A stretch of 63,523 nt of DNA, the filler included, from Nanobdellati archaeon (GTDB lineage Archaea > Nanobdellota > Nanobdellia > Woesearchaeales > JAADFO01): the NCBI GenBank assembly GCA_013152815.1. It is 5 parts of 5 records of this genome, joined end to end, with 100 filler letters (N's around TTAATTAATTAA, not from the genome) between each part and the next. Parts side by side here need not be neighbours in the genome. Positions count along the whole stretch, not along the records: positions 11,513 to 33,662 come from JAADFO010000004.1; 4 more parts are not named here. One strand, given 5' to 3'. How positions within the stretch are numbered: the first letter of the stretch is position 1; every line of letters starts with the position of its first letter. The notes under the pieces were generated by a model. That model saw only the letters and a list, made by a program, of their open reading frames with translations. It was not told the DNA's origin and ran no database searches. Positions 1 to 63,523 of this stretch are shown here, in pieces. The position numbers and the translations under genes are program-made.

Positions 1-40
1 AGCGAAGTGCAACGAGCGAACCGTTAAATTCCTGTTATAT
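1..40 (-). repeat. Partial attC-like recombination site (runs off window start)
   Basis: Minus strand reads ATATAAC-aggaatt..., the same AAC-agg start as the sites at 32660-32684 and 33551-33577. Positions 30-78 closely resemble 33567-33614. Confidence 0.6.
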
Positions 41-70
41 TCGTCGGAGCGAAGCGGAGACCGAGGGATA

Positions 71-155
71 GTGCAACGGTTTTTTGCGAAGTCCTGAGCA
101 TAGCGAAGGATTTGGGAGAGGCCTGCAAGGCCGAACCGCAAAACTGCTGTTAGTT
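71..155 (-). repeat. attC-like hairpin site
   Basis: Minus strand AACTAAC-agcagTTTTGCG...CGCAAAAaacc-GTTGCAC: AAC/GTT cores with an internal inverted repeat and inner hairpins. Confidence 0.65.
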
Positions 156-224
156 GGCGAGCACGCAGTGCGAGCGACGACCGGAGCGCAAGCGTAGGGA
201 GGACAGTATGACGCAGGCGAACTT

Positions 225-374
225 CTACTTTCGCAGATAGACATACCAAATTGCTAATAAGACTAAAAATATGACTAGGATTATTCCACTAAGGAAAGCA
301 TAATCATACCATGCTTGATCTCTCGTTAGACATTCAAATGGGCTCCATCGAAAGTTATTGAAACATACAGTCAT
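225..374 (-). CDS. 49-aa single-TM membrane protein, cassette gene (not in ORF track)
   Basis: Hand-translated MTVCFNNFRWSPFECLTRDQAWYDYAFLSGIILVIFLVLLAIWYVYLRK*. AT-rich, preceded by TTTAAA, bounded by complementary GTTAGTT/AACTAAC cores. Confidence 0.7.
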   Translation of the reverse strand: MTVCFNNFRWSPFECLTRDQAWYDYAFLSGIILVIFLVLLAIWYVYLRK

Positions 375-451
375 AATTTTATAATGGAAGTCTATCTTTA
401 AAAATTCTTTGATAACTTTAGATTGATTAAAAGTTCGCCGAGTAATATTGC

Positions 452-572
452 AACTAACATCGCGATTTTACGAAGTTCCCGACCAGAGGGAGGGAATTTG
501 CGTGGAAGAGATTGGGACGGAGACCTTTAGAGTAGGGGCCCAATCTCTGGAACCGTAAAATCGCTGTTTCAC
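452..572 (-). repeat. attC-like hairpin site
   Basis: Plus strand AACTAAC-atc-GCGATTTTACG...GAGATTGGG...CCCAATCTC...CGTAAAATCGC-t-GTTTCAC: perfect 11-bp and 9-bp inverted repeats between AAC and GTT cores. Confidence 0.75.
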
Positions 573-706
573 GCACCGACCCCAACAACGTTGGGGGAGG
601 GTAGTAAGGCGCAGACTCTTTGTCGAACCGAGACACCTTGCTTGGCGAGAGTAACTAAAAAGTATTCCAATGAAAAGAGTCGAGCATTATTGCGTTGAAA
701 ACACCA

Positions 707-732
707 ATTAAATGATCTAGTTTTCATTTAAT
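707..732. promoter_or_regulatory. 9-bp inverted repeat with 8-bp spacer upstream of the recombinase (operator or recombinase site candidate)
   Basis: ATTAAATGA-tctagttt-TCATTTAAT. Confidence 0.4.
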
Positions 733-775
733 CCGGTCAGGCCGGCAGGGTTGCGGGATTTTGTGAAGAAACAAT

Positions 776-1615
776 ATGAAGACTCTCTTGGTTGTCCTTC
801 TTATGGACACGTCCAAGAAACCTTTTCGGGAGTATCTCCTGGAACGGATGGAGCAGGAACTCAGGCTCAGAGGCTGCAGCGAGAAGACCATGAGATCCTA
901 TCGCTATCATGTTACTGATTTCCTGGCGTTTGCCGATGGTATCAGGCTTTCCAGGAAGAAGGACTATCTGCTCTTTCTCCTTGACAGAGGCCAGGCATCT
1001 TCGACCGTACGGGTTGCCAGCGCAGCCATAGACTTCCTGGCGTTGCATGTCCTGGGGACGCAGACAGAGAAGATCCCTCTGCCGAAGAAGCCGAAACGTC
1101 TGCCGAGGGTACTTACCAGGGAACAGCTCAGGCAGATGGTCAGGTTGACAACCAACCCGAAACACGGGCTCATGCTGGAACTGTTCTACGGCAGCGGTCT
1201 GCGGCTGAGCGAGCTCATCACCCTCAGGCAAGAGGACATCGATACTGAAAGGAGGCTCATCCATGTCAGGCAGGGCAAGGGAAAGAAGGATAGAGTGACC
1301 ATCATCGCAAAGACGACCCTCGATAAGCTTCCTGCATTCGGAAAGGGTTTGTTGCTCAAGGGAAGGAACGAAGGATACAGCTATCGCAGCATACAGCAGG
1401 CAGTCGCAGATGCAGGTCTACGGGCAGGCATCCCTTTTCATGTCACGCCGCATATGCTCAGGCACAGCTTCGCGACCCACCTGCTGGAACAGGGGACCGA
1501 TCTCCGGACCATCCAAAACTTGCTCGGCCACAGCGATGTCCGGACGACACAGATCTACACCCATGTCTCGGCAAGAAAGCTCCAGCACATACCCGCACCC
1601 TTAGATGAGCTCTAG
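776..1615 (+). CDS. Tyrosine recombinase, XerA/XerD-like (candidate cassette integrase); alternative start 803
   Basis: Motifs GSGLRLSE (R), GKGKKDR (K), HMLRHSFATHLLE (HxxR), LLGH, TTQIYTHV (Y). N-terminal SAM-like segment ELRLRGCSEKTMRSY. Confidence 0.95.
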   Translation: MKTLLVVLLMDTSKKPFREYLLERMEQELRLRGCSEKTMRSYRYHVTDFLAFADGIRLSRKKDYLLFLLDRGQASSTVRVASAAIDFLALHVLGTQTEKIPLPKKPKRLPRVLTREQLRQMVRLTTNPKHGLMLELFYGSGLRLSELITLRQEDIDTERRLIHVRQGKGKKDRVTIIAKTTLDKLPAFGKGLLLKGRNEGYSYRSIQQAVADAGLRAGIPFHVTPHMLRHSFATHLLEQGTDLRTIQNLLGHSDVRTTQIYTHVSARKLQHIPAPLDEL

Positions 1616-2239
1616 GGTGTCGTCTTCCTTGAGGTCATAGGCTGTCCTGATGTGCTTCTCGGCTATCACTTCGATGACACCTGCCGGATGTCTCGTCCGT
1701 TCGATGCCGAGGATTCCGCAGGGTTCTTCTTCTCCCCTGATGCGCAGGGTCGCTTCATAGACGTCGACAGCGCCGTAGATGCGGCCCCCCTGCCTGAACT
1801 CAGGGATGCTTCGCTTCCTCTTCGATGCGATGAACTTCTGGAACTGCCCTTCGTCGACCGAGAGGTTCAGGGTCCCGAAGAAAGGAGCATAGCCAAGAAG
1901 TTTTTTGAACTGTTTGGCATATTTCCTGATGTACCATGCTCCTTCGCCTAGGCCGTCTCGTATCCTGCCCGTAATCCTCGTCGGCTGTTCGAAGATGCTC
2001 AGCAGGTCCCGGTGGATCGTGGCGAGCAGGTCGTTTCCCTTCCGGGTGATCCTGACCTTGACTCCGCGGTAGCTTGGCTGGCGTTCGATGAATCCTGCGT
2101 CCTCAAGCTGGATGAGTGTCCTGGAGACAGTCTGCTGGGAGCTGGAAAGGTCTTTTGCTAAAGTTCCTGTCGAGAGCAGGCAGGATCGTCCGAGGCAGCC
2201 TTTCCTGGCCAGCAGGAGGAGATAATCGAGGTGCGGCAT
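1601..2239 (-). CDS. ribK: CTP-dependent riboflavin kinase with N-terminal MarR-like HTH
   Basis: HTH SSSQQTVSRTL; kinase motifs GRIRDGLGEG, LGYAPFFGTLN, ERTRHP, IEVIA. Confidence 0.9.
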   Translation of the reverse strand: MPHLDYLLLLARKGCLGRSCLLSTGTLAKDLSSSQQTVSRTLIQLEDAGFIERQPSYRGVKVRITRKGNDLLATIHRDLLSIFEQPTRITGRIRDGLGEGAWYIRKYAKQFKKLLGYAPFFGTLNLSVDEGQFQKFIASKRKRSIPEFRQGGRIYGAVDVYEATLRIRGEEEPCGILGIERTRHPAGVIEVIAEKHIRTAYDLKEDDTLELI

Positions 2240-2321
2240 CCTACTCAGTATCAGGTAATGCTTCTTAAAGCTTTTGAAGGACAACATTTATAAGCAGAAA
2301 GTCACCGCCCTGGCCATATTC

Positions 2322-2478
2322 GGGGCTATAGTGTAGCTTGGCCAGTCGCTAACCTGGTAATGTTCTGGGTTCACTGGAGCATCTATCATTCCAGCTCGGG
2401 GTTCGCCGAGGTGGCTCCATCAGGAGCCGACGGTGACGCGGACAGCTGGCGACCCGTGTTCAAATCGCGGTAGCCCCA
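2322..2478 (+). tRNA. tRNA-Pro (probably GGG) with two introns (2342-2382 in D-loop; 2402-2443 at 37/38)
   Basis: Acceptor GGGGCTA/TAGCCCC-A, anticodon stem CCAGC/GCTGG, T-loop GTTCAAATC. Intron 1 forms a clean BHB. TTTATAA upstream, T-run downstream. Confidence 0.85.
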
Positions 2479-2505
2479 CTTTTTTTTCAAGATGGCTTTG
2501 AAAAG

Positions 2506-3096
2506 ATGGCTTCGAAATGCTATGCCTATGCTCTTGAAGACGGTCAGCAGGGAATCGTGGACTCCTGGAAGGCTTGTGAAGCTTTGGTGAGCGGGAAGAA
2601 GGCCCGCTACCGTTCCTTCAAGAACAGGGAAGATGCCCAGAGATGGCTTGACCAGGGCGCCCCCTACGAGAAGGATCCTGTTGAGCTTGAGAAGGGGATC
2701 TACTTCGATGCAGGGACCGGAAGAGGACAGGGTGTCGAGGTCTCTGTGACCGACGAAGCAGGAAGAAACCTCCTGCCGCTCATCATGGACGAGCAGAAGC
2801 TCAACGCCTTCGGCAAATATCCTCTTCCTGGCAGGACCAACAATCACGGGGAATTGTTCGCCTGCTTCCTAGCCCTGAAGATCGCGCTCCAGGAGCATAT
2901 CCAGAAGATCCATGGTGATTCTGATCTTGTCCTGCGTTACTGGTCAAAGGGCCATATCAAGGAGAGCGTCGACTCAGAGACCAGAAAGCTCGCCTTCGCG
3001 GTCAAACAGCTGCGGGAAGCGTTTGAGAAGCAGGGCGGCAGGCTTGTGAAGATACGAGGGGAGCAGAATCCTGCAGACCTGGGGTTTCACCGATGA
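2506..3096 (+). CDS. rnhA: Ribonuclease H with N-terminal viroplasmin-like hybrid-binding domain
   Basis: SWKACEALVSG..ARYRSF N-domain; YFDAGTG, TNNHGEL, GDSDLV, NPADLGFH. Confidence 0.85.
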   Translation: MASKCYAYALEDGQQGIVDSWKACEALVSGKKARYRSFKNREDAQRWLDQGAPYEKDPVELEKGIYFDAGTGRGQGVEVSVTDEAGRNLLPLIMDEQKLNAFGKYPLPGRTNNHGELFACFLALKIALQEHIQKIHGDSDLVLRYWSKGHIKESVDSETRKLAFAVKQLREAFEKQGGRLVKIRGEQNPADLGFHR

Positions 3097-3182
3097 TGCT
3101 TTATCCGCCTCTTCTTTGACCGTCGTTTCTTTGACCGTCTCTTCCCTGATTTCCCTGCTGTGTCAGGGTGTCAGAGGATGCG

Positions 3183-3467
3183 TCAGGGGATTGCTGCAGA
3201 ATAGCTTGCCAGCACACCCAACGGGAAGAGCAGGCCCAGGATGCCCAGCAGGAGGCCTGCTGCAAAGAGCGATTTGCCCTCCTTCTCCCTGATGAGATAG
3301 AGCACACTGATGCCTATCATCAGCGGGCTGAGCATGAGCAGGGTTATCATGCTGACGCTGGGGATATAGCGTATCGCTCCTTCGCCTTTACCGAGGAACA
3401 GGCCGACGATCATGAGCAGGATGGCTGCTCCCAGGACGAGATACCACCGATAGTCGAAGATTCTCAT
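3183..3467 (-). CDS. Small membrane protein
   Basis: 94 aa, about three hydrophobic helices. Confidence 0.65.
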   Translation of the reverse strand: MRIFDYRWYLVLGAAILLMIVGLFLGKGEGAIRYIPSVSMITLLMLSPLMIGISVLYLIREKEGKSLFAAGLLLGILGLLFPLGVLASYSAAIP

Positions 3468-3575
3468 GCTTGTATGGATATCTGCCAGATATTTAAATCC
3501 TCTGCTGGCCGTGGCTGGCCGTCTGCTGCAGGGCCGCGGTAAGCATTAAATACCATGAGCTTCTCTGTCTTTTCT

Positions 3576-4562
3576 ATGGATCTTCAGGATATCGGAGAAT
3601 TTGAGCTCATCCGCAGGATCAGGAGACAGGTGAAGAACAGCAGACAGGTGCTCCAGGGCATAGGTGACGATGCCGCGGTCCTCCGCCATGATAAGAAGTC
3701 ACATCTCCTCCTGACGACCGACGCTCTTGTGGAGAACGTCCATTTCCGCAGGGACTGGTCCTCTCCAGAACAGATCGGCAGGAAAGCCGTCGAAGTCAAT
3801 GTCTCTGACATCGCTGCCATGGGCGGCCTGCCGACCGCAGCCCTGGTCTCGCTCATCCTTCCGGCATCTACTGATCCGCTCTTCGTCGAGAGGATCTACC
3901 GGGGCATCAGGAGAAGATGCAGGCATTACCGCATCGACCTGGTGGGCGGCAACATCAGCAGAGGGAAAGAGCTTAGCATCAGCATCACCCTGCTCGGCAG
4001 GGTGGAGAGAGACCGGCTCTGTCTCCGTTCCGGTGCAGGGCCTGATGAACTGGTCTGTGTCACCGGAAAGCTCGGGAAAGGTCAGGCCGGCCTCATGCTC
4101 TGCTCGTCAGGGGATATGGACAAGGATGCGGATAAGGCAGGGCCTTTCCTCCGGCCGCGTGCACGTCTGCAGGAAGGAAGGGCCATCGCCCGCTTCGCCA
4201 CGTCGTTGATCGACATCAGCGACGGTCTCGTCGGAGAGCTCCACCGGCTCATGGACGCTTCAGGGGTCGGTTTTCTCATCGATGCTGCCACGCTTCCGCT
4301 CCATCCGCTCACCAAGCTGGTGGACGATGATCCTCGTCGGCTGGCGCTTTTCGGCGGCGATGAGCTGGAACTGCTCTTCACCATCAGGAAAAAGGACCTC
4401 AGGCGGCTGAAGGTGCGATCCACCATCATCGGCCGGACGACCAGGGAAAGACGCATCTCGGTCCAGGGATGGCCAGGGCAGGAAGACGCGAGGACAGTCA
4501 TGGACAGAGAAGGCTATGACCACTTCCTCAGAAGACCGCGCTCCTCTCGCACTAGGAGCTGA
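3576..4562 (+). CDS. thiL: Thiamine-monophosphate kinase
   Basis: GEFELI, GIGDDAA, NVSDIAAMGG, IDISDGL, GGDELELLF. Confidence 0.95.
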   Translation: MDLQDIGEFELIRRIRRQVKNSRQVLQGIGDDAAVLRHDKKSHLLLTTDALVENVHFRRDWSSPEQIGRKAVEVNVSDIAAMGGLPTAALVSLILPASTDPLFVERIYRGIRRRCRHYRIDLVGGNISRGKELSISITLLGRVERDRLCLRSGAGPDELVCVTGKLGKGQAGLMLCSSGDMDKDADKAGPFLRPRARLQEGRAIARFATSLIDISDGLVGELHRLMDASGVGFLIDAATLPLHPLTKLVDDDPRRLALFGGDELELLFTIRKKDLRRLKVRSTIIGRTTRERRISVQGWPGQEDARTVMDREGYDHFLRRPRSSRTRS

Positions 4563-7029
4563 TCCTGGAGAGATGGTCCTGTTTCTCGATACGGAGCACA
4601 TGGTCGACAAAGGTCTCGATCTTGGGTTCATGGGAGACGATGATGATCTGCCTGTTCGGCAGCTGGTCCAGGACGTCCCTGATCTTGTCCAGCTGGCCCG
4701 TGGAGAACCCGTCGGTGGGCTCGTCGAGGATGATGAGGTCTTTGGTCTCTATCTGAGAGATGAAATCGTTGATGACCTTGTTGAGCGAGAGCCGATATGC
4801 CAAGGACAGGGCGGTCTTCTCTCCGCCTGAAAGATGCTCGAAGTCTATCTCGTAGCCGTTCTGCTCGACCACCGGCGAGAACGTGTCGTCCAGCCTGACA
4901 AGCAGCGCTTCGTCGTCCACCAGCAGGGAGAACCACTCGGTGAAGAGCTCTGAGAATTCTGCATGGATGGAAAGAAGCACCTGACGCTCGATGGTGGAGA
5001 GCAGGTCGATGAAGAACCCTTTCAGCCAATGATGGATCCCCTTCTGGGACGTGAGCATCTGCTTCTCCTGCTCCTTGATCTTCACCTCTGCCGAAAGGAC
5101 ATGGTATTGTTCTTCTGCCGCCCTGATGGATGCCTCCATGCCCGCCGACCTGATCTGCCGGTCGGTAAGTTCCTTCTTGACATTCTCCCTGGTCTCTTTC
5201 GTTTCCCTCACCCGTCGGTCCTGGGTCCGGGCCTGTTCCACCACCGCCTCGGTCTGTTCCAGCGTCTCTTTCATACGTCGCTCTTCCTGCTCATCCTTCT
5301 CCTTCTGCTCAAGGAGCTGGCTAAGCTCCTCTTTCTTGTCCATGAGGAAGGTCTCGAACTGTCGCTGTTCAGCTTTTCTCTTCTCGTCCTCGAGCGACTG
5401 CCGCAGCTCAGCCTCCAGCTGCCTTACCCTCTCCTTCTCCAGGGTGTTGTCCTTCTTCCGCAGCCCGGCCAATCCTGCCTTCGCCTTCTCCTGTTCTGCC
5501 AGGTTCCTTTTCTGTCGGTCCCTCGCTTCCTCTGCCTTCGCCCTCGCTTCCTCCAGTCCCTGTATCCTTGTGGTGAGCATCCCTTTCTGCCTCTCGCTCT
5601 CTGCCGCCTTCTGGAGCGCTGCTGCTATCTGCTCTGCCTCGTTCTGGAGCTTTTCCTGTTCCCTCTGCAGGTCTGCTATCCTTCCTTTCTTCTGGTCGAC
5701 GATGGCCTGCTGACCGGTGATGATCCTTGCCCGATGCTCATGGGGAACTTCCTGAAGGCAGAGTGGACAGCTGGTGAGCGCCTTCATCTTGCCGATGAGT
5801 CCGGTGCTCTGGTCCTGGGTCGCTTTCTCCTGGCCGAGCTGCTTCGCCAGCGTCTCCAGCTCCTGCCGGTTGTTCTTCTGCTTCCTTTCCAGGGCTGCCC
5901 GCTTCGCCACCGTCGTCTCAAGCAGTCTGAGAGCCTCCCTGTCCAGGGCTGTCTTCTTCCTGATCTCCTCGATGCTCTGCGCTTCTTTCTTCAGCCGGAT
6001 CGCGTTCTCCTGCAGGTTGTGCAGGCGTTCGGTCATGATCCTGATCCCGGTCTCCTGTTCCACGATGCTTTGTTCAGCATCCTTGATGTCCTTCCGGATG
6101 GCCTCAGCTTCCCTCGTCTTTCCTGTCTCTTGGGACACTGCCTTGATCTTTGCTTCCAGGGCCTTGACCTGGGCCTTTCCCTGCATGATCTTCTGCGATG
6201 TCCTGTCAAGCTGTTCGGTCAGGAACTGGCGCTTTGAGATCAGGATGGTGCGCTGCTCCACCTGTTTCCTCATGCGTTCCTGCTCTGCTTCGGCAGCTTT
6301 CACCTGTGCATCGAGGAGCTCTTTCCTCTTCTTGATGACGGCTATCTGCTCCTGCAGCGCTTCCCGTTCGCTCTTCTGGTCGGCCACGCGCTCACTGATA
6401 TCCTTGAGCTGGGCCTTCTTCTCGTCCAGATCTGCCACCTTTCCGCTGAGCTCCTGTATGCTGTTCCGGAGCCCTTTGACATAGCGTTCAGCATTTTCCT
6501 TCATCAGCGAATAGCGGTCGATCTGCAGGATCTTGCGCAGGGTCTCGAGCCTTGTATCAGGCGCATCGAGGAGTATCTGTTTCATGGCCTCCTGCGGCGT
6601 ATAGACAGAGTAGCGGTAGACCAGTGAGATCGCTTTGTCCTTGGCCTCCACCGGATAGCCCATCTCCTGGAGGAGCCAGGCCCGGAGTTCCTCAGGCGTC
6701 CCTTCCTTCTTCCTGTTGTCGACCTGGATGTACCCCGCGTCCTGTTTGATGCTGTCCCTGGTCCTCCTGAGGGAACGTTTGATGATGATCTCCTTGTCCT
6801 TGATGGTGAGACAGAGCTCGACGCTTCCCCTCTCTGTGCCGTTCCTCAGAAGGGCTGCATAGGTGAGGCTTGATCCCCTGATGCCGAAGAGGGCAAGTTC
6901 GATGGCCATGAGGATGGTGCTCTTCCCTGCGCCTATATCACCGCTCAGGAGGAGCGATCCGTCAGGGAAATCTATCCGGGCAGAAGCATAGCTGCGGATG
7001 TTCTCGATCCTCAACCAGTGGAGATGCAT
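4552..7029 (-). CDS. rad50: Rad50/SbcC-family SMC-like ATPase
   Basis: Walker A GDIGAGKS, long coiled coils, central CPLC zinc hook, LSGGE signature, LDEPT Walker B. Confidence 0.88.
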   Translation of the reverse strand: MHLHWLRIENIRSYASARIDFPDGSLLLSGDIGAGKSTILMAIELALFGIRGSSLTYAALLRNGTERGSVELCLTIKDKEIIIKRSLRRTRDSIKQDAGYIQVDNRKKEGTPEELRAWLLQEMGYPVEAKDKAISLVYRYSVYTPQEAMKQILLDAPDTRLETLRKILQIDRYSLMKENAERYVKGLRNSIQELSGKVADLDEKKAQLKDISERVADQKSEREALQEQIAVIKKRKELLDAQVKAAEAEQERMRKQVEQRTILISKRQFLTEQLDRTSQKIMQGKAQVKALEAKIKAVSQETGKTREAEAIRKDIKDAEQSIVEQETGIRIMTERLHNLQENAIRLKKEAQSIEEIRKKTALDREALRLLETTVAKRAALERKQKNNRQELETLAKQLGQEKATQDQSTGLIGKMKALTSCPLCLQEVPHEHRARIITGQQAIVDQKKGRIADLQREQEKLQNEAEQIAAALQKAAESERQKGMLTTRIQGLEEARAKAEEARDRQKRNLAEQEKAKAGLAGLRKKDNTLEKERVRQLEAELRQSLEDEKRKAEQRQFETFLMDKKEELSQLLEQKEKDEQEERRMKETLEQTEAVVEQARTQDRRVRETKETRENVKKELTDRQIRSAGMEASIRAAEEQYHVLSAEVKIKEQEKQMLTSQKGIHHWLKGFFIDLLSTIERQVLLSIHAEFSELFTEWFSLLVDDEALLVRLDDTFSPVVEQNGYEIDFEHLSGGEKTALSLAYRLSLNKVINDFISQIETKDLIILDEPTDGFSTGQLDKIRDVLDQLPNRQIIIVSHEPKIETFVDHVLRIEKQDHLSRISS

Positions 7030-7080
7030 AAAAAAAAGGAAAGAAAAAGGGTTTAAATGGTTTTACCTGCTTTCTTTTGC

Positions 7081-7695
7081 CTAGAGCTTCGGAAAGATCT
7101 CGCCCAGGGCTGTCAGGGTCGTCACGCCGCTGATGAAACCGGTGATGCCGGTCCCTATGAAGCTCAGCCTGCCGAACACCATCCACAGGACCGAATAGTA
7201 GAGCATCATGACCGCCCAGACCTTGAAGTATTCCGCACTGAAGGCCTTCGCAAAGATGACCCTGCAGGTAAAGGCGTCGGTGAAGTTCTCACGTCCGGCG
7301 AAGCGCACCAGGGCAGCAGGGAACAGGTAGATGGTCAGGAGGAACACCAGCGCAGTCAGGACCATGCCGAACCCTATGCTTCCTCCCATCATGGATGGTG
7401 TCTCTCCGCTTACCGCGATGAAAAAATCCGAGCCGAGGAAGATGGCTGCGACGGCGAAGACCGGCAGGAAATAGATGATGACGATGAGCAGATAGAGCAG
7501 CCCGTTGATGAAGAGCTTTCCCCAGTCTTCCCATTCAGGAAGCTTGAACTCGCTTTTCATGGCTGTCCTTGCGCATCGCAGGGTATAGCCGAGCACCAGG
7601 AAATTGACGATGGGCACCATGCCCAAGACAATACCGATGACAAAGTTCTTCACGTCAGAAAATGGTCGCCTGAAGGCTTCCCGATAGGATACCAT
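7081..7695 (-). CDS. DUF4013-like membrane protein
   Basis: LVLGY...LPEWEDWGKLFINGL motif; multi-TM. Confidence 0.8.
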   Translation of the reverse strand: MVSYREAFRRPFSDVKNFVIGIVLGMVPIVNFLVLGYTLRCARTAMKSEFKLPEWEDWGKLFINGLLYLLIVIIYFLPVFAVAAIFLGSDFFIAVSGETPSMMGGSIGFGMVLTALVFLLTIYLFPAALVRFAGRENFTDAFTCRVIFAKAFSAEYFKVWAVMMLYYSVLWMVFGRLSFIGTGITGFISGVTTLTALGEIFPKL

Positions 7696-7783
7696 ACTAT
7701 AAACACCCCCTCTCTTTTTTCAGATACGTCTGATGCACAACGTCACAACGTGATTATTGATTATGGACGCGGATCTTTCTCAG

Positions 7784-8173
7784 CTATTCGGCATCGACGG
7801 CTGCCAGCTCATTGCTCCGGTGGATCTTGGCAAAGCTCGGCGCTGCGACCAGCCAGTCGTCACCGAACCCTGCGATGTCCCCTTCTATGGCGTCGGTGGT
7901 CTTCTTGAGCTTGTTCACCGCCCGCTTGAGTTCGACCAGGTCCTTCTCTTTCAGCGGCTTGATGTTGATGAGCGCGACGGTATTTCCTGCGCGCAGGGCA
8001 TCCAGGATGTTCTTGATGTCAGAGAAATCCTCGATGGTATAGGTCCTGATGACGATCTTGCTCTGGATGTCGTCATGGCTTTGGGTGTCGAGCTCGACAT
8101 ACTCGTCTTCATGCTCTTCATCCTTGATGGTCTCGCCTGCAAAAGAATCCTTGATCTTTGAAAAAAGTCCCAT
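7784..8173 (-). CDS. sepF: Cell division protein SepF
   Basis: ILDALRAGNTVALINIKPL...LKRAVNKLK...GDIAG pattern of archaeal SepF. Confidence 0.85.
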   Translation of the reverse strand: MGLFSKIKDSFAGETIKDEEHEDEYVELDTQSHDDIQSKIVIRTYTIEDFSDIKNILDALRAGNTVALINIKPLKEKDLVELKRAVNKLKKTTDAIEGDIAGFGDDWLVAAPSFAKIHRSNELAAVDAE

Positions 8174-8327
8174 AGTGGCCTCCCTCTTGATGATTTTTAC
8201 GATAGGGCAATGATAACCGCATAGAGAACATTGATGGCCGTCCTATTTAAATGTTTCGGAGCCCGAAAAGGCAAAAAGGGCTTCTTCAGCGGTCTTCTTC
8301 AAGGAAAAGAGACGATCCCGGCCAGCC

Positions 8328-8357
8328 TCTCGTTCAGTCTCGTTCAGTCTCGTTCAG
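8328..8357. repeat. Tandem repeat (TCTCGTTCAG)x3
   Basis: Directly visible at the nurA stop, upstream of sepF. Confidence 0.9.
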
Positions 8358-9358
8358 CCCATGGAATCAAGTATGTCATGGGCATTGAGGCTGTTGATGC
8401 CTGCTTCTATGTCGGTCCATCGTTTTCCGGCAAGGCTTTGGAGCTGGGTGGTCAGGAAGGTCTTCTCCCGTTCGCTCACCCTGGCAAGACGGTCTGCCAG
8501 CTGCAATCCATAGGGGTAGCCTGGAAAGGCAGCATCCTGGGCATCCCAGGAGAGACGTCCCATCACTTCAGGGATGCAGGACCTTGCTGTCCAGAGGTCG
8601 ATGCGGAACAGGTGCTTCGCATGCCTGTTGAGCCTCGCGAAGATGATCTGCGGCTTCCCTTCTTCCGGCAGGAGGGCATCTTCCACATACCCTGAAGACA
8701 TTCCTGCTCGCCCGGAGATGGCCTGGAGCAACGGGATGCCCTTCTTCGTGATGAGCGAACAGGTCTTCCCCAGCCCTGCAACGGCCACGCCTTTCTTCTG
8801 GGCGGCATCGAACAGCTTTTCCAGGCGCTCCTTCTCCTGCGGATGCTGTGATTGGAGGTCGCCGTCGAGGCAGACCAGGTCCTCCTTCTCCAGCACGTCG
8901 AGGCATCGCTGGGCCATGCTGATCTCTGCAATCCTCCTCAATAGTCCTGGCTGTTCTTCAAAGGGGAGTGAACGGTCAAGGGAAGGGGGTGAGGGCATTG
9001 CCGTTGTTCCCTGTTCTGGAAAGATGCTGACCTGCTCCCTGCTTCTGAAGAGTGCAAAGAATGTCTGGGTCAGCTGCCTGACCAAGATGCCTTGCCGCAT
9101 CATGACGGCCTTGATCCTGAAGAACGAGAACAGGTAGGACGGAGACCTGATGAGTTCGGTCTGGCCGCCGTCGATGTAGCAGACCGCGGATTCCCGGGCA
9201 CCTGCAGGTCCTTGGGCGGCCGGCAGAGGGATGGGCAGGAAGGCGAGGTCTGCGATCCTCCTGCTGTGGTATCCTTCAAGCGGTTCTGGTTCATCTGCAG
9301 GGTCAGGACCCTCTGTTCCTATGCTGAGGAAGACCTCATCGACCATTTCCGGTTCCAT
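8354..9358 (-). CDS. nurA: NurA-domain nuclease
   Basis: YIDGG, RRIAE, LDGDL, LGKT, GYPYGLQLADRLARV motifs. Confidence 0.85.
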   Translation of the reverse strand: MEPEMVDEVFLSIGTEGPDPADEPEPLEGYHSRRIADLAFLPIPLPAAQGPAGARESAVCYIDGGQTELIRSPSYLFSFFRIKAVMMRQGILVRQLTQTFFALFRSREQVSIFPEQGTTAMPSPPSLDRSLPFEEQPGLLRRIAEISMAQRCLDVLEKEDLVCLDGDLQSQHPQEKERLEKLFDAAQKKGVAVAGLGKTCSLITKKGIPLLQAISGRAGMSSGYVEDALLPEEGKPQIIFARLNRHAKHLFRIDLWTARSCIPEVMGRLSWDAQDAAFPGYPYGLQLADRLARVSEREKTFLTTQLQSLAGKRWTDIEAGINSLNAHDILDSMG

Positions 9359-10187
9359 GATTCGGAGTAGGTGAAGTGTCCTTTTTGTAGTTTGCCTTGT
9401 TCGTGTCGAGGCCTTTCTGCAATACATATCTCAGGGCAACACGGCCTATGGCGCTCACAGGAACGTTCCACGCTAACGGAGTGTAGTTGAGGACGAAGTA
9501 GAACGGCACTGCTAAATACTTGAGAAGCGCTCTTGAAACCGACCAAAGATTCTTTCCGATGTAATCTGCTGTTTTGAACGGCAGCTTATAGGTCTCGCCG
9601 GTGAACAGCCCCTTAACGAGTTTCAGTGGAGAGTATTCTTTTATGATGTATTGGGCCCCTAAGAAGTAACTGTTCACGACAGGAACGCCTCCCAGGAGCC
9701 ATCCACCATATCGCAGGAAGGGATTTGCTATGGTATGGAGCGTGCTGTACATGAAATTGAGGGCAGGAGTCATGGCGGCTCCCAGATACATTTCTTTTAT
9801 CAAGGATTTTTTCTCAAATCCTTTCTTCCGATTGCTCAGGTAATGGGCAGCGACATAGGACAGCGTCGTGGAAGCGAGGTTGATGATGCCTCCGCCCAGT
9901 AATGCGCCGACGGTATTCACAGCGCCAACTTTAATCCAGTCCCAAAAAGAGAAACTCCTTAAGGTCTCGAAGAATCCCTGTGTCTTCCCCTCGAGGCCGC
10001 CCCCGGGTTGTTCTTTCGGTCCGACGAGATCTGAAAGTTCAGCCTCTTGCGTCTTCAGTCTTGTATCTTGTTCCTGCAGCTTTTTCTTTTGCGCTTGCTG
10101 TCGCTGTTCTTGTTTTTTCAGCTGCCCGAGCTTCTGTGCTTCCTGCTCGGCTACATCGTCGATGTTCTTATCAGGAGGCTCAGCCAT
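9336..10187 (-). CDS. Membrane protein, paralog family (possibly divergent Mpv17/PMP22)
   Basis: Clear paralog of 10180-10971 (WDWIK..N..GA.LGGG..NLA, NY.PL..N.P). Confidence 0.75.
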   Translation of the reverse strand: MAEPPDKNIDDVAEQEAQKLGQLKKQEQRQQAQKKKLQEQDTRLKTQEAELSDLVGPKEQPGGGLEGKTQGFFETLRSFSFWDWIKVGAVNTVGALLGGGIINLASTTLSYVAAHYLSNRKKGFEKKSLIKEMYLGAAMTPALNFMYSTLHTIANPFLRYGGWLLGGVPVVNSYFLGAQYIIKEYSPLKLVKGLFTGETYKLPFKTADYIGKNLWSVSRALLKYLAVPFYFVLNYTPLAWNVPVSAIGRVALRYVLQKGLDTNKANYKKDTSPTPNHGTGNGR

Positions 10188-10971
10188 GTGGCCTCACCTC
10201 CTTCTTCGGCCCGTCCTGGATCGCGGTCTCTCCAGAATGCTTCTCGAGGAGATACCGATAACCGACACGGTTGACTGCCAAGGCAGGCATGTTGTACTGC
10301 AGGGGCAGGTAGTTGAGGACCGGGAACATGGGCAGGGCGAACCATTTGTAGACTGCCTTCAATGCAGGGAAGAAGGTCTTAGCAAGATGGCCAAAGACCT
10401 TGAATGGCATCTTGTAAGTCTCGCCATTGAACAATCCCTTGATGAGCCGCTTCGGATTGTAGTTGTCGATGAAATACTTGGTCGTGATGAAACCTATGTT
10501 GAAGATCGGTATCGAGATGCCAAGATAAGCACCCCAACGGAGGAAGGGGTTCTCTATCCTATGGAGATACTCGAGGAAATTATAGAACACTGCAGTGACC
10601 AATCCACCCATATAGAGGTCTCCTTTGACCCCTTTCCTAGTGAAGCCTTCCTTTCGTTTAGCGAAATAATGGGCAACAAGATACGAGCCGGTCGTCGCAG
10701 CTAGGTTCAGGATGCCTCCTCCCAGGATGGCGCCGCCAAGATTGATACCTGCTATCTTCACCCAGTCCCATGCGTTGAAAGACTTGACAGTCTGCCACAT
10801 CGTCTCGGTCTTGGCTTCAAGATCATCCGGTGTCTGGGAGAAAGCCTGGGATGCCAGGGCATCAGAGATCTCTCTCGGCTTGCTGTGCTGAGGAGGGAAC
10901 TCCTTCTTCGGCAGTTTCTTGGCCTCTTTCTCGGCCACATCATCGATGGTCTTTTGCTGAGGATCAGCCAT
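10180..10971 (-). CDS. Membrane protein, paralog family (possibly divergent Mpv17/PMP22)
   Basis: Paralog of 9336-10187 and, more distantly, 53999-54988. Confidence 0.75.
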   Translation of the reverse strand: MADPQQKTIDDVAEKEAKKLPKKEFPPQHSKPREISDALASQAFSQTPDDLEAKTETMWQTVKSFNAWDWVKIAGINLGGAILGGGILNLAATTGSYLVAHYFAKRKEGFTRKGVKGDLYMGGLVTAVFYNFLEYLHRIENPFLRWGAYLGISIPIFNIGFITTKYFIDNYNPKRLIKGLFNGETYKMPFKVFGHLAKTFFPALKAVYKWFALPMFPVLNYLPLQYNMPALAVNRVGYRYLLEKHSGETAIQDGPKKEVRPHG

Positions 10972-11107
10972 ACGGCATCACCTCTAGGTATCGTTTGATT
11001 GCTTGCTCGAAGAATTGAGAGGTGCTCCTGAATTCGCCTTTCCGTACAAGCTCTTTGATCTCCCGCAGAACGCCCCCCTCGACAGAGATGCTCTGCTTCA
11101 GTTTCAT
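10964..11107 (-). CDS. 47-aa ribbon-helix-helix regulator, CopG/CdrS-like (not in ORF track)
   Basis: Hand-translated MKLKQSISVEGGVLREIKELVRKGEFRSTSQFFEQAIKRYLEVMPYG*. Overlaps both neighbours. Confidence 0.75.
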   Translation of the reverse strand: MKLKQSISVEGGVLREIKELVRKGEFRSTSQFFEQAIKRYLEVMPYG

Positions 11108-11247
11108 CAGGTGTCCTTCAGGGCCTCGAGAAATGCTTCTGCAGCCTCTTCTGCAAGCTGGCTACGGCTCTTATGTGGGTGGCGATGTGCCATCATCCTG
11201 AGGATTGTAGCTTCTTCCAGCGCCACGGATATCTTGGTTTTTTGCAT
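11107..11247 (-). CDS. 46-aa ribbon-helix-helix regulator (not in ORF track)
   Basis: Hand-translated MQKTKISVALEEATILRMMAHRHPHKSRSQLAEEAAEAFLEALKDT*. TGATG coupling to the next gene; TTTATAAA upstream. Confidence 0.72.
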   Translation of the reverse strand: MQKTKISVALEEATILRMMAHRHPHKSRSQLAEEAAEAFLEALKDT

Positions 11248-11412
11248 ACTGTAACCACCGGTAAGAAGTGAAATAATTACTACTCATTTATAAATGTTTC
11301 TTAAAGTTTATAAATAGATCGGGGACAGGATGCGACAGAATAAAACAGAATGATGCTCTGAGAACACATAATCTTTTATTGCTTTCACCATTAGCTTTCA
11401 CCATGGCACAGC

Positions 11413-11512
11413 NNNNNNNNNNNNNNNNNNNNNNNNNNNNNNNNNNNNNNNNNNNNTTAATTAATTAANNNNNNNNNNNNNNNNNNNNNNNNNNNNNNNN
11501 NNNNNNNNNNNN
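11413..11512. other. Artificial contig-joining spacer
   Basis: N-run, TTAATTAATTAA (stops in all frames), N-run. Confidence 0.95.
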
Positions 11513-11578
11513 GGATCAGGAAATGAGCAGGATAAAAACCCTTATAAACAGAATAGGTCCTCTTTCTGCTACTGAGGC

Positions 11579-11702
11579 GCCGGGATAACTCAGTCCGGTT
11601 AGAGTGCCACGCTCATAAAGCTTGAGCAATGAGGTCTGGAAAGGCCGATGATTGATTCGGCATGCACCGTGGATGTCGGGGGTTCAAATCCCCTTCCCGG
11701 CA
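11579..11702 (+). tRNA. tRNA-Met(CAT), elongator type, with about 49-nt anticodon-loop intron (about 11618-11666)
   Basis: Acceptor GCCGGGA/TCCCGGC-A, stem CCACG/CGTGG, CTCATA loop, GGTTCAAATCC; TTATAAA upstream. Confidence 0.88.
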
Positions 11703-11793
11703 TATTATTCTCCTGAAGATGCGCTTCATGAGATAGTCTCCGGAAGAGCGTCGTCTCACAGAAAAGCACGTTCTTTGATTAGGCTGTCACCAT

Positions 11794-12168
11794 TCATCTG
11801 ATCATCGGCTGATACTTGTGGAGATGTCCTATGATGAGCGTCCTATACTGCGAGAAAGCCTTCTCGTTCAGAGGAAGGATATCTGCAGTTCCTTGATTGA
11901 GGAGCTGATGGAAGTCATTGGTCCTTGCTTCCTGAGGAAGACCGTTGAGGATATCGTCGATATGCAGGACCTCGGAATCGTTGTCGATGTCCCTGGCCAT
12001 CATATCAAGGATGCAGGGGATATTGCTTTCTGTCTTCTCGTCGATGGTCTGTCTCTTGACACGGAAACCGAGATACTTGATGATCTCGTCACCGCTTATG
12101 ACAGCACAGCCGAGATAGGGCTCGTCGTTGATCTTGGTGTGATACAAGGAAAGTTTGCAACTGCTCAT
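11794..12168 (-). CDS. Hypothetical protein
   Basis: 124-aa ORF with GGTGA RBS and plausible composition. Confidence 0.6.
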   Translation of the reverse strand: MSSCKLSLYHTKINDEPYLGCAVISGDEIIKYLGFRVKRQTIDEKTESNIPCILDMMARDIDNDSEVLHIDDILNGLPQEARTNDFHQLLNQGTADILPLNEKAFSQYRTLIIGHLHKYQPMIR

Positions 12169-12322
12169 ATATGTTCACCGGTTCTTTTCACATACGACGC
12201 TGCCCTCCCGCAAAGCATGCAGGAAGAGTATATTTTTGTCATTAATGAAGGGTAAATAAACACCCATTTAAATAGATTGTGTAGATTGTACAACCCGTCG
12301 GGCAACCAGGGTACAGGGGAGT

Positions 12323-13375
12323 TCAGAACACGCCAGGAAGCTTTGTCCTGCACACAGGGCACATACCCCCTTCAAGGAGATGGTTCTCCTCGACAGACAT
12401 GTAGCCTCGCCTGATGAGCAATGACCCACAGGCGCTGCAATAGGTATTGCCGTACTTCCCGGGCATGATGTTTCCGCAATAGACGTGATGCAGGCCCTCT
12501 TCCAGTGCGATGTCCCTTGCATCGGTCAATGTCTTTGCAGGAGTTGGAGGAAGATGCTCCAGCCGGAAAGCAGGATGGAACGCAGTGAGATGCAAAGGAT
12601 GGTCCGGGCCGATCGTATCGACGATCCAGCGGCTCATCTTCCTCGTCTCAGCAGGACTGTCGTTGAGCGTCGGTATCTTCAGGTTGGTCAGCTCCATCCA
12701 GATATGCTTCTGCCCGTGATAATACCGGATGGTGTCGAGGACCGGCTGGAGCATGGCATAGGCCTGCCTGCGATAGAATTCCTCGGTGAAGGCCTTCAGG
12801 TCCACGTTGACCGCATCGATCCATCTGCTCCACTCCTTCCTCGGCTCATCTGAGATGAAGCCGTTGCTCACCAGGACGTTCCTGATGCCTTTCCTGTGTG
12901 CCAGACGGGCGATATCCACCACGTATTCGAAGAAGATGGTGGGTTCATTATAGGTATAGGAGATGGACGGGACCCCCTGAGCAAGTGCCAGGTCGACGAC
13001 TTCCTCAGGACTCACCCGGACGTCCTTTGTCAGGTCGCTCTTGGTGGTCTGCCAGTTCTGGCAGAAGAGGCATCCTAGGTTGCAGCCGACGGTCCCGAAA
13101 CTCAGCGACGATGAACCGGGGAGAAAATGATAGAACGGCTTTTTTTCGATGGGGTCGATGGCAAACCCCACCGGATTCCCATAGCCAAGGGTATAGAGCG
13201 TCCCTTTGATGTTCTTCCTGATGGAACAGAAACCTGCCTTGCCTTCAGCGATGACGCAGCGTTTCGGGCAGAGCTCGCACTGGACCATGCTCTTGAACGG
13301 TCTCCAGTAGCGGGCCTTCTGCAGGCTCTTGCCTGCAGAGCGCTCTTTGTCGGCGATGGGTCGTGGAATTGCCAT
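12323..13375 (-). CDS. amrS: AmmeMemoRadiSam system radical SAM enzyme
   Basis: CELCPKRC, DPIEKKPFYHF, GCNLGCLFCQNW, TYNEPT, C-terminal CxxC pairs. Confidence 0.92.
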   Translation of the reverse strand: MAIPRPIADKERSAGKSLQKARYWRPFKSMVQCELCPKRCVIAEGKAGFCSIRKNIKGTLYTLGYGNPVGFAIDPIEKKPFYHFLPGSSSLSFGTVGCNLGCLFCQNWQTTKSDLTKDVRVSPEEVVDLALAQGVPSISYTYNEPTIFFEYVVDIARLAHRKGIRNVLVSNGFISDEPRKEWSRWIDAVNVDLKAFTEEFYRRQAYAMLQPVLDTIRYYHGQKHIWMELTNLKIPTLNDSPAETRKMSRWIVDTIGPDHPLHLTAFHPAFRLEHLPPTPAKTLTDARDIALEEGLHHVYCGNIMPGKYGNTYCSACGSLLIRRGYMSVEENHLLEGGMCPVCRTKLPGVF

Positions 13376-13494
13376 GTCCTCCTGTCCGGGAGATGAAACC
13401 CCAAGGATAAAAGTCCATAAGATATTTATAGGTATGCGAAGAGCGTATGCAGATGGACGGGTTTTTCCATTCCAGGAAGAGAAGAGGTCAGACC

Positions 13495-14547
13495 ATGCGT
13501 GAACAGCTGAAGAGCGTGCTCTACTACACTCTTCCACGGAAGGTGTTCAACAGGCTCATCCTCCGAAAGGTCTCCCGCACCTTCGCGGTCACCATACCCC
13601 AGATAGACAGGAGTATGCGCCAGGCAGCAGTGGTCGGCTACAACCTTGCCCGCGTACTGGACAGTTTCGAGGATGAAGGCTCCAAAGATGCATTCCCTGA
13701 GACAGAACGCATCATCCTTATGGACGAGTTCATGCTCCTCATGGACAGGAACAGGACCGACAGGGAGCACAGGAGAGCCATCTATCGGCACATCAGCAGA
13801 TTCGCCAGGGATGCCAACATCACCAGCCACCATTATCGTGTGCTGCTCGACAACACGCGGAAGGTCGTGAGGGCAAAGGAGAAGCTCCATCCTGAAGCGC
13901 AGGTCATCATCGTCCGCTGGCTCGAAGAGATGAACAGCGGGATGAAGAAGTACCTGCTGAAGGAGGTCGTGCAGTTCTCGAATCTTGATGAATACTGTTA
14001 TTATGTGGCTGGCACGGTCGGAGGCATGATGACCGAGCTCATGTATCATTTCTCAGGCAACCTCCCTGAGCCAGAGCATGCTGATCCAGGACTGCTGCAG
14101 AAAGCGTTCTCATTGGGGAAATTCCTGCAGATGGTCAATATCATCAGGGATTTCCGCCAGGATGCCCTGCAGAAGAAGGACTACTGGCCAGCTTCGCTCT
14201 TCTCGAAGACCTTCACCAAGGACATCTCCCTGAGCAGACAGGTGGTGAAGAGCAGGGCAGCGTTGCAGAAGATGGTGGCGTTCGCAGAGCTCCACCGGAA
14301 AGCTGCCTACGAATACATCATGGGCATCGCCAACGACCTTCCCGGATACCGACGGTTCTGTCTCCTCAACTTCATCATGGTCAACAAGACCCTCCAGATC
14401 ATCAAGGAGAACAGCACAAAAGTTTTCCAGAGCAGGACACAGCTCAAGTTCTCCCGGAACTTCCTCTTCAGGATTCTCGCGACAGATATGGAAGGGCTCC
14501 AGCATCTTGCCGAAGGGTATGTCATGGGAACTCCCCTGGCAGGATAG
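13495..14547 (+). CDS. Squalene/phytoene synthase family protein
   Basis: VSRTFA, DSFED, YCYYVAGTVG, GKFLQMVNIIRD. Confidence 0.88.
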   Translation: MREQLKSVLYYTLPRKVFNRLILRKVSRTFAVTIPQIDRSMRQAAVVGYNLARVLDSFEDEGSKDAFPETERIILMDEFMLLMDRNRTDREHRRAIYRHISRFARDANITSHHYRVLLDNTRKVVRAKEKLHPEAQVIIVRWLEEMNSGMKKYLLKEVVQFSNLDEYCYYVAGTVGGMMTELMYHFSGNLPEPEHADPGLLQKAFSLGKFLQMVNIIRDFRQDALQKKDYWPASLFSKTFTKDISLSRQVVKSRAALQKMVAFAELHRKAAYEYIMGIANDLPGYRRFCLLNFIMVNKTLQIIKENSTKVFQSRTQLKFSRNFLFRILATDMEGLQHLAEGYVMGTPLAG

Positions 14548-14618
14548 CGGTTCAGGTCGCCAGCACGGTCTGTCTTTGGAGATGAGGGGGATGAGATGAT
14601 ACGCTGGTCATTTCAGGG

Positions 14619-15494
14619 TCATGGTTTCTTGGTGATGATGTATTTCTTCAGGAAATAATCCGGCCGGTAGAGGAGCTTTGCATGGCGGAGGTTCTTCACG
14701 CCAAGATCCTGCATCATGTTGACATACTTGTAGGGATGCTGGCTGCAGAAATGGAGGAACAGAGCAGGGAACATGCCCCTGTAGTTGAGGTCGCATTTCT
14801 CGAAGTGAGTCAGCAGGGTGAGCGGGTTGAGCTCCTCCCCGATGATATACCCTTTGATCTCGTCCTGTATCATGATGACCCCGCCCAGGAGGTCGAACCT
14901 GTTGTAGTTGTCGAGGACGGCCAGGGCAGCTTCGTGCTCGGCGTGCAGATGAGGATCATTGATCCTCTCCCTGTTGTTCTCATACCATTGTTCTTCGAAC
15001 GATCTCACATATCGGATGAGGCCAGGAGTGAGAGGACGGTAAACAGGGCCATAGGTGCGGGTGAAATAATTATAGAGACGCCTCCGGTTGATGAATGCTT
15101 TGCCGGGCAGATGCACCAGGGTATCATGGAGGAAGAGATAGTCTGCGTTGTCCCGATCAAAGGTTGCTTTGACAGCATGATGACGAAGCCGCCGGACATG
15201 ACGTCGGGTCATATGGATGAGGAGTCCTGTGTCCTCCAGGAGTCGGGCAAGGGTCTCCTGCAGACGGAACGAGCCGATGGGAGGGAGAAATGCTTCATGG
15301 CTTCCATAGGTTGCCTTGATGACGATGTTCTCATTGAGCCGGGAGAGGCGGTAGTGACGGAGGCTGTCCCAGCCGAAGAGATTGACGAAGGAGACATCAG
15401 AGACCAGCAGCGGGGATTTCTTCGCTTTGGCCAGGTAGGCATCTTTCATCCGCAGGGAGAGCGGAGCAGATTTCGGATAGGTCGGTATGTCCAC
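14619..15494 (-). CDS. DUF2156 / phosphatidylglycerol lysyltransferase-like GNAT protein
   Basis: SFVNLFGW, DRDNADY, HFEKC, YVNMMQDLGVKNLRHAKLLYRP. Confidence 0.85.
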   Translation of the reverse strand: MDIPTYPKSAPLSLRMKDAYLAKAKKSPLLVSDVSFVNLFGWDSLRHYRLSRLNENIVIKATYGSHEAFLPPIGSFRLQETLARLLEDTGLLIHMTRRHVRRLRHHAVKATFDRDNADYLFLHDTLVHLPGKAFINRRRLYNYFTRTYGPVYRPLTPGLIRYVRSFEEQWYENNRERINDPHLHAEHEAALAVLDNYNRFDLLGGVIMIQDEIKGYIIGEELNPLTLLTHFEKCDLNYRGMFPALFLHFCSQHPYKYVNMMQDLGVKNLRHAKLLYRPDYFLKKYIITKKP

Positions 15495-15606
15495 AGCAGA
15501 GGAAAAGCAGACGGGAATATATACTTTTTCAGAAAACAGGCATTCTAATGAGCAACGAACAATATAGGGACAATATATTTAATAAGCAGCGGCTATCAAG
15601 AGAGGT

Positions 15607-16554
15607 ATGCAGAAAAAAAGCAGGAGAACGGTCAGGAAGATGGCCGGCAAGGTCTCCTCAGGGCTGACCTTGGCGCTCATGATGGTCCTGATCATCGGGC
15701 TTCTTTCTTCCTGCTCGTCAGAGGAAGGGCAGTCCACCAACGAGAGCGCGGCCACGGCCAAGAGCGAGAACATCACCTCCCCGGACTACGATGGATTGCT
15801 GAAGAACCTTACCGTAGCTGATTTCGGAGCACGGGCAAAAGCGTCCCAGATATTGACCGATCTGGGAGGACAGGCTGTTCCCACGATCATCGAGTTCCTT
15901 CATGCCCAGCCCTATGAAGGAGAGGATCCGGCATCGTTCCGGGCAAGATGGGAAGCGGTCAATCTCCTCGGAAGGATAGCCGACCCCAGGGCAGGACAGG
16001 TCCTGGTGGACCGCATCGTGAACGACCAGGAGAACCCTGTGCGATGGAGAGCCATCTGGGCGTTCAAGAGTCTTTCCCTGACGCCGGAGGAGAAGGCAGA
16101 TGCATTCGTGCCGTATCTGGCTGGCCAGGATGGACGGCTGCAGTGGAACGCTGCTGTCGCCCTCGCAAGCCTGGGAGACCGAAAAGGCATCGCCGTGTTG
16201 GCAGAAGGCCTCCAGAGCAGATCGGCCTGGAGGCGGTGGGAAGCAGTCTACAGCCTGGGCCTTCTGGGAGACAGCGAGGCCGCGTCCTATGCGCTCGGCG
16301 CGCTCAACGACGACAGCAAAAAGGTCAGGCAGGAGGCGGTCATGACCCTCGGCAGGTCAGGAGACATGACCTTCAGGAGTGCGCTCCTTCCGCTCATCAA
16401 CGACTCTGAAGCAGGGGTGAGGTGGAGGGCGGCAGAGGCGGTCATCAGGCTCGGACAGGAGAACGCCACATCCCTCGTCAGCAGGATGCTGGCGAGAGAG
16501 CTCGACCCGACTGCCAAGCAGGAGCTCATCCGCATCAGGGATGCGTTGGGATGA
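15607..16554 (+). CDS. HEAT-repeat protein with lipoprotein-type signal peptide
   Basis: Basic N-terminus, hydrophobic stretch, LLSSC; repeated VRW.A...LG units. Confidence 0.85.
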   Translation: MQKKSRRTVRKMAGKVSSGLTLALMMVLIIGLLSSCSSEEGQSTNESAATAKSENITSPDYDGLLKNLTVADFGARAKASQILTDLGGQAVPTIIEFLHAQPYEGEDPASFRARWEAVNLLGRIADPRAGQVLVDRIVNDQENPVRWRAIWAFKSLSLTPEEKADAFVPYLAGQDGRLQWNAAVALASLGDRKGIAVLAEGLQSRSAWRRWEAVYSLGLLGDSEAASYALGALNDDSKKVRQEAVMTLGRSGDMTFRSALLPLINDSEAGVRWRAAEAVIRLGQENATSLVSRMLARELDPTAKQELIRIRDALG

Positions 16555-16634
16555 CGAGAAGGAGGGAAGACAGGAAAACCGCTTGCTACTGCTGAGCGAT
16601 CTTTTCTTTTTCTTCTTTTTTTGATCGTTTATGA

Positions 16635-17216
16635 TCATTCTATGATGTGAAACAGGGTGTAGAGATGGAAGATTGAGCGTTCTATCAGGGTCACCACACG
16701 ATAAAAAAGGGGCATGGTCCCAAGATGGAGCGGCCTCACCAGGATGGTGAAGAGCCCTGCCCTGTTTCCGCCGACGATGTCTGCGATGATCCTGTCGCCC
16801 ACCATGGCGGTCTCTTCGGGGTTGAAGTGATGCTCTTTCATGGCCCCTACGAATGCCCGGGGCGAGGGTTTCTTGTTGAGAGGGATGATGCAGGCCATGC
16901 CAAAGCCTTCTTCGACCTCACGCTTGCGGCGCATGACCGGCCCTTTCTCGCTGCTGTGGTTGAAGTTAGTCAGCCCGACGCAGTTGAAGGTGCTTTTGAG
17001 TTCCTCAAAAGCCACCTTCACGAGTATTGACGGATGAGGAGCATGGTAGGCCGACAGGGTGTGATCGATGTCGAAAAGGATGTTCTTGATGCCTTTTTTC
17101 TGAAGGAGAGAGATATCCAGGTCGTTGATGGAACGAAGAGCGAGGTCAGGCCTGATGAGCGATGGACGCAGAAGGGCGAACCAGGTGGATGGCTGGAGAT
17201 ACTGGTGATGGATCAT
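16635..17216 (-). CDS. YqeG-like HAD IIIA phosphatase
   Basis: FDIDHTL, KKP, MVGDRIIADIVGGNRAG. Confidence 0.88.
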   Translation of the reverse strand: MIHHQYLQPSTWFALLRPSLIRPDLALRSINDLDISLLQKKGIKNILFDIDHTLSAYHAPHPSILVKVAFEELKSTFNCVGLTNFNHSSEKGPVMRRKREVEEGFGMACIIPLNKKPSPRAFVGAMKEHHFNPEETAMVGDRIIADIVGGNRAGLFTILVRPLHLGTMPLFYRVVTLIERSIFHLYTLFHIIE

Positions 17217-17272
17217 GAGATGAAAACTGAGACATAAAACTATATAAGCATACCTGTAAGCATATCAGACAA

Positions 17273-19501
17273 TTAGTGATCCGGTCTTTTTATCACCAGC
17301 TTCAAAGCGTCAAAGGCACAGGCATCCACACAGGTCTTGCAACCCGTACAGGCATCGGTGATTATTTCAGGTATTTGGTGTCCGGTTTCCTCTTTTGTCC
17401 GGTGTATGGAAAAACATCCATAATCAGTATTGTAGCAATCTCCAGGACAATTACCTGTTACGACACGAGTGCTTGAACGAGGACAGGCATCTGCATTGAA
17501 CTCAGCCACCACCTCACCATAAACGTTCTTATTGCTCAAGAATCCACCTTCATGGATAAGGCCTTTTATCTTACTGTCCAGATAGTCAATCAAGACCTGA
17601 CTCTCGTGCTCTGAAGTGACGCTGATCACGGCATCTGAGACCTTCTTTTGCAGTTCAATCTCATTGAGCGGAACATCTCCTTTCAGTTTATCTATCAGTG
17701 TAGATACAAGAGGATTGGTTGAAGAAGTGTCAAGGATACGCTTTATGTAATCAGGAGGTTCTCCGAACGCATTGAACCGTAGATTGTATTTCCCTACAAA
17801 ACTTGAAATAGCTTTCTTTTTCTCCTGTGAGAAAGATGCGTATGATTTTTTGAAGTCCTTGTTCTTGAGTTGAGAATACAGCACATATGCTGTTTTTATC
17901 TCTGTCAGACGTCTGTTATACGCTTTGAAAAAATCAGCAAGTTTATGCGAGATAACCCGCGGACCAATCAATACAGAACCGAGTTCAATCCCATCAGCAC
18001 CGATTGCCCGCCTATCAAGAACATTATCAACAGCATTCTCGACATTGAAGAATTCACGGATTATCCGTTCTGTATTTGAGAGTCCTTGATCGCTTACCCG
18101 TTGTTCAATCCATCTCTTGAATTTAGCTTTCTCTTTTTCCATAACCCAGGGGTACATATTCTCATCATAATCTGATTTCAGTGCTGTTTCAAGAATATAA
18201 GACAGATCCTCTTTACTCTTGATAGGATACTCCCTTTTTAGCCGTTGATAGGATTTTCTGTACTTATCTTCTCGCACAAGGTCCATAGCGACTCCGCCAC
18301 TCGCGAGAAGCTTAAGCTTAACAGTAGGATAAACACGAGATAAGGAGAGTCTTGCCATCTCACGGATGGGATTCCCCGCGGTCTGCATCTCCTTGCTCTT
18401 GAAGATATAGGGGGGTGCATCATCCCTGAAATACTCCCAGCGAGGGGACGTCTTATGGGTGTTTATGAGGGTCATTCCGACAAAGCCTGCTTCATCACAG
18501 GTCTTTGCCAGCTCGATAATCTCGTCAGAATAACTGAATTTCCCGATAAGGCCCAGCCCGTATTGTTTTGCGATTATGTTGAGCGCATAGAGGCTTCGGT
18601 GTAAAGCAGATTTTCTTAAGTACCCTGTATCAACAATATCAATGCCTCTTCGTCCTATGCTTTTTCCTGTCCGAAAATCGTCTTTAACGTACTCATCGAT
18701 ATTTGTTGCTCGTTTTTTCAGAAAGGCGTCATCATATTGTGGCATTTGCCTATCGAACAGTTTTTTATTCCACAAATGCACGGGCTCCCAGTCGATTCTT
18801 TCAGTAGACCTTGCAAGATAGCGAAGATTGAGCTCCAGATTCATTCCTTTAATGAATCCTTCTGATTCCAAACGCTTCTTCCATTTGCCCACCGTTGAAA
18901 GCAATTGGTGCCAGACAAGCAAGTCTGCCATTCCATACAACTGGGTCTTTATGAACAGCTCCTTTGTTGCTGGATCAAAAGGAGGATTACCGAACTTGTT
19001 CACGAGACGGGAATAGGCATTATTATCCACAATACGATTGAAGATGCTTCCGTCAAGAATCAAAGAGAGGTTATCTTGGAAAGTCTTGAACGCTTCGTGC
19101 GAATCAAAATGCAGGGCCGCAGCATCAAATATGCGCTTTGAAGTAAGATTGGGGATGATCGGAACACCTTGCTTGATAGCTGCAGTCATATTATCGATGG
19201 AAGTCTCTAAGTCAAACATCTCTTTGGCAGTGGAGCCTGCATTGAAATTGCCGGTGTGACTGTCTGTGGAAAGCCCTCGTTGACTATTAACTGCGTCAGT
19301 GGTGCTTTCCTCACTTATGGTCTTTGTTATGATTGCGCCCAACCCTGCCTTCTTCAGCTGTAAGAATTGCTCAAGAGTCTTTCCCACAGGAGATGAGGCT
19401 GCAAAGAAGTAATTAGGATAGGTCACTTCCCCGAGGGTCATCTGAGGAAGATAGTATGTGTTATATCCTTCTAGTGCGTTACGCCATTTTTCTTCAACCA
19501 T
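17273..19501 (-). CDS. Divergent dihydropyrimidine/dihydroorotate dehydrogenase-like (PreA-like) protein with C-terminal 4Fe-4S domain and large insertions
   Basis: FAASSP, GAIITKT, LELNL, LINT, ASGGV, GADGIELGS, CTGCKTCVDACAFDAL. AT-rich relative to flanks. Confidence 0.72.
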   Translation of the reverse strand: MVEEKWRNALEGYNTYYLPQMTLGEVTYPNYFFAASSPVGKTLEQFLQLKKAGLGAIITKTISEESTTDAVNSQRGLSTDSHTGNFNAGSTAKEMFDLETSIDNMTAAIKQGVPIIPNLTSKRIFDAAALHFDSHEAFKTFQDNLSLILDGSIFNRIVDNNAYSRLVNKFGNPPFDPATKELFIKTQLYGMADLLVWHQLLSTVGKWKKRLESEGFIKGMNLELNLRYLARSTERIDWEPVHLWNKKLFDRQMPQYDDAFLKKRATNIDEYVKDDFRTGKSIGRRGIDIVDTGYLRKSALHRSLYALNIIAKQYGLGLIGKFSYSDEIIELAKTCDEAGFVGMTLINTHKTSPRWEYFRDDAPPYIFKSKEMQTAGNPIREMARLSLSRVYPTVKLKLLASGGVAMDLVREDKYRKSYQRLKREYPIKSKEDLSYILETALKSDYDENMYPWVMEKEKAKFKRWIEQRVSDQGLSNTERIIREFFNVENAVDNVLDRRAIGADGIELGSVLIGPRVISHKLADFFKAYNRRLTEIKTAYVLYSQLKNKDFKKSYASFSQEKKKAISSFVGKYNLRFNAFGEPPDYIKRILDTSSTNPLVSTLIDKLKGDVPLNEIELQKKVSDAVISVTSEHESQVLIDYLDSKIKGLIHEGGFLSNKNVYGEVVAEFNADACPRSSTRVVTGNCPGDCYNTDYGCFSIHRTKEETGHQIPEIITDACTGCKTCVDACAFDALKLVIKRPDH

Positions 19502-19542
19502 GATATATCACATCATCAAGTTTATCCTCTGACAAAACAGAT

Positions 19543-20451
19543 TCATAGGGTATCCCGATGGATCCTTCGATATCCCAATGCCACCTTTTTTCGGACTAAG
19601 GCAGGGGTATCTGATAGAGACACGGGAATCTTCAGATCATCACGATACATGCATGGATCCAAGGTGCCACGTGCGCTAAGACGAAGATATTCTCCTTCTC
19701 CGCAATTAACACGGTAGTCACATCCCTCACATTTCTCATGATACCTCTTTGGTTTCACAAGGTTATCTGAGAACAGATCGACTATGTGTTCATAAGGAAC
19801 AGATGTTTTCTCAACACCCTTCTCAGTGGACATCCAATCCATAAGATGCAACTCATAGCCTTCCTTATCTGCGAAAGCGATAATACGAGGAATCTCTTCA
19901 AGGTTCAATTGATTAACCACCGTATTTATGACTATATTCCTGAAACCAAGAGACTTCAAGGTTGCAAGTCCAGCAAAGACATCGTCTAGAGCATCAAGAT
20001 GAGTGATCTTCTTATAGACCTCTCGATCAAGACTATGCAAGGAAATGTTAACACCATCAAGACCCGCCATCACTAAGTCCTCAGCATTATGAGCAAGATA
20101 GGTTCCGTTCGTGACAATACCCACGATGCTTTCAGCAGACTTTCTTTTGATCTCGCGAACATACTCTGCAAGAAGAGGATGAGAACCAGGCTCTCCGCCG
20201 GTGAATTTGATCTTGTTCTTCCCAATCTCCAAAGAAGCACTTATTGCTTTCCACATGACCTCTTCATCCAAAACCTTTACTCGGCTTGCATCATAGCCTT
20301 CATTATGACAGAAAAAACAAGATTCATTGCACCATTCAAGAAGTTGGACTCTCAAGTAACCTGGCAAGGATTCGAAAGAAAGATATCCTTCAAGTATCTC
20401 TTCCATGCGCAATGCAGGGATCGTTTCTTCTTGCATGTCGTTTACCCTCAA
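19543..20451 (-). CDS. MoaA-like radical SAM protein
   Basis: CNESCFFCHNEG, KFTGGEP, TNG, NISLHSL, CEGC...LRLSARGTLDPC. Confidence 0.85.
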   Translation of the reverse strand: MRVNDMQEETIPALRMEEILEGYLSFESLPGYLRVQLLEWCNESCFFCHNEGYDASRVKVLDEEVMWKAISASLEIGKNKIKFTGGEPGSHPLLAEYVREIKRKSAESIVGIVTNGTYLAHNAEDLVMAGLDGVNISLHSLDREVYKKITHLDALDDVFAGLATLKSLGFRNIVINTVVNQLNLEEIPRIIAFADKEGYELHLMDWMSTEKGVEKTSVPYEHIVDLFSDNLVKPKRYHEKCEGCDYRVNCGEGEYLRLSARGTLDPCMYRDDLKIPVSLSDTPALVRKKVALGYRRIHRDTL

Positions 20452-20945
20452 GAGATTGATTGTATTGTATAGGTGTTATTATTAAAAACAACAGTATCTC
20501 CTTCTTTTTTCTGCATAAACTGTTGTCCGATAGGTGACATCGGAGTCAAGACTCTTACAAGATAATCTTCAATAGGGATTATTTCTCCACCTTGGGCAGG
20601 CATCATCAAAAAATGTCCGGATTGATGATCTAACTCGTATTGGATCAATGCGCCGACATCAACCACATTACAGGACGCTTTATGCGTATACTGTTCAATC
20701 TCTGATATGTCTTTACCCAGGTCATACAATCTTCTTGATTGTTCATTTGCTTCCCAACTTCCTTCAATCTTATGGGTGCTATGCCTGGAGACATTCGGAC
20801 CTTCTGCATCCCGAACCCGATTAATAATATTTCCAATTTCATCTTCTAAAGCATGATAATCATCTTGAAGCAAAGTTATGAACGCGCGAAGCACCAACTC
20901 CTTGTCAAGACGGTTATTCTCAGAGGAAACATCACTCATAATCAT
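20448..20945 (-). CDS. GreA/GreB-family-like protein
   Basis: N-terminal coiled coil; VDVGALI, GGE, LTPMSPIGQQFMQKKEGD. Confidence 0.75.
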   Translation of the reverse strand: MIMSDVSSENNRLDKELVLRAFITLLQDDYHALEDEIGNIINRVRDAEGPNVSRHSTHKIEGSWEANEQSRRLYDLGKDISEIEQYTHKASCNVVDVGALIQYELDHQSGHFLMMPAQGGEIIPIEDYLVRVLTPMSPIGQQFMQKKEGDTVVFNNNTYTIQSIS

Positions 20946-21161
20946 TCACCCAACTCAAAAGTAGTGAATGAACCATCATTTATAAACCTTCACTGATTTA
21001 AAGAATCAAGACTCCTACATGTTGTTGAGCATCTCTGGCGCCAAGAACGCGAAAGCGTTTCCGAGCATGTTCAAATTCGGGCCGACCACTTTGTAAGTGA
21101 ACGCCAGCGCCCGGATTGCTTTGCTGCCAGAAAGCTTGCTTTCTGGGCATGAACCGGGATA

Positions 21162-21352
21162 CACAGAAAACCAGTTACAGATTCTGTGCCAAACAGTATC
21201 GCTAGCTGACCGGTCCGAAGGCGGGTTTTCTGGTACCAAAAAAACGCCAACGCCCGGATTTGAACCGGGATATCCCGAAGGAAAGCGGTTTTCGAGACCG
21301 CCGCAATACCGGATTATGCGACGTTGGCGTGGTTTTTTTGCGTTTTTTTGTG
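21162..21352. mobile_element. 191-bp MITE-like insertion with terminal IRs and TA target duplication, carrying a tRNA
   Basis: GGGA-TA-[CACAGAAAA...TTTTTTGTG]-TA-TCCC; the uninterrupted target GGGATATCCC is visible in the inner tRNA. Confidence 0.65.
21245..21328 (-). tRNA. Inner intronless tRNA-Ser(CGA)
   Basis: GCCAACG/CGTTGGC-G acceptor, GCGGT-CTCGAAA-ACCGC, long variable arm, GGTTCAAATCC. Confidence 0.93.
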
Positions 21353-21490
21353 TATCCCGAAGGAAAGCGGTTGTTTCTGACAAGAGACCTCAGAAATTGA
21401 GGAATTCTTGCCGTTCGAGACCGCCGCAGTACCGGATTGTGCCACGCTGGCATGAAGCGAAGCGGATGAGTACGTCAGCATGAAAAACTG

Positions 21491-21659
21491 GGGGCTGCGG
21501 AGATTCCCACCAAAGGGATGCACCCTTTTGAAACCCGCGCACAATGCAGCAGGATTTCCNNNNNNNNNNNNNNGATTCCCACCAAAGGGATGCACCCTTT
21601 TGAAACCCGCGCACAATGCAGCAGGATTTCCAATCCTGCAAATGGGGCTGCGGAGATTC
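21491..21659. repeat. Duplicated tRNA-Pro 3' end (GGGGCTGCGGAGATTC) with repeated unit spanning an N gap
   Basis: 16-bp copies at 21491-21506 and 21644-21659; unit GATTCCCACCAAAGGG...GGATTTCC on both sides of gap 21560-21573. Confidence 0.75.
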
Positions 21660-21715
21660 GAACTCCGGTCAGGTGGCCCCGAACCGCCTATGATACCAAG
21701 CTACACTACAGCCCC
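21643..21715 (-). tRNA. tRNA-Pro(CGG)
   Basis: GGGGCTG/CAGCCCC-A, GGCGG-TTCGGGG-CCACC, GTTCGAATC. Confidence 0.92.
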
Positions 21716-21780
21716 GGAAGGGGCAGATGAGCTGGGTTTCCTTTAAGAATGTTTCTATGTTGCAGGTGTCTCCCGGGACG

Positions 21781-22335
21781 TCAGGAAAGCCTTGGTGCGA
21801 TGATCCTGCCGAGCTGTCGGCCTTTCATCTCCAGCTGCTTCTTGCTCTGCTGGAAGAGCCTTATTTCGGTCCGAAAGATCAGGTTTGCATCCACCTTCGT
21901 GAGATGGGCCTCTGCATAGTCGAGAAGACCATGGGCAGTGGAAAAAGGCGGGGCAAGGGCCACGAATCCAACGCATTTTCCCTTGAACGGATTAAGCTCA
22001 AGAAAGGTGTTCATGGCAGGGGGGAAGAAGGCGCCCCAGACGGTCGTGACCACGATGAGTGAACCATACTTCTTGAAATCATAGCGGGGCACTTTCAGCT
22101 GTGTCCTTCTCCTTCGCAGGTTGGAGACAGAAGTATGCATGACACGTGAGGAGAAGCCGACCCGGAACGTATTGATGGACAGGACCCGTTCAGGCGAGGA
22201 AGCCTCGACCCGGAAGAGATCTGCATCAAGAGCATGTGCTATGCCTCTGGCTACTGCCTCGCTCTTGCCGGTCAGAGAATAATAGATAACTAATATCTTC
22301 AATAAAGGTCCCTCCTGAAAGAGGAGTATCATCAA
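21781..22335 (-). CDS. Flavodoxin-like protein
   Basis: ILVIYYSLTGKSEAVA, TTVWGA..PPAM. Confidence 0.8.
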   Translation of the reverse strand: MMILLFQEGPLLKILVIYYSLTGKSEAVARGIAHALDADLFRVEASSPERVLSINTFRVGFSSRVMHTSVSNLRRRRTQLKVPRYDFKKYGSLIVVTTVWGAFFPPAMNTFLELNPFKGKCVGFVALAPPFSTAHGLLDYAEAHLTKVDANLIFRTEIRLFQQSKKQLEMKGRQLGRIIAPRLS

Positions 22336-22445
22336 AGTTTAAAAATTTTCCGAAAGAAAGGGCTCTGGAGAAAGAATGGCCGGCATCCTTCGCGATGCTT
22401 CATCCAGTGCAGGGGCAAGAGAGTTCCCGGAGTTGGCCCAAAAAG

Positions 22446-23183
22446 TCAGATCTGCTGTCTGACCGCTTCTGCTGCCTTGGACGCTTCTGCAGGGTCCCCG
22501 AGATAATGATGTTTGAGCGGCCTGAGGGTCTCGTCAAGCTCATAGACGAGGGGGATTCCTGTGGGGATGTTCAGCCGGGGGATGTCCTCGTCAGAGATAT
22601 TGTCCAGGTGCTTGACCAGTGCCCGGAGAGAGTTCCCATGGGCGACGATGATGACCTTCCTGCCTTGCTGGAGCGACGGAGCGATGACTTCGTTCCAGTA
22701 GGGGATCACCCGATGGACCGTGTCCTTCAACGACTCGGTGAGGGGAAGATCCTTCTCTTCAACATCCTCATAGAGCGTGTCCTTCCCAGGGTAACGGGGA
22801 TCATCCTTTGTCAGCGGAGGAGGAGGGACATCGTAGCTTCTGCGCCAGAGGAAGACCTGGTCTTCTCCGACCTCTTTCACCAGCTCTTTCTTGGACCTTC
22901 CCTGGAGGGCGCCGTAGTGACGTTCGTTGAGACGCCATTCCTCGAAGATGCCGATGCTGCTGAGACCGAGTTCTTCGAGGACTATGGAGAGCGTATCCTT
23001 GGCACGGGAGAGAACAGAGGTATAGGCCAGGTCGAAGATGTATCCTGCCTCTTTGAGGAGATTGCCTGCCTTCTTGGCTTCCTCCCTGCCTTTCTCAGAG
23101 AGCGGAACATCGGTCCAGCCGGTGAACTTCCCTTCTTTGTTCCATGTGCTCTCTCCGTGACGGAGAAGGACAAGCTGTATCAT
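22446..23183 (-). CDS. gpmA: 2,3-bisphosphoglycerate-dependent phosphoglycerate mutase
   Basis: [29 protein letters not shown]. Confidence 0.97.
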
Positions 23184-23214
23184 AGGGATGAAGGAATCTC
23201 TGAGCTATAAAAAG

Positions 23215-23973
23215 TTAGTGCTTCTTTTGTATCCTGACCAGGAAGTAGAGGGCTACAAAGGCCATGAGTGCAGAGAGGATCTGGCCTTCGCTCAACCCAA
23301 AGACGCGAGGGTCCTCCCGATAGAAGGTGACGAAGAACCGCAGCACGCCATAGGCGAGGACAAAGGTCCAGAACAGGATCCCTTCCTTGAGACGTCTCTT
23401 GGCGTAGAGATACCAGAGCATGAAAAAGATGAACAGGTTCTTGCCTGCCTCATAGAGCTGGGAAGGATGACGGCAGCCCTCGACCCCTTTGTACTGGATG
23501 CACCAGGAGACAGTGGTGGGCGTCCCGATCAGCTCGCCGTTGATGAAGTTCGCGATCCTGCCGAAGAACAGGCCGAGAGCGGTGGGTATGACCAGCACGT
23601 CGGCTATGGCATAGAATTTCACATCGTATTTTCGGGTGAAGAGCCACAGGACCAGCATCAGCCCCAGCAAGGCCCCATGGAACGACATGCCGCCTTCCCA
23701 GACCCGAAAGAGTGCGAGCGGATCATTGACGAGACGTGTGCGCGCATAGAAGAGGAAATAGCCAAGACGGCCGCCGAGGATAAGGCCGCCGGCCAGATAG
23801 AGTATGAGGACATCGAGAAGCTCCTGGGTGAGGTTCGCTATCCGCCCTTTCTTGACCAGATGGTTCAGGAAACCATAGGCGAAGAGCAGGCCAAGGGCAT
23901 AGACAAGACCGTAGTACCGTATCTCCAGAGGACCGAGATGCAGGAGAACAGGGTCGAGATTGTAGACAAACAT
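23215..23973 (-). CDS. lgt: Prolipoprotein diacylglyceryl transferase
   Basis: GGRLGY, GGMSFHG, GRIANFINGEL, HPSQLYE. Confidence 0.95.
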   Translation of the reverse strand: MFVYNLDPVLLHLGPLEIRYYGLVYALGLLFAYGFLNHLVKKGRIANLTQELLDVLILYLAGGLILGGRLGYFLFYARTRLVNDPLALFRVWEGGMSFHGALLGLMLVLWLFTRKYDVKFYAIADVLVIPTALGLFFGRIANFINGELIGTPTTVSWCIQYKGVEGCRHPSQLYEAGKNLFIFFMLWYLYAKRRLKEGILFWTFVLAYGVLRFFVTFYREDPRVFGLSEGQILSALMAFVALYFLVRIQKKH

Positions 23974-24325
23974 GACTTCCGGAAGAGGAGCCGATATAAA
24001 AGCTTTGTGAAGGGGAAGGGTTCCCAGGAAACGGCTAATATGAACTCCTGCAAGAACATGCCAAATACATGACCTACTCCATCGACGATGCTCAGCAACA
24101 AGTTGCTGGCACCAAAGGGAACCGTATACGTTGCATNNNNNNNNNNNNNNNNNNNNNNGTCTGGCCAGCCATCATTGTCCTCCTTTCAGTCGGAAATGCT
24201 GACATTGATGGCGCAGACGATCATGCATCTGGCAAAAAAGCAGAGGATTCCATAATAGACCAGGAAACCAAAAGAATTTAAAGAGCGACCAGTCCCTCTG
24301 CTGAAAAACAGGCGAGGTAATGATC

Positions 24326-24562
24326 ATGGCTTTCGACAAGAATCTGGATGTTAAGCTTTTCTCTGAGACCGTCGAGATCGATGACGACAACAGGATAACG
24401 GTCGGCGTCTTTTCCTACAATGAGGGAGAGAAGAAACTTCAGCTTTCCCGGGAACGGATGAATGCCCAGGGGGAATATTCTTTTGCCAAGCTCGGCCGCA
24501 TGACCAAGCAAGAGGCAGAGAAGGTCATCCCTGCCATGCAGAAAGCATTGGAGTTCATGTAG
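24326..24562 (+). CDS. Small PC4/YdbC-like nucleic-acid-binding protein (putative)
   Basis: FSYNEGEKKLQLSR...KLGRMTKQEA pattern; GAGGT RBS. Confidence 0.6.
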   Translation: MAFDKNLDVKLFSETVEIDDDNRITVGVFSYNEGEKKLQLSRERMNAQGEYSFAKLGRMTKQEAEKVIPAMQKALEFM

Positions 24563-24572
24563 ATTCTTCTGG

Positions 24573-25235
24573 TCAATGACCGATCTTCTTTTCTTTTTCA
24601 GAGAGTTCTCTTGCCATGATGTCCAGGGTGGAGATGAACAGGTATCTGGAATCCTGCAGTTGGGATTCCTCTTTGGGTTTCAGTTCGTGATGCTCGTCCT
24701 GTTCCATGTAGAGATAGGCATTCGTCAGAAGATCATAGACGGTTTTTTTGGTGAGGAGCCGGCCTTCATCATTGATGACTGTGGTGCTACCGCCAAAAGA
24801 GAAAAGATAAGCATCTAATGTTTCCAGCATATCTGAGATGGTCTCATAGGGAGCGGGGGATGTGTGCTGATCCAGGATATCATGAAACTCAGGGTCGCTG
24901 TGGATGTTCCAGAAATGATTCACAGGAATAGGATATATATAATAAGCGAGACGACCGGAATGCTTATAGACGACGATCTTGTCGCTCTCGAGAGCGAGAA
25001 AGGTGCTGAAGGCTCTAGAGAAGTAAGAAGAGATGGCATCCGAATCACAGTCGCCTATCATGCGAAGCGTCTCAGGGGTTACCTCTTCACGAAGCCATTG
25101 ATACCCTCGGATGACTGAAGCAGGGGCAATCTGTTCTCTGTGCAATGCGCTTGACAGGTCATACCAGCGGATCATGCGTCTGAAGAGTCGTGCCTGCTCT
25201 TGCTCCGACATCACTGTCTGATGAAGAGCATCCAT
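24573..25235 (-). CDS. Hypothetical protein
   Basis: Long ORF; shares GYQ.L...TPE motif with the next gene. Confidence 0.65.
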   Translation of the reverse strand: MDALHQTVMSEQEQARLFRRMIRWYDLSSALHREQIAPASVIRGYQWLREEVTPETLRMIGDCDSDAISSYFSRAFSTFLALESDKIVVYKHSGRLAYYIYPIPVNHFWNIHSDPEFHDILDQHTSPAPYETISDMLETLDAYLFSFGGSTTVINDEGRLLTKKTVYDLLTNAYLYMEQDEHHELKPKEESQLQDSRYLFISTLDIMARELSEKEKKIGH

Positions 25236-25335
25236 GGAAAAAAGGGGCAGAAACAGGTTTTTATTTCTTATCATCCCCAGCTTCCTGTTTAAATGAAGGT
25301 TTCAGCATCCGCAGACATCCGTGTTGACGAAGATA

Positions 25336-25791
25336 TCACTCTCTTGCCGAAGGAGGAAGTAGCCGTTCGATGCCCATCTTTGCCACAGGAGTGATGCCGG
25401 GATACACCGGCCGTTTGAGGGATCCGTCATAGTGGTGTTTCTGCTGGTAGCGGGCATCGAAATTGCTGAAATAGATGATGGGCAGCCCGTCCCTGAGATG
25501 TCTTAACGTATCGTTCGAATGGATGAAGCCGAAAGAAGATGCCTCTGCAGCAGAGCCACGATTAAACATCTCCGCAAGGGTCCTGTTGAAGTATTCGTCG
25601 TCGAAGGCCATGACCTCTTTCACGAATTCCGGAGTGATTGCCTTGACGAGCGATTGGTATCCGGTCAGGCGCCTTTCCCAGGGGATGGCCTGATCGTTCA
25701 TGAGGTCGGCAGTGATGGCATAGGATAACAGGGTGCAGTGCATCTGGTCCTTGCGCTGCAGAGACGTTGATTCAGGTTCATCGACTGGCAT
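25336..25791 (-). CDS. Hypothetical protein
   Basis: 151-aa ORF with RBS; GYQSLVKAITPE motif. Confidence 0.65.
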   Translation of the reverse strand: MPVDEPESTSLQRKDQMHCTLLSYAITADLMNDQAIPWERRLTGYQSLVKAITPEFVKEVMAFDDEYFNRTLAEMFNRGSAAEASSFGFIHSNDTLRHLRDGLPIIYFSNFDARYQQKHHYDGSLKRPVYPGITPVAKMGIERLLPPSARE

Positions 25792-25961
25792 ATCTATCCC
25801 CCCTCATTCTGGAATCGTTTCACCCCAGGATGCATCCATCGCAATAGCAGATGGTGCGTGGCGCAGGATTCTCGGAAATCTTTTCGCTTTTATGGATATT
25901 GGTGCTCGGCTTACACAACCTATTTAAACCGGATATTTATCCAGCACAGAGGGACAAAACC

Positions 25962-26828
25962 ATGCAGGCCTATCTCGATATTGTGAAAAAAGTTCTCAAG
26001 GAAGGCATACGCAAAAAGAACAGGACAGGCATAGACACGCTCGCTGTCCCAGGGGTCATGTTCAAGCATGACATGCAGCAGGGTTTCCCCCTGCTCACCA
26101 CCAAGTCGGTCCCTCTACGTCTCGTCGCTTCTGAACTGGAGTTCTTCATCAAGGGCATAACAGACAAGCGATGGCTCCAGGAGAGAGACAACCACATCTG
26201 GGACGAATGGTGCACACCATTGAAGATCCCCTATGCCAACGACGAGCAGACAAAAAAGAGGATGCTGGAAGAGCGCGACCTCGGTCCGCTCTATGGCTGG
26301 CAATGGCGGCATTTTGGCGCATCCTACAAGGATTATCAGACAGATTATGCAGGACAGGGTGTCGATCAGCTGAAAAAGATCGTGGAGACGCTGAAGAAGG
26401 ATCCTGATTCACGGAGGATGATCTGCATGGCATGGAACCCGGTCGATGTGGACAAGGTCGTCCCGCCCTTCTGCCATTATGGATTCCAGGTCACGGTCAT
26501 CAACAACAGGCTCAACCTCTTCTGGTCGCAGCGTTCCTGCGACGTCGCCCTGGGCCTTCCGTTCAACATCGCAAGCTATGGCCTTCTGCTCCATCTGCTC
26601 GCCAGAGAGACAGGGTTTGAGGAAGGGACGCTGACAGGATTCCTTGCTGATACTCATATCTACACGAACCATGAGGAGGGGCTGAGACGACAGCTCGAGC
26701 GGAGACCGTTTCCCCTTCCGAAGATGGCCACCGAGCCTTTCAACTCTGTCTTCACCTGGAGCTACACCGATTCCAAGGTCCTTGATTATGAACATCACCC
26801 ACGGATAGCCTTTGAGGTTGCGGTCTGA
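25962..26828 (+). CDS. thyA: Thymidylate synthase
   Basis: GFPLLTTK, LGPLYGWQWR, PPFCH, QRSCD, PFN, HIY. Confidence 0.97.
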   Translation: MQAYLDIVKKVLKEGIRKKNRTGIDTLAVPGVMFKHDMQQGFPLLTTKSVPLRLVASELEFFIKGITDKRWLQERDNHIWDEWCTPLKIPYANDEQTKKRMLEERDLGPLYGWQWRHFGASYKDYQTDYAGQGVDQLKKIVETLKKDPDSRRMICMAWNPVDVDKVVPPFCHYGFQVTVINNRLNLFWSQRSCDVALGLPFNIASYGLLLHLLARETGFEEGTLTGFLADTHIYTNHEEGLRRQLERRPFPLPKMATEPFNSVFTWSYTDSKVLDYEHHPRIAFEVAV

Positions 26829-27352
26829 TGCCGAACTATACTGCCTATGCGGCCATGACCCTGGACGGGAAGATCGCCCGGGAGGAACAGGAGTTTGTCG
26901 ACTGGACGTCCAAGGAGGATGCTGACCATTACCAGGCATCCCTCAAGAAACATGATGTCATCATCGTCGGCAACAACACTTACCAGACTGCCATCGAGAA
27001 CCTCTCCAGGAGAAACTGTATCGTGCTCACAAGGAGGGTTACGTCGCCCGAACGGGAGAACGAGCGTCTGGTGTGGTTCAACGCAGAGCATGACGACCTT
27101 GACGCTTACGTCCGGGAACAGGGATATGTCGGACCGGCCATCATCGGCGGGAGCAAGGTCTATGCTGCATTGTTCGGTCTCATCGACCATCTTTACCTGA
27201 CCATCGAGCCGTTGGTGTTCGGCAGCGGGATCCCTCTCACCGACGGAAGGCAGATAGGGACAGCGATGAAGCTGGCATCGTTGAAACAGCTCAATGAACA
27301 GGGCACGCTGCTTCTCCACTATGTGAAAGCCGAGAAAAAGGACATCCCATGA
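26828..27352 (+). CDS. DHFR-fold / RibD C-terminal domain protein
   Basis: AMTLDGKIA, VGNNTY, IGGS, EPLVFGSGIPL. Confidence 0.85.
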   Translation: MPNYTAYAAMTLDGKIAREEQEFVDWTSKEDADHYQASLKKHDVIIVGNNTYQTAIENLSRRNCIVLTRRVTSPERENERLVWFNAEHDDLDAYVREQGYVGPAIIGGSKVYAALFGLIDHLYLTIEPLVFGSGIPLTDGRQIGTAMKLASLKQLNEQGTLLLHYVKAEKKDIP

Positions 27353-27822
27353 CACTCAACATCATAGCTGCGATGGATGAGGAGGGCCTCATCGGCAAGG
27401 ACAACGGCTTGCCCTGGCATCTTTCCTCAGACCTGAAGCATTTCAAGAAGACGACCCGGGGAAAGGCGATCATCATGGGCAGGAAGACATTTCTTTCTTT
27501 GGGAAGCAAGCCTCTTCCTGACCGGATGAACATCGTCATCAGCAGGAATCCTGGGAAGGAGAAGGATGTTGTCTGGGCGACCACCATAGAAGAAGCGATC
27601 AAGAAGGCGGAACAGCATCACAAAGATATTTTTGTCATCGGCGGCCGGAGCGTCTATGAGCAGTTCATCCCCCTTGCAGACAAGCTCTACATCTCCCATG
27701 TGGAAGGCCATCATGAAGGCAATGTCCATTTCCCGTCCTATGACCGATCCGCCTGGGAGGTGGAGCATGAAGAACAGAAAGAAGGGTTCCTCTTCAGGAT
27801 CTACAGACGCAGACAGGGATGA
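27349..27822 (+). CDS. folA: Dihydrofolate reductase
   Basis: IGKDNGLPWHLSSDLKHFK, MGRKTF, PLPDR, IGG. Confidence 0.95.
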   Translation: MTLNIIAAMDEEGLIGKDNGLPWHLSSDLKHFKKTTRGKAIIMGRKTFLSLGSKPLPDRMNIVISRNPGKEKDVVWATTIEEAIKKAEQHHKDIFVIGGRSVYEQFIPLADKLYISHVEGHHEGNVHFPSYDRSAWEVEHEEQKEGFLFRIYRRRQG

Positions 27823-27869
27823 TTTCTTCCATAAGCTTTAAAAGAGAACCTGCCGCGTTCTCAGTGTCT

Positions 27870-28190
27870 ATGAAACAGCTCATCTGGTATCTCTTTGCCG
27901 GTACCCAGGGAGGAGAGACCCGGCTGCGCATGATCTGTATTCTCAAGAGAGAGCCCATGAACGCCCATGTCCTCGCAAAGAGAATGGCCATGGACTACAA
28001 GACCATCACGCATCATATCCGTGTGATGGAGAAGAATTCTGTCATATATTCATCTTCCAAAGGGAGCTATGGCCGGATCTACTTCATGACCGAGATCTTC
28101 AGGGCGCATTGGGACGACCTCATGGAGATCAAGACAAAGATTGAGGAGAAGAGGAGGAGGAGGCGACGGAAATTGGGAAAAAGTATTTAA
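27870..28190 (+). CDS. ArsR-like winged-helix regulator
   Basis: WYLFAGTQGGETR, PMNA..LA, DYKTITHH. Confidence 0.85.
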   Translation: MKQLIWYLFAGTQGGETRLRMICILKREPMNAHVLAKRMAMDYKTITHHIRVMEKNSVIYSSSKGSYGRIYFMTEIFRAHWDDLMEIKTKIEEKRRRRRRKLGKSI

Positions 28191-28214
28191 AAGCTCGTCA
28201 GCGGAGAAATCAAC

Positions 28215-28493
28215 ATGATCAATGAGATCATCATACCCCTGACCATCGCAGGATCGTTGGTGCTGGTGGGCATCATCAGCCTCCAGATCACCTTCTACCG
28301 GAAAGTGCGGTCCCAATACGGCATCTTCATGATAGTCTTCGCGAGCCTCTTCCTGCTGCAGAACCTCGTCAGCCTGTACTTCTATTTCACCCTACGGGCC
28401 CTCTACCTGCCGGCAGTGGAATGGCATGTGATGATCCTCGCTGCGCTACAGCTGATCTCCTTTGTCTACCTCCTCTGGATCAGCCTCAAGTGA
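28215..28493 (+). CDS. Small 3-TM membrane protein
   Basis: Hydrophobic 92-aa ORF with LFLLQNL. Confidence 0.75.
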   Translation: MINEIIIPLTIAGSLVLVGIISLQITFYRKVRSQYGIFMIVFASLFLLQNLVSLYFYFTLRALYLPAVEWHVMILAALQLISFVYLLWISLK

Positions 28494-28500
28494 TGACCTT

Positions 28501-29241
28501 ATGGAAAAGAAAGAACGTGATTGGCACATATTCATGAGTAGCGTGTTCTTTGTACTGGGATTATCAGTGACCTTCTCTCTACTGGGGGTGTTGCTGCAGA
28601 CCGTCCTCTCATCGGTGGCCTTCAAGACCCAGGTCTGGCTTGCCAGGATCGGCGGCATCCTCATCATCCTCTTCGGACTGTATACCATCGGACTCATCAA
28701 GATAGGGTTCCTCCAGCAGGAGTTCAAGCTTCATCCCCGCCTCAGGACGCGCTCGTCCTACCTTACCTCCTTCATCTTCGGCGCCGCCTTCGCCGTCGGC
28801 TGGACCCCCTGTGTCGGACCTATCCTCGGAGCCATACTCACGCTTGCGGTCACGAGCCCTTCCATCGCATTCTTTCTCCTCTTATTCTATACGCTGGGCC
28901 TGGGCATCCCCTTCCTCCTGGTGGGGTTCTTCACCAACCAGGCACAGACCTTCATCCGGCGGGCAGGAAGGTGGCTGGACTACATGAACCGCTTCTTCGG
29001 GTTCCTCCTGGTGCTGCTGGGCATCCTCATCTTCACCCTGCAGCTCAACCGGATAGCCAACTTCAGTCTCCTGACCGACTTCCTCCTGCGCTTCAGCGAA
29101 GCCACCATCGGAGCAGGATCCTCCCTCTCGTTGGGGATAGCCTTCCTCGCCGGGATGTTCTCCTTCCTCTCTCCCTGTGTCCTTCCGCTGGTGCCGGCAT
29201 TCCTCTCCTACCTGGCGACCGTCTCCACCAGGCGATCCTAG
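28501..29241 (+). CDS. ccdA: CcdA/DsbD-type transmembrane electron transporter, circularly permuted
   Basis: FVLGLSVTF, GWTPCVGPILGAIL; SFLSPCVLPLVP is at the C-terminus. Confidence 0.88.
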   Translation: MEKKERDWHIFMSSVFFVLGLSVTFSLLGVLLQTVLSSVAFKTQVWLARIGGILIILFGLYTIGLIKIGFLQQEFKLHPRLRTRSSYLTSFIFGAAFAVGWTPCVGPILGAILTLAVTSPSIAFFLLLFYTLGLGIPFLLVGFFTNQAQTFIRRAGRWLDYMNRFFGFLLVLLGILIFTLQLNRIANFSLLTDFLLRFSEATIGAGSSLSLGIAFLAGMFSFLSPCVLPLVPAFLSYLATVSTRRS

Positions 29242-29389
29242 GCGCAGAAAGGACAAGAAGCGAGAGGACGCCCCGAGACCGGCGTCATGGTAGCATTCTG
29301 GAACGGCGTGGAGATCGTCGAATAGAAGAGCAAGAAGAAGCAGAAAAAGGAAGGGTGAGAAAAAAAGAAAAAGAAAGAAAAAAGAACCC

Positions 29390-29812
29390 TTAGAAGACTT
29401 CCTTCTTGAGCAGGGCTTTCTCAAGGCTCAGCTGTCCTGCACCCCAGACCATGAGCACCAGAAATGCTGCCAGGTTCAGGAGCGCCACCTCACTGCCGTT
29501 TCCCAGCGGATACCATCCCTTGGGGAGATGGACCATGATCAACGCGCCGAGCATGATGAGCGCTCCGAAAAGGGCGTTGAAACGGGTGAAGAATCCCAGC
29601 AGGATGCCAAGGCCGCCTGCAAGCTCTGCGAAGGCTATCAGCCATGCCAGGAAATAGGGCAGGCCGAACATGCCAGCGAACCCGCTGACGTTCGCATCGC
29701 CTATGAACCCGAACTTCTGCATCCCGTGGAAGAAGAACAGCAGCCCTATGATGACGCGAAAGGCGACATAAAATCCCTCACTGTATTTCTTGAAAAAGTC
29801 CTCGAATAACAT
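29390..29812 (-). CDS. DoxX family membrane protein
   Basis: RVIIG..FFFHGMQK, ELAGG..LLGFFTR, GAGQLSLE. Confidence 0.9.
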   Translation of the reverse strand: MLFEDFFKKYSEGFYVAFRVIIGLLFFFHGMQKFGFIGDANVSGFAGMFGLPYFLAWLIAFAELAGGLGILLGFFTRFNALFGALIMLGALIMVHLPKGWYPLGNGSEVALLNLAAFLVLMVWGAGQLSLEKALLKKEVF

Positions 29813-30013
29813 CAGGTTTCCACCTCCGAGCGTTTGATGATCAATTTCTTCATAAGACTATCTTATATTGGAGATAGAATTATAATTTATAAAGGTTTTC
29901 CCGAATTGGAACGTTTGCATAGGAAACAGAAAGGAAAAAAGAGGAGAGCGCTTTGTTAGAGCGCATTCTCGTTCCATACCCTGTCTTGCCAAGAGGTGAG
30001 ACCCTTCTGGCAC

Positions 30014-30199
30014 TTATTTATAGCACTTTCTGACGACAGGGCACGATACGATCGCCACATTCAACAATATCCAGAGGATTGCCGAACTGATCCACAGATT
30101 ACCATCGACCTTCAAGAGATACTGCACATAGTATAGAAATCCGAAGAAAGACAGTTCAGCGACAGCACCATAGACCCATTCTTTTGTTTTATCTGCCAT
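30014..30199 (-). CDS. Small membrane protein
   Basis: Two hydrophobic segments; GAGGTG RBS and TTTATAA upstream. Confidence 0.65.
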   Translation of the reverse strand: MADKTKEWVYGAVAELSFFGFLYYVQYLLKVDGNLWISSAILWILLNVAIVSCPVVRKCYK

Positions 30200-30391
30200 G
30201 ATGAACACCTCCTCATCATGATGGGGATCAAGTTCATTATAAATGTTGCCCTAGGGCGGGCTCTGTAGAAAGTAGGGCCGGCATCCTTCGCGGGGCCTCA
30301 TCAGAAATCAAGCATGAAGTGCCATCATGGAAAAATCACCAGAGAGGCACCGAGTTACTTTTATATAGTAGTTAATAATCCCGGATGCATC

Positions 30392-31140
30392 ATGGTTCAG
30401 GAGAGAATTGATCCACATTTAGACGAAACGATTATGCGTTTATCTAGGTTTGCGCACATTAAACGTTATCAAAAAGCAGCTGAGAAGTAGCTGAGATAAT
30501 TGGAACAGGAAATCGGGTCTTGGATGCTGGTTGTGGTTATGGGTATGGTTCAGAAATTTTAGCTGAAAGGGATACAAGTGTTATCGGAGTGGACATATCA
30601 CCTGAGGCGATCGAATATGCCAATAAACATTATAATCGGAGAAACATAACTTTTCATCAAGGAGATATAACTTATTTTGAATTCTCTGAATTCGGCCAAT
30701 TTGATGCCATTACTTTCTTTGAAGTGTTGGAACATGTAAGTAAACCATCAGCAACATTACAAAATCTTAGAAAAGCCCTAAAAGATTCGGGGAAGCTGAT
30801 CATTTCAGTACCGAACGCTAAGAATGCTTCTAAAAATAATGAACATCATATAAACTCATATGCTCCCGAAGATCTCGAAGAGCTTCTGATTTCAAATGGT
30901 TTTGAAGTGAAACAAAAATTTGGACAATATCCGTTACTGGGTGCTTTAGCTGAGATAGCAAGAACATTTACCGGCTATAATTCTTGTACTGATAAAGAGT
31001 CTGGTAGAGTTCCAAGGATCGTGGATTCAATTCCCGGATTGCCAGAAATTTTTTCAAATCTTTATGAGTCCGATTTTGCCGTATCAACAGGAAGAACGAC
31101 CTATTTTGTGGCCGGACCAGAAGAAAAGCAAGTCCCTTGA
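30392..31140 (+). pseudogene. Class I SAM-dependent methyltransferase, frameshifted by an 11-nt insertion
   Basis: MVQERID...HIKRY ends at TAG 30488-30490. Removing AGTAGCTGAGA restores AAEIIGTGNRVLDAGCGYG. Confidence 0.75.
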
Positions 31141-31204
31141 GTCAAGAAAAGTCGTATATCGAGAACAAAGTCCCTTAAGATACAAGCATAGAAAGTCTGC
31201 AAGA

Positions 31205-31615
31205 TTACAACGGTTTAGTTCCTAAATCTTCTGCAAATCTTAGCAAATATCCATCCGGGTCCTGAACAAGAAATTCCTTATTTCCAAGAAGTTTATTGTC
31301 CCGCCTATACCACATTTCTTTAGATTCAACAAAAATCGGATAATTATTATTTCTTAGATTATCTAAAATTGGTTTGATCTTATCAACTTCTATTTGAAGA
31401 TTGATTCCTCTTCCAAAAGGTTGTTCTAATCTGCCCGCACTCCAATGATTATTTACTTCTTCGATCATTAATTGGCTTCCTTGAAAAGAGAGCATCGCAA
31501 ATTCGGATTCATTCCTCTTATATTCAATTTTGAATCCGAGAATCTCTGTATAAAATTTAAGGCTCTTTTCAAAATTTGATACACTTAATTCAGGAATTAA
31601 TTTGTTGAATCTCAT
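31205..31615 (-). CDS. VOC/glyoxalase-bleomycin resistance family protein (cassette)
   Basis: LIPELSV, SLKFY..LGF, PFGRGINLQIEV, VQDPDGYLLRF. Confidence 0.92.
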   Translation of the reverse strand: MRFNKLIPELSVSNFEKSLKFYTEILGFKIEYKRNESEFAMLSFQGSQLMIEEVNNHWSAGRLEQPFGRGINLQIEVDKIKPILDNLRNNNYPIFVESKEMWYRRDNKLLGNKEFLVQDPDGYLLRFAEDLGTKPL

Positions 31616-31689
31616 AATAATATTGAATAGTTGCCAAGCATATATAAATTTTGCCGACTTCTTCACAAGAATAGACTTTTCTTGATTTC

Positions 31690-31714
31690 ATATGACATCA
31701 GGAATCCTTGATAG
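31690..31714 (-). repeat. Degenerate cassette core site
   Basis: Plus strand ATATGACATCAGGAATCCTTGATAG resembles ACATAACATCAGATTCCTGTTATAC (32660-32684). Confidence 0.5.
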
Positions 31715-32031
31715 GTAAGGAGAGTGCAACCCGACCGACCGGAAAGATCTCTGATTTTGTAGGGACAGTCGTAAACGCTCATCATGCGTATCAATAGAAA
31801 AGGACACATTAATTTTTGTTTAAATCCTTCTTGAAAGAGCTATTAACACCAACTTTGACACATTAAGTTCTCCTCCACGAACGATGGTGAGTGAGAGCTG
31901 AGAAATTAATTTGGGAAAATCCTGCAAGGATTTTCTCTTTAACCGCTGTCTGGGTGAGCGAAGCGAAAGTCTGCAAGACGACCCCAAGAATTTTCGTAGA
32001 AAATTCGCAGAGTTTCTGAGGGTGCCGCACA

Positions 32032-32592
32032 TCACTCCTTTAGTTTAAACATGATCGTTGTAGAAATTACGAAGATGAGTGATACAAGATAAAATATTAA
32101 TTCAAAGCCAAATTTCCCTGCTAGAAAACCTCCTGCAAAAATGGCGATTGCTTCTGCAAATCCCACATAGGCATCATATCTTCCGATATCAGCTCCTCTT
32201 CTTTGTTTTTCAGTTATATCTGCCAAATATGCGGATTCAGAAGTTTCAAAAACAGAGATAATCAATCCGCTAAATATCTGAAGAAGATATAATTGCCAGA
32301 TTGAACCGATAATTGTATATAAAAAGACTATTATTGCAGAAGCATATCCTCCGATAATCAGAAGAGGTTTTCGTCCTATCGAATCTGAATATTTTCCTGC
32401 AACAAGAGAGATCAATGCGCCAGAAAAAACAACCAATCCTACGGCGATTCCAAAATTTTCTATACTACCACCCATATCATTGATAAAAATTAAATAGAAG
32501 GGTCCAAACAATCCAAATGCAAGAGCCATTAATGAACTGGAAAAAGTGAAGATCCTGAGATTTCTCTTGTTGATTTTATTGATAAGAGCCAT
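32032..32592 (-). CDS. Half-size (about 6-TM) MFS transporter (cassette)
   Basis: Motif A GKYSDSIGRK; AYLADIT...RG; only 186 aa. Confidence 0.85.
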   Translation of the reverse strand: MALINKINKRNLRIFTFSSSLMALAFGLFGPFYLIFINDMGGSIENFGIAVGLVVFSGALISLVAGKYSDSIGRKPLLIIGGYASAIIVFLYTIIGSIWQLYLLQIFSGLIISVFETSESAYLADITEKQRRGADIGRYDAYVGFAEAIAIFAGGFLAGKFGFELIFYLVSLIFVISTTIMFKLKE

Positions 32593-32659
32593 ATTAACAT
32601 AAAGAAGGTCTGATTGCTTAAATATCTAACTGCCTCTTAGGCGCCCTCGGAAAGCATAG

Positions 32660-32684
32660 ACATAACATCAGATTCCTGTTATAC
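32660..32684 (-). repeat. Minimal cassette junction site (25 bp)
   Basis: Minus strand GTATAAC-aggaatctgat-GTTATGT. Confidence 0.7.
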
Positions 32685-32758
32685 GATGGTGAGCATAACT
32701 TAGTGAAGCGAAAGCGCAACGTCCCCTTGAGTCTGGTCTTGGGCGTCAAATAGAATTA

Positions 32759-33487
32759 TTATTTCAAGGTTAGTTCAAAAAGGTATTCATGAGCCATCCA
32801 TTTTTTGCCGACTCTAAATATTTTTATTTTGCCAATTTCATTTAAATCTTTATACCAATCAATATTATCTTCCACAAATTCCTTGGTGGGTCCTGTATCA
32901 AAAGCAACAAGTCGAGCATTATAATTATCGATTATCTTTCGTATAGTTTGGGCATAATTGGTAACAGTATAAACAATTATGTAAATTCTTGACTTGTTGT
33001 GCATATATTGTTTTGCTAAATCAAGAAATTTTAAAACTTGCTTGTTTCCATCTGGACCACCATCAAAACTCTTGGTTAATTGTTCACCTATTGCTTCTTG
33101 ATAACTTTTGTGAACAATTTCTTGTGGAAGATTAACAACAATAACATCAAACTTCTTTTTGAGATTTGCAAAATATTCTCCTTGTTGGAAATCAATGCTG
33201 ACATTATTTCTCACTGCGTTTTTCTTTGCTAAATTTAAAGCGTCTTTATCATTGTCTGTAGCAGAAACTCTCCCACCTAATTTGGCAGCGAGAATACCTA
33301 AAAATCCTGGACCTGTCCCAATATCAATAATAGATTCTTCGGCATTGATTCTCATGTTTTCGGCAAGAAATGATCCATGAGGCGAAGGAGGAAATATGTG
33401 TTGATTAATCTCTAACTCGAACTTAATATTTTGAATATCATATTTCCGAAGTTCTGGCTTTTGAACAAAATGTAATATTCTAGTCAT
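32759..33487 (-). CDS. HemK/PrmC-like SAM methyltransferase (cassette)
   Basis: IDIGTGPG, NLPQ (NPPY-like), DGGPDG. Confidence 0.88.
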   Translation of the reverse strand: MTRILHFVQKPELRKYDIQNIKFELEINQHIFPPSPHGSFLAENMRINAEESIIDIGTGPGFLGILAAKLGGRVSATDNDKDALNLAKKNAVRNNVSIDFQQGEYFANLKKKFDVIVVNLPQEIVHKSYQEAIGEQLTKSFDGGPDGNKQVLKFLDLAKQYMHNKSRIYIIVYTVTNYAQTIRKIIDNYNARLVAFDTGPTKEFVEDNIDWYKDLNEIGKIKIFRVGKKWMAHEYLFELTLK

Positions 33488-33550
33488 AATAACATTGAAA
33501 TAATCTAAATTTAATAAAGTTTGCTTTCATATAGCCCAAGACCAAATGTC

Positions 33551-33577
33551 GTATAACATCGGAAATTCCTGTTAGTT
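33551..33577 (-). repeat. Minimal cassette junction site (27 bp)
   Basis: Minus strand AACTAAC-aggaatttccgat-GTTATAC. Confidence 0.7.
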
Positions 33578-33662
33578 ACGTCGGAGCGTAGAGGAGACCG
33601 AGGATTGGTGCAGCGTTCCGTAGCGAAGCGGAGGAAAGATTCAAGTAAAAAAACGGCGTATC

Positions 33663-33762
33663 NNNNNNNNNNNNNNNNNNNNNNNNNNNNNNNNNNNNNN
33701 NNNNNNTTAATTAATTAANNNNNNNNNNNNNNNNNNNNNNNNNNNNNNNNNNNNNNNNNNNN
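33663..33762. other. Artificial contig-joining spacer
   Basis: N-run TTAATTAATTAA N-run. Confidence 0.95.
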
Positions 33763-35498
33763 ACCGTCACGCTCTTTGCGAGGTTCCTGGGCTTGTCGAT
33801 GGGCAGCCCGTTCTCCTTTGCGATGTAATAGGCCAGCAGATGGCCGACGATGCAGGCATAGATGGAGAATTCAGCATCATCTGACCAGGGGACGACAAGG
33901 TCTGCGTCGTCCTGGTCTTCCCTGTTGGCGATGATCAGGACACGGGCTCCTCTTGCCTTGACCTCCTGGGTGTTGGCCCTCATCTCGCTGTTGTTGTCTG
34001 GTATCAGGGAGATGACCGGGGTTCCTTTCTCGATGAGTGCGATGGTGCCGTGCTTCAGCTCGCCGCCCATCATGCCTTCTGCATGGATATAGGGGATCTC
34101 CTTGAGCTTCAGGGCGATCTCCCTCGCGATGGGATAGCTCAATCCTCTGCCCAGGACAAAGATGTCCTTCTCTGCCTTGAGCTGCTTCGCGATGCGTCTG
34201 ACCTTGCTCTCATTCATGCTGATGGTCTTCCTGATCTTGTCTGGCACGCTCCTGAGGTCCAGTCTATATCCCATCGCATCTCCGATGGCAAGCATGGTGA
34301 TGACCTGGTTGGTGAAGGATTTGGTGGCAGCGACGCAGATCTCCTGGCCGGCGCAGACCTCAAGAGATACTGTCGACATCCGCTGGACCGTGGAATAAGG
34401 GACGTTGACGATGGACGCTATGGCGCAGCCCTTCTGCTTCACGTCCTTGAGGACCGTGAGGACATCCATGGTCTCGCCGGACTGGGTGACCGCTATCACC
34501 AGGGTCTTCTTGTCCACCCAGAGGAAGTTCTCGAACTCCGACGCGATGACCGTGTGTGCCTTGATGCCCTGTTTCTTGAGGAGATAGACCCCCACCAGGG
34601 TCGCATGGTAGGATGTTCCGCAGGCGACGAACACCACCCGCCCGGCCTTCCTGATGAGGTCGATGAGCTTCATGAAATGAGGCCTTTGCACGGTCCGCAG
34701 GCTCGTCAGCAGCCGTTTTGCAGCCACCGGCTGTTCCTTGACCTCTTTGATCATGTAATGCGGATAGTTCTCCTTGCTCTCCTCTGCTTCGGTCTGGGGG
34801 ATGGTTACTGCCTTCTTCCTCTTTCCCTTGCCGTCCGCAGTGAAGAATCGGGCACGGTCTGCCGAGATGATGGCTCCCTCATCGTCTTCGAAGAAGATGG
34901 CCTGATCGGTGCTGTCAGAGAAGGCATAGATGTCTGAGGCGACGATGCGCCGTCCTTGAAGGATGCCCATGACCAGGGGAGAGTCCCGCTTCATGGCATA
35001 GATGCGCTCATCATCCTTGCGGAGGATCAGGATGGCGAAGGTGCCCTTCGCTTCCTTCATGAACTTCTGCATCACCTCCTTCATCGGCAGCTTCCCGAGC
35101 CAATGGTCGAAATAATGGGGGATGATCTCAGAATCGGTCTCGGTGATGAACCGGTACCCTCTCTTCGTGAGCTTTTCCTTCATCTCTTTGAAATTCTCGA
35201 TGATGCCGTTATGGATGGCAAAGAGCGTCTTGTCTTTGTTGCTGTGGGGGTGAGCATTCTTCCGGGTGACTCCGCCATGGGTGGCCCAGCGGGTGTGCGC
35301 GATGGCTGTCCGCGTCTTGATGTTTCCGGTCGCGGCGATGAGCCGGTCGATATAGCCCACCTTCTTGTCGCTCTTCATGCTGCTGGTGGCCCAGCCTGCC
35401 GAGTCGTAGCCTCGGTATTCCAGGCGCTTGAGAAGGCTCAGCAGGTCTTTCTTCACCGAGAACGGCTCAGCAGATGCCATGCCTATGATGCCGCACAT
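33763..35498 (-). CDS. glmS: Glutamine-fructose-6-phosphate transaminase (last codons lost in gap)
   Basis: MCGIIG, LEYRGYDS, HTRWATHG, QSGET, PRNLAKSVT. Confidence 0.97.
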
Positions 35499-35500
35499 CT

Positions 35501-36715
35501 TCAGACCACATCCTTGTCGACGACTTCACCCGGCCGGGTTCCCTTGCCAGGCCAGATCTTCCTTCCCGGAAGGATCGACGTATGGATTCCGGTATGGACA
35601 TGGTCGCCGATGATCGCTCCGAGCTTCCTCCGGTGGGTATCGGCGAGCTTTCCCCTGACCATGCTCCTGATGCCCTGGTCATCATGGCGGAGGTTGGCGG
35701 TTATCGTGCCTGCGCCCAGGTTGGTGTGTGCTCCGATGACAGAATCGCCCACATAGGAGAGATGGCCGGCCGATACATGGTCGAAGAATATCGAGTTCTT
35801 GATCTCGGTGGCGTTGCCGACCTTGCAATGGTCCCCTATGGTGGTGCCTGCCCGGAGATAGCAGTTCGGCCCGATGCTGCAATGCTCTCCGATGACGACA
35901 GGCCCTTCGATGTGGACGCCCCCCCTGATGATGCTTCCCTTTCCGATGTGGACCGGTCCCTTGATGACCGCGTGCTTCTCCACCTTTCCCCTGATTTCCG
36001 ACTGCTTCATCCTCCTGATGAGAAGTTCGTTGATCGTGAGCAGGTCCCAGGGATGGCTGATATGCTGCACCTCCTTGGCTTCCACAACCTCGACCGGCGT
36101 CTCCTTCGCATAGGCTGTTATGGCGTCGGTGAACTCGTATTCTCCGCGGGGTGATCGTCTCACTTTCTTAAGATGGTCGAATATGCCCTGCTGGAACACA
36201 TAGGCGCCGGCGTTGATGAGCCTGCCTTTCGGCCGCTTGGGTTTTTCCTGGATGCCTTTCAGCAGCCGTTTCCCTTTCGTCATCCTCGTCAGCAGGACCC
36301 CGAAGTTTTCAGGATGCTCCACCTTCTGGGAAAGGATGGCATCTTTCTTCTTCAGCAGCCGGGAGAGATCCTGTCTCGTGTAGATGTTGTCCCCCATGAG
36401 CAGGAGGAACCCCTCTTTGGCCTTGGCTTTCCTGGAGAAGGCAGCTACTGCGTCTCCTGTGCCTTTTGCCTGTTTCTGTTCGACCGTGCTGATGCGCATT
36501 CCTCTGTTCTTTGCCCGATAGTCCCTTGCTGCCCTGCGGATGAGCTCTTTCCTGAAGCCCACGACGAGCACGACCTCTTTCACGAGGTCCTGCAGCGCAT
36601 CCAGGTTGCGCTCGAGGATGGTCTTGTTCATGACCTTCAGCAACGGTTTCGGCAGGTCGACAGTAAGGGGATGGGTCCGGGTGGACTTGCCTGCGCAGAG
36701 CATGAAAGCTTTCAT
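35501..36715 (-). CDS. glmU: Bifunctional sugar-1-phosphate nucleotidyltransferase/acetyltransferase (archaeal GlmU-type)
   Basis: LCAGKSTR..PLT...PKPL, hexapeptide repeats, HLSYVGDSVIG. Confidence 0.9.
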   Translation of the reverse strand: MKAFMLCAGKSTRTHPLTVDLPKPLLKVMNKTILERNLDALQDLVKEVVLVVGFRKELIRRAARDYRAKNRGMRISTVEQKQAKGTGDAVAAFSRKAKAKEGFLLLMGDNIYTRQDLSRLLKKKDAILSQKVEHPENFGVLLTRMTKGKRLLKGIQEKPKRPKGRLINAGAYVFQQGIFDHLKKVRRSPRGEYEFTDAITAYAKETPVEVVEAKEVQHISHPWDLLTINELLIRRMKQSEIRGKVEKHAVIKGPVHIGKGSIIRGGVHIEGPVVIGEHCSIGPNCYLRAGTTIGDHCKVGNATEIKNSIFFDHVSAGHLSYVGDSVIGAHTNLGAGTITANLRHDDQGIRSMVRGKLADTHRRKLGAIIGDHVHTGIHTSILPGRKIWPGKGTRPGEVVDKDVV

Positions 36716-36721
36716 TCTTGT

Positions 36722-37501
36722 TCACCTCCTGAGGAGCCTGAGGAAGGTCCTGTGGAGCTGCGGGTTCGCCGCGAGGATGCTGGTCTTCCTCGGCTGCACC
36801 TGTTCTCCGTCGATGGTCGTGACGATGCCGCCTGCTTCCTTGACGATGACCTGTCCTGCCATGTAATCCCATGGGCTGATCCAGTATTCATAGTAGCTGT
36901 CCAGCCAGCCTGCCGCGACAAAGCAGAGGTCGAGGGCAGCCGAGCCGGTCCTGCGGAGACCCATGACCTGATCATACATGGTGGCGAAGGCGCTGAGGAT
37001 GTTCTTTCGGTAGGGCTTTCGGTGGTAGGGCAGTCCTGTCGTCACGAGGCTTCCTTTCACGCTCTTGGTGGAGGACACCTTTATCTTAGTTTTGTTCCTG
37101 AAGGCCCCTTTCCCTTTCAATGCCCAGAAGGTGGTCCTGTTCAGTGGAGAGTAGACGACACCCAGGATGGGCTCTTTCCCTTTGCAGAGACCGATGGACA
37201 CGCAGAAGTGGGGATAGTTGTGGGCATAGTTGTTCGTGCCGTCAAGCGGGTCGACATACCATGTGTAGGGCGCTTTCCCTTTCGTCCTCTTCATCTCTTC
37301 TGAGACGATGCTGTGGTCCGGGAAGGCGTCGTGGATCCTCCTGCGGATCAGCCGGTCTGCCTCGAGGTCGGCGTTGGTGACCAGGTCGTTCTTCGTGCCC
37401 TTCGTCATGATCTTCTTGTTGTGATAGTACTTGATATGGATGTCTCCTGCCTCTTTCGCTGCCCGCTTCGCGACCTTGAGCAGTTCTTCGGCCCTGATCA
37501 T
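36722..37501 (-). CDS. suhB: Inositol monophosphatase family
   Basis: DLVTNAD, WYVDPLDGTNNY, GSAALDL, WDYMAG. Confidence 0.93.
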   Translation of the reverse strand: MIRAEELLKVAKRAAKEAGDIHIKYYHNKKIMTKGTKNDLVTNADLEADRLIRRRIHDAFPDHSIVSEEMKRTKGKAPYTWYVDPLDGTNNYAHNYPHFCVSIGLCKGKEPILGVVYSPLNRTTFWALKGKGAFRNKTKIKVSSTKSVKGSLVTTGLPYHRKPYRKNILSAFATMYDQVMGLRRTGSAALDLCFVAAGWLDSYYEYWISPWDYMAGQVIVKEAGGIVTTIDGEQVQPRKTSILAANPQLHRTFLRLLRR

Positions 37502-38889
37502 CTGATCGCCTCCTTGACTTTCGCTTCCCAGATGGCTTGCTGTTCCTTGAGGATGGCCTTGTCTTTCGATTCCACGTTGAGCCGGAGATAGCTTTCTGTC
37601 CCCGAGGGTCTGATGAGCAGCGAGAAATCATCGAAGGTCGCCCGCAGGCCGTCCACGCTTGAGATCTCTGCGCTTTCAGGAATCTTGTCCTTCAGTAAGG
37701 TCATGGCTTTCGGTTTCTGGTCTTCCGGGCAGAAGAATTTCATGCGTGCATGATGATAGGTCGGGTACTGCGCAAGGATGTTGCTCAACGCCATGTTCTC
37801 TGCCTCAAGGAACTGGAGTGTCTGGAACACCGCATAGATGCCGTCGGGCCACAGGCCGAACGAGGGAAAGATGTAGCTTCCTGACGGTTCACCGCCGAAG
37901 GCTGCCTTCTGCTTCGCCAGTTCCTGGGCGACGAACGTATCGCCCACCCTGGTCCGTATGACTCTGGCATCAAGTTCGTCGAGGAGCATGGACGCATCGA
38001 CCGTCGTGACGATCTTTCTGATGCCGGTCTTCTCGATCATCTTCTGGGCGAGGAAGAAGAGGAAACGGTCGAAGTCGACGATATGGCCTTTCTCGTCGAT
38101 GGCCATCATCCGGTCAGCATCGCCATCATGGGCGAATCCTATCGCGGCTCCTGTCGTCCTGACCGCGTCCATGGTCCCTTGCAGGTTGTCTGCGTTGGGT
38201 TCGGGAAGCCGGGCAGGGAAGCTTCCATCCGGGCGGTCATTGATGGCCCTTACCCTGAATCCATATCTCTTGAGAAGTGTGGGTGTTGCAGCGCAGGCGG
38301 CTCCGTTTCCCGGGTCGATAAGGACGCTGCTGTCGCCGGCCAGGGAGACAGCATCCTTGACAGCATCAAAATAAGCAGGATAGATGTCCTGCGCAGTGAC
38401 TTTTGCTCCCGCATCTCCCTCGTCTGTCCTTTCTCCTCTCTTCTTCGCCTTTTTTGCCTTTTCCAGCAGCTCTCTCTTCTGGCTGTTGAGGAGGATCTCT
38501 ATCTCCTGTTCCTCATGGCTTCCGATGGCCATGCCTTCCCTGTCCCATACCTTGAAACCGTTGTATTGCGAAGGGTTATGGGATGCTGTGATCATGATCC
38601 CTCTCTCTGCCCTCACTTTTTGTGTGCCGAAGCAGAGAAGCGGCGTTGCGGCAACACCGAAATCGATGAGTTCCCTGTCTTTTCCCCGTCCCTGTCCTCC
38701 TGCAGCCGTCCTGGAGAATCCGTCGATGATCGCCTCTTGCAGGTTCGGGCCAGAAATCCTCGTATCTCGGGCAAGGGTCAGCCTGTCGATGCCTCTTTGT
38801 GTGAGAGCCTGTCCAAGCATCTCTGCGATGCCTTCAGTGATGTCCTTGCCGTAGACGCCTCTGATGCCGCTGGTGCCGAAATGAACCAT
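37498..38889 (-). CDS. glmM: Phosphoglucosamine mutase / phosphomannomutase
   Basis: FGTSGIRG, TASHNP, DGDADR, GGEPSG, RPSGTE. Confidence 0.9.
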   Translation of the reverse strand: MVHFGTSGIRGVYGKDITEGIAEMLGQALTQRGIDRLTLARDTRISGPNLQEAIIDGFSRTAAGGQGRGKDRELIDFGVAATPLLCFGTQKVRAERGIMITASHNPSQYNGFKVWDREGMAIGSHEEQEIEILLNSQKRELLEKAKKAKKRGERTDEGDAGAKVTAQDIYPAYFDAVKDAVSLAGDSSVLIDPGNGAACAATPTLLKRYGFRVRAINDRPDGSFPARLPEPNADNLQGTMDAVRTTGAAIGFAHDGDADRMMAIDEKGHIVDFDRFLFFLAQKMIEKTGIRKIVTTVDASMLLDELDARVIRTRVGDTFVAQELAKQKAAFGGEPSGSYIFPSFGLWPDGIYAVFQTLQFLEAENMALSNILAQYPTYHHARMKFFCPEDQKPKAMTLLKDKIPESAEISSVDGLRATFDDFSLLIRPSGTESYLRLNVESKDKAILKEQQAIWEAKVKEAIR

Positions 38890-38922
38890 GTTCCAACCAC
38901 TCCTCCTTTTTGAAGGCCTTTT

Positions 38923-38969
38923 CTGAACTACGAACCATTCAAATGAACTATGCCCTTCAAATGAACTAT
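38923..38969. repeat. Direct repeats TTCAAATGAACTAT x2 plus further GAAC motifs
   Basis: Copies at 38938-38951 and 38956-38969. Confidence 0.8.
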
Positions 38970-39123
38970 TTAAGGAATCTTAAATCAGCGGGGGTAAGCT
39001 CCCAGGTTTTTTAATGCTTCCTTTTTAAAGTCTTTTTAAACCATTGATCATCTGGCTGCTGCTGTGCCTTTCGGCACTCACTTTTGCCCCATGATTTAAA
39101 TATCCCTTCGCTCTCTCACCTCT

Positions 39124-39828
39124 TTGGTGGTTCCCATCGTACTCAGTTACCTCAAAAAGAAGGTCCTCGCCGATACCGAGAAACGGCTCGTCTCTGCCTT
39201 CGGCAAGGTGGATAGTGACATCTCACATCTGCGGAGCTGGGTATCCCATATCCATGGCCAGCAGGCCGATCTTCTCCATGCCCATGCATCCCATGTTTCC
39301 CTGAGCCGCAAAGATATCGACAATGTCACCAGATGGCTCCAATACCTCGATGCCCACAACAAGGATGTGCGGCTTCATGTGCTGGAGCTGACCCGGACCA
39401 TGGGCGAGTTCGTCAAGCAGCATGGCAGGATACATGATCGCGTCGCGCTCCTGGAGAAAAACCTCACCCTGCTCTCCAAAAAAACGCTGTCCGACGGCGG
39501 CGCTCTCTCTGGTTCGCTCCGTTCGGGTAGTTCAGTTCGGACTGAACCTCGGACTGAACCCCGAACCGGACTGAAACGATTGCCTGCTTTCGAGGAACGG
39601 ATCGTCGCCAGGGCCCGTACGAACCGCAAGCAGTACACCCAGGCGCTCATCCTCGAACTTGCTGCCGAGAAGAAACACACGACCGTCGAGGTGGAAAAAT
39701 TAATCGTCGAGGAAAAGCGGCTATGTGGCCGCACGACCTTCTATGCGTACCTGCGTGAACTGCGCGCAAAGGATCTGATAGGGGATGTGCGTGTCGGTTC
39801 GATGACCGTCCTCGGCAGGGTACGCTAA
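39124..39828 (+). CDS. Coiled-coil protein with probable C-terminal winged-helix domain
   Basis: Heptad region, TEPRTEPR linker, C-terminal LCGRTTFYAYLRELR helix followed by a beta hairpin. Confidence 0.7.
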   Translation: MVVPIVLSYLKKKVLADTEKRLVSAFGKVDSDISHLRSWVSHIHGQQADLLHAHASHVSLSRKDIDNVTRWLQYLDAHNKDVRLHVLELTRTMGEFVKQHGRIHDRVALLEKNLTLLSKKTLSDGGALSGSLRSGSSVRTEPRTEPRTGLKRLPAFEERIVARARTNRKQYTQALILELAAEKKHTTVEVEKLIVEEKRLCGRTTFYAYLRELRAKDLIGDVRVGSMTVLGRVR

Positions 39829-39843
39829 AATCCCGCCGGTCAT

Positions 39844-39951
39844 CGGTTCGGTTCCGAACTGAACCTGAACGAGGTTCGGAACTGAACCTGGACTGAACCT
39901 AATCCGGACGGGAAATGAACCTCTTTCTGAACGGATTTGAACGAATTTTCG
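39844..39951. repeat. Cluster of (C)TGAAC/GTTC repeats
   Basis: GAACTGAACCTG at 39856-39867 and 39879-39890 plus further direct and inverted copies. Confidence 0.8.
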
Positions 39952-40022
39952 GATGGTTTTCGAGAGCTTCTGATAAGATTGAAAACTCGAGTTTCAGACT
40001 GCTTTCGAAAGAAATCCGCAGC

Positions 40023-40562
40023 TCATTTGAGGTGCTTCATGTATTTCTTGATGGCTCTCAGAAGGGACGGGTATGCGGTCTTCAAAGGACCGGCGGAGTC
40101 GTAGTCGATGACTTTTTCAGGGCCATATCGCTTCTCTGCATCGGTCCTGCAGACCTCAAATATCTCTGCATCCAGGTTCTCCCTGATCTTCTTTTGCGGG
40201 TATCTGCGTGCCTTCAGACGCCGGAAAAGGGTCTTCAGGCGGCATCCTGTGATGATGACCAGCACTGGCTTGCTCGGCCCCAGGATAGCCGTCAGATGCG
40301 TGTCTATGATGATCCTTCGATGGTCTTGCTGGTTCCCTGGGGCGTTTCCACGTAGGAAAAGTGAGAGTTGCTTGCGTAATTTTGCTTCATCAACGATGAA
40401 AGAGTGTGCTGAACGGTCATAGCCCTCATGCCACCCATGGATCTTGATGAGCCTGCTCAGCTCAATGTGTTCGTAGTCCAGATCCTTTGCAAGCTTTTGG
40501 GCGATGGTGGTCTTGCCTGTTCCCGGCGTTCCGGTGATGAGGATGAGCTGCCGATCTTTCAT
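40023..40562 (-). CDS. Adenylate kinase, AK6/Fap7 family
   Basis: ITGTPGTGKTT, IDTH, RLKARRY...KIRENLDAEI. Confidence 0.9.
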   Translation of the reverse strand: MKDRQLILITGTPGTGKTTIAQKLAKDLDYEHIELSRLIKIHGWHEGYDRSAHSFIVDEAKLRKQLSLFLRGNAPGNQQDHRRIIIDTHLTAILGPSKPVLVIITGCRLKTLFRRLKARRYPQKKIRENLDAEIFEVCRTDAEKRYGPEKVIDYDSAGPLKTAYPSLLRAIKKYMKHLK

Positions 40563-40688
40563 CTTGAGGAGAAAGGGGTATTCACTTATAAATATTTATA
40601 AATGAACCCGCAGAAATGCGCAGAAGTATCGGGAATGCGTGTTTTCGTGCCCATTTCCCAGGGGCCTTTTCACCCTTTTGTCAGCCCT

Positions 40689-41096
40689 TCACTTATTTAT
40701 ATGTTGCTGCATATAAATGATGACGTCGTCAAAATTGATCAGGTCTTCGTAGGACACCCCTATCATCGAGGGATAGACATTGATGATCTTCGGCCGTTCT
40801 TTGCCGTTCGGGACATATGCTGACGGAACGTCATAGGTCAGTGTAAAAAGAGGGGTGCTGCTCTCGTCGGGGTCATAGGCACTGCCTGGTCGCTGTTCAG
40901 AGACGACGGCACAGATCGTTATGTCGGTGTCGGTTCTCGATGATGCATATGCATAAGCGTCCTGGTCGTCGGCTGATCTGAACTGCATCTGCTTTTTCGT
41001 TTCCGGACTCCTCTTGAGCAGCTCGAACATGGCTTCGGCTATCTCGCCGATGTTTTTCTTCTGCTGGATGTTCAGGATGATGAACGGAGTTGTCAT
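40689..41096 (-). CDS. Hypothetical protein
   Basis: 135-aa ORF co-oriented with neighbours. Confidence 0.6.
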   Translation of the reverse strand: MTTPFIILNIQQKKNIGEIAEAMFELLKRSPETKKQMQFRSADDQDAYAYASSRTDTDITICAVVSEQRPGSAYDPDESSTPLFTLTYDVPSAYVPNGKERPKIINVYPSMIGVSYEDLINFDDVIIYMQQHINK

Positions 41097-41123
41097 GATG
41101 CTCTTCTGCTTGTCTCCTGTGTC

Positions 41124-41528
41124 CTATGGCCTGCCTTGGTCGATATATCCTATCCTGCTCGGGTCCCTTTCACAGGGATGCTGCAGATAGTCAGAGAGTT
41201 CTTTGCCGATGGTTTCAGCATGGGCAGGAAGAATATTCTTTCCCAGGGCGAGGACAAAATTCTCCGGGGCGGTACCGCTATGGTCTTTAGGCGACTTGCG
41301 CAGGGCATAGGTGATGGAGGCCACTGGGGTTTCGTCCTGGTCGGCAATATCACATCGATAGGTCCAGATCTCGGAAGATATCTTCTCTTCGTGGGTCCTG
41401 ACATGTCCTGTGATGGGCGCTCCTTGTTCGGCGATGGTCTGGTTGATGATCGCCACAAGCTGTGTTCTTATCCTGGATACGGGGTGATTGTTCGGATTCT
41501 CTATTCTGAACATTTTATTTGCATTCAT
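41124..41528 (-). CDS. Hypothetical protein
   Basis: 134-aa ORF with GAGG RBS. Confidence 0.6.
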   Translation of the reverse strand: MNANKMFRIENPNNHPVSRIRTQLVAIINQTIAEQGAPITGHVRTHEEKISSEIWTYRCDIADQDETPVASITYALRKSPKDHSGTAPENFVLALGKNILPAHAETIGKELSDYLQHPCERDPSRIGYIDQGRP

Positions 41529-41611
41529 GGTGATGTCCTCTTTGTCATCTTTTTTTAGTCTTCGTGCTTTACGGTATGCTCTTGGGTAACGACCCCATCG
41601 TCAGCCCAAAA

Positions 41612-41980
41612 TCAGCCAAAAAAATATTCAGAGCCTTTCTCTGTTCCGTCTTCTTCATTTCTCAGGCCGAGATAGTTTCGGATCTTATCCTCGAAGTCCT
41701 GTCTGTTTATCCAGTCAGTCGTCGTTTCTTTCGTGTTCCATTCAAGGATATACTTTCCCGGTGTATTCTGCTGCGAAGCTTCGGGGTCTGTACGACCGGC
41801 ATAGATGAAAGAAAGGATGTCTTTGTCTTCCCCGATCACCTGAAAGGCGCCCTGTTGCTTTCTGACGTCGAGACGCTCACGACCACGGGGATCAAGCGTA
41901 CTCATGGTCATACCTATCAGTTCTCCGATGGTCCGGTTGTTGGCGTTCGTGAAGGTTATCTTGTCCTGCAGAGCATCCAT
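41612..41980 (-). CDS. Hypothetical protein
   Basis: 122-aa ORF; TTTATAAA upstream. Confidence 0.6.
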   Translation of the reverse strand: MDALQDKITFTNANNRTIGELIGMTMSTLDPRGRERLDVRKQQGAFQVIGEDKDILSFIYAGRTDPEASQQNTPGKYILEWNTKETTTDWINRQDFEDKIRNYLGLRNEEDGTEKGSEYFFG

Positions 41981-42088
41981 GGTATCACGATGGAAGAAAA
42001 TGACTTCTCCTTTATAAAACTTCTTAAAATATACTACTTGATGATAGCGAATCAGCAGATGCTGCTGTCTCTTGCTCTCCGAAAGATC

Positions 42089-43409
42089 CTACTTGGTCGC
42101 TGTGAGTTCCTTTACCCTGCTCATGATGCCGGCAGCATCCAATCCCTGGTACGGGATGTGTTCTGACAATCCTCCTTCTCCCGGTTTGGTGGTCCCCAGA
42201 TGAGCATATCTTCCTTTGAAGCCTCTTTCTGCAAGCCAGGTCCCGAAGCGTATGCCCAGTCCTGTATCCCTGTTCTGGGTCTCCACGACCAGCACGAAAG
42301 GAGCATCTTTGAGCTTTTCCATCATCTCCGCATCCATCATGTTCAGGGTCGGCTTGTTGATGAGCCCCACACTGATGCCCTCTTCCTTCAGTTGCTCGAC
42401 AGCGTCCAACGCCCGATAGAGCATCTCTCCATAGGTGACGATATACCCCTGGCGTCCTTCTCTGTCCCCTGGTTCCCCTTCCCTGATGAGCTCATCCTTG
42501 TCTTTCTTGAAGATGTAGTCATCATCATAAAAGGGTTTTCCGTCTTCATCCAATATCTGTGGGGTGGCTGATCTGGTCGAAAACACGAATCTCAGCCCCT
42601 CATCCTTGAATATCTCCTTGAGGAGGGCTTTCATCTGTCCTGCATCCGCAGGGAAGTAGAGCCTTGTCGTCTTGGTCTTCCTGTCGGGCTCAAGGCCGTT
42701 GTCTCCGAAGAAGATGTTGATGCCGTAGTGGCAGGTGTTGTCTGCCATCTCATCGATGCCTGCATGGGAGAAGTGCGCCAGGACATTGGCATCATTCAGC
42801 CGTGCCATGGTGATCTCTGAGACCACCATCTCAAGAAATGCAGAGAATGTCGAGAATATGCCCTGCCTTCCCTTGCCAGAGCCGAAGCCGGCCGCGACCG
42901 AGTAGTTGTTACGCTCCATGATGCCGCCCTTGATGTACCTTGCCGGTACCCGTTCCCTGATGGTCTTGAGGCCGGTGCTTCCCTCCAGGTCGTTGTCGAT
43001 GACCAGGACCTTCTCCTGTTCTTCTGGAGAGAGGCCTTCAAGGATGTCCGCGATGATGCTGCCGAATTCAGCCCGGTTCTTCTTCAATACGTCTGAGCTT
43101 CCTCGGTGTCTGGTCACGACCGCTATCTTCTGGACCTCTTCGATCATCTTTGCAGCTTCTTCATGCCCTTTTTCCCGGAGGTACGCCATGCCGAGATCGG
43201 GAGAGATCGCATCATGTCCCTTGCACATGCCTTCGACGCCCTTGATGCCGGGAGCCATCTTCCGTCGGTTGATGAGCGCGATCGGTCCATCGGTGAGGAG
43301 CGCTTTTCGCATCCGTCGATATAGTACATCAAGATCCTCGGGGTCTCCTGTGTCTGTCCTGAGTCCGTGGCCTTCAAGTGTCTTCTTCAGATCATACCCT
43401 TCCATGTAT
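42089..43409 (-). CDS. Transketolase (5' part lost in gap)
   Basis: DNDLEGSTG, GIMER, STFSAF, SHAG..E..D..CH, C-terminal domain. Confidence 0.88.
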
Positions 43410-43509
43410 NNNNNNNNNNNNNNNNNNNNNNNNNNNNNNNNNNNNNNNNNNNNTTAATTAATTAANNNNNNNNNNNNNNNNNNNNNNNNNNNNNNNNNNN
43501 NNNNNNNNN
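43410..43509. other. Artificial contig-joining spacer
   Basis: N-run TTAATTAATTAA N-run. Confidence 0.95.
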
Positions 43510-43589
43510 ACTTTGGCATAACCAAAATTGTTACACGAGATAAGAAACACTTCTCCAGGATACCAGGCATCAGGGTCGTATCGTACTAG
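43510..43589 (+). CDS. 3' fragment of a PIN-domain (VapC-like) gene
   Basis: Hand-translated FGITKIVTRDKKHFSRIPGIRVVSY*, a typical VapC C-terminus. Confidence 0.65.
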
Positions 43590-43880
43590 AGCATCTTCGT
43601 CAACAACAAGGTGTATGCTGACCAGATGGCACAGCAGAGACTGAAGGATGTGAAGGATAAGAAGAAGGAAGAGAAGCAACCGGAAATCTATGGGCTGCCT
43701 GAAGGAGAGCAGCCGTATGGACTGCGACAGGGATATCGGCAGGCTGTCTAGACAACCTCTCCGGTGACGCTCCTGAGCATGTGTTTCAGCATGGCTGCAC
43801 TGTTTCTCATCTGTTTCTCAAGGTTCTCCAGAAAGCTTTAAAACAGCAACTATTTAAAGATAAATGACTCCATCCAGCCC

Positions 43881-44474
43881 ATGGGAAAAGGGTATGTTCT
43901 TGAGGGCGACGAGATAGTTCTGCAACGAGAACTCACATCTTTGGACCTGTTTGTGAAAGACTTCATCGAGATACTCCAGAAACATACCGGTTACCTCATC
44001 GTGAGCGGATATATCAGCATCAGCACAGGACGGCCCCGGGGGACTGAGGATGTGGATGTCCTGGTTCCTCTCTTGGGCGAGAAGACGTTCAATGCACTTT
44101 TCAAAGAACTGCGGGAAAGGGGCTTCTGGTGCTACCAGGGAGATCATGCAAAGGGACTTCTTGAACAATCCAGACAGCTCACCCCTCTTCGCTTCGCCAG
44201 GGAGAAGGAGGTGTTTCCTAATATCGAGTTCATCCCTTTTGATGAGACGAAAAAAGCCAAGCTCTTCGAATTCAACCACCCTCAGAACATGCGTGTCGGT
44301 GATTTTCTCTTCAAGACAGCACCGCTTGAGTTTGAAATACTGTATAAGGAACTCGTACTCGCCGGAAAGAAAGACAAAGAAGACGCCCTCCATCTGCGGA
44401 ACATGTTTCAGGACATTCTCGATGAGACCAAGCTGAAGGAGTATGCAGCGATAGTGAGGGAAGAGCTGCGATGA
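43881..44474 (+). CDS. Nucleotidyltransferase-fold protein (DUF6036/AbiEii-like)
   Basis: VSGY....GRPRGTEDVDVL; K..AG.KKDKEDA. Confidence 0.75.
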   Translation: MGKGYVLEGDEIVLQRELTSLDLFVKDFIEILQKHTGYLIVSGYISISTGRPRGTEDVDVLVPLLGEKTFNALFKELRERGFWCYQGDHAKGLLEQSRQLTPLRFAREKEVFPNIEFIPFDETKKAKLFEFNHPQNMRVGDFLFKTAPLEFEILYKELVLAGKKDKEDALHLRNMFQDILDETKLKEYAAIVREELR

Positions 44475-44674
44475 CGCCGACAACAGATGGGGAGTATGTC
44501 CGGCTCTACGCTGAAAGACTGAGGAACGATTCCTCCTTGTTCAGGCAGCAGAAAGAGTTCTTGGAAAGCCAGTATGCCGCAAGCAGGAGCATATTCCGCG
44601 ACCGGTTCGGAGACGATGAAAAGATCTTCAGGAAGAAGGCAAGACAGTATCTGAAGAAAAGAGCATTGCTCTAG
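44471..44674 (+). CDS. Small basic protein, coupled partner of the NTase
   Basis: ATGA overlap; 67 aa. Confidence 0.7.
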   Translation: MTPTTDGEYVRLYAERLRNDSSLFRQQKEFLESQYAASRSIFRDRFGDDEKIFRKKARQYLKKRALL

Positions 44675-46134
44675 ACAGCCTCTCCGGTGACGCTCCTGAG
44701 CATGTGTTTCGTGACCCTGATGTTATGATAGCTCCCTAAAGGAAGCCTTCCTTTCACGCCGACGATCAGGGGATAGGTGCCCCACTGCCTGCCGAAGGTC
44801 GTCTTGCCGTCGTATATCTCCATGCGGACATCCTTCATGACAGAACCCAGGGGCAGGAGCCTGTCAAGCATGGGCAGGTCGATCTTCTGCCGTATCTCAT
44901 TGCGCCATTTCCAATAATGCTTCCTGTTCTTCTTGACAAACTTCGTGCCGCCATGCTCATGGAGATAGGTTCCTTCAAATGATGCCACCTGTCGGATGTT
45001 GATCCGCCGGAGCAATAGACCTTCATCCAGGATCTGCTGCAGATACTTCATGTTCTCTGCATGGGTCTCTTTGCGTTCTCCCAACAGTCCGAAGATGATG
45101 TTGATGCCCGGCAACAGCCTGGGCATGCCGTTCTCCCCTCTCTCGGCTCCTATGCTGTTGATGATCCGTATGGCTTTGAGCGCTCTCTCCGGCGTGGTGT
45201 TGAGCCGGTTCTTCCTGATGACTTCACTGTCGAACGATTCGACACCGAAGGCAGCGATATTTCCCGGAGTACAATGCCTGACGATAATCTTGGTGAGTTC
45301 CTCAGTCACGTTGTTAGGGTTAGCATTATCTATATGCAGGGTCTTGGGCTTCAGCTTCGCGATGCTTCCCAGCAGCCTGTCCATCCTCTTCGGATCCTTC
45401 CTGCCGTACGCGTAGAAGCACGTCGCTTTTCCAAAACGGAAATGCTCTGCACCGTTCTTCATCAATGCCTTCACTTCGCTGATGATGGGTTCAGGTTTCC
45501 TGTCCTCGATCTGATACTTCAGCGGTTCAAGACAGAAAGAGCATCTCATGGGACACCCACGTCCTGCCTCCAGCTCCACCATGACATCGTAGGGGATCTC
45601 TTTGAGGAGTTCTGCGCCCAGCACGGCATGCTCATCGACCTTGTCATAGTCGTCTATGCCCAGGTAGTTCCTCTCGACGGCATCGAACGTATCCGGGGGT
45701 GTGCCTTCCCCGCTCTTGCCGCCTTCCAGCCTGTTCGCAAACGCCGCAGGTCCGACCAGCACTTTCTTCTGAGGAAGGTCCCTTGTCAGCCTTCTTATCT
45801 CATGGAACGTGGCAGGGACGGCAGACAGGTATTTTCCCGGCACATGGATGCCTCCGCTGACCAGAAGGGTGTCTGCTTCTTCGAGGATACGTCTGGTCTC
45901 CTGGGCAGGCCTGGTCAGGTTGTACCGCCTGATGTCTGTCTTCATGTCCTTCTCCTGATCAGGCGGTCTCTTGCCCCCCAGCACAAGACGGAGATCATCG
46001 ATGGTGAGATATCTCGGAAAGAACCCTTCTTTCTTCAGGGCCCCATAGAGATACCTCGGATAGGTCCCCAGATAAGGTGGAACCCCTAAGCCTGATGCCT
46101 CGTCGCTGTAGGCGTCGATGATGACCGGTCTCAT
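44671..46134 (-). CDS. Archaeal radical SAM protein with C-terminal TRAM-like domain
   Basis: DAYSDEASGLGVPPY, RGCPMRCSFCLEP, HIDNANP, GINIIFGL, RRINIRQV. Confidence 0.9.
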   Translation of the reverse strand: MRPVIIDAYSDEASGLGVPPYLGTYPRYLYGALKKEGFFPRYLTIDDLRLVLGGKRPPDQEKDMKTDIRRYNLTRPAQETRRILEEADTLLVSGGIHVPGKYLSAVPATFHEIRRLTRDLPQKKVLVGPAAFANRLEGGKSGEGTPPDTFDAVERNYLGIDDYDKVDEHAVLGAELLKEIPYDVMVELEAGRGCPMRCSFCLEPLKYQIEDRKPEPIISEVKALMKNGAEHFRFGKATCFYAYGRKDPKRMDRLLGSIAKLKPKTLHIDNANPNNVTEELTKIIVRHCTPGNIAAFGVESFDSEVIRKNRLNTTPERALKAIRIINSIGAERGENGMPRLLPGINIIFGLLGERKETHAENMKYLQQILDEGLLLRRINIRQVASFEGTYLHEHGGTKFVKKNRKHYWKWRNEIRQKIDLPMLDRLLPLGSVMKDVRMEIYDGKTTFGRQWGTYPLIVGVKGRLPLGSYHNIRVTKHMLRSVTGEAV

Positions 46135-46211
46135 GTCTCTGCAGAGGGGACGACGCTATAAAAGCCTTGCGGAGCAAAACCTTTATTAATGGTCTTGGTG
46201 TCGATGGCTGC

Positions 46212-46838
46212 ATGGGCATCCTCCTGCTCCTCATCCTTTTCCTCCTGGTCTTGACCATGGGGATGTGGCTGTTCTATAGGTATGTATTCCTCAGGAACCC
46301 TGTCAGGACAATCCCCCCTGGTGACAGCATAGTCTCACCTGCGGACGGCATCATCTCATCGGTCATCAGGACCGGTGCGAAGGATCTTTCCATACCGAAA
46401 GGCCACCTCGGAAGGATCAGGACCTATGCCCGGGATGTTGCTGCCGAGACCATCCTGGTGCTCATCGTCATGAACCTCTGGCATGTTCATTACCAACGGG
46501 CACCTATCCATGGAAAGATCATCAAGCAGCGACACCGCAGAGGAAAGTTCCGCAACGCGGTCATGGGCAACAGGCTCCGATGCCTGTTCGAGAACGAGAA
46601 GAACGAATTCCTCATCACCAACAGGGCATTCAAGGTGAAGGTCATCCAGATTGCGGGCATCCTGGCGAGAAGGATAGTGCCCATGGCAAAGGTAAACGAA
46701 AAGGTCATGAAAGGTCAGGTGATAGGCCTGATCCGGCTCGGAAGCCAGGTCGCTCTCATCATGCCTTCCACCGTCAGGCTCAGGGTGGAAGAAGGCCAGC
46801 CTGTCAAGGCAGGAGAGACCATCATCGGGGTCTATTGA
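46212..46838 (+). CDS. psd: Phosphatidylserine (archaetidylserine) decarboxylase
   Basis: FLRNP.R, SPADG, HYQRAP, NEKN, QIAG, IRLGSQV. Confidence 0.9.
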   Translation: MGILLLLILFLLVLTMGMWLFYRYVFLRNPVRTIPPGDSIVSPADGIISSVIRTGAKDLSIPKGHLGRIRTYARDVAAETILVLIVMNLWHVHYQRAPIHGKIIKQRHRRGKFRNAVMGNRLRCLFENEKNEFLITNRAFKVKVIQIAGILARRIVPMAKVNEKVMKGQVIGLIRLGSQVALIMPSTVRLRVEEGQPVKAGETIIGVY

Positions 46839-46846
46839 GGAGGGTG

Positions 46847-47803
46847 ATGATGGACAGACTGCGAACAGCATTGGACAGTTGCCTTCGGGTGAACCTGGGC
46901 GTGAAGAGGACCGAGACCGTCCTTGTGGTGACCGACACAGCAAAGGCATCCATCGGTCAGGGATTCCATGCGGCTGCGACGAAGCTCGCGAAGGAAGCCC
47001 TCCTTCTCATCATGGATCCGCGGGCGGTCAACGGCGAGGAGCCTCCTGCTCTTGTGGCGGAAGCGATGAGGGCATGCGATGTCCTCCTGATGCCCACCCT
47101 CCGGTCGCTTTCCCATACCAGGGCGAGGAAGGCAGCATCTTTAGCAGGTGTCCGCATCGCGTCCATGCCGGGCATCACTGAGGAGATGATAAAGCGGACC
47201 TTCCGGGCAGATGCGAAGGTCATCAGGAAACGGTGCAGGAAGCTCTGCGACCTTCTTGATAAAGGAAACAAGGTCAGGGTGGTGGCACCCTCTGGTACCG
47301 ACATCACCTTCCGCATCGAGGGCCGCAAGGGCCTCGGCCGCGCAGGCGGCATCTATACTGCTCCCGGAGCATGGGGCAACCTTCCTGCAGGCGAGAGTTA
47401 CATCCCTCCTCTGGAAGGCAAGACGAACGGGACCTATGTCATCGATACGGCATCTCCTCTTGGCGGCATGCTCGACAGGCCGATACAGGTCGAGGTCAGG
47501 GATGGCATGGCAGTCAGGATATCCGGCGGAAGACAGGCAAAAGCATTCGACGCAGCTCTCCGGAAGGTCGGCGGGCTCGCCTACAACATCGCCGAGCTTG
47601 GCATAGGCACCAACCCCGCAGCGAAGATAACCGGCAACATCCTTGAGGACGAGAAGGTCTATGGGACAGCCCACATCGCTCTGGGCAATTCAAGATCCTT
47701 CGGCGGCAGGGTGGACGTCCCGATCCACCTGGACGGCGTCTTCAGGAGACCGACCATCTGGATCGACGACAGGAAGATCATGGAGAAGGGGACGCTTCTC
47801 TGA
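46847..47803 (+). CDS. M29-family (AmpS-like) aminopeptidase
   Basis: NLPAGE, IAELGIGTN, EDEK..GTAHIALG, HLD. Confidence 0.9.
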   Translation: MMDRLRTALDSCLRVNLGVKRTETVLVVTDTAKASIGQGFHAAATKLAKEALLLIMDPRAVNGEEPPALVAEAMRACDVLLMPTLRSLSHTRARKAASLAGVRIASMPGITEEMIKRTFRADAKVIRKRCRKLCDLLDKGNKVRVVAPSGTDITFRIEGRKGLGRAGGIYTAPGAWGNLPAGESYIPPLEGKTNGTYVIDTASPLGGMLDRPIQVEVRDGMAVRISGGRQAKAFDAALRKVGGLAYNIAELGIGTNPAAKITGNILEDEKVYGTAHIALGNSRSFGGRVDVPIHLDGVFRRPTIWIDDRKIMEKGTLL

Positions 47804-47815
47804 GAGGTGAGAACG

Positions 47816-48442
47816 ATGATAGAACATGTGACCTACTACGGACATGATGCATTCAGGCTGAAAGGGACCAAAATCATCTATATCGACCCGTTCCATCTTC
47901 CGGAAGGTGTAGAACCGGCAGATCTCATCCTCATCACCCATGACCACTTCGACCATTTCTCGGTCAAGGACGTGATGATGATCAGCAACGAGGGGACCAC
48001 CCTGGTCTGCACCCCTGACGGGCAGAGCAAGCTCTCTGACTTCCCCGGCGACGTGGTCCTCGTGGAGCCGAACAGACGCTACGAGGTGGACGGCATCCCC
48101 GTCGAGACCGTGCCTGCCTACAACGCCGATGAACGCTTCCATCCCAAGGACAACGACTGGGTGGGATATATCATCTCTCTGGACGGCAGACGCTATTATC
48201 ATGCCGGTGACACCGACCACATCCCTGAGATGGAGACCATCGAGGACATCGACGTGGCCTTCCTCCCGGTCTCCGGCACCTCTGTCATGGACGTTCAGCA
48301 GGCAGTCAAGGCTGCCGAGGAGATCAAGCCGAAGATAGCCGTGCCGATGCATTACGGCGACATCGTCGGCAACAGGGACCAGGCAGAACAGTTCAAGGAA
48401 AGATATTCCGGCAGGACAGAGATCCTGGAGCCGTCACGATGA
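47816..48442 (+). CDS. Metallo-beta-lactamase-fold hydrolase
   Basis: THDHFDH, YHAGDT, PMHYG. Confidence 0.92.
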   Translation: MIEHVTYYGHDAFRLKGTKIIYIDPFHLPEGVEPADLILITHDHFDHFSVKDVMMISNEGTTLVCTPDGQSKLSDFPGDVVLVEPNRRYEVDGIPVETVPAYNADERFHPKDNDWVGYIISLDGRRYYHAGDTDHIPEMETIEDIDVAFLPVSGTSVMDVQQAVKAAEEIKPKIAVPMHYGDIVGNRDQAEQFKERYSGRTEILEPSR

Positions 48443-48858
48443 GATCCAAGAAGACCGCCTACGGCCATCTCCTCTCGCTCGACGAAGGGGAAGAGCTGGT
48501 CAAGAGCTTCCAGGCGTTCTGCAGGGAGCAGGCCATAGGGTCTGCCACCTTCACCGGTCTCGGCGGGTTCAGGGCATGCACGCTCGCGTTCTATGACATC
48601 GCTTCAGGAACCTATATGCAGAAGGGGTTCGACAGCCAGTCCGAGGTCCTGAACATCACCGGCAACGTGGCGCTCTTCGAGGGAACTCCCATCATCCATG
48701 TCCATGCGGTCCTCGGCCGGCAGGATTTCTCTGTCATCGGCGGCCATCTGGTCGAAGGGACCGTCCGCCCGATGTTCGAGATCCATCTGTTCACCGACGA
48801 CGGGAAGACACTGAGAGAAGCGGTCGAAGGGACCTCACTCAAGAGACTCTCGTTCTGA
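48439..48858 (+). CDS. PPC/DUF296 domain protein
   Basis: GEEL, GLG, HVHAVL, GGHL. Confidence 0.9.
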   Translation: MRSKKTAYGHLLSLDEGEELVKSFQAFCREQAIGSATFTGLGGFRACTLAFYDIASGTYMQKGFDSQSEVLNITGNVALFEGTPIIHVHAVLGRQDFSVIGGHLVEGTVRPMFEIHLFTDDGKTLREAVEGTSLKRLSF

Positions 48859-48913
48859 TGCTCCTGTCTTTCGGGTGTTCCCTCACCGTATCGTCCTGGA
48901 CTGCTGGGCTGCA

Positions 48914-50287
48914 TCAGGAAACGCTTTCTGTCTGGGAGAGATGATGGGCGATGGTGTTGGCCTGATAGACCATGAGCGGCATGTTCTTGATGACGAGCTG
49001 TTCCCCCTTGACCTTCAGTGCGCCATAGGATGTATAGAACGATAGTGCCTTCTGGAACTCCTGATCCGCCGGTTGCTCATAGGCTCTCCTGGCGACATTT
49101 TTGTCTCCTGCTCTTTCATGATAGTCGACAAAGGCCTCCCAGACATCCCTCAGCCCCGGTCTCTTCTCATCCCTTCCTCTCCTGTGCTTTCCTGTCTTCG
49201 CTGAAGCGGACACGACAGCGGTCGCCAAAAGCTTCTCCGGCAGTATCCGGTATCCCTTCTTGATGGTCGACTGGACAAGGTCTGTGAGCTCCTTGATACT
49301 CTTGTCAAACCCTTCTTTGCTGGTGGAGCGGTACTCTTTGAGGTCAACTTCCTCATGGATGTCGATGAAGATATCTGATTGGGGATAGTGGAATATGCTG
49401 CCCAGCTCTTTCCGGATGAACATGTTGACCAGGATGGTGCCGTAGTCTGCGATCTGATAAGCAGTGGTGTTCAGTCTCTTCAGCGCAGGGAGATGATGGA
49501 GGACAGGCTGTTCAGGGACGGTCACCTGGGTCAGAGAGACCGGATAGACCAGGATGTCCCATCTCTCATGCCGTCCCTGTATCCTCAGGAGCTTCTCCAG
49601 ATTCCGTCTTATCTTTATGAGCTGGTGATCCCTTCCCCATGAAGGAGGGTATTTCTCATCTATCTTGCCGAAATAGGACCTTCCGTTGGACGCAAATAGC
49701 GTAGGCTGGCCCCAGTGCGGCGATTCTTTGTCCTGTGCGGACCTGTTGGCTTCTTCGAGGATCTTCTGTTCGAGAAGGTCTTCTATCTCTTCCTGTGCTG
49801 CCTTTACGAGTGTATAGGGCATCTTTTCGAAGAACGAGATGGCAAATGCACCGAGTTCTCTCAGCTGGTCGCCCTTTCCCATGAACATGTTGGTGCGCGC
49901 ACCTATGCTCAGATCGCCTATGCCGCAGGCATACAATGCCAGATAGAGCGAGACATCGTCCAGGTGGCTGTTGTGAGGGCCGGCCATCAGCACGATCTTC
50001 TTGCCTTCCTTTCCCTGATAAGGCATGATCCTCTCTGCGCCGGTGACGATGTTCGAGAAATCTCCCTGGGGAATGTTGAAATAGGCCCGGAGCCAGGGTT
50101 CTGCGAACCTGCGTACCTTCTGCAGCTTCTCATAGGAGAAGTCGGGCTCCATGTGAAGACGGATGTCCTTCTTGAACTGGGTGATCATCTGCTGCTCTTC
50201 TGGTCGATTATCCTGCTGCCGGCCGGTCTGTCTTAGCTGTTCCAGCCTTTTCCTGTAATCTCCTATGATCTTTCCCAGGTCTCCCAT
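48914..50287 (-). CDS. Glycerol-3-phosphate/lysophospholipid acyltransferase-like protein
   Basis: HNSHLD (HX4D), NMF..LRELGAF, GRS..GK, YQANTIAH. Confidence 0.72.
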   Translation of the reverse strand: MGDLGKIIGDYRKRLEQLRQTGRQQDNRPEEQQMITQFKKDIRLHMEPDFSYEKLQKVRRFAEPWLRAYFNIPQGDFSNIVTGAERIMPYQGKEGKKIVLMAGPHNSHLDDVSLYLALYACGIGDLSIGARTNMFMGKGDQLRELGAFAISFFEKMPYTLVKAAQEEIEDLLEQKILEEANRSAQDKESPHWGQPTLFASNGRSYFGKIDEKYPPSWGRDHQLIKIRRNLEKLLRIQGRHERWDILVYPVSLTQVTVPEQPVLHHLPALKRLNTTAYQIADYGTILVNMFIRKELGSIFHYPQSDIFIDIHEEVDLKEYRSTSKEGFDKSIKELTDLVQSTIKKGYRILPEKLLATAVVSASAKTGKHRRGRDEKRPGLRDVWEAFVDYHERAGDKNVARRAYEQPADQEFQKALSFYTSYGALKVKGEQLVIKNMPLMVYQANTIAHHLSQTESVS

Positions 50288-50459
50288 GTTTTTCCGGGAG
50301 AAGCGGTGCTTTATAAAAGTTTATCTGTAGCCACTTCTTGATGATAAAAATAGAAACGTTTATAAATGTCCATCGCTTTCCTCACTAAATAGTGACTAAA
50401 TTACACCTTAGACATGCAGGGTCATGGCTGCAGGTGCAAAGGTCATAGGAGGTTCCACA

Positions 50460-51479
50460 ATGAAATATGAGAATGCAGCAATAACGTTCATCATCGTCAT
50501 GTTGGCTGACCTGTTCCTCTATTGGTTTGCACGGGAATCGGCCAACAATTTCTTCAACACCTTCGGAAAGCTCCTGTTCATGGCCGTCGTGGTCCTGGCC
50601 CTCCTCAGGTTCCTCATGACCTCGATCCAGTTCCAGAAGCAGACCTCGTCCCTCTTCTATTTCGGTCTGCTGGTGATCACGCTCCTGCTCATGCTTGCCC
50701 AGCTCATCGCCTCTGCGGCAGTCGTCCCGGTGATAGATTACTTCTTCATCTTCGCCGTCATGATAGCGGTCTTCCTGGCCATCATAGAGCTCGGCAGGCA
50801 CTTCTACGACCTGCATCTCATCATACGAAAAGAGCAGGATGCCCGCATGAGGGCTGAGAAGGCGTTCAACCGTCAGATCAGCGCAGAAGAGCGGGCCCGC
50901 AAAAGGCTTCTCGGTGAACAAGCGAACCTGCTTGCCCAGAACAAAAAGTACCGTTCCTATCTCCAGCGGAGACAGGAGAACATCACAGAACTATCCCGGG
51001 AGGCAGCCACGGCGAAGACCGAACTGCGAAAGGCCCAGAGGAACATCAAAGAGATGGGCAGGCAGGAAGAGCTCAAGAAGAAATATGCAAAATCCCTCTA
51101 CAACCTGCGCAGGAAGATACATGAAGAGGAAGAGCTCCTGGTGGTCTCGCCTGACGGAAAATCAGTCCATGATCCCGGCTGCATCGTCGTCCGGAACATC
51201 AAGAAGGAGAACCGTAAGCTCATCAAGAACTGGGCCACTGCCAAGAAGGAAGGCTACAAGGGATGCGGGATGTGCAATCCCCACAAGAAGGACAAGGCCC
51301 TCATCAGGAACGGCAGGAAATACCGGTTCGTGGGCTCGAAGGTATCGGACAAGCTCCATAAGGTTTCCTGTAATGTTGTCGAGCGCATCCCTCCCAAGGA
51401 CCGTGAGCTCTTCACCTCCTACAAGAAAGGCCTCGCGAAAGGGTACACTGCCTGCAGGGTCTGCAATCCTGGCCAGTGA
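50460..51479 (+). CDS. 4-TM plus coiled-coil protein with two Ada-like Zn-binding domains
   Basis: Two copies of H..(P/S)C...GY..C..CNP. Confidence 0.8.
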   Translation: MKYENAAITFIIVMLADLFLYWFARESANNFFNTFGKLLFMAVVVLALLRFLMTSIQFQKQTSSLFYFGLLVITLLLMLAQLIASAAVVPVIDYFFIFAVMIAVFLAIIELGRHFYDLHLIIRKEQDARMRAEKAFNRQISAEERARKRLLGEQANLLAQNKKYRSYLQRRQENITELSREAATAKTELRKAQRNIKEMGRQEELKKKYAKSLYNLRRKIHEEEELLVVSPDGKSVHDPGCIVVRNIKKENRKLIKNWATAKKEGYKGCGMCNPHKKDKALIRNGRKYRFVGSKVSDKLHKVSCNVVERIPPKDRELFTSYKKGLAKGYTACRVCNPGQ

Positions 51480-51650
51480 TTTCTTCTTTTTTTCTTTATG
51501 TTTTCAACTTCCTTTATAAACCTCTAAGTTCATATATAAATAAATATGTGATTCGTTCTCAACAAAATATATAAATGCGTATGTTAGTATACCTTTCTAT
51601 AATACTCAATATGTGCTTGATATGATGCTTGAGTAAAAAGGAGGCTGAAA

Positions 51651-52979
51651 ATGCACGCAAAACACAGCATGTACATCCTGATAGCTTTCGTATTTGTTGT
51701 TGGAGCGATAGGCTCTTACAACTTCGTTACCATGACTTCTGAAGAAAATGTTGCGGGGCAGGCGCAACGATCTGCTTCCACCAACGGTATTCCTCAAGGG
51801 GTAGAATGTGACTTCACTGCAGGCACGGTGCCGTTCAACCAGGGGCTCCTGGACTACAAGATCTACTCAGATGCGAGCAATCCTGACACGGACAACAAGG
51901 TCACCATGAGCAGACGATTCTCCATGGTGGACAAGGGCCTTGCATCACAGTATCTCCTACTCAACGATTTTGGAGATAAAAAACTGAATCAGGTCGTTTT
52001 TTCCATGTTCGAATATTACGCCTGTATGCTGCCTGACTGGTTATATGAAAAGCTCGAGGGGCTGTATCTTGCTAAATATTTAGACATTACGACCGATGAC
52101 GGCGGAGTTACCAGAGCGAGCGTCATGGTCCTTAAGACCAGAGAGGATGCAATCTATGTTGCTCAGCTCTTGCTAGCTCTCTCAACCGATGATTTAGAAT
52201 TCAAATGGGTCGATGGTAACTATGTTGCGTATACTGCACAAAAAGCCTATTGGTGGACACATGACAATATGATCATCAGGATAGCTCATCATGATGTTCG
52301 CGGTCCTGATACCACCGATGCACAGCGTCAACAACAGCTGGAAGACTTTGCGATCTGTGAAACACTCGATGTGGTGGGTGAAATGATCCCGGCTAAGTGT
52401 ATCAAAGATCAGTTCTGGGAAGAAGTTCCCACCGATATCCTCAACGCATACTTAGCAAAGCTTCCCAGCGATGGAGATGAGGTACCGTGGCCTGAACAAG
52501 GACAACTGGGAGAAGTCGCCTCAGAGATTGAGTGGCCAAGCGAGAATGAGGTGGAAGAACATCAATGGGGTTGCGATCCAGAGAGAAGTGCAGAGATCAA
52601 CAAAGCGTTTGCTTCAATGAACGATGCATTCAGCGGAGACAAGGATGCCCAAAGGGCAAAGACTTTGTCTCGGCTAGACGATAAGGTGAAGATCTCTGCA
52701 GCATCCACAGACAAGCGCTGGTATTATCTCGGAGAACCTGTCACGTTCTCCGCGAGCACGGTCTCTCTTGATGAGGATGTTGGCACGGTCTGGGTTGATG
52801 TAAATGATAATATCTTCCCTCACCCTGAGATTACCACCCTACGCATGGAAAAATTGCGTTGTGGACCTCGTGAAACCTATCAGGAGAAACTCACCGGCAT
52901 GAAACAACCAGAAAAACCGCAGGCACCTGAGGTGCCAGATACCTCTGGCTTGCCCCAAAGAGGAGGACGACATAGATAG
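51651..52979 (+). CDS. Secreted/anchored hypothetical protein
   Basis: N-terminal TM followed by NVAGQA; GGAGG RBS. Confidence 0.75.
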   Translation: MHAKHSMYILIAFVFVVGAIGSYNFVTMTSEENVAGQAQRSASTNGIPQGVECDFTAGTVPFNQGLLDYKIYSDASNPDTDNKVTMSRRFSMVDKGLASQYLLLNDFGDKKLNQVVFSMFEYYACMLPDWLYEKLEGLYLAKYLDITTDDGGVTRASVMVLKTREDAIYVAQLLLALSTDDLEFKWVDGNYVAYTAQKAYWWTHDNMIIRIAHHDVRGPDTTDAQRQQQLEDFAICETLDVVGEMIPAKCIKDQFWEEVPTDILNAYLAKLPSDGDEVPWPEQGQLGEVASEIEWPSENEVEEHQWGCDPERSAEINKAFASMNDAFSGDKDAQRAKTLSRLDDKVKISAASTDKRWYYLGEPVTFSASTVSLDEDVGTVWVDVNDNIFPHPEITTLRMEKLRCGPRETYQEKLTGMKQPEKPQAPEVPDTSGLPQRGGRHR

Positions 52980-53118
52980 CTGCTCTCTGAAAAAGCAGGC
53001 ATTCTTGCCTGCACTTTATCTTTTTTTATCTTTTTTCTTAATTCCCTGAGGCATTTATATCCTCTGCAAGGGATGCAAACTTCCTGAAGCCTGCAAAGAA
53101 ATGAATGCCCTGTCCGGG

Positions 53119-53218
53119 NNNNNNNNNNNNNNNNNNNNNNNNNNNNNNNNNNNNNNNNNNNNTTAATTAATTAANNNNNNNNNNNNNNNNNNNNNNNNNN
53201 NNNNNNNNNNNNNNNNNN
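53119..53218. other. Artificial contig-joining spacer
   Basis: N-run TTAATTAATTAA N-run. Confidence 0.95.
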
Positions 53219-53367
53219 TGTCATGCAGATACTGCGTGACCTTGTAGATGCCCTCGTCGGGGATGTCTGGCTCCATATAAAAAGTGAAGCTGCACTGGCT
53301 TTTAAGCTTTTTTGAGTAGAAATCTTTATATACTTTCAATCCTGGAAACGATACCAGAGGTGATATC

Positions 53368-53940
53368 ATGTCTTCAAAGTCAAACCTTGAGCTTTCTTGG
53401 GTGGGAATCTTTGCCATCTTCGCCATCTTCGGGATTGTCTATGTGGTCGCATCCAGTGCCGTATCTTCTCCGTCAGCGAATCTTGCAGGAGAGGCAGGCC
53501 GTCAGCGATCTGGCGAAGCCTGTGAGCAATACACCTACAGCACCTGCCCTGATGGCTGTACCAAGACCTGCACTTCCTCCAATTGCCCTCCAGGAGTGTA
53601 CTGCACAGAGGATTGTGACGGTCCTGGAAGCTGCCTGACCCCCGGCAGGACTGTTCCGCCAAGAAGAGAGCCTGTCTGCGGAAACCATATCTGTGAATAT
53701 GGAGAGGCCATCGAGTGTCCTGTCTGCAACCCCGGCGATCCCTGCGACTGTCGGGAAGGGAGCTGTCCTCAGGACTGTCAGCAACCTAAACGGCTGAGAG
53801 AGCCTGTCTGCGGCAACAACATCTGCGAGCAGGGAGAAGCTTCTGACTGCCCGGTCTGCATTCCAGGAGAGCCCTGTTCAGAAAGACCCTGCAAGCCGGG
53901 GAGTTGTGAGCAGGATTGCCAGCCGCGAAGGATGAGGTGA
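53368..53940 (+). CDS. Secreted cysteine-rich repeat protein
   Basis: N-terminal TM, NLAGEA, two REPVCGN.ICE.GE...C..DC repeats. Confidence 0.8.
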   Translation: MSSKSNLELSWVGIFAIFAIFGIVYVVASSAVSSPSANLAGEAGRQRSGEACEQYTYSTCPDGCTKTCTSSNCPPGVYCTEDCDGPGSCLTPGRTVPPRREPVCGNHICEYGEAIECPVCNPGDPCDCREGSCPQDCQQPKRLREPVCGNNICEQGEASDCPVCIPGEPCSERPCKPGSCEQDCQPRRMR

Positions 53941-53998
53941 TGATAGATGCAGGCACCGGACCTGGCGAGGGTCCGGCACCTGCGCACTTCCTTGAACG

Positions 53999-54988
53999 TC
54001 AGTGTTGGTAAGCCTCTGGTGTCGTATATCGTCGCATCTTCTGATAGATTGAATCATAGGTCCTTCCTATTTTCTTGCCCATGCTCTTTCCTGCGCCATA
54101 GAGTGCTTTCCATATGTTCTCTGCTTGCACCTTCTTCCCTGAGATAAGGATCCTGTAAAGGACATCGTTGATGTTGCCGATGACAAGCCTAGCTGCAGGA
54201 TTCTTCATCCAGTTGAGCGTATACATCCAGACGGGTGAGAAATTGAGGAATGCCGTCTTCAGACCAGGTCTCAGGTTGGGCATGCCTTCCTTGCGATGCG
54301 CTTCTCGGAAATAGCTGAAGATCTTTCCGTTGTAAAGACTCTTTATGCTCTTTCCCAGTCCTATCTTGTCCCTGAAATAGAGAAGATTGCGGTTGAGATA
54401 AATATAGGTAGCAGCTAAGGGACCTGAAAAGAATGCGACCCGGCCGAGCTTGCCAAGGAGTGAAGCGTTTGGTATCAGGTCGATGGCAGAATAGATGCCC
54501 AATCCCAGAGGCGAGAGCAATGCTCCTGTGGAAAGCTCTTTGAAGAAGTCTTTCAGCCTGAACTTCTCTTTTTCCCTGAATTTCTCGATGAGATAGCCCA
54601 GCCCGAAGGCGCCTGCCATGTAGACTGCCGATAGAGGTGCGCCGAAGATGCCTGCTGACATGGCGATACCTGTCCCCACCCCTATGCTGTTTGCGAGGAA
54701 GCTCTTGAAAAGGCCATTCTTCTCTTTTTTCCGGTCATCACCAAACTGCATCTCTGATGTTTCAGTGACTTTGTCGTCGATGGATTCTGAAGGGGATCTT
54801 TTGGCAAGGGCATCATCGATCGTCCCTTGGTTCGGTTGCTCCTGTACACGCTGCTGTCGTGCTTCCGCTGTAGCCTTTCGTCGCTCTTCGAGATCCTTCT
54901 CTCGTTTCTCGATGCTGGCAGAACGTCCGTCAAGCTCCTTCTGCTGATTCTGGAGCCTCTTCTCGAGATCATCGGGGCTTTCAGCCAA
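53999..54988 (-). CDS. Membrane protein, third member of the 9336/10180 paralog family
   Basis: TIDD motif, N..G, K.KF..K, SL(Y/F)NG, C-terminal LN...YR.L. Confidence 0.72.
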   Translation of the reverse strand: MAESPDDLEKRLQNQQKELDGRSASIEKREKDLEERRKATAEARQQRVQEQPNQGTIDDALAKRSPSESIDDKVTETSEMQFGDDRKKEKNGLFKSFLANSIGVGTGIAMSAGIFGAPLSAVYMAGAFGLGYLIEKFREKEKFRLKDFFKELSTGALLSPLGLGIYSAIDLIPNASLLGKLGRVAFFSGPLAATYIYLNRNLLYFRDKIGLGKSIKSLYNGKIFSYFREAHRKEGMPNLRPGLKTAFLNFSPVWMYTLNWMKNPAARLVIGNINDVLYRILISGKKVQAENIWKALYGAGKSMGKKIGRTYDSIYQKMRRYTTPEAYQH

Positions 54989-55291
54989 GGAAGATCACCC
55001 CAAGAAAAAGGATCAACATGATACGCAGAGGCACGGCTATGATGAGCTGTGTTTCTGGAATTCCAGGGCAAATGATAGTGCTGCCACGTATCCTGCTCTT
55101 CTTAGGACCTTTCGGTCTGCATCCAAGGAAGTGTGTCATTGCTTTCTGTGCTGCTTTCTCGTCGGGGGAGCCACCCTCAACATAGCACATTGGCTTTAGT
55201 CACAAAGAAGTGGTGAATACAGATATATAAATATTGTCATTATAACGTAGTAACTATTCTGTTTAAATACTCTTTATAAGCTATATAAGGA

Positions 55292-55621
55292 CTAGTCCAT
55301 CTGCCTGCGTTTCTTCTCTAGTATCCCTGCCATCTTCTCCCACTTCTTGACACGGGGCTTGAGGGTCTCCAGGCGCGACTTCAGGGCTTCAGAAAGATCG
55401 ATATCATAGGCATTAGCAAGCTCAAGGAGCGATATCAGGACGTCGGCAGCTTCGCCTTCTATATTCTTCTTGTCTTTTGTCTCCTCGTATATCTCTTTCT
55501 CGAGCACTTCCTTAGCAAGTTCTCCGACCTCTTCAGAAAGCGCGAGCATCGCCCCTATCCGGGGATGCTGTATCCTCTGCATGAGTTCCTTCACCTTGGT
55601 CTGGGCTTCCTGCATATCCAT
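55292..55621 (-). CDS. MazG-like nucleotide pyrophosphohydrolase
   Basis: LSEEVGELAK, GEAADV, LAN.YDIDL. Confidence 0.88.
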   Translation of the reverse strand: MDMQEAQTKVKELMQRIQHPRIGAMLALSEEVGELAKEVLEKEIYEETKDKKNIEGEAADVLISLLELANAYDIDLSEALKSRLETLKPRVKKWEKMAGILEKKRRQMD

Positions 55622-55622
55622 C

Positions 55623-56132
55623 CTAATACCTGTGGAGGTTGAGGAAACCCTTGACCATCCCATGGAGAAGATTGACCTCCTCGACGAGTCCTGCCTCGAA
55701 ACGTTCTGTATTGACCTTGTAGACGAACTGGTCGAGCACAGCCCGCAGGAAGTAGAACATCGGCTTCTCCTGCCACCTTCCCTCATAGTCCAGTTCGAGG
55801 AATCCGGTGATGACCATCTTCAGCCCTCCCTCCTGCAGCTTTATCTTCCTGCCGTTCCGGTCAAGGGTCACGTCTTTGATATGATGTCCATCGATGGTGA
55901 TGTCCAGGACGTACTTGGCGTAATCTGTTATCTTCTTGTAGGGCTGCTTCTCGACATGGACCTGCATCCCGTCCTTGTAGACGTCCTCGCTGACCTCGAG
56001 CTCATGCTTGGTATAGGCCTTCTCCCGTATCCAATGGTCGATGAGCTTGTAGAGCTCCTCGAGGTCGAAATACCCCTTGTACTTCAGGGTCAGTCCGTCG
56101 ACGATGATCCTTCGTTCAGCCATCTTCACCAC
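55623..56132 (-). CDS. Hypothetical protein (paralog of 56126-56659)
   Basis: LKYKG.FDL.E, G..E.DY motifs shared. Confidence 0.8.
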   Translation of the reverse strand: MVKMAERRIIVDGLTLKYKGYFDLEELYKLIDHWIREKAYTKHELEVSEDVYKDGMQVHVEKQPYKKITDYAKYVLDITIDGHHIKDVTLDRNGRKIKLQEGGLKMVITGFLELDYEGRWQEKPMFYFLRAVLDQFVYKVNTERFEAGLVEEVNLLHGMVKGFLNLHRY

Positions 56133-56659
56133 ATGTCCTGGAACTGGTCTCCCTTGTTGTGCATGGAGAGCAGTTGTTTGAACTTCTCATGGAACCCGTG
56201 CAGCTCATACTCTATCTTGTCTCCGTAGACCTGGATCCTCTTCAGATAAATAGTTTTCCAATAGAACTCCCTCAGGGTCTCCATGAACTTCGATGTCTCA
56301 TACTTGTTCTTGTAGTCGATCTCGATGAAGCCCTGGAACTGCACCTTCATCCTGCCGCGCATCATGGTCTTCTTCTTCTTGTCCTTCACCACATCCACCT
56401 GTTCCAGGTCCCAGAAATGGAAATAGAGATGTACCCATACCCGCAGGAACTCAGTGTCGTTACGGAACCCTGTCCAGTAGAAATATGCCTCTCCGCCCTG
56501 CTGCAGGTCCTGTGCCTTGAACTTATGCTCATGGAAGTGGAACCCTCTTTGGTGATACCACTCCTGGGCCATCTCGAGCATCTCGTCGAGGTCGAAGATG
56601 CCCTTGTATTTGAGCAGCAGCTTCTCGTCAGGGCTCAGGATGTTCAGCTTGATTCCCAT
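56126..56659 (-). CDS. Hypothetical protein (paralog of 55623-56132)
   Basis: Same shared motifs; overlapping stop/start. Confidence 0.8.
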   Translation of the reverse strand: MGIKLNILSPDEKLLLKYKGIFDLDEMLEMAQEWYHQRGFHFHEHKFKAQDLQQGGEAYFYWTGFRNDTEFLRVWVHLYFHFWDLEQVDVVKDKKKKTMMRGRMKVQFQGFIEIDYKNKYETSKFMETLREFYWKTIYLKRIQVYGDKIEYELHGFHEKFKQLLSMHNKGDQFQDMW

Positions 56660-56722
56660 GGGTTTCTCAGTCCTCTCTGGGAGAAGTGGGTATAAAAAGG
56701 TTTCGTAGAACTGCCGAAAGAG

Positions 56723-57169
56723 CTATCGGTCGAACGGCTTCTCCTGCGCCTCCCTGATCTCGAAGCGTTCCACCAGGATCTCGAAGAGCGCCGGCTGTAT
56801 CTTCAGGATGTCCTTCAACGTCACGAGGCCGACGATCTCATCGTTGTTGATGACCGGAAGATGCCGGATGTTCTCATCTCTCATGATCTTGATGGCGTCG
56901 AAGATGTCGACGTCCGGATGGACCGTGAACAGGTTCTTGGCCATGTGGTCGGCCACCCTGGTCTCGGCGGTCCTCAGGTTCTCTGCGACCACCCTGCGGA
57001 CGATGTCCTGCTCGGTGATGATGCCCTGCGCTTTCTTCCCCTGCTGGATGATCAACGCCCCCACATGGTTGGCTTCCATGATCTTTGCGCATCGCTGTAT
57101 GGTCGTGTCGCCGGTGACCGCGATGGGCCTCTTGGTCATCACGTCGCCGACCTTATAGCCTGTATCCAT
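56723..57169 (-). CDS. CBS-domain protein
   Basis: VGDVMT, GIITEQD, IRHLPV, GLVT. Confidence 0.92.
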   Translation of the reverse strand: MDTGYKVGDVMTKRPIAVTGDTTIQRCAKIMEANHVGALIIQQGKKAQGIITEQDIVRRVVAENLRTAETRVADHMAKNLFTVHPDVDIFDAIKIMRDENIRHLPVINNDEIVGLVTLKDILKIQPALFEILVERFEIREAQEKPFDR

Positions 57170-57210
57170 GACAAGAGGGAGAGAAACAGCATACTTAAGG
57201 GTTTCGGCCT

Positions 57211-59058
57211 TCAGTAGTTGATGAGGATCTCGATGTCCTTGCCGAAGAAATCCCTGAGGTTCTCGAAGATAGGCTCCTTGATGAAGACTTTGGGAAGGAT
57301 CTGTTTCGATGCCAGGTCCTTCTCCATCTCCTGAAGCGTGGTCCGCACCGGGGTTCCCAGAGAACCGTCCTTGTTGATGGGCGCCCTGGAGACCGACTTC
57401 TCTTCGTCGTCGATATCGTGGATGATGTAGGCGACCGTGTCAAGGAGCAGCACCTCTCCGTATTTCTTGCCGTGCTTGACCCGGATCTTTGCCCGCTCCA
57501 GCTCCCGTCCACGCTTGCGCTGCATATACTCCACGAGGAACTTGATGAACTGGGCCGACTCTTTCTTGACCTGCTCGACCTCCTGTTTGGTGAGCTTGCC
57601 GGCATCGTAGTCCTTCTTCGCCTTGATGAGATTGTTGAGCATCCTGAGATATTTTGAGGGGATCTTGCCCAGGGAAACGAGCTCGTTCTCGAAGACCTTG
57701 ATGATGTCCTTGTCGTCGACCTTGTTGACCCCTTCCATCTTCATGACGTCGCGGATGATGGTGACCACGTTGTCGTAGATGTGGGCGACATCCTCCTCTG
57801 ACTTGATCTTCTCTATCTGGGTGAACAGGCGCTTGATGCGCTTGAGGTACTTGTCAGCCTCCCTGAGGATATCATCGATATCCTTTCCGCTGACCTCTTT
57901 CCTCGTCCCGTGCTCCAGGTCTTTCCGGAGGGTGATGACCTTCTCGAGGGTCTTTACGAACTTCTCTTCGAGGAGATGATGTTTTGTCACGAAGATGTCC
58001 CGCATGAGCTTCGGTGTCTCCCGTGGAGCAGGAGGTGCGATGCCCTGCATCATCAGTGCAGCCTGTGAAGGTGTCAGCAGCGCATAGAAGACGTCTTCCA
58101 TGCCGATGTCGCGGAGCTTGAACTTCACCCTCTGGAGAAGCTGCTCCCCTGATCCCATGAACATGTCGATGGCCTCTGCAGACGGCTTGATCTTGCCCAT
58201 CTTCAGCAGCTGCTTCCAGGGCATGAACATGCCGCGGTCGAAGAACGGCACACCGTCCCTGAGCAGGGTGAAGATGATGGGGTTGGCCTCCTTGAGCGAG
58301 TCCCAGAAGTCGGTGAGGATGTAGATCTGGATGTTGAGCTTGTTCCTGATGCCGGTCATCTCGCCGGCTTCGATGCCCATGCCGATGATGATCGCCCTGA
58401 GCTTGTCCTTGAGCTCTGCCCGGGTCATCTTCTTCACGTCGGTATCGTCGATGACGATCCAGACGTCGATGTCAGATTCCTTGGTGGCCCGTCCCTGGAC
58501 CAATGATCCTGCAAGCACATAGGAGACGATGTACTTCTCGAACTTCTTGAGCACCATGGTCTTATGGGTCTCGGCTATCTTGATCGCCGCAAGCATGCCC
58601 TTGTCGTAGATGGGCGCAGAGAGCGCCACGAGCTGCAACAGCTCATGCTTGGCGTCGTAGCAGGACTGCCAGAGCTCTGAGAGGATGACCACCTGGGGCT
58701 TGAGGTTCTTGTCGACCCCTTTTGCTTCTGTCTCGATGATGCTGATGAGCTTCGACTTGAGGGCTTCCTTGGAGAGACGCGTAGAATCTGAATCATCGAT
58801 GAGGACGAGGACGTTGATCTTCTCCCTGTCCACCTCTTCGGTGCCTTCCTTCTTCTGCGGCGGGAGGAGGGACACGCCCATGATGTAGTTGTCGAACTTG
58901 CCGACGATCTTCTTCTGGAACTTCTCTATCTTGTCCTTGATGGCCTTGAGCTTGTCTTGCACTTCCTTGGGAAGTGCCTCTTTGACCTGCTCGGGTGTCG
59001 CATTGGGCGGCAGCTTTGGGAGCGGGGAATCCTTCTTTGGGCTGTTCTTCTTGGGCAT
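57211..59058 (-). CDS. Tandem nucleotidyltransferase-domain protein with HEPN-like region
   Basis: Two ..IDD(S/T)D..K units, GSLVQG....SDID, YALL..SQAALM..G and RKDLEH. Confidence 0.8.
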   Translation of the reverse strand: MPKKNSPKKDSPLPKLPPNATPEQVKEALPKEVQDKLKAIKDKIEKFQKKIVGKFDNYIMGVSLLPPQKKEGTEEVDREKINVLVLIDDSDSTRLSKEALKSKLISIIETEAKGVDKNLKPQVVILSELWQSCYDAKHELLQLVALSAPIYDKGMLAAIKIAETHKTMVLKKFEKYIVSYVLAGSLVQGRATKESDIDVWIVIDDTDVKKMTRAELKDKLRAIIIGMGIEAGEMTGIRNKLNIQIYILTDFWDSLKEANPIIFTLLRDGVPFFDRGMFMPWKQLLKMGKIKPSAEAIDMFMGSGEQLLQRVKFKLRDIGMEDVFYALLTPSQAALMMQGIAPPAPRETPKLMRDIFVTKHHLLEEKFVKTLEKVITLRKDLEHGTRKEVSGKDIDDILREADKYLKRIKRLFTQIEKIKSEEDVAHIYDNVVTIIRDVMKMEGVNKVDDKDIIKVFENELVSLGKIPSKYLRMLNNLIKAKKDYDAGKLTKQEVEQVKKESAQFIKFLVEYMQRKRGRELERAKIRVKHGKKYGEVLLLDTVAYIIHDIDDEEKSVSRAPINKDGSLGTPVRTTLQEMEKDLASKQILPKVFIKEPIFENLRDFFGKDIEILINY

Positions 59059-59340
59059 CGCAGGACCTCGAATCGTGATGGCTTTCGAGACGGCTGGTTA
59101 CTATTTAAAGGTTTGGGTGGCCATGCCCGGGGTCTGTCTCTGTCTGGACACAGATGATGCCGCAGGTCAGGGAGATAAGTTATCACTGGGTAGTGAAATT
59201 ATTATTTATAAATGAATGACGATATGTCGGTCAAAATCCGTTCTGCTTTATGAATGACGAGGGAAAAATATATAAAAGAGTAATCACAGGGAAATAGTAA
59301 AGAAACCTTCATCCAAACAAAACATCCAAGGTGATATGCT

Positions 59341-60075
59341 ATGAGCAATATCGATGATACTATCGAGGCGATACTCCCTCCCAAGAGCAAGGCGGCAATG
59401 GAACGTCTCACCGGCGATCCTGATGCGTTCGCCAATAAGGTCAAGACCGTCGCAGATATCGTCCATCCGGTCTATCATTCCCTGCAGGAAGAGATGGGAC
59501 CAGATTCTCTCTACTTCAAGCGCGACGAGAAAGGACAATACAGGCGGCTTGAAGGTGCGGAAGGGGCCGGCATACAAAAGAAAGTGAGGGATAAGGTCAT
59601 CGACCTTCTCTACGATAAATTTGTCTCCCAGAAAGGCTATGCTGAGATAGACAAAGACACCTTTGTCAAGAATTTTATGGCACAGGAATATGGCATCACC
59701 GAAGCCGACCTTGGGCAGATGTCACGGCAGCTTAACTCGCTGGAAGAGGAGCATTTCAGGAACACCATCAGCAACCAGGTCGGCCAAAGAGCCCTCCAGG
59801 CAGAGATCAGCCAGCTCATCCAGGACCTTGCAGCCATCAAGGACGATGCCGAAGCGAAAGGGACCTATGTAGACGGTCTCAAGTTCCTGGGCGACCAGAT
59901 CAATCGCTATGCCAGCAAGGTCAACTATCAGGGTCCTCTGGAGAACGACTTCAAGGATCTTACCGACGCTTCACAGGCCTTCAACCAGGTCGTCAATACA
60001 GCCATCACCGAGGCGACCCAGAGAAAACAGCAGGCAGGCTATGCTGCACCGAGGGAGTACAAGAAGGCAGTATAG
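59341..60075 (+). CDS. Hypothetical helical protein
   Basis: 244-aa ORF, GGTGA RBS, TATA upstream. Confidence 0.75.
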   Translation: MSNIDDTIEAILPPKSKAAMERLTGDPDAFANKVKTVADIVHPVYHSLQEEMGPDSLYFKRDEKGQYRRLEGAEGAGIQKKVRDKVIDLLYDKFVSQKGYAEIDKDTFVKNFMAQEYGITEADLGQMSRQLNSLEEEHFRNTISNQVGQRALQAEISQLIQDLAAIKDDAEAKGTYVDGLKFLGDQINRYASKVNYQGPLENDFKDLTDASQAFNQVVNTAITEATQRKQQAGYAAPREYKKAV

Positions 60076-60122
60076 GCATATCTCAGCTGTTCCTTTCTTT
60101 TTTTCTTAGTCTATCTTAAGAA

Positions 60123-60554
60123 CTAGTCTTTGCCCTTGACGATGAACCCTCTGCAATTGGCCGAGCCGCACCTGCAGACATGATGTTCCTTCTCTTCTTC
60201 GTCAAAGCAATAGTCATAGGTCAGCTCTTCTCCTGTTTTGATATCTCTCATGGCCTCGATCCATATCTCCCGGCCATACTGGACCGATTCACAGTTGGGC
60301 GTGCAGGAATGGTTGATGAGCCGCGCGGTATTCTCAGGGATGTTGCCGTCGATGTCATGCCGGCCGTCGAGCTCGAAGATGTAGACCGTCCCTGCCTTCT
60401 CTTCTTTCTCGGCAAGACGTTCTGCTTCCTTCTTGGTGATGAGCCTTCCGACATATCGGATGATGCGTGTCCCTTGAGGCGTGTCTCTTGCGGCATAGAT
60501 TCCTGAGCCGTGTATATTCGAGTCCCTGATCTCGATCCATCGGTTTTTAGCCAT
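60123..60554 (-). CDS. SET-domain lysine methyltransferase with post-SET
   Basis: HGSGIYA, ARLINHSCTPN, GEELTYDY, CRCGSANCRG. Confidence 0.93.
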   Translation of the reverse strand: MAKNRWIEIRDSNIHGSGIYAARDTPQGTRIIRYVGRLITKKEAERLAEKEEKAGTVYIFELDGRHDIDGNIPENTARLINHSCTPNCESVQYGREIWIEAMRDIKTGEELTYDYCFDEEEKEHHVCRCGSANCRGFIVKGKD

Positions 60555-60624
60555 GGCTCGGTCGCATTCCGGTCCTCATTAATAAAGATATCTTCTCTTC
60601 AGAGAAAAAGGAGAGAACATCGTT

Positions 60625-61263
60625 TCAGAGATGGTTGGTGATCTCTTTGAGATTGGAGATCTTGTCAGGATAGTTCCTTCTTCCCCGTCGGTCGATGAGC
60701 AAAGCTTTGATGCCTGCCCTTTTCGCCGATTCGATGTCGGACTCCAGGGAATCCCCTATCATGATGGCCTCTTCCTTGGAGATGCCCAATGTCTCGATGC
60801 CTTTCTCGAACAATGCAGGATCCGCCTTGAGCTTCCCCTCCTGGAACGAGAGAAGGATAACGTCGAAATATTTTGCCATATCATACTTCTCCATGATCTG
60901 CATCACCGAGAAGCAGTCGGTATTGGAGATGAGCACCAGCTTAAGGTCCTTTCCCAGCCGTTCGAGCATCAATTTGGTGTCTATATATGGTTTGGCGAAG
61001 AGCTTGTTCCTGTTCCAGAGTCCGACAAGCTCATCAAGCATCTTTTTCTCAGGAGCGATGTTGAACGCTTTGCAGACCGCCTCAAATGCAGCATAGAGGT
61101 CATCATAGGACTGTACCATGAAAATCTGCTCAAATTTCTGTATGTATTCAGAGAAGTCCATATCCAGGTCGAGAATCCGTTTCACCTGCCTGACCGGACT
61201 GGGAAAGACTCCGTTCTCTACTATGGTCCCCCAGAAATCAAAGAAGATGGCCTTTATTGTCAT
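60625..61263 (-). CDS. HAD-family hydrolase
   Basis: FDFWGT, ISN, IGDSLESD. Confidence 0.9.
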   Translation of the reverse strand: MTIKAIFFDFWGTIVENGVFPSPVRQVKRILDLDMDFSEYIQKFEQIFMVQSYDDLYAAFEAVCKAFNIAPEKKMLDELVGLWNRNKLFAKPYIDTKLMLERLGKDLKLVLISNTDCFSVMQIMEKYDMAKYFDVILLSFQEGKLKADPALFEKGIETLGISKEEAIMIGDSLESDIESAKRAGIKALLIDRRGRRNYPDKISNLKEITNHL

Positions 61264-61311
61264 ATGGTTACACCTGTCATCGCCTCGGAATATCTTTGCC
61301 CTTTATAAAGT

Positions 61312-61797
61312 TTACAGAATTTCCATGAATTCCAGCCTGTCGGTGGAAGGGTCAAGCAGAGCGACGGTCTTATGCTCGGTGGTGAAATAGTGGGCGCCTG
61401 GATTGATGATGCGGGTCTTTCCCATCTTCTCGTCTCGCTTGACATGAGTATGACCATGAAGGATGTAGTCGAACCTTTGTGAGTTGATGGCTCCTTCGAG
61501 AGCCCTTCCATCATCTCCGTGGGTCAGGAAGAATCTTTTCCCTTCTATCTCAAGCTCGGCAGCATCTCCAAGATATTTTCCTCCGATCTCCCCGGTTTTC
61601 TTCCGGAGCATGATGATATCCCCGTCGCAGTTCCCTCTGATGAAACGCATATTAAGACCATTGAAGAACGTGACGGTCGCAGGCGCCACCACATCACCCA
61701 GATGGAGGACCAGTGTGCATCCTCGCTCTGAGAAGAGCTGGACAGCCTTCAGGATATTTGCTACATTGTCGTGGGTGTCTGCTATGATGCCTATCAT
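61312..61797 (-). CDS. YfcE/MJ0936-family metallophosphoesterase
   Basis: DTHDN, HLGD, GNCD, THG, HGHTH, INPG. Confidence 0.92.
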   Translation of the reverse strand: MIGIIADTHDNVANILKAVQLFSERGCTLVLHLGDVVAPATVTFFNGLNMRFIRGNCDGDIIMLRKKTGEIGGKYLGDAAELEIEGKRFFLTHGDDGRALEGAINSQRFDYILHGHTHVKRDEKMGKTRIINPGAHYFTTEHKTVALLDPSTDRLEFMEIL

Positions 61798-61845
61798 GGA
61801 CCATCGGTCTTGCACTGAAGAATATATACTTTTCCTGTGAAACAA

Positions 61846-62244
61846 TCATCGCTGATGCCAGGAAAGGTCTTTGAGGATGTCTGAGGCGACCAAAAGACCA
61901 AGTATCTCGCTGTCGTTCTCGACCGGAAGCATCCTCACCCCTGACTGCAGCATGCGTTCTCTTGCGTCGCTCATCGAAGCGTCATGGGGGATGGTTATCA
62001 AGGGCGTGCTCATGACCTCCTCGGCAGTTATCGTGTGGGGGCTCTTTCGGATCGAGATGAGCCCTCTGATGATGTCCTTCGCCGTGATGATGCCATCGGG
62101 GACCCCGCCCTTCCGTACGATGATGGCATTGGCATTGTTCCGGTAGAGAAGGTTCGCTATGTTCACCAGGCTGTCCTGTGCGTCCGCATTCAGATGCAGC
62201 CCGTTCATGAAAAGGCAGACGCCAAACGGATTGTCGGATTCCAT
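61846..62244 (-). CDS. CBS-domain protein
   Basis: GIITAKD, VMSTP, VRMLPV. Confidence 0.88.
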   Translation of the reverse strand: MESDNPFGVCLFMNGLHLNADAQDSLVNIANLLYRNNANAIIVRKGGVPDGIITAKDIIRGLISIRKSPHTITAEEVMSTPLITIPHDASMSDARERMLQSGVRMLPVENDSEILGLLVASDILKDLSWHQR

Positions 62245-62314
62245 AGCGGTTCGGTATCCTAGAGAGAACATCCTTTTTATGCTTTGTTGGTCTGTATGAG
62301 AAAAAGAGGGGGTT

Positions 62315-62328
62315 GATGGACCCGTCGG
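62315..62328. repeat. Duplicated 3' end of tRNA-Ala (att-like)
   Basis: GATGGACCCGTCGG also at 62383-62396. Confidence 0.75.
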
Positions 62329-62384
62329 CTCTCAGCAACAAGTTGCTGGTGGCCACTCGTCCGTAATCGACCTGAAGGTCTCGA

Positions 62385-62458
62385 TGGACCCGTCGGGATT
62401 CGAACCCGAGGCCTCCCGATTGCCAACCGGACGCTCTACCGGACTGAGCTACGGGCCC
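62385..62458 (-). tRNA. tRNA-Ala(GGC)
   Basis: GGGCCCG/CGGGTCC-A with G3:U70, TCCGG-TTGGCAA-TCGGG, GGTTCGAATCC. Confidence 0.95.
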
Positions 62459-62818
62459 ATGGTGCTAAGATAAGGGTGTGGCAAGTCCCATGGGGTTTAT
62501 AACCTTTTTGCTGCCTTCGTACTGTTCACCCTGTGGATGTTAAGAAACAGATGTTCAAATAATGCTTTTTTGATTCTAACAGGCAAAAATCATTAATTTT
62601 GGAACTAACTCTCACTCTAACTTCCGTATTACTGAGTGGACATTTTGATTCTAACAGTGGGAAACTTGCGTCCGCAAAGTAAAATTTGAGTTCCATATAA
62701 ATTCGAGCCAAAGGCGAGNNNNNNNNNNNNNGTAACTATCCGAAGGACTAGGGGGTTCCGTTCATTCTAATAAGCAAAGCGGTACATAAAGAACAAGAAT
62801 AAAAGGTGAGAAAACTTA

Positions 62819-63043
62819 TTATGCCATTCCTATTTTTATTAATATCCCAACAATATTATCATATAAAACAAATATGGCCATTAATAGCATTAACTTACCT
62901 AAAAAAGGTTGTTTAGAAAAAAATGGAATAAAATCTGCAAATAATGATATTATAATTAAAATCATAACTAAACCAAAAATCAATTTTACAACAAATGATG
63001 TAGATAATTCAATTGCACCAATTCTATTCATTTTAACAACCAC
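62819..63043 (-). CDS. Small membrane protein with class III signal-like N-terminus
   Basis: MNRIG/AIELS followed by a hydrophobic stretch; very AT-rich. Confidence 0.6.
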   Translation of the reverse strand: MVVKMNRIGAIELSTSFVVKLIFGLVMILIIISLFADFIPFFSKQPFLGKLMLLMAIFVLYDNIVGILIKIGMA

Positions 63044-63523
63044 AGATACATGATGGATTTTTTCCTCTTAGCATTGCTATTCTTCTACTATAAGATTGTT
63101 TTTGGTCGCAATAATCTCTACACATATCAGGACATGAAAGATTATCGCAAACATTCCATTCTTCATTTATGTATCTTTCATCTAAACCAAGTTGTTGTTT
63201 TTCTTCGACAGATAATATCTTCGTATTTTTACATAAAAATATTTTATATTCCATATCTTTTTCTACTGAAGAAGAACCAATTGTTGAAGAAATTACATTT
63301 TTATCAACAACAAAATTAGTGACAAAAATTCCACCAATTAATAATAAAATAAAAATAGTAGTCAGGACGTATAAGAATAGTTGATTATATTTCTCACTCT
63401 TAATGAAAGAGGAAATTACAAAAACAACAATCAACGGAAGTAAAAATAACAAATATGCAAGATTAAATACAAAGAATATTAAAATAGGTAAAACAATCAA
63501 AAAACCATTAATTATTAGTTTAT
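63033..63523 (-). CDS. AT-rich membrane protein with Cys-rich C-terminus (5' end probably outside the window)
   Basis: Hydrophobic N-part; C...C...C...C and CICGC. Confidence 0.6.
   Translation of the reverse strand, partial: KLIINGFLIVLPILIFFVFNLAYLLFLLPLIVVFVISSFIKSEKYNQLFLYVLTTIFILLLIGGIFVTNFVVDKNVISSTIGSSSVEKDMEYKIFLCKNTKILSVEEKQQLGLDERYINEEWNVCDNLSCPDMCRDYCDQKQSYSRRIAMLRGKNPSCICGC

Follow-up and report, generated by a model that had tools for sequence, protein, structure and literature searches.

A tRNA-Ser gene nested within a split tRNA-Ser gene in a Woesearchaeales archaeon, and similar nesting in related genomes

Short, non-coding IS630/Tc1-mariner MITEs have inverted ends and a TA on both sides, and hairpin repeats of the REP/BIME and PATE kinds are mobilised by Y1 HUH transposases (RAYT, IS200/IS605 TnpA). 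Replacement tRNAs are commonly carried by phages and other elements; in one report, a phage-borne full tRNA-Leu, itself without the target site, replaces the interrupted host gene (PMC8631192). For archaea, Sugahara et al. (2012, PMC3293823) present a model of tRNA disruption in Caldiarchaeum through attP x attB site-specific recombination with a 1.8-kb recombinase-encoding element. The "intron transposition" of Thermoproteales, in which similar short sequences occupy T-loop and D-loop positions of different tRNAs and DNA-level arrival is suspected, is attributed to Fujishima et al. (2010) in PMC4090602. How introns arrive in tRNA genes remains open according to a 2026 preprint (10.64898/2026.10.13.758758), and the origin of archaeal tRNA introns, fragments and splits is the question that nested loci address.

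Here, we describe a locus in which one tRNA-Ser gene lies inside another. It was analysed in a 63,523-nt stretch of DNA (the window) from the genome of a Nanobdellati archaeon (GCA_013152815.1; the source genome, G000), a metagenome-assembled genome of 76 contigs that is 90.8% complete.

Anatomy of the nested locus

The locus occupies positions 21451-21102 on the minus strand of the window, where a complete tRNA-Ser(CGA) gene (21328-21245) lies within a 191-nt insert that splits a second, outer tRNA-Ser(CGA) gene at the central TA of GGGATATCCC. The acceptor halves, the 41-nt and 32-nt insertions, the insert and the intron-less inner tRNA of the original prediction were all recovered where it had placed them. 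The features are as follows.

21643..21715, minus strand: tRNA-Pro(CGG), 191 nt upstream on the same strand, with the nearest TATA-like box (TTCTTAAAG)
21414..21451, minus strand: outer exon 1, with the acceptor 5' strand GCCAGCG, the D arm and the anticodon stem-loop to position 37
21373..21413, minus strand: 41-nt insertion in the outer anticodon loop, at the canonical 37/38 position
21353..21372, minus strand: outer exon 2, with the anticodon stem 3' strand and the variable arm, 3' end GGGATA
21352-21162, minus strand: whole insert, 191 nt, starting with CACAAAAAA and ending with TTTTCTGTG
21329..21352, minus strand: left arm of unit A (CACAAAAAAA) and leader of the inner tRNA, without a TATA-like box
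21245..21328, minus strand: inner intron-less tRNA-Ser(CGA), from ARAGORN, Rfam and the genome-wide tRNA list
21236..21244, minus strand: right arm of unit A (TTTTTTTGG), holding the T7 run
21234..21235, minus strand: TA between units A and B, making GGTACC
21162..21233, minus strand: unit B, a 72-nt gene-less hairpin-armed unit (CCAGAAAACC ... GGTTTTCTGTG)
21160..21161, minus strand: repeat of the TA at the centre of the target palindrome
21150..21159, minus strand: outer exon 3, with the T-stem 5' strand and the first four T-loop bases
21118..21149, minus strand: hairpin module of 32 nt, within the T loop of the outer gene (57/58)
21102..21117, minus strand: outer exon 4, with the remaining T loop, the T-stem 3' strand, the acceptor 3' strand CGCTGGC and the discriminator
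21038..21101, minus strand: trailer of the outer gene, with an antisense T-arm copy (GCCCGAATTTGAAC) and then another module-like hairpin

ARAGORN called the inner gene as tRNA-Ser(cga) at 21244-21329, and Rfam RF00005 matched it at 21245-21328 with 54.2 bits (gathering score 29; E 5.3e-10) as a Ser-type cloverleaf with a long variable arm. With its three interruptions removed in silico, the outer gene was also recognised by ARAGORN, as a contiguous 84-nt tRNA-Ser(cga). The two sequences are identical at 79 of 84 positions, the differences falling at 5 and 79 (a compensatory acceptor pair), 9, 13 and 23; the outer gene reads G5, G9, C13, C23 and C79, and the inner one A5, C9, T13, T23 and T79. 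In the genome-wide list of 42 tRNAs, the inner gene is the sole tRNA found with a CGA anticodon. For annotation, it is of note that standard tRNA finders report the inner gene alone and miss the outer one. A T7 run, likely an archaeal terminator, directly follows the inner tRNA, and runs of at least five T within 25 nt downstream occur at 7 of 41 tRNAs of this genome. TATA-like boxes, absent from the inner gene, stand upstream of about 20 of the 41 as judged by eye.

The insert consists of two adjacent hairpin-armed units separated by TA rather than one two-ended element. Its outermost ends form an inverted match at 8 of 9 positions, and the arms of unit A are simply an A run and a T run in this genome, the right arm pairing with the leader A run in the MFE fold. 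The target palindrome GGATATCC comprises the variable-arm 3' strand, nucleotide 48 and the T-stem 5' strand. Around the locus lie radical SAM, flavodoxin-like and unassigned ORFs, and no integrase, recombinase, transposase or homing endonuclease was found among the eight neighbouring ORFs.

A scripted check for the BHB motif, defined as two 3-nt bulges around a 4-bp helix, recovered 4/4 motifs in other introns of the source genome, whose anticodon introns served to validate it. At the boundaries of the 191/193-nt insert it found none, the best of three registers having 3/4 pairs in the central helix and a single pair in each flanking helix, and a canonical BHB was present at the insert boundaries in 0 of 7 nested inserts and genomes checked. 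Both the fold and this check show the junction helix to be continuous and free of bulges, in agreement with the earlier description of a continuous helix and not a BHB. The 41-nt anticodon insertion may be a relaxed BHB intron, in which both flanking helices have 5 bp and the central helix has just 2/4 pairs. Homologues of this insertion and of the outer-gene trailer (21038..21101) occur in the tRNA-Ser(TGA) gene on contig C72, as its anticodon intron (3/4 central pairs) and its trailer.

The 32-nt piece in the T loop had been taken for a second intron. No BHB was found at its boundaries (score 1/4, 0, 0), and it is instead a copy of a separately recurring 30-nt hairpin module, folding as a plain hairpin within the enlarged T loop. 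This module also stands in front of displaced tRNA 3' ends (Gln, Val, Glu and Ser), and it is contained in eight copies of an unrelated repeat of ~225 bp and absent from two. Here it occupies a T loop and has no splice motif. A hand search for BHBs around the module and its antisense segments gave partial motifs only, and relatives, as read by hand, carry canonical 59/60 T-loop introns in the same genes. An Rfam scan of thirteen tRNA-flanking loci returned only tRNA matches above noise, and neither the conserved ~90-nt sequences nor those of the module correspond to a curated Rfam family. For the direct-inverted-direct copies of tRNA tails, snap-back synthesis, tandem inversion duplication and long target duplications were weighed and none was preferred.

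Recurrence and stages of nesting in relatives

Nesting at the same site was found in eight genomes (G000, G026, G151, G005 with two loci, G075, G336, G398 and G220), which span five families of the order (f1, f3, f24, f73 and f109). The pattern CCTTCGGGATACA matched in 7 of 401 genomes, yielding four nested tRNAs and three chance matches in coding sequence, with four for the reversed-pattern control; TGTATCCCNGTTCRAA gave 13 matches in 9 of 401 genomes against two in the control. The nesting pattern exceeds chance, as the split site and the inverted ends recur in seven other genomes. Moreover, the anticodons of cargo and target agree in 7/7 cases with a readable outer anticodon.

The inserts, 152-207 nt in size, are built alike: unit A, with inverted arms around the tRNA, is followed by one or two small hairpin units, with TA between units. 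The unit A arms are exact complements over 17 nt in G026 and G151, 15 nt in G336, 12 nt in G075 and 7 nt in G000. Their sequences vary among genomes except for the 5'-CA start and the A-richness, and G398 has the terminal 10-mer of the source genome (CACAAAAAAA) at the same site. A G-TA-C junction follows unit A in G026, G151, G075, G336, G398 and G005. Hairpin units of 22-27 nt take the place of unit B in other genomes, and hairpins with a one-base bulge near the foot are present in the inserts of relatives. In G005, up to three layers are stacked and hairpins of insert style also occur in a non-tRNA spacer; cargo-less units exist in G005 and in G394, a member of a different family, and an identical 24-nt hairpin unit is common to both.

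In G398 the outer gene has a degenerate 5' half, in G151 its T stem is disrupted, and the outer halves of G005 are decayed or missing. In family f24, the nested loci of G026, G151 and G220 lie beside the same flanking gene and are syntenic; their outer acceptor stems differ from one another yet remain fully paired, and the anticodon and variable arms are identical between the inner and outer copies in G151 and G220. As a candidate for the empty-site allele to be looked for in relatives, G317 of this family has an un-nested tRNA-Ser(TGA) near the same flanking gene, with an uninterrupted site and a D arm of the type of the G220 outer copy. For an empty site in family f1, to which the source genome belongs, a DNA search of 41 relatives gave tRNA-sized matches only. 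The flanking 165-aa protein was absent from the three other f1 genomes searched, and its 64 pattern matches in metagenome contigs included no confirmed case. An exact-pattern scan of a genome contig collection for ends of the G000 type gave 0 matches and likewise did not return the known carrier G398, which that collection may therefore lack. In the source genome, 65 of 66 GGATATCC sites are intact and one is split by nesting, so the target must be defined by more than the 8-bp palindrome.

The locus and its relatives show DNA-level tRNA insertions at several stages: a freshly split, intact resident (G000), decayed halves (G398 and G151), stacked layers (G005) and an uninterrupted site (G317). 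The layout shows one way in which tRNA genes get broken and replaced.

Origin of the insert and competing explanations

The insert is probably a DNA element of a site-specific, non-autonomous kind, which replaces the tRNA that it disrupts and relies on transcription from upstream. The outer gene would be the resident tRNA-Ser(CGA), split by a short gene-less DNA insert, in which unit A (inverted arms starting 5'-CA around a complete tRNA-Ser gene with short linkers) would be followed by one or more small hairpin units of like style, each bounded by TA. Because the junction has no splice motif, the resident gene would be inactivated by the insertion. Transcription of the cargo tRNA would come from upstream and pass through the outer 5' half, in this genome within a transcript that probably starts at the tRNA-Pro(CGG) promoter; RNase P and tRNase Z would excise the inner tRNA, and transcription would end at the T7 run. 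Tolerated insertions would be only those bringing the same isoacceptor, which would explain the agreement between cargo and target anticodons. Since the cargo retains the target site, it would be open to re-invasion and hence to stacking in layers, and displaced halves would later decay or vanish by recombination. Mobility is what we infer from these features, and the element may move through a transposase that duplicates TA, through an HUH enzyme that recognises hairpins, or through homing driven by an endonuclease or by homology.

This is largely the first alternative of the original prediction, a self-complementing mini-element, which is supported by the eight genomes in five families, the 7/7 isoacceptor agreement, the stacking in G005, the decay in G398 and G151 and the uninterrupted G317, but not in its assignment to IS630/Tc1-mariner. 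The prediction had described 191 bp with terminal inverted repeats and a TA duplication. Terminal inverted repeats (arms of 7-17 nt as exact complements) and a second TA are indeed present; however, there is not one two-ended element, and the TA that flanks every unit fits equally well the insertion of a palindromic AC...GT unit at a TA-centred palindrome without duplication. A DDE_3 (PF13358) transposase was found in 1/5 other nested genomes and not in the source genome, in which neither a second copy of the insert flanks nor any further match to them above 14 nt turned up. The evidence thus gives no support to an IS630 origin. As for other enzymes, a Y1_Tnp gene is present in 2/5 other nested genomes and in the source genome, where it is IS200-like, has an in-frame TAG and is flanked by its own hairpins, which are unrelated to those of the insert. 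G075 (100% complete) and G398 have neither DDE_3 nor Y1_Tnp, and the TnpB zinc-ribbon family was not found in the source genome.

Some observations weigh against a mobile element. DDE_3 and Y1_Tnp are inconsistent among nested genomes, the variable arm sequences are unusual for transposase-bound ends, and the source genome has a single copy of the insert flanks, A-run and T-run arms and the many intact palindromes. The paired yet differing outer acceptor stems of f24 would fit a still functional outer gene, unless each lineage was re-invaded.

Recombination or repair is an unlikely origin, though one that retains some weight. A break at the GATATC-centred tRNA-Ser palindrome would have been patched by a tRNA-Ser copy and hairpin filler, with another chromosome copy, a paralogue or foreign DNA as the source, and the allele would have spread by homologous recombination with the outer halves as homology arms. 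Such an origin agrees with the lack of a consistent transposase across nested genomes, and the confinement of the insert to tRNA-Ser, with the 65 other GGATATCC sites intact, fits a requirement for homology. The inner and outer bodies are near-identical within a genome and differ between genomes (79/84 in G000; the arms of G151 and G220), suggesting gene conversion. Furthermore, tRNA loci are general rearrangement hot spots in the source genome, in which the 3' end is duplicated 50-212 nt downstream of the gene for 14/42 tRNAs, compared to 0/42 in two controls. However, random capture would not place the cargo between inverted arms that match exactly over 12-17 nt, as they do in four genomes, nor would it yield the unit-TA-unit-TA grammar or identical 24-nt units in two families, and it leaves the same-style hairpin in a non-tRNA spacer unexplained.

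It is improbable that the locus is a functional nested precursor, as the second alternative of the original prediction had it, in which one transcript gives two tRNAs, the inner one cut out by RNase P and tRNase Z and the outer halves held by the long helix and joined in the manner of split tRNAs. The outer exons of the source genome are intact and, without the insertions, fold into a proper tRNA. In the MFE fold of the 350 nt (z = -4.6), the outer acceptor stem and the junction helix coexist with the inner cloverleaf, and covariation is seen in the outer acceptor stems of the syntenic f24 loci. Against this stand the 0/7 count of BHBs at insert boundaries and their absence at the T-loop module, a single 181-aa ORF (contig C26, 16810-17070) as the only splicing-endonuclease match in the source genome, the T7 run directly behind the inner tRNA and the decayed or missing outer halves in G398, G151 and G005. 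Moreover, both products would be the same isoacceptor, with no evident gain.

A scar left by an integrase of an SSV- or pNOB8-like element, with a part-tRNA attachment site and most of the element since deleted, is very unlikely. Direct repeats of tRNA ends by rebuilt tRNA genes are a known signature of such integration (PMC3293823), and the source genome has many 3'-end and some 5'-end copies near its tRNAs. However, reciprocal recombination at one core would give two tandem chimeric genes and not nesting, both junctions lie on the same dinucleotide, no integrase or recombinase adjoins the locus among the eight ORFs, and the inserts have just 152-207 nt. Finally, an assembly chimera of two strains or two loci is hardly credible: the genome is assembled from a metagenome in 76 contigs, a 14-N gap with a flanking 57-nt direct repeat lies 110 nt upstream of the locus, and the sole listed DNA run (0.06 word share) matched only as short tRNA-like pieces of other organisms, with no read across the junctions, but the junctions are not at sequence common to both genes, outer exon 2 runs into unique sequence, and seven independently assembled genomes have the same architecture.

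A site-specific element that replaces the tRNA it disrupts would, if mobile, represent a minimal selfish design, free of genes, carrying an essential cargo and borrowing its promoter, as well as a route for horizontal tRNA gene replacement and intron loss. A broader proposal is possible, though on balance doubtful: the tiny-genome archaea of this order may host gene-less hairpin elements that home to the TA of the tRNA-Ser palindrome, persist by means of a replacement tRNA-Ser and host transcription, and can re-invade their own cargo. The host would be bound to keep such an element, because an essential tRNA would be lost with it, and the related 30-nt modules in T and D loops could be raw material for non-canonical tRNA "introns" and stacked tRNA fragments. 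If so, these loci would offer a direct view of archaeal tRNA genes becoming interrupted.

Comparison with known systems

In the main texts of the full-text literature searched, no account was found of a gene-less element placing one tRNA gene inside another, and the literature search found no MITEs with a tRNA gene as self-complementing cargo. The insert resembles IS630/Tc1-mariner MITEs in being short and non-coding, with inverted ends and flanking TA. Different from these, no cognate transposase was found for it in the source genome, it is single-copy there and has ends that are not conserved between genomes, and its companion units, at 22-27 nt, fall short of the length that a synapsed double-stranded MITE would need. 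With REP/BIME and PATE repeats the inserts share palindromes that are small and imperfect, in many cases bulged by one base close to the foot, in head-to-tail clusters and also in intergenic spacers, and the source genome holds an IS200-like Y1 gene. That gene, however, has an in-frame stop and unrelated flanking hairpins, 3/5 other nested genomes show no Y1, and a cargo within the hairpin loop is not the layout of IS200/IS605.

The non-canonical BHB introns of archaea are similar in that like short sequences occur in different tRNAs at T- and D-loop positions, whereas the nested insert and the 32-nt module of the source genome have no BHB. Nanoarchaeum-type split tRNAs differ in their complementary extensions that form a BHB, while the junction helix here is continuous. 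SSV1- and pNOB8-type integration and the Caldiarchaeum model are alike in that mobile DNA at a tRNA leaves a working gene and fragments, that the intron content of the working copy can change and that close relatives are heterogeneous. In contrast to them, no recombinase is present here, and the topology is a nested insertion with inverted ends, not a tandem one.

The likeness to tRNA-integrating phages and integrative elements is that a tRNA gene is targeted and its function restored by a carried copy. Those elements usually bring a partial, completing copy and sometimes a whole gene; here, the nested gene is complete, and the insert of 152-207 nt is gene-less and without an integrase, lies in mid-gene (47/48) and not at a terminal att site, and gives a gene within a gene instead of a rebuilt gene and a direct repeat. 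Unlike the phage tRNA-Leu, which has no target site (PMC8631192), the cargo here retains its target site, a difference that would permit re-invasion and stacking.

Anatomy of the nested tRNA-Ser(CGA) locus

Genome G000, the genome under study, is metagenome-assembled (1.49 Mb in 76 contigs, 53% G+C, 90.8% complete) and belongs to an order of more than 130 families with small genomes of 0.6-2.7 Mb. The window consists of concatenated contigs, of which contig C4 carries the nested locus, a complete tRNA-Ser gene inside a second, split tRNA-Ser gene.

Features of the nested locus (window coordinates)
21451-21414 and 21372-21353, minus strand: 5' part of the outer tRNA-Ser(CGA), ending GGGATA
21413-21373, minus strand: 41-nt piece interrupting the outer gene at the canonical 37/38 position
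21352-21162, minus strand: insert of 191 nt, directly after the outer GGGATA
21328-21245, minus strand: inner tRNA-Ser(CGA), complete and intron-less (ARAGORN; Rfam, 54.2 bits)
Directly past the insert, minus strand: second TA, then the outer sequence TCCCGGTTCA
21149-21118, minus strand: 32-nt piece in the outer T loop
21117-21102, minus strand: remainder of the outer T arm and acceptor
Unit A of the insert: begins CACAAAAAAA, then a 14-nt leader and the inner tRNA; closes with TTTTTTTGG
Unit B of the insert: begins CCAGAAAACC and closes with GGTTTTCTGTG; no gene

When the three interruptions were removed in silico, ARAGORN read the outer gene as an 84-nt tRNA-Ser(cga), identical to the inner tRNA at 79 of 84 positions; the two acceptor mismatches, at 5 and 79, compensate each other, and the other three are at positions 9, 13 and 23. 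The part-by-part reading, the ARAGORN and Rfam calls and this identity therefore bear out the description of the locus in the original prediction at every point, coordinates included. Its anatomy of a single two-ended element was not upheld, as the insert is laid out as TA-unit A-TA-unit B-TA and is two units, with inverted arms around the inner tRNA in unit A and a hairpin in unit B. The minimum free energy fold of the 350 nt contains the junction helix, the leader-trailer helix and the inner cloverleaf together, along with one hairpin in unit B and another within the outer T loop (z-score -4.6; equally good folding in 0 of 100 shuffles). The inner gene is the sole CGA tRNA among the 42 tRNAs found in G000. 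Nearby, at 21503-21630, a 14-N gap with a 57-nt direct repeat on either side lies between a tRNA-Pro and its 3'-end copy; it represents either a tandem repeat left unresolved or an overlap from scaffolding.

Recurrence and matching of cargo to target

Two junction patterns were scanned across 401 genomes of the order. CCTTCGGGATACA matched 7 genomes (reversed-pattern control, 4 matches), comprising four nested tRNA-Ser (G000, G005, G026, G151) and three chance matches in coding sequence (G024, G029, G351). TGTATCCCNGTTCRAA gave 13 matches in 9 genomes versus 2 control matches; 7 of these 13 loci were inspected in addition to the already known sites at G005 contig C10 and in G026, with the G370 locus left out, and the match in G192 was a chance one in coding sequence. 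The nested locus of G220 was found additionally by a synteny search. In total, nested tRNA-Ser genes occur in 8 genomes from 5 families: G000 (f1), G005 with two loci (f3), G026, G151 and G220 (f24), G075 (f73), and G336 and G398 (f109), split invariably as GGATA/.../TATCC. The nested locus is thus real, not an artefact, and recurs across genomes, confirming the initial observation. The same split site is filled in G394 by two hairpin units without cargo, and G071 has two displaced 3' halves stacked at a contig end.

The unit grammar recurs as well. The unit A arms start with 5'-CA, are A-rich, often with an extra A at position 2 of one arm, and are exact complements over 17 nt in G026 and G151, 12 nt in G075, 15 nt in G336 and 7 nt in G000; unit A of G398 starts with CACAAAAAAA, identical to G000. 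Through G-TA-C, unit A adjoins either a single small hairpin or a pair of them (22-27 nt each), and in one G005 layer the order is reversed, with the small hairpin ahead of unit A. G005 and G394, from different families, have the 24-nt hairpin CAGAAAATCCTTTGGATTTTCTTG in identical form, and a G005 spacer between two protein genes holds three hairpins of the insert style, head to tail.

The inner anticodon equals the outer one in 7 of 7 cases with a readable outer anticodon (CGA in G000; TGA in G026, G151, G220 and both layers at G005 contig C55; GGA in G075 and G336), the others being G398, with a 5' half too decayed to read, and G005 C10, where the outer 5' halves are absent. Outer copies are intact in G000, G075, G336 and G220, and that of G151 has a broken T stem. 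At G005 C55, three layers lie each within the next. In f24, G026, G151 and G220 all have the nested locus next to the same flanking gene; unit B is nearly identical between G026 and G220, and the arm start CAATGAGAA is common to G151 and G220. Near the same flanking gene, G317 of this family carries an uninterrupted tRNA-Ser(TGA) with the GGATATCCC site intact, an anticodon intron, a long 59/60 T-loop intron and a D arm of the type found in the outer copy of G220. This is the nearest approach to an empty site that was found; one extra gene intervenes before the flanking gene.

We favour the reading that the insert is probably a non-autonomous DNA element, specific to its site, that provides a replacement for the split gene. 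This reading rests on the recurrence, the unit A arms, the agreement of anticodons, the stacked layers and the uninterrupted gene of G317, and it supports in substance the self-complementing mini-element proposed originally.

Possible movement of the insert

Neither a DDE_3 (IS630-type) transposase nor a TnpB zinc ribbon was found in the 90.8% complete G000. Among five other nested genomes, DDE_3 occurred in one and Y1 genes in two, while G075 (100% complete) and G398 had neither; the IS630 label first given to the insert thus finds no support. The sole IS200-like Y1 gene of G000 (locus L054, C11:744-1142, minus strand) is interrupted by an in-frame TAG immediately ahead of the segment expected to hold the catalytic tyrosine, and may be a pseudogene or read through; its flanking hairpins are unrelated. 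The insert flanks are single-copy in G000, with no other match longer than 14 nt. In G000 the palindrome GGATATCC is intact at 65 sites (for example, C3:21116 and C11:43307), against about 22 occurrences expected from base composition, and is split at just one, the nested locus. Therefore, either these 8 bp are not the whole target, or insertions at other sites are not tolerated, or the site must share homology with the cargo. Two readings fit the flanking TA: it may be a target duplication of 2 bp, or it may belong to palindromic AC...GT units placed bluntly in the middle of GAT/ATC.

The main rival, a recombination or repair product spreading through homologous exchange, would explain why no enzyme was found and why only tRNA-Ser genes are affected. 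It leaves the arms and the unit grammar without explanation, however, and we consider it unlikely.

Splicing, expression and comparison with known systems

A scripted checker for the canonical bulge-helix-bulge (BHB) motif (4-bp central helix, 3-nt bulges, two flanking helices) recovered 4/4 central pairs and outer helices of 5 bp in many of the anticodon introns of G000. With boundaries restoring the outer tRNA, the 193-nt insert scored at best 3/4, 1, 1, which is not canonical, and the canonical motif was absent from the nested inserts of all 7 genomes checked. The 41-nt anticodon piece had flanking helices of 5 and 5 and just 2/4 central pairs. The single splicing endonuclease match in G000 is a 181-aa ORF, a length suggesting the strict homotetramer type.

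The 32-nt piece, originally described as a T-loop intron, scored 1/4, 0, 0 and proved to be a separate recurring module, a hairpin plus tail (TGCYCA-stem-TGGCA-SCAAAGS) found at several places in G000. It stands directly ahead of displaced 3'-end copies of tRNA-Gln (two genes), tRNA-Val (three), tRNA-Glu and tRNA-Ser(TGA), and within the trailer of the outer gene; the outer-gene D loop of G220 holds a module with the same ends. A MITE-like repeat of ~225 bp with ~40-nt inverted ends (GGCTATTATGAAATCCTGCA...) contains the module in 8 copies and cleanly lacks it in 2 (C41, C46); full copies lie at window 24040-24256 (C4:12528-12744) and on C28, C33, C39, C44, C50, C63 and C72, and 5 further copies are partial. 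Given this recurrence and presence/absence, the 32-nt piece behaves as a DNA-level insertion, not a spliced intron.

Several tRNA-associated repeats were also noted. In 14 of 42 G000 tRNA genes, a copy of the gene's own 3' end (≤2 mismatches in 16 nt) lies 50-212 nt downstream (controls: 0/42 upstream, 0/42 reversed, 1/42 with another tRNA's end), as for tRNA-Pro at 21643-21715, with its copy at ~21491-21506, minus strand; such copies likewise occur near tRNA-Ser genes in other genomes of the order, and 3 of 42 G000 genes have a 5'-end copy upstream. One family of the downstream pieces, at C58:3332-3411, C15:1136-1236, C53:23485-23570, C46:901-982, C71:6937-7043 and C72:4600-4771, has a direct-inverted-direct arrangement, in the order tRNA, short trailer, antisense copy of the T loop-to-acceptor tail invariably ending at GAAC, hairpin module and direct tail copy. 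A 5' mirror image of the 3'-tail pattern occurs at L046 (G336), L043 (G394) and L047 (G398), where several tRNA-Ser genes are preceded by 12-14-nt copies of the tRNA 5' end, each with a hairpin and then an antisense 5'-end copy behind it; in G336 these are stacked up to three times. A second conserved structured sequence of ~90 nt (GTGGGCTCGA...GAGACCCAC TTCG GTCTCCAGAGTCGAAAG...), without an Rfam match, lies at C30:35240-35343, C60:16100-16200, C71:7780-7882 and C71:11720-11850, between tRNA-Leu(CAG), Cys, Ile(TAT) or Val(TAC) and a degenerate T-arm/3'-end copy of the same tRNA. ARAGORN introns in tRNA-Arg(CCT) (C16:34776-36055, 1187 nt), tRNA-Lys(CTT) (C48:19293-20420, 1034 nt) and tRNA-Trp(CCA) (C76:20960-21272, 220 nt) could be genuine long insertions or result from false joins.

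By eye, a TTTTTAAAG- or TTTATAAA-like box lies ~25-40 nt upstream of about 20 of 41 G000 tRNA genes; none was seen in the 45 nt before the inner tRNA or the 40 nt before the outer gene, and tRNA-Pro(CGG), 191 nt farther upstream on the same strand, has one. Oligo-T runs terminate transcription in archaea, and a T7 run directly follows the inner tRNA. Thus, transcription that yields the inner tRNA probably begins upstream and stops immediately after this gene.

A nested precursor maturing both tRNAs would agree with the intact outer exons and with the covarying outer acceptor stems of f24 (GCCGAGG/TCTCGGC, GCCGTGG/CCACGGC, GCTGACG/CGTCAGC), but re-invasion of once-functional cargo explains this covariation equally well, and the lack of splice motifs, the probable terminator and the decay of outer copies make such a precursor quite improbable. 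An integrase scar fits poorly and is very improbable, and an assembly chimera, another poor fit, is more improbable still.

Full-text literature searches found no description of a gene-less tRNA-nesting element of the kind favoured here. Phages and integrative elements that target tRNA genes commonly carry a partial replacement tRNA and sometimes a whole one (PMC8631192). In archaea, the tRNA is rebuilt on SSV- and pNOB8-type integration, with a direct repeat left behind, and in Caldiarchaeum a new intron and a stray fragment are proposed to have arisen through a 1.8-kb recombinase-bearing element (PMC3293823). Like these, the nested insert targets a tRNA and complements it. Different from all of them, it has no genes of its own apart from the tRNA cargo, measures about 150-200 nt, sits mid-gene in a nested topology, and carries a cargo that is itself open to re-invasion.

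Follow-up and report, generated by a model that had tools for sequence, protein, structure and literature searches.

Inverted repeats that likely clamp the ends of archaeal gene cassettes on one DNA strand in arrays beside a tyrosine recombinase

The described systems that come closest to the arrays reported here are integrons, Xer/dif systems (XerCD; archaeal XerA), and mobile elements of the CTXphi type (IMEX). Integrons, including the archaeal integrons and CALINs as presented in PMC9668308, carry a tyrosine recombinase beside a polar cassette array, and the same source uses the IntI insertion (I2) as a defining feature of the archaeal representatives. Their attC sites, given as 57 to 141 bp in PMC3053210, possess two boxes, an unpaired spacer, and extrahelical bases, and strand choice is attributed to the extrahelical bases (PMC8946536 and PMC4792948). 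A double-stranded attI lies beside the gene of the integrase, on which single-strand recombination depends. The dif site is described as two 11-nt arms around a 6-nt center (PMC8371274 and PMC5357621). In CTXphi, distant parts of one strand pair into a dif-like duplex, which according to PMC5357621 and PMC4792948 is used by an enzyme that lacks the I2 domain. The archaeal system would work like an integron, and like CTXphi in that a dif-like duplex is built from one strand, but it falls outside the integrons in enzyme domain, site architecture, and gene orientation; the best reading of its sequences is a single-strand cassette system that is related to integrons without being one of them. No published description of such a system was found in the open-access literature searched.

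The window, i.e., the whole stretch of DNA analyzed, comprises 63,523 nucleotides, filler included, of a woesearchaeal genome (GCA_013152815.1) and consists of five contigs joined by N-linkers, with contig C4 at positions 11513 to 33662. A sequence-only reading had proposed that each cassette gene is bracketed by its own inverted repeat, and all four repeats that it named are present, matching over 12 of 12, 12 of 14 (with two G.T pairs on the + strand), 11 of 11, and 9 of 9 positions. The first three lie at the AT-rich right end of C4 and the fourth, formed by the pair at 216 to 439, at the left end of C1; the C4 array and the recombinase gene are thus located on different contigs. Two more small arrays of this genome are found on C11 and C33, and the cassette on C33 is bracketed by a perfect 16-bp repeat at the equivalent place. 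The arm position, which had been noted as constant, is close to constant: a gap of 0 to 10 nt separates the end of arm B from a 9-nt core that terminates in TAAC (TGAC in cassette 1). On the recombinase-coding strand, the order of elements is G↓TTA-N5, hairpin domain (12 to 72 nt), AGT, arm A (10 to 17 nt), cargo, arm B, ATT-N5-TAA↓C, and linker, where arrows mark the putative crossover. The accompanying statement that one arm lies near the stop codon is true of this window but not beyond it, where genes occur in both orientations.

In cassette 1, the conserved AGT and arm A form the distal end (31140 to 31153, + strand); its own GTT core has been lost, and a hairpin-domain remnant is present ahead of AGT at about 31126 to 31139. 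The cargo is a glyoxalase/VOC-fold gene (31205 to 31666, - strand), whose true start is likely later than the called GTG because homologues mostly align from residue 14 to 18. Arm B and ATT (31674 to 31687), N5 (31688 to 31692), and the TGAC core make up the proximal end (31674 to 31696, + strand), which is followed by a short linker and decayed cassette-end remnants (31696 to 32010, + strand). Cassette 2 has AGT and arm A at 32011 to 32026 (+ strand), a half-size MFS transporter gene at 32032 to 32592 (- strand), and a proximal end at 32640 to 32666 (+ strand) with arm B (32640 to 32653), an ATT broken by a 2-nt insertion, N5, and TAAC. A protein 92% identical to this transporter occurs in cassettes of two other genomes. 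The cassette is 86% identical to an intact copy in genome G304, relative to which its own core is mutated and its stem shows three differences, one of them compensatory and two G.T; the loss of its core and of ATT fits an old, distal array end. The short linker of cassette 3 (32666 to 32678, + strand) has no second arm. The distal end (32678 to 32744, + strand) consists of the GTTA-N5 core (32678 to 32686), the hairpin domain (32687 to 32729), AGT (32730 to 32732), and arm A (32734 to 32744); the cargo is a SAM-dependent methyltransferase gene of the MTS/PrmA-like type (32759 to 33487, - strand); and the proximal end (33534 to 33557, + strand) contains arm B (33534 to 33544), ATG in place of ATT, an N5 complementary to the distal N5 of the same cassette, and TAAC. 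Another short linker and the head of the following cassette (33557 to 33662, + strand) follow, and that cassette is truncated by the end of C4.

The C1 cassette begins with a distal end at 149 to 224 (+ strand) that includes the core (149 to 157), the hairpin domain, AGT (205 to 207), an imperfect stem, and arm A (216 to 224). Its cargo (225 to 374, - strand) is a 49-amino-acid ORF with a hydrophobic stretch, for which no Pfam match was obtained, and its proximal end (431 to 458, + strand) comprises arm B (431 to 439), the conserved imperfect stem, ATT (447 to 449), N5, and TAAC. The 9-mer of this pair is weak on its own, with 27 copies in the genome, and sits within the longer conserved imperfect stem. 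A long linker (458 to 566, + strand), in which an attC-like hairpin has a 2-nt bulge and TTT-N5-AGT forms a second arm, precedes what appears to be a degenerate gene-less shell (566 to 655, + strand) with core, hairpin domain, AGT at 603, and a poorly matching far end. This shell adjoins the gene for a 279-amino-acid tyrosine recombinase (776 to 1615, + strand) with SAM_4 and Phage_integrase domains and intact catalytic motifs.

The recombinase is the only close match of its kind in this genome, and in many relatives such a gene likewise adjoins the cassette array. Its best named relative, from a Ca. Woesearchaeota assembly, belongs to the same clade, which suggests a small archaeon of the DPANN type. 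Both the closest profile and the closest solved structure are archaeal XerA; the protein scores below the cutoffs for XerA (207.6 against 220 bits) and for the integron integrase TIGR02249 (200.2 against 265 bits). The IntI insertion is absent: 52 to 56 residues separate the flanking motifs in 33 of 33 clade members, versus 100 to 104 in four IntI sequences, and the insertion is a gap in the alignment with 2a3v. A quick, unrooted tree of 130 sequences placed the recombinase in an archaeal clade of 35 (SH-aLRT 96), next to a sister clade of 18 (SH-aLRT 93) that contains nine dif-adjacent sequences and some cassette-adjacent ones, with the four IntI sequences as a separate group. A dif-like palindrome was found upstream of none of the 35 members of the recombinase clade and of nine members of the sister clade. 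Cassette-adjacent recombinases do not form one clade, since those of loci L343, L329, and L260 group with dif-adjacent ones, and palindromic dif-like sites are found next to paralogues encoded in the same genomes. Matches to the recombinase occur in 70 of 80 genomes, a number that mixes XerA-type and array-type enzymes and is hence no measure of co-occurrence with arrays. A separate origin may be inferred.

Among relatives from the same order, which are small uncultured archaea, the inverted repeats are a rule that holds across the family. Cassettes were drawn from 60 regions around site matches, from 20 regions beside recombinase genes, and from loci found in searches. A short site pattern was present in 75 of the 401 genomes of this order, a tally that takes in two genomes flagged as unpublished, and its reversed control gave 20 matches in 19 genomes (counted by hand from a table); a stricter pattern was found in 2 of 248 genomes from other orders of the class. 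A loose arm pattern applied to five bacterial genomes performed no better than its reversed control, and a metagenome scan returned mostly single unrelated matches, with arrays only at L133, L139, L164, and L194, which enter the counts of shells, arm families, hairpin domains, linkers, and stem decay given below. In a set of 57 cassettes defined by cores and linkers only, with the repeat unused and metagenome loci left out, a core-anchored stem with a score of at least 10 joined the cassette's own ends in 39 cases, compared to 26 of 488 pairings sampled across cassettes and to 2 of 42 interior windows. An earlier set that took in every metagenome locus passing its filter and contained some mispaired ends led to the same outcome (41 of 59 own versus 44 of 822 cross-pairings). 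Among the 18 misses of the 57 are mispaired ends, decayed copies, and a subfamily that carries a further conserved imperfect stem, like that at 205 to 449. Inverted repeats of this kind are not equally common around ordinary genes: a gene-centered, strand-symmetric test based on simple ORF calls, with a score of at least 14, was positive for 17 of 36 single-gene cassettes, for 9 of 1134 ordinary genes of this genome, and for 7 of 264 genes outside cassettes in AT-rich relatives. A classical Vibrio array had such a stem in none of 38 cassettes in either orientation, and the own ends of these cassettes still pair over a median of 9 nt. Cassettes are related to each other, so these counts overstate independence. 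In support of the proposal, the ends of a cassette are complementary in a strand-specific manner, a feature lacking in ordinary genes and classical Vibrio cassettes.

The idea of a structural rule outside the attC model also received support; the repeat is one stem of a larger predicted fold that would complete a recombinase-type arm. Stems start with AGT/ATT in 38 of 39 cases and with CGT/ATG in one, with a G.T wobble at position 2 in all 39; for AGT/ATT, this is a wobble on the recombinase-coding strand and an A.C mismatch on the opposite one. Junctions of simulated circles were modelled with DNA parameters on each strand (n = 29), and AGT/ATT was paired with p>0.5 in 28 of 29 on the recombinase-coding strand, in none on the other strand, and in none when arm B was scrambled. 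The inner 8-bp core arm folds in all 29 circles even with a scrambled arm B. The stem would therefore be required for no more than the outer 3 bp and the pairing of arms within a linear array, in which they lie 0.07 to 5.8 kb apart. In the predicted fold, a multi-way junction, TTA-N5 and AGT together are the partner of ATT-N5-TAA in an 11-bp arm, which is followed by a 6-bp overlap with a 2-nt bulge; in the same models, long linkers and the recombinase-proximal site add a second TTA-N5-AGT arm, giving the 11-6-11 layout of dif. The N5s of a cassette are complementary to each other by sequence comparison; perfect stems with nonmatching N5s are those of C33 in this genome and of the G304 copy of a cassette common to G304 and G264. 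Only 62 of the 86 stems could be assigned a core of their own. The strand that partners the dif-like arm (ATT-N5-TAA) is interrupted by predicted DNA mini-hairpins, and 62 hairpin domains contain 101 GNA triloops on the recombinase-coding strand, compared to 13 on the other strand, 15.6 in shuffles, and only 6 GNRA tetraloops. GNA triloops are described in PMC13037366 as unusually stable DNA mini-hairpins with much weaker RNA versions. Wobbles elsewhere in the stems (9 G.T versus 4 A.C) have no clear polarity, and the other strand of cassette 3 of the window folds slightly better (-20.7 versus -19.9 kcal/mol); the AGT of this cassette does not pair. The stem was also considered as the left box of an attC site, an assignment that was rejected because the stem is on the wrong flank of the core and the second arm sits in long linkers.

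Two types of linker exist. Long linkers contain a hairpin that has a 2-nt bulge, along with TTA/TTT-N5-AGT as a second arm, whereas short linkers, which are the commonest (48 of 86), measure 10 to 17 nt and have no second arm. Among cassettes in first position, 9 of 11 have a long linker of their own, versus 5 of 31 cassettes that are followed by a short linker, the other 26 having a short one (pooled Fisher p 0.0005, not independent). Half of the 50 short-linker types, the nine commonest among them, correspond exactly to the start of a long linker joined to its end. Together, linker positions and exact joins suggest that deletion of the hairpin likely converts, and may freeze, older cassettes; those with short linkers show no more decay than others in a set selected for good stems. 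A third, distinct form is the proximal site directly upstream of the recombinase gene in many genomes, which reads TAA-N6-TTA-N5-AGT, has no GTT half of its own, and is predicted to fold on ATT-N5-TAA as a hairpin with the same wobble; it is degenerate in this genome. One cassette, 94% identical between copies, is followed in G304 by a long linker and in G264 by the proximal site, and the copies diverge just past TAACAT. This divergence point and the dif-like layout of the proximal site place the putative crossover at TAA↓C. Sequence comparison supports a GTT/AAC core as crossover together with complementary own ends.

On balance, it is probable that the repeats are stem halves that join a cassette's own ends, so that a split Xer-like recombinase arm is completed when one strand folds. 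As the folding models suggest, the inverted repeat likely clamps the ends on that strand and builds a Xer-like binding site. The recombinase would bind the 11-bp arm, cut at TAA↓C, and exchange one strand; cassettes would be excised or inserted as circles, with newcomers landing next to the recombinase. The private stem would ensure that only a cassette's own ends form the full arm and would fix the strand, and the G.T wobble would select the strand in place of attC's extrahelical bases. Second-arm deletion, seen as short linkers, would accumulate at older positions and may immobilize cassettes, and the stems would serve as reusable shells with whole transcription units placed into their loops. 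The layout, strand bias, reuse of shells, and mobility of one cassette between contexts are apparent at the level of sequence.

The reuse of shells also underlies the alternative that comes next in plausibility, namely, that the repeats are scars of cassette creation, left over from the insertion of genes into loops of preexisting palindromic shells and not needed for recombination. Arms share on average 3.9 of 12 positions, the same within an array as between arrays. Among 3655 pairs of the 86 stems, 18 are near identical, of which 16 enclose nonhomologous cargo, and the similarity often spans a nested inner repeat and then stops, with differing cores and hairpin domains. The recurrence of an arm pair around unrelated genes means that the repeat is private within an array, as had been claimed, but not to a gene across genomes. 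Nested second repeats with a score of at least 9 were found in 62 of 79 cassettes against 243 of 910 cross-pairings, and three gene-less shells with loops of 68 to 114 nt each adjoin a proximal site. Homologues of the window cargo mostly lack such ends: none of 17 glyoxalase loci has an intact end pair (two retain a proximal-end remnant), the single methyltransferase locus has none, and the four MFS loci comprise one intact cassette, one decayed, and two plain, in a survey that leaves out two loci from unpublished genomes. Leftovers should decay, yet the stems are near perfect (20 of 620 positions non-Watson-Crick in a selected set); they differ widely in sequence yet remain complementary, which is partly by construction in a set chosen for good stems, and they always adjoin the one-strand AGT/ATT wobble. 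An unneeded scar is unlikely; the structural rule and the trace of creation, which had been offered as alternatives, are both supported and not mutually exclusive.

Less likely still, the stem may serve another single-strand step, such as complementary-strand priming, protection against nucleases or single-strand-binding protein, or packaging, without being read by the recombinase. GNA mini-hairpins are reported at phage and plasmid priming sites in PMC13037366, and the scaffold with its nested stems exceeds a recombinase footprint. However, the first three pairs of the stem are exactly positions 9 to 11 of the dif-like arm, and the TTA-N5-AGT arm also occurs in one piece, namely, in long linkers, in proximal sites, and in the cassettes of Bacteroidota. 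Very improbable is an action of the pairing in RNA, be it at transcript ends, as antisense RNA, or in an RNA intermediate from which cassettes form. Models in which cassettes originate through RNA do exist (PMC3053210), and folding alone cannot tell RNA from DNA. Nevertheless, the wobble strand is fixed while the cargo lies on either strand, the cargo of 46 cassettes being on the folded strand in 21 and on the opposite one in 17, with 8 lacking a dominant ORF. The arms lie outside the TATA-like boxes, which precede the cargo by 20 to 37 nt in 32 of 38 cassettes and occur inside genes in 0 of 38 (a control not matched for composition). The hairpin domains favor triloops over tetraloops, and positions 30000 to 33700 had no Rfam match at E<=1. 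Chance complementarity in AT-rich DNA, by which 142 of 264 ordinary AT-rich genes reach a score of 10 in a loose test, has practically no standing, as the exact register and fixed AGT/ATT start, and the failure of the cross-pairing, interior, ordinary-gene, and Vibrio controls, already refute it.

Returning to the reading of a clamped, one-strand fold, its relation to the known systems can be specified. Shared with integrons are GTT/AAC cores, complementary own ends, one strand predicted to fold, and a newest cassette that would lie next to the enzyme. In contrast to integrons, the IntI insertion is missing, many linkers are far shorter than attC, and even the proximal site is predicted to form a hairpin. 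In addition, the hairpin domain splits the right arm, which is closed by a long stem around the gene. Short linkers have no second box, and long ones have one box, a 2-nt bulge, and a paired spacer. Integron cassettes are mostly promoterless and in one orientation, as in the Vibrio control (32 versus 6), unlike the mixed orientation and frequent TATA-like boxes found here. Such arrays would likely escape attC-based searches, and the attC tables in the supplements of PMC9668308 may include some long-linker sites. The likeness to Xer/dif lies in the two 11-nt arms and 6-nt center of the folded model and the proximal site; a recombinase under the XerA cutoff, many sites per genome, and full arms only in the predicted single-strand fold set the arrays apart. 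CTXphi borrows the host XerCD at one fixed site, whereas here a dedicated recombinase gene abuts arrays of exchangeable cassettes with cargo within the loop. Arms that differ this much and are internal to the cores also distinguish the arrays from MITEs and insertion sequences, in the absence of a family-wide terminal repeat. Arrays with a short SAM_4 recombinase in Bacteroidota (L006/L391), of which no description was found in the literature searched, likewise lack the IntI insertion and have ATT-N5-CAA and TTG-N5-AGT arms that are complementary within a cassette. In the three cassettes of one genome, in contrast, the arm is contiguous, own-end pairing stops at 14 to 15 nt, and there is no displaced long stem; this unsplit arm is possibly a simpler state.

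A wider proposal, put forward tentatively, is that an integron-like system lacking the IntI domain had a separate origin from XerA/dif in small archaea, with cassettes that are nested single-strand DNA shells building their own recombinase arm, and with new cassettes arising from promoter-plus-gene units dropped, in either orientation, into empty shells. Two long-standing questions of integron biology can be put to the test here. The first is how cassettes could recombine before the I2 domain and attC had coevolved, an origin that PMC4792948 calls a chicken-and-egg paradox, naming CTXphi as the only similar reaction; the archaeal arrays are a candidate complete system with an I2-less enzyme. 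The second is how cassettes are made; reused shells, shells that lack a gene, and cargo that has its own promoter and faces either way suggest that DNA itself is captured. Oligonucleotide assays are feasible with sites this short, and the family is common in one archaeal order. If the proposal of a separate integron-like system is true, these arrays would make a cassette factory visible and would be a living proxy for a step that preceded integrons.

Pairing between the two ends of a single cassette was also seen in arrays of other organisms. At a Psychroserpens locus (L006, 6045-9600; also L391), a recombinase with the SAM_4 domain and without the IntI-specific I2 insertion adjoins a cassette array whose members show own-end complementarity of 14-15 nt, with the arm unsplit, and no description of an array of this type with such a recombinase was found in the literature searched. 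In the classical Vibrio array (L385-L390 and L036), the ends of a given cassette pair over a median of 9 nt, and up to 13 nt, which exceeds the 7-nt core of these cassettes.

Another setting is that of palindromic TAA-N6-TTA sites located at most about 400 nt upstream of a recombinase gene (L311, L326/L335, L332, L334, L336, L340, L344, and L346). The adjoining gene encodes a XerA-like paralogue, and the sites have the appearance of the dif site on the chromosome in these archaea. In the recombinase search table, many genes of this recombinase family are found only a few hundred bases from the end of a contig. Assemblies that break at arrays would give this pattern, and the number of arrays is probably underestimated.

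At 34-148 of the window, a cassette head is seemingly joined, via a common short word, with a long linker's far half, as if, by visual inspection, the entire cassette body had been deleted. At the distal edge of the array in the window, the methyltransferase gene at 30392-31140 looks broken, since the Pfam match begins at residue one of the 30520 ORF; the upstream ATG frame reaches a stop after 33 codons.

The same genome carries small arrays on contigs C11 (near 35030) and C33 (near 1379). They lie away from the recombinase, inserted into the chromosome at places similar to a core plus short linker. Each includes a cassette with a ParE-like toxin gene and a small upstream partner (L393, 264-762, on C11, a weak match with an E value of 0.003; L394, 74-559, on C33), which are likely toxin-antitoxin pairs, the C11 assignment being the weak one. 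In the following C11 cassette, a Bro-N gene and a gene for an exonuclease face each other. Both a C33 cassette and one at another locus (L254, near 3970) combine perfect private stems, the inverted repeats formed by arms A and B, with non-matching N5 cores, which suggests that cassette heads may be swapped independently of bodies.

Follow-up and report, generated by a model that had tools for sequence, protein, structure and literature searches.

Short junctions of an archaeal gene-cassette array as likely collapsed remains of long hairpin recombination sites

At one end of a contig from a Nanobdellati archaeon (GCA_013152815.1), three genes are separated by junctions of only 25-27 bases. Are these junctions recombination sites in their own right, or what is left of larger ones? 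The window that we analysed, 63,523 nucleotides in all, consists of several contigs of this 1.49-Mb genome (53% GC, 90.8% complete) joined by N spacers, and the array occupies the last 2.5 kb of contig C4 (window positions 11513-33662). A sequence-only reading of the window had proposed that the genes form a cassette array and that the junctions are a new minimal type of site.

Short junctions at cassette boundaries

The two short minus-strand junctions of that reading and their degenerate third copy are all present (Table 1). The pattern TAACAGN{3,30}GATGTTA matches twice in the window against 0.02 matches expected, and none of 100 shuffles reached two. The genes are AT-rich and co-oriented as described: the methyltransferase, MFS and VOC units have GC contents of 0.33, 0.38 and 0.32, compared with 0.53 for the genome, and all lie on the minus strand. 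The methyltransferase unit starts with GTTATAC and ends with GTATAAC, as read, the latter being the R'' of site 2 and complementary to the unit start. Two further points held in part. Each gene has its own TATA-like word 24-26 nt before the ATG, picked out by eye, and on sequence grounds these words are candidate promoters; a sigma-70 scan gave chance-level results with a model that does not cover archaeal promoters. The internal stem that was said to be lacking is reduced rather than absent, in that the inner (L) arm and loop are missing but a mini-stem of 2-4 bp is retained. No recognisable site was found at the far end of the VOC unit. Beyond the array, on the opposite strand (window 30314-31140, plus), lies a SAM methyltransferase gene that is seemingly split, with a frame of 58 aa continuing into one of 206 aa; the stop codon of this gene adjoins the VOC-unit inverted repeat, at the place where the VOC leader and site are missing.

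Table 1. Features of the array on C4 and of the recombinase region on C1 (window positions)
Feature	Position	Strand	Basis or remark
3' leader of upstream cassette, truncated at contig end, small hairpins	33578-33662	−	79% identity over 66 nt to leader at window 26-91; C4 ends at 33662
Short junction site 1, AACTAAC-AGGAATTTCCGAT-GTTATAC	33551-33577	−	Sequence
Site 1 layout R''-AG-GAATTTCC-GAT-R', predicted crossover G|TT	33557/33556	−	Unit-end complementarity
Methyltransferase-unit inverted repeat, 5' arm, 11 bp	33534-33544	−	Pairs with 32734-32744
TATA-like word, 24 nt 5' of methyltransferase ATG	33511-33518	−	Sequence only
SAM methyltransferase gene, HemK/MTS-like, 242 aa	32759-33487	−	Pfam
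Methyltransferase-unit inverted repeat, 3' arm	32734-32744	−	Followed by leader, 32685-32733
Short junction site 2, GTATAAC-AGGAATCTGAT-GTTATGT	32660-32684	−	G304 homologue of MFS unit shares start base
MFS-unit inverted repeat, 5' arm	32640-32653	−	12/14 match to 32013-32026, 14/14 in G304 homologue; by eye
TATA-like word, 25 nt 5' of MFS ATG	32617-32625	−	Sequence only
Half-size MFS transporter gene, 186 aa	32032-32592	−	Pfam; equal length in G304
Decayed long hairpin site, 5' arm present, 3' arm gone after ACTT	31865-31954 (approx.)	−	By eye, against listed long sites
Degenerate short site 3, CCTATC-AAGGATTCCTGAT-GTCATAT	31690-31715	−	G314 VOC-unit homology (L382) begins within site
VOC-unit inverted repeat, 5' arm, 12 bp	31674-31685	−	Pairs with 31142-31153
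TATA-like word, 26 nt 5' of VOC ATG	31641-31648	−	Sequence only
VOC/glyoxalase-family gene	31205-31615	−	Pfam
VOC-unit inverted repeat, 3' arm	31142-31153	−	No terminal site after it
XerA-like tyrosine recombinase gene, 279 aa, likely integrase	776-1615	+	Contig C1
Intact long hairpin site, first one divergent from recombinase gene	452-572	−	Contig C1; about −25 kcal/mol
Second long site (3' end damaged) and start of third (truncated at contig end)	1-155	−	Contig C1

We compared the junctions with site loci drawn from genomes of the order and from metagenome contigs, rows that are partly non-independent owing to related genomes and shared samples. Among 108 units lying between consecutive sites, 55 have all three variable end bases complementary, compared with 10.3 after shuffling, whereas the same test within a junction gives 6 of 108 (these counts, like the length counts below, still include locus L217, called long but in fact made up of two short sites, and reclassified ahead of the polarity count). 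The excess is also seen when both flanking sites are short (39 of 80 units; 7.6 shuffled). Complementarity within units rather than within junctions places the exchange at G|TT. Thus, the short sites mark true cassette boundaries.

The motif also recurs across the order. A loose pattern matched 178 of 401 genomes (289 matches), many of these by chance, as a reversed-pattern control gave about 74 in a hand count; a stricter pattern gave 22 matches in 18 of 346 genomes, compared with 2 in the control. In this genome the short site recurs three further times, and a profile scan of the genome returned 5 sites, with none in two shuffles, although it missed the low-scoring site 2. A short-pattern scan of all species genomes yielded, among the matches listed, 1 of 120 loci that scored as a site, and none of 24 loci on viral contigs did so.

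Homologous units are found among different neighbours. The homologue of the MFS unit in G304, a genome of another family (86% nucleotide identity), has the same start base, behind a long site, and terminates in a short site with a matching end, and the VOC homologue in G314 starts within the counterpart of site 3. Clear sites at both ends were seen only in these two genomes among 19 MFS and VOC homologue loci, with G280 and G271 sharing the start as judged by eye (locus L387 of G370, an unpublished genome, is included in this pool and in those for the site-length and docking-site comparisons). Other unpublished genomes contribute to genome-wide tallies alone, such as those of the loose and stricter patterns, and none of the named examples depends on them. 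One unit, 99.8% identical over 410 nt, is preceded by different short sites in two contigs. Methyltransferase homologues occur in 3 of 400 genomes, one in G066 being 78% identical, and none has detected sites, so the mobility of the methyltransferase unit rests on its own ends. Since homologous units are bounded at G|TT and have different neighbours elsewhere, gene order is not fixed and the motif lies at the variable-gene boundaries, as had been proposed.

Three observations concern individual junctions and cassettes. The MFS homologue of G280 (L378) starts behind AACTAA-CAAAGA-TTA, a junction with a 6-nt spacer that is unlike the usual short site. A cassette with an antisense gene (L235:4672-6028) shares 99.8% identity with its counterpart in L337 over one half and about 83% over the other; the leaders and short sites differ and R'' is identical, and leaders and sites were seemingly swapped between these homologous cassettes. 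Inside the L337 unit is a 440-aa ORF whose N-terminus we take, by eye, to resemble that of a group II intron reverse transcriptase.

The units share a further feature at their ends. A cassette-specific inverted repeat of 10-19 bp links both ends of 64 of 101 units (2.5 in shuffles) and begins exactly 4 nt after R' in 44 of the 64, giving the unit anatomy R'-NCAA-inverted repeat-promoter-gene-inverted repeat-leader-R''. In the window, the methyltransferase and VOC units carry such repeats and the MFS unit has an imperfect one, which the exact-match script left unscored. These cassette-specific repeats are a clue to how cassettes are formed.

A XerA-like recombinase and a dif-like dock

The recombinase that, judging from position, probably serves the sites is encoded on contig C1. 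Long sites do lie near it, as the sequence-only reading had it, but it is on a different contig from the short-site array. Comparison of contig ends found no overlap between C1 and C4, nor between recombinase contigs and short-site contigs in four other genomes, and no contig was found to carry both a recombinase gene and a short site. Because the end of C4 is, beside the start of C33, the only AT-rich open contig end with marks of cassettes (by eye), the C4 terminal array may represent the distal portion of the array on C1. On C1, the 310-bp unit before the second and third long sites has the form GTTAGTT...AACTAAC, and the first site beside the recombinase is a long hairpin with a degenerate R'' instead of a docking site.

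A PF00589 search found this one tyrosine recombinase in the genome. Its nearest named homologues are from Woesearchaeota/Nanoarchaeota, which points to a DPANN host within that group, and the closest solved structure is that of P. abyssi XerA. It has 23 residues where VchIntIA has 72, and therefore lacks the IntI-specific (I2) insertion; its scores lie below the cut-offs of TIGR02249 (200 bits in two pieces; cut-off 265) and NF040815 (207.6 bits; cut-off 220). The catalytic R-K-H-R-H-Y residues are invariant in the recombinase alignment. In an unrooted tree of 28 of the 30 proteins (two were left out), the enzyme falls in a 17-member branch with support of 100/99, in which 13 rows have a site or a contig end close upstream. 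The branch is separate from a 7-member XerA-like group, for which no site was found within 1.5 kb; at L028, outside the main branch, the recombinase is also adjoined by a docking (attI-like) site. In a tblastn search over 352 loci, the recombinase was found only in the 30 loci chosen for carrying one.

A docking motif, TAA-6nt-TTA, lies 100-330 nt from the gene in 43 of 66 recombinase loci, compared with 9 on the other strand. It is mostly followed by CAAT and is directed away from the recombinase gene. Following the crossover is an 11-nt arm that agrees with the P. abyssi dif arm (PMC2958812) at a mean of 8.2 of 11 positions, a figure that includes the TTA and CAAT that belong to the site detector. 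About 3 kb from the recombinase gene, a Rad50/SbcC-like ATPase is encoded (window 4552-7029, minus), a candidate partner for a hairpin nuclease.

These components resemble an integron in many respects: a divergent recombinase gene with a docking site beside it, a co-oriented array, cassette exchange at G|TT with R' and R'' complementary for each cassette, long sites folding into bulged hairpins, toxin-antitoxin cassettes and arrays away from the integrase. Unlike in integrons, the enzyme here has no IntI-specific insertion, the dock is the dif-like TAA-6-TTA, the dif-like 11-nt R' arm ends in CAAT, a 2-nt GA bulge is fixed, and the cassettes have their own TATA-like candidate promoters and cassette-specific terminal inverted repeats. 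Integron cassettes usually, though not always, lack promoters and are transcribed from Pc. Integron attC sites, which have R and L boxes, an unpaired spacer and extrahelical bases, measure 57-142 nt (PMC2727003), compared with mostly 20-30 nt off-platform here. The long sites have R and L arms with bulges of another geometry than attC, and the short sites, at 25-27 nt, have no L box. Thus, the system is integron-like and probably driven by a XerA-type enzyme, but it falls outside the integrons. The contrast with canonical attC drawn by the sequence-only reading is accordingly a loose one, as the one tyrosine recombinase detected here does not belong to the IntI type.

The likeness to archaeal XerA/dif extends from the closest structure to the docking arm and its 6-nt spacer (PMC2958812, PMC8371274). 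However, dif is single, distant from xerA and resolves dimers, whereas here the site adjoins the gene and probably takes up cassettes, and the enzymes form a branch separate from the XerA-like group. A close parallel is the CTX phage, in which XerCD, without an I2 domain, recombines a folded single strand with a dif-like duplex (PMC4792948). CTX hijacks the host XerCD for one phage; here a dedicated paralogue seems to serve many single-gene cassettes.

Might the short sites be double-stranded dif-type sites that, like pdif, bound modules for an ordinary Xer recombinase? Half-site activity is a property of tyrosine recombinases. The match of the 11-nt arm to dif and the XerA-like enzyme would both suit this idea. 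We consider it very improbable. The dif spacer is fixed at 6 nt between two 11-bp arms (PMC8371274, PMC2958812), whereas the short sites have 8-18 nt from TAA to TTA, with a mode of 14; the 6-nt form is limited to the docking site, all sites face the same direction, and the variable spacer largely refutes the reading.

Six archaeal IntIs with the IntI domain have been described, and Woesearchaeales genomes are listed with attC calls (Ghaly et al. 2022, PMC9668308); the supplement text contained no site sequences that we could find, so the CALINs of that study may include some of the long sites described here. Our literature search, mostly outside subscription journals, did not turn up a XerA-type cassette system or sites this short. 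The IntI-specific domain is generally held to be required by integrons, whose origin from Xer recombinases is under discussion (PMC4792948). In this order of small archaea, cassette capture apparently relies on a plain XerA-type enzyme together with a dif-like dock, an arrangement that would make the Xer-to-integron transition testable in vitro. Pipelines that require IntI or long attC sites would miss most such arrays.

Long and short sites compared

A long site has the layout R''-CA+4nt-L''-loop-ACTT-L'-4nt+GATG-R', with 7 nt each in L'' and L', and is about 85-185 nt in whole. We measured the inner length from AACA to GATGTT in 218 distinct sites, a sample enriched for short sites by design. 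It is 2-12 nt in 177 sites (mode 8, n = 87) and 68-167 nt in 41, and no intermediate lengths were found among the 218. The common short site corresponds to the two 4-nt stems of a long site joined together, with L''-loop-L' gone. The predicted mean folding energy is −2.0 kcal/mol for short and −24 kcal/mol for long sites. In one pair of cassettes that are 75% identical, with the same leader and stem type, the L241 member carries a long site and the L337 member a short one.

Contig breaks are frequent at these arrays, with 32 of the 66 recombinase loci ending within 400 nt, as would be expected if sequencing or assembly had skipped the hairpins and so created the short form. Such an artefact is hardly credible, given that identical short junctions occur in separately named contigs, that long and short sites alternate on one contig and do so with polarity, and that the short sites carry point mutations.

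The two classes differ in position. A hand count of the sites beside the recombinase gave 44 long ones, from 23 genomes, and none of the typical short kind; one atypical 12-nt call there looks like the end of a long site. Across 15 mixed arrays (one overlapping array was dropped), long precedes short in 72 of 79 pairs (p = 5e-5). Complete recombinase-linked arrays have long sites even at the far end.

Off the platform, this genome has closed ectopic islands with short sites only. In C11, a 2.37-kb AT-rich island lies inside the 3' end of a gene that we read by eye as deoxyhypusine synthase; it begins at a GAA-6-TTA look-alike, with a short site mid-island and a degenerate one at its end, and its removal in silico leaves a stop codon four codons later. 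We discarded an initial reading that placed a junction within the toxin-antitoxin unit of C11. C13 and C33, which overlap by 91 nt, hold a two-cassette island that starts at TAA-TTGATG-TTA and has two short sites. Among off-platform docking sites, the first cassette is already short-sited in 7 of 8, in loci that were found through a short site and with one call corrected. Cassettes in the ectopic islands of this genome include two toxin-antitoxin-like gene pairs (L001:4164-4671 and L002:74-559), one with a ParE-family match. In G101, a single-cassette island (L346:8411-9125) lies at a docking-like site with no adjacent recombinase gene, and a search of that genome with the recombinase alignment gave no match at 1e-75. 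An AT-rich island at about 3500-6000 of contig C5 of G000 has weak site-like words within apparent coding sequence and is probably not a cassette. IntI reportedly inserts cassettes off target at look-alike chromosomal sites (attG; 10.1101/2022.09.11.507474), which resembles these islands.

The sequences of the short sites fit a long precursor. Of the 177, 89 are identical to a microhomology deletion product of some sampled long site, and no deletion that keeps the TTAA core (4-6 nt of microhomology) was found among them. The longer short sites keep bases of the 5' arm in 14 cases and of the 3' arm in one (15 typed of 22 matches); in a second, overlapping pool, retention is of the 5' arm in 19 of 19. 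The sequence-only proposal of a new minimal site holds as far as the cassette boundary is concerned, but a derivative of the long site better explains the sequence of the short form, its place in arrays and its lack of representation next to the recombinase.

The opposite direction of change, in which the short site is ancestral and the inner arm is a small MITE-like mobile insert in the centre of the palindrome, is improbable in our view. It would explain why L''-loop-L', with its inverted ends, is precisely present or absent with no intermediate lengths. However, the newest, recombinase-proximal sites are long, stem type and L arm travel together, and the L arm completes a TAA-6-TTW geometry that resembles the docking site.

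Collapse of long sites and residual activity

The reading that we favour, and consider likely, is that the 25-27-base junctions are collapsed remains of long hairpin sites that fix cassettes in place. By analogy with integrons, in which the bottom strand recombines and replication resolves the product, and with the CTX phage, a XerA-type enzyme would recombine a folded long site with a dif-like dock. The predicted folding suggests that a cassette would enter as a folded single-stranded circle at the double-stranded dock TAA-6nt-TTA beside the recombinase, or at chromosomal look-alikes, and incoming cassettes would be inserted ahead of older ones. Over time the inner arm would be deleted, leaving one recombinase arm; with a single binding arm, excision is likely to be blocked. 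Long-site cassettes would be lost more often, and survival would enrich short sites in old and ectopic positions. The change from long to short would be a simple sequence switch that fixes useful or addictive genes.

The least certain step, which is speculative, is the loss of the arm. It may begin when an enzyme without IntI's protective domain cleaves abortively at the L arm, with host repair following; the fixed deletion end at the boundary between L' and spacer coincides with the predicted cut and suggests such cleavage. The L box of integron sites is shielded from IntI by the I2 domain together with extrahelical bases (PMC4792948). Alternatively, the arm may be lost through replication slippage, which from one strand could yield the same asymmetry, but the absence of TTAA-core deletions argues against simple slippage. 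We rejected, by reasoning, direct deletion by the recombinase between the halves of a long site, as this would leave a spacer of 6-8 nt and 14 is seen.

Several observations sit less easily with collapse. The short sites are not measurably more decayed than the long ones, with 1.04 compared with 0.80 mismatches over a 14-nt core (p = 0.27, in a test blunted by detection thresholds), which speaks against dead remnants. The near-identical unit is behind short sites in both contigs, so collapse would have to be fast. Platform arrays are long to their far end and ectopic first cassettes are short, so array age is not the whole story.

It is possible, though we think it rather unlikely, that the short sites are still active. 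They would then be working minimal sites for the XerA-type enzyme, single-arm hairpins aided by the terminal inverted repeat, serving at least as acceptors and mainly in off-platform insertion. Short sites are conserved about as well as long ones and share the same 8-nt inner length in 87 of 177 cases, arrays of 9-11 mostly short sites exist, and single-cassette ectopic islands end with a short site. Through its inverted repeat, the methyltransferase unit would fold at about −20 kcal/mol across its predicted circle junction, and in class 1 integrons delta-attI sites are active despite truncation (PMC12901181). Against activity are the lack of a typical short site beside the recombinase, the long-before-short polarity, the missing second binding arm, the variable length of the short sites, and the finding that, in a comparison of 200 sites, no near-identical cassettes share the same short 3' site and have different downstream neighbours.

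The truncated-attC and delta-attI cassettes of class 1 and 2 integrons have a shortened 3' site, with some less excisable and some active; they are described as exceptions, and delta-attI carries a fragment of attI (PMC12901181). Here, in contrast, both R boxes and the spacers are kept, one arm is lost near a fixed point, and the form is common across the order. The short sites keep the long-site spacers (CAG..CGATG) and not spacers of docking sites such as TAGATG or TAGGTG.

The most far-reaching form of the activity reading, which we put forward tentatively as a less probable alternative to collapse into inert remains, is a two-tier, IntI-independent capture system in Woesearchaeota. Long sites would load at the dif-like dock, and the recombinase would trim them to 25-nt single-arm hairpins that remain recombinogenic through the terminal inverted repeats. 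If true, no smaller natural cassette sites would be known to us, and the system would be a living model of the Xer-to-integron transition.

Other features of the window lie outside the array. An Rfam search of the window returned tRNAs only, one of them a 124-nt match at 11579-11702 (plus) that probably contains an intron. A 58-nt exact repeat flanks a short N gap (21502-21631) and is likely an assembly overlap. A block of lower GC (0.41-0.44; 17273-20945, minus) adjoins tRNA genes and encodes a 742-aa protein with a C-terminal 4Fe-4S motif, a radical SAM protein and a GreA/B-like protein.
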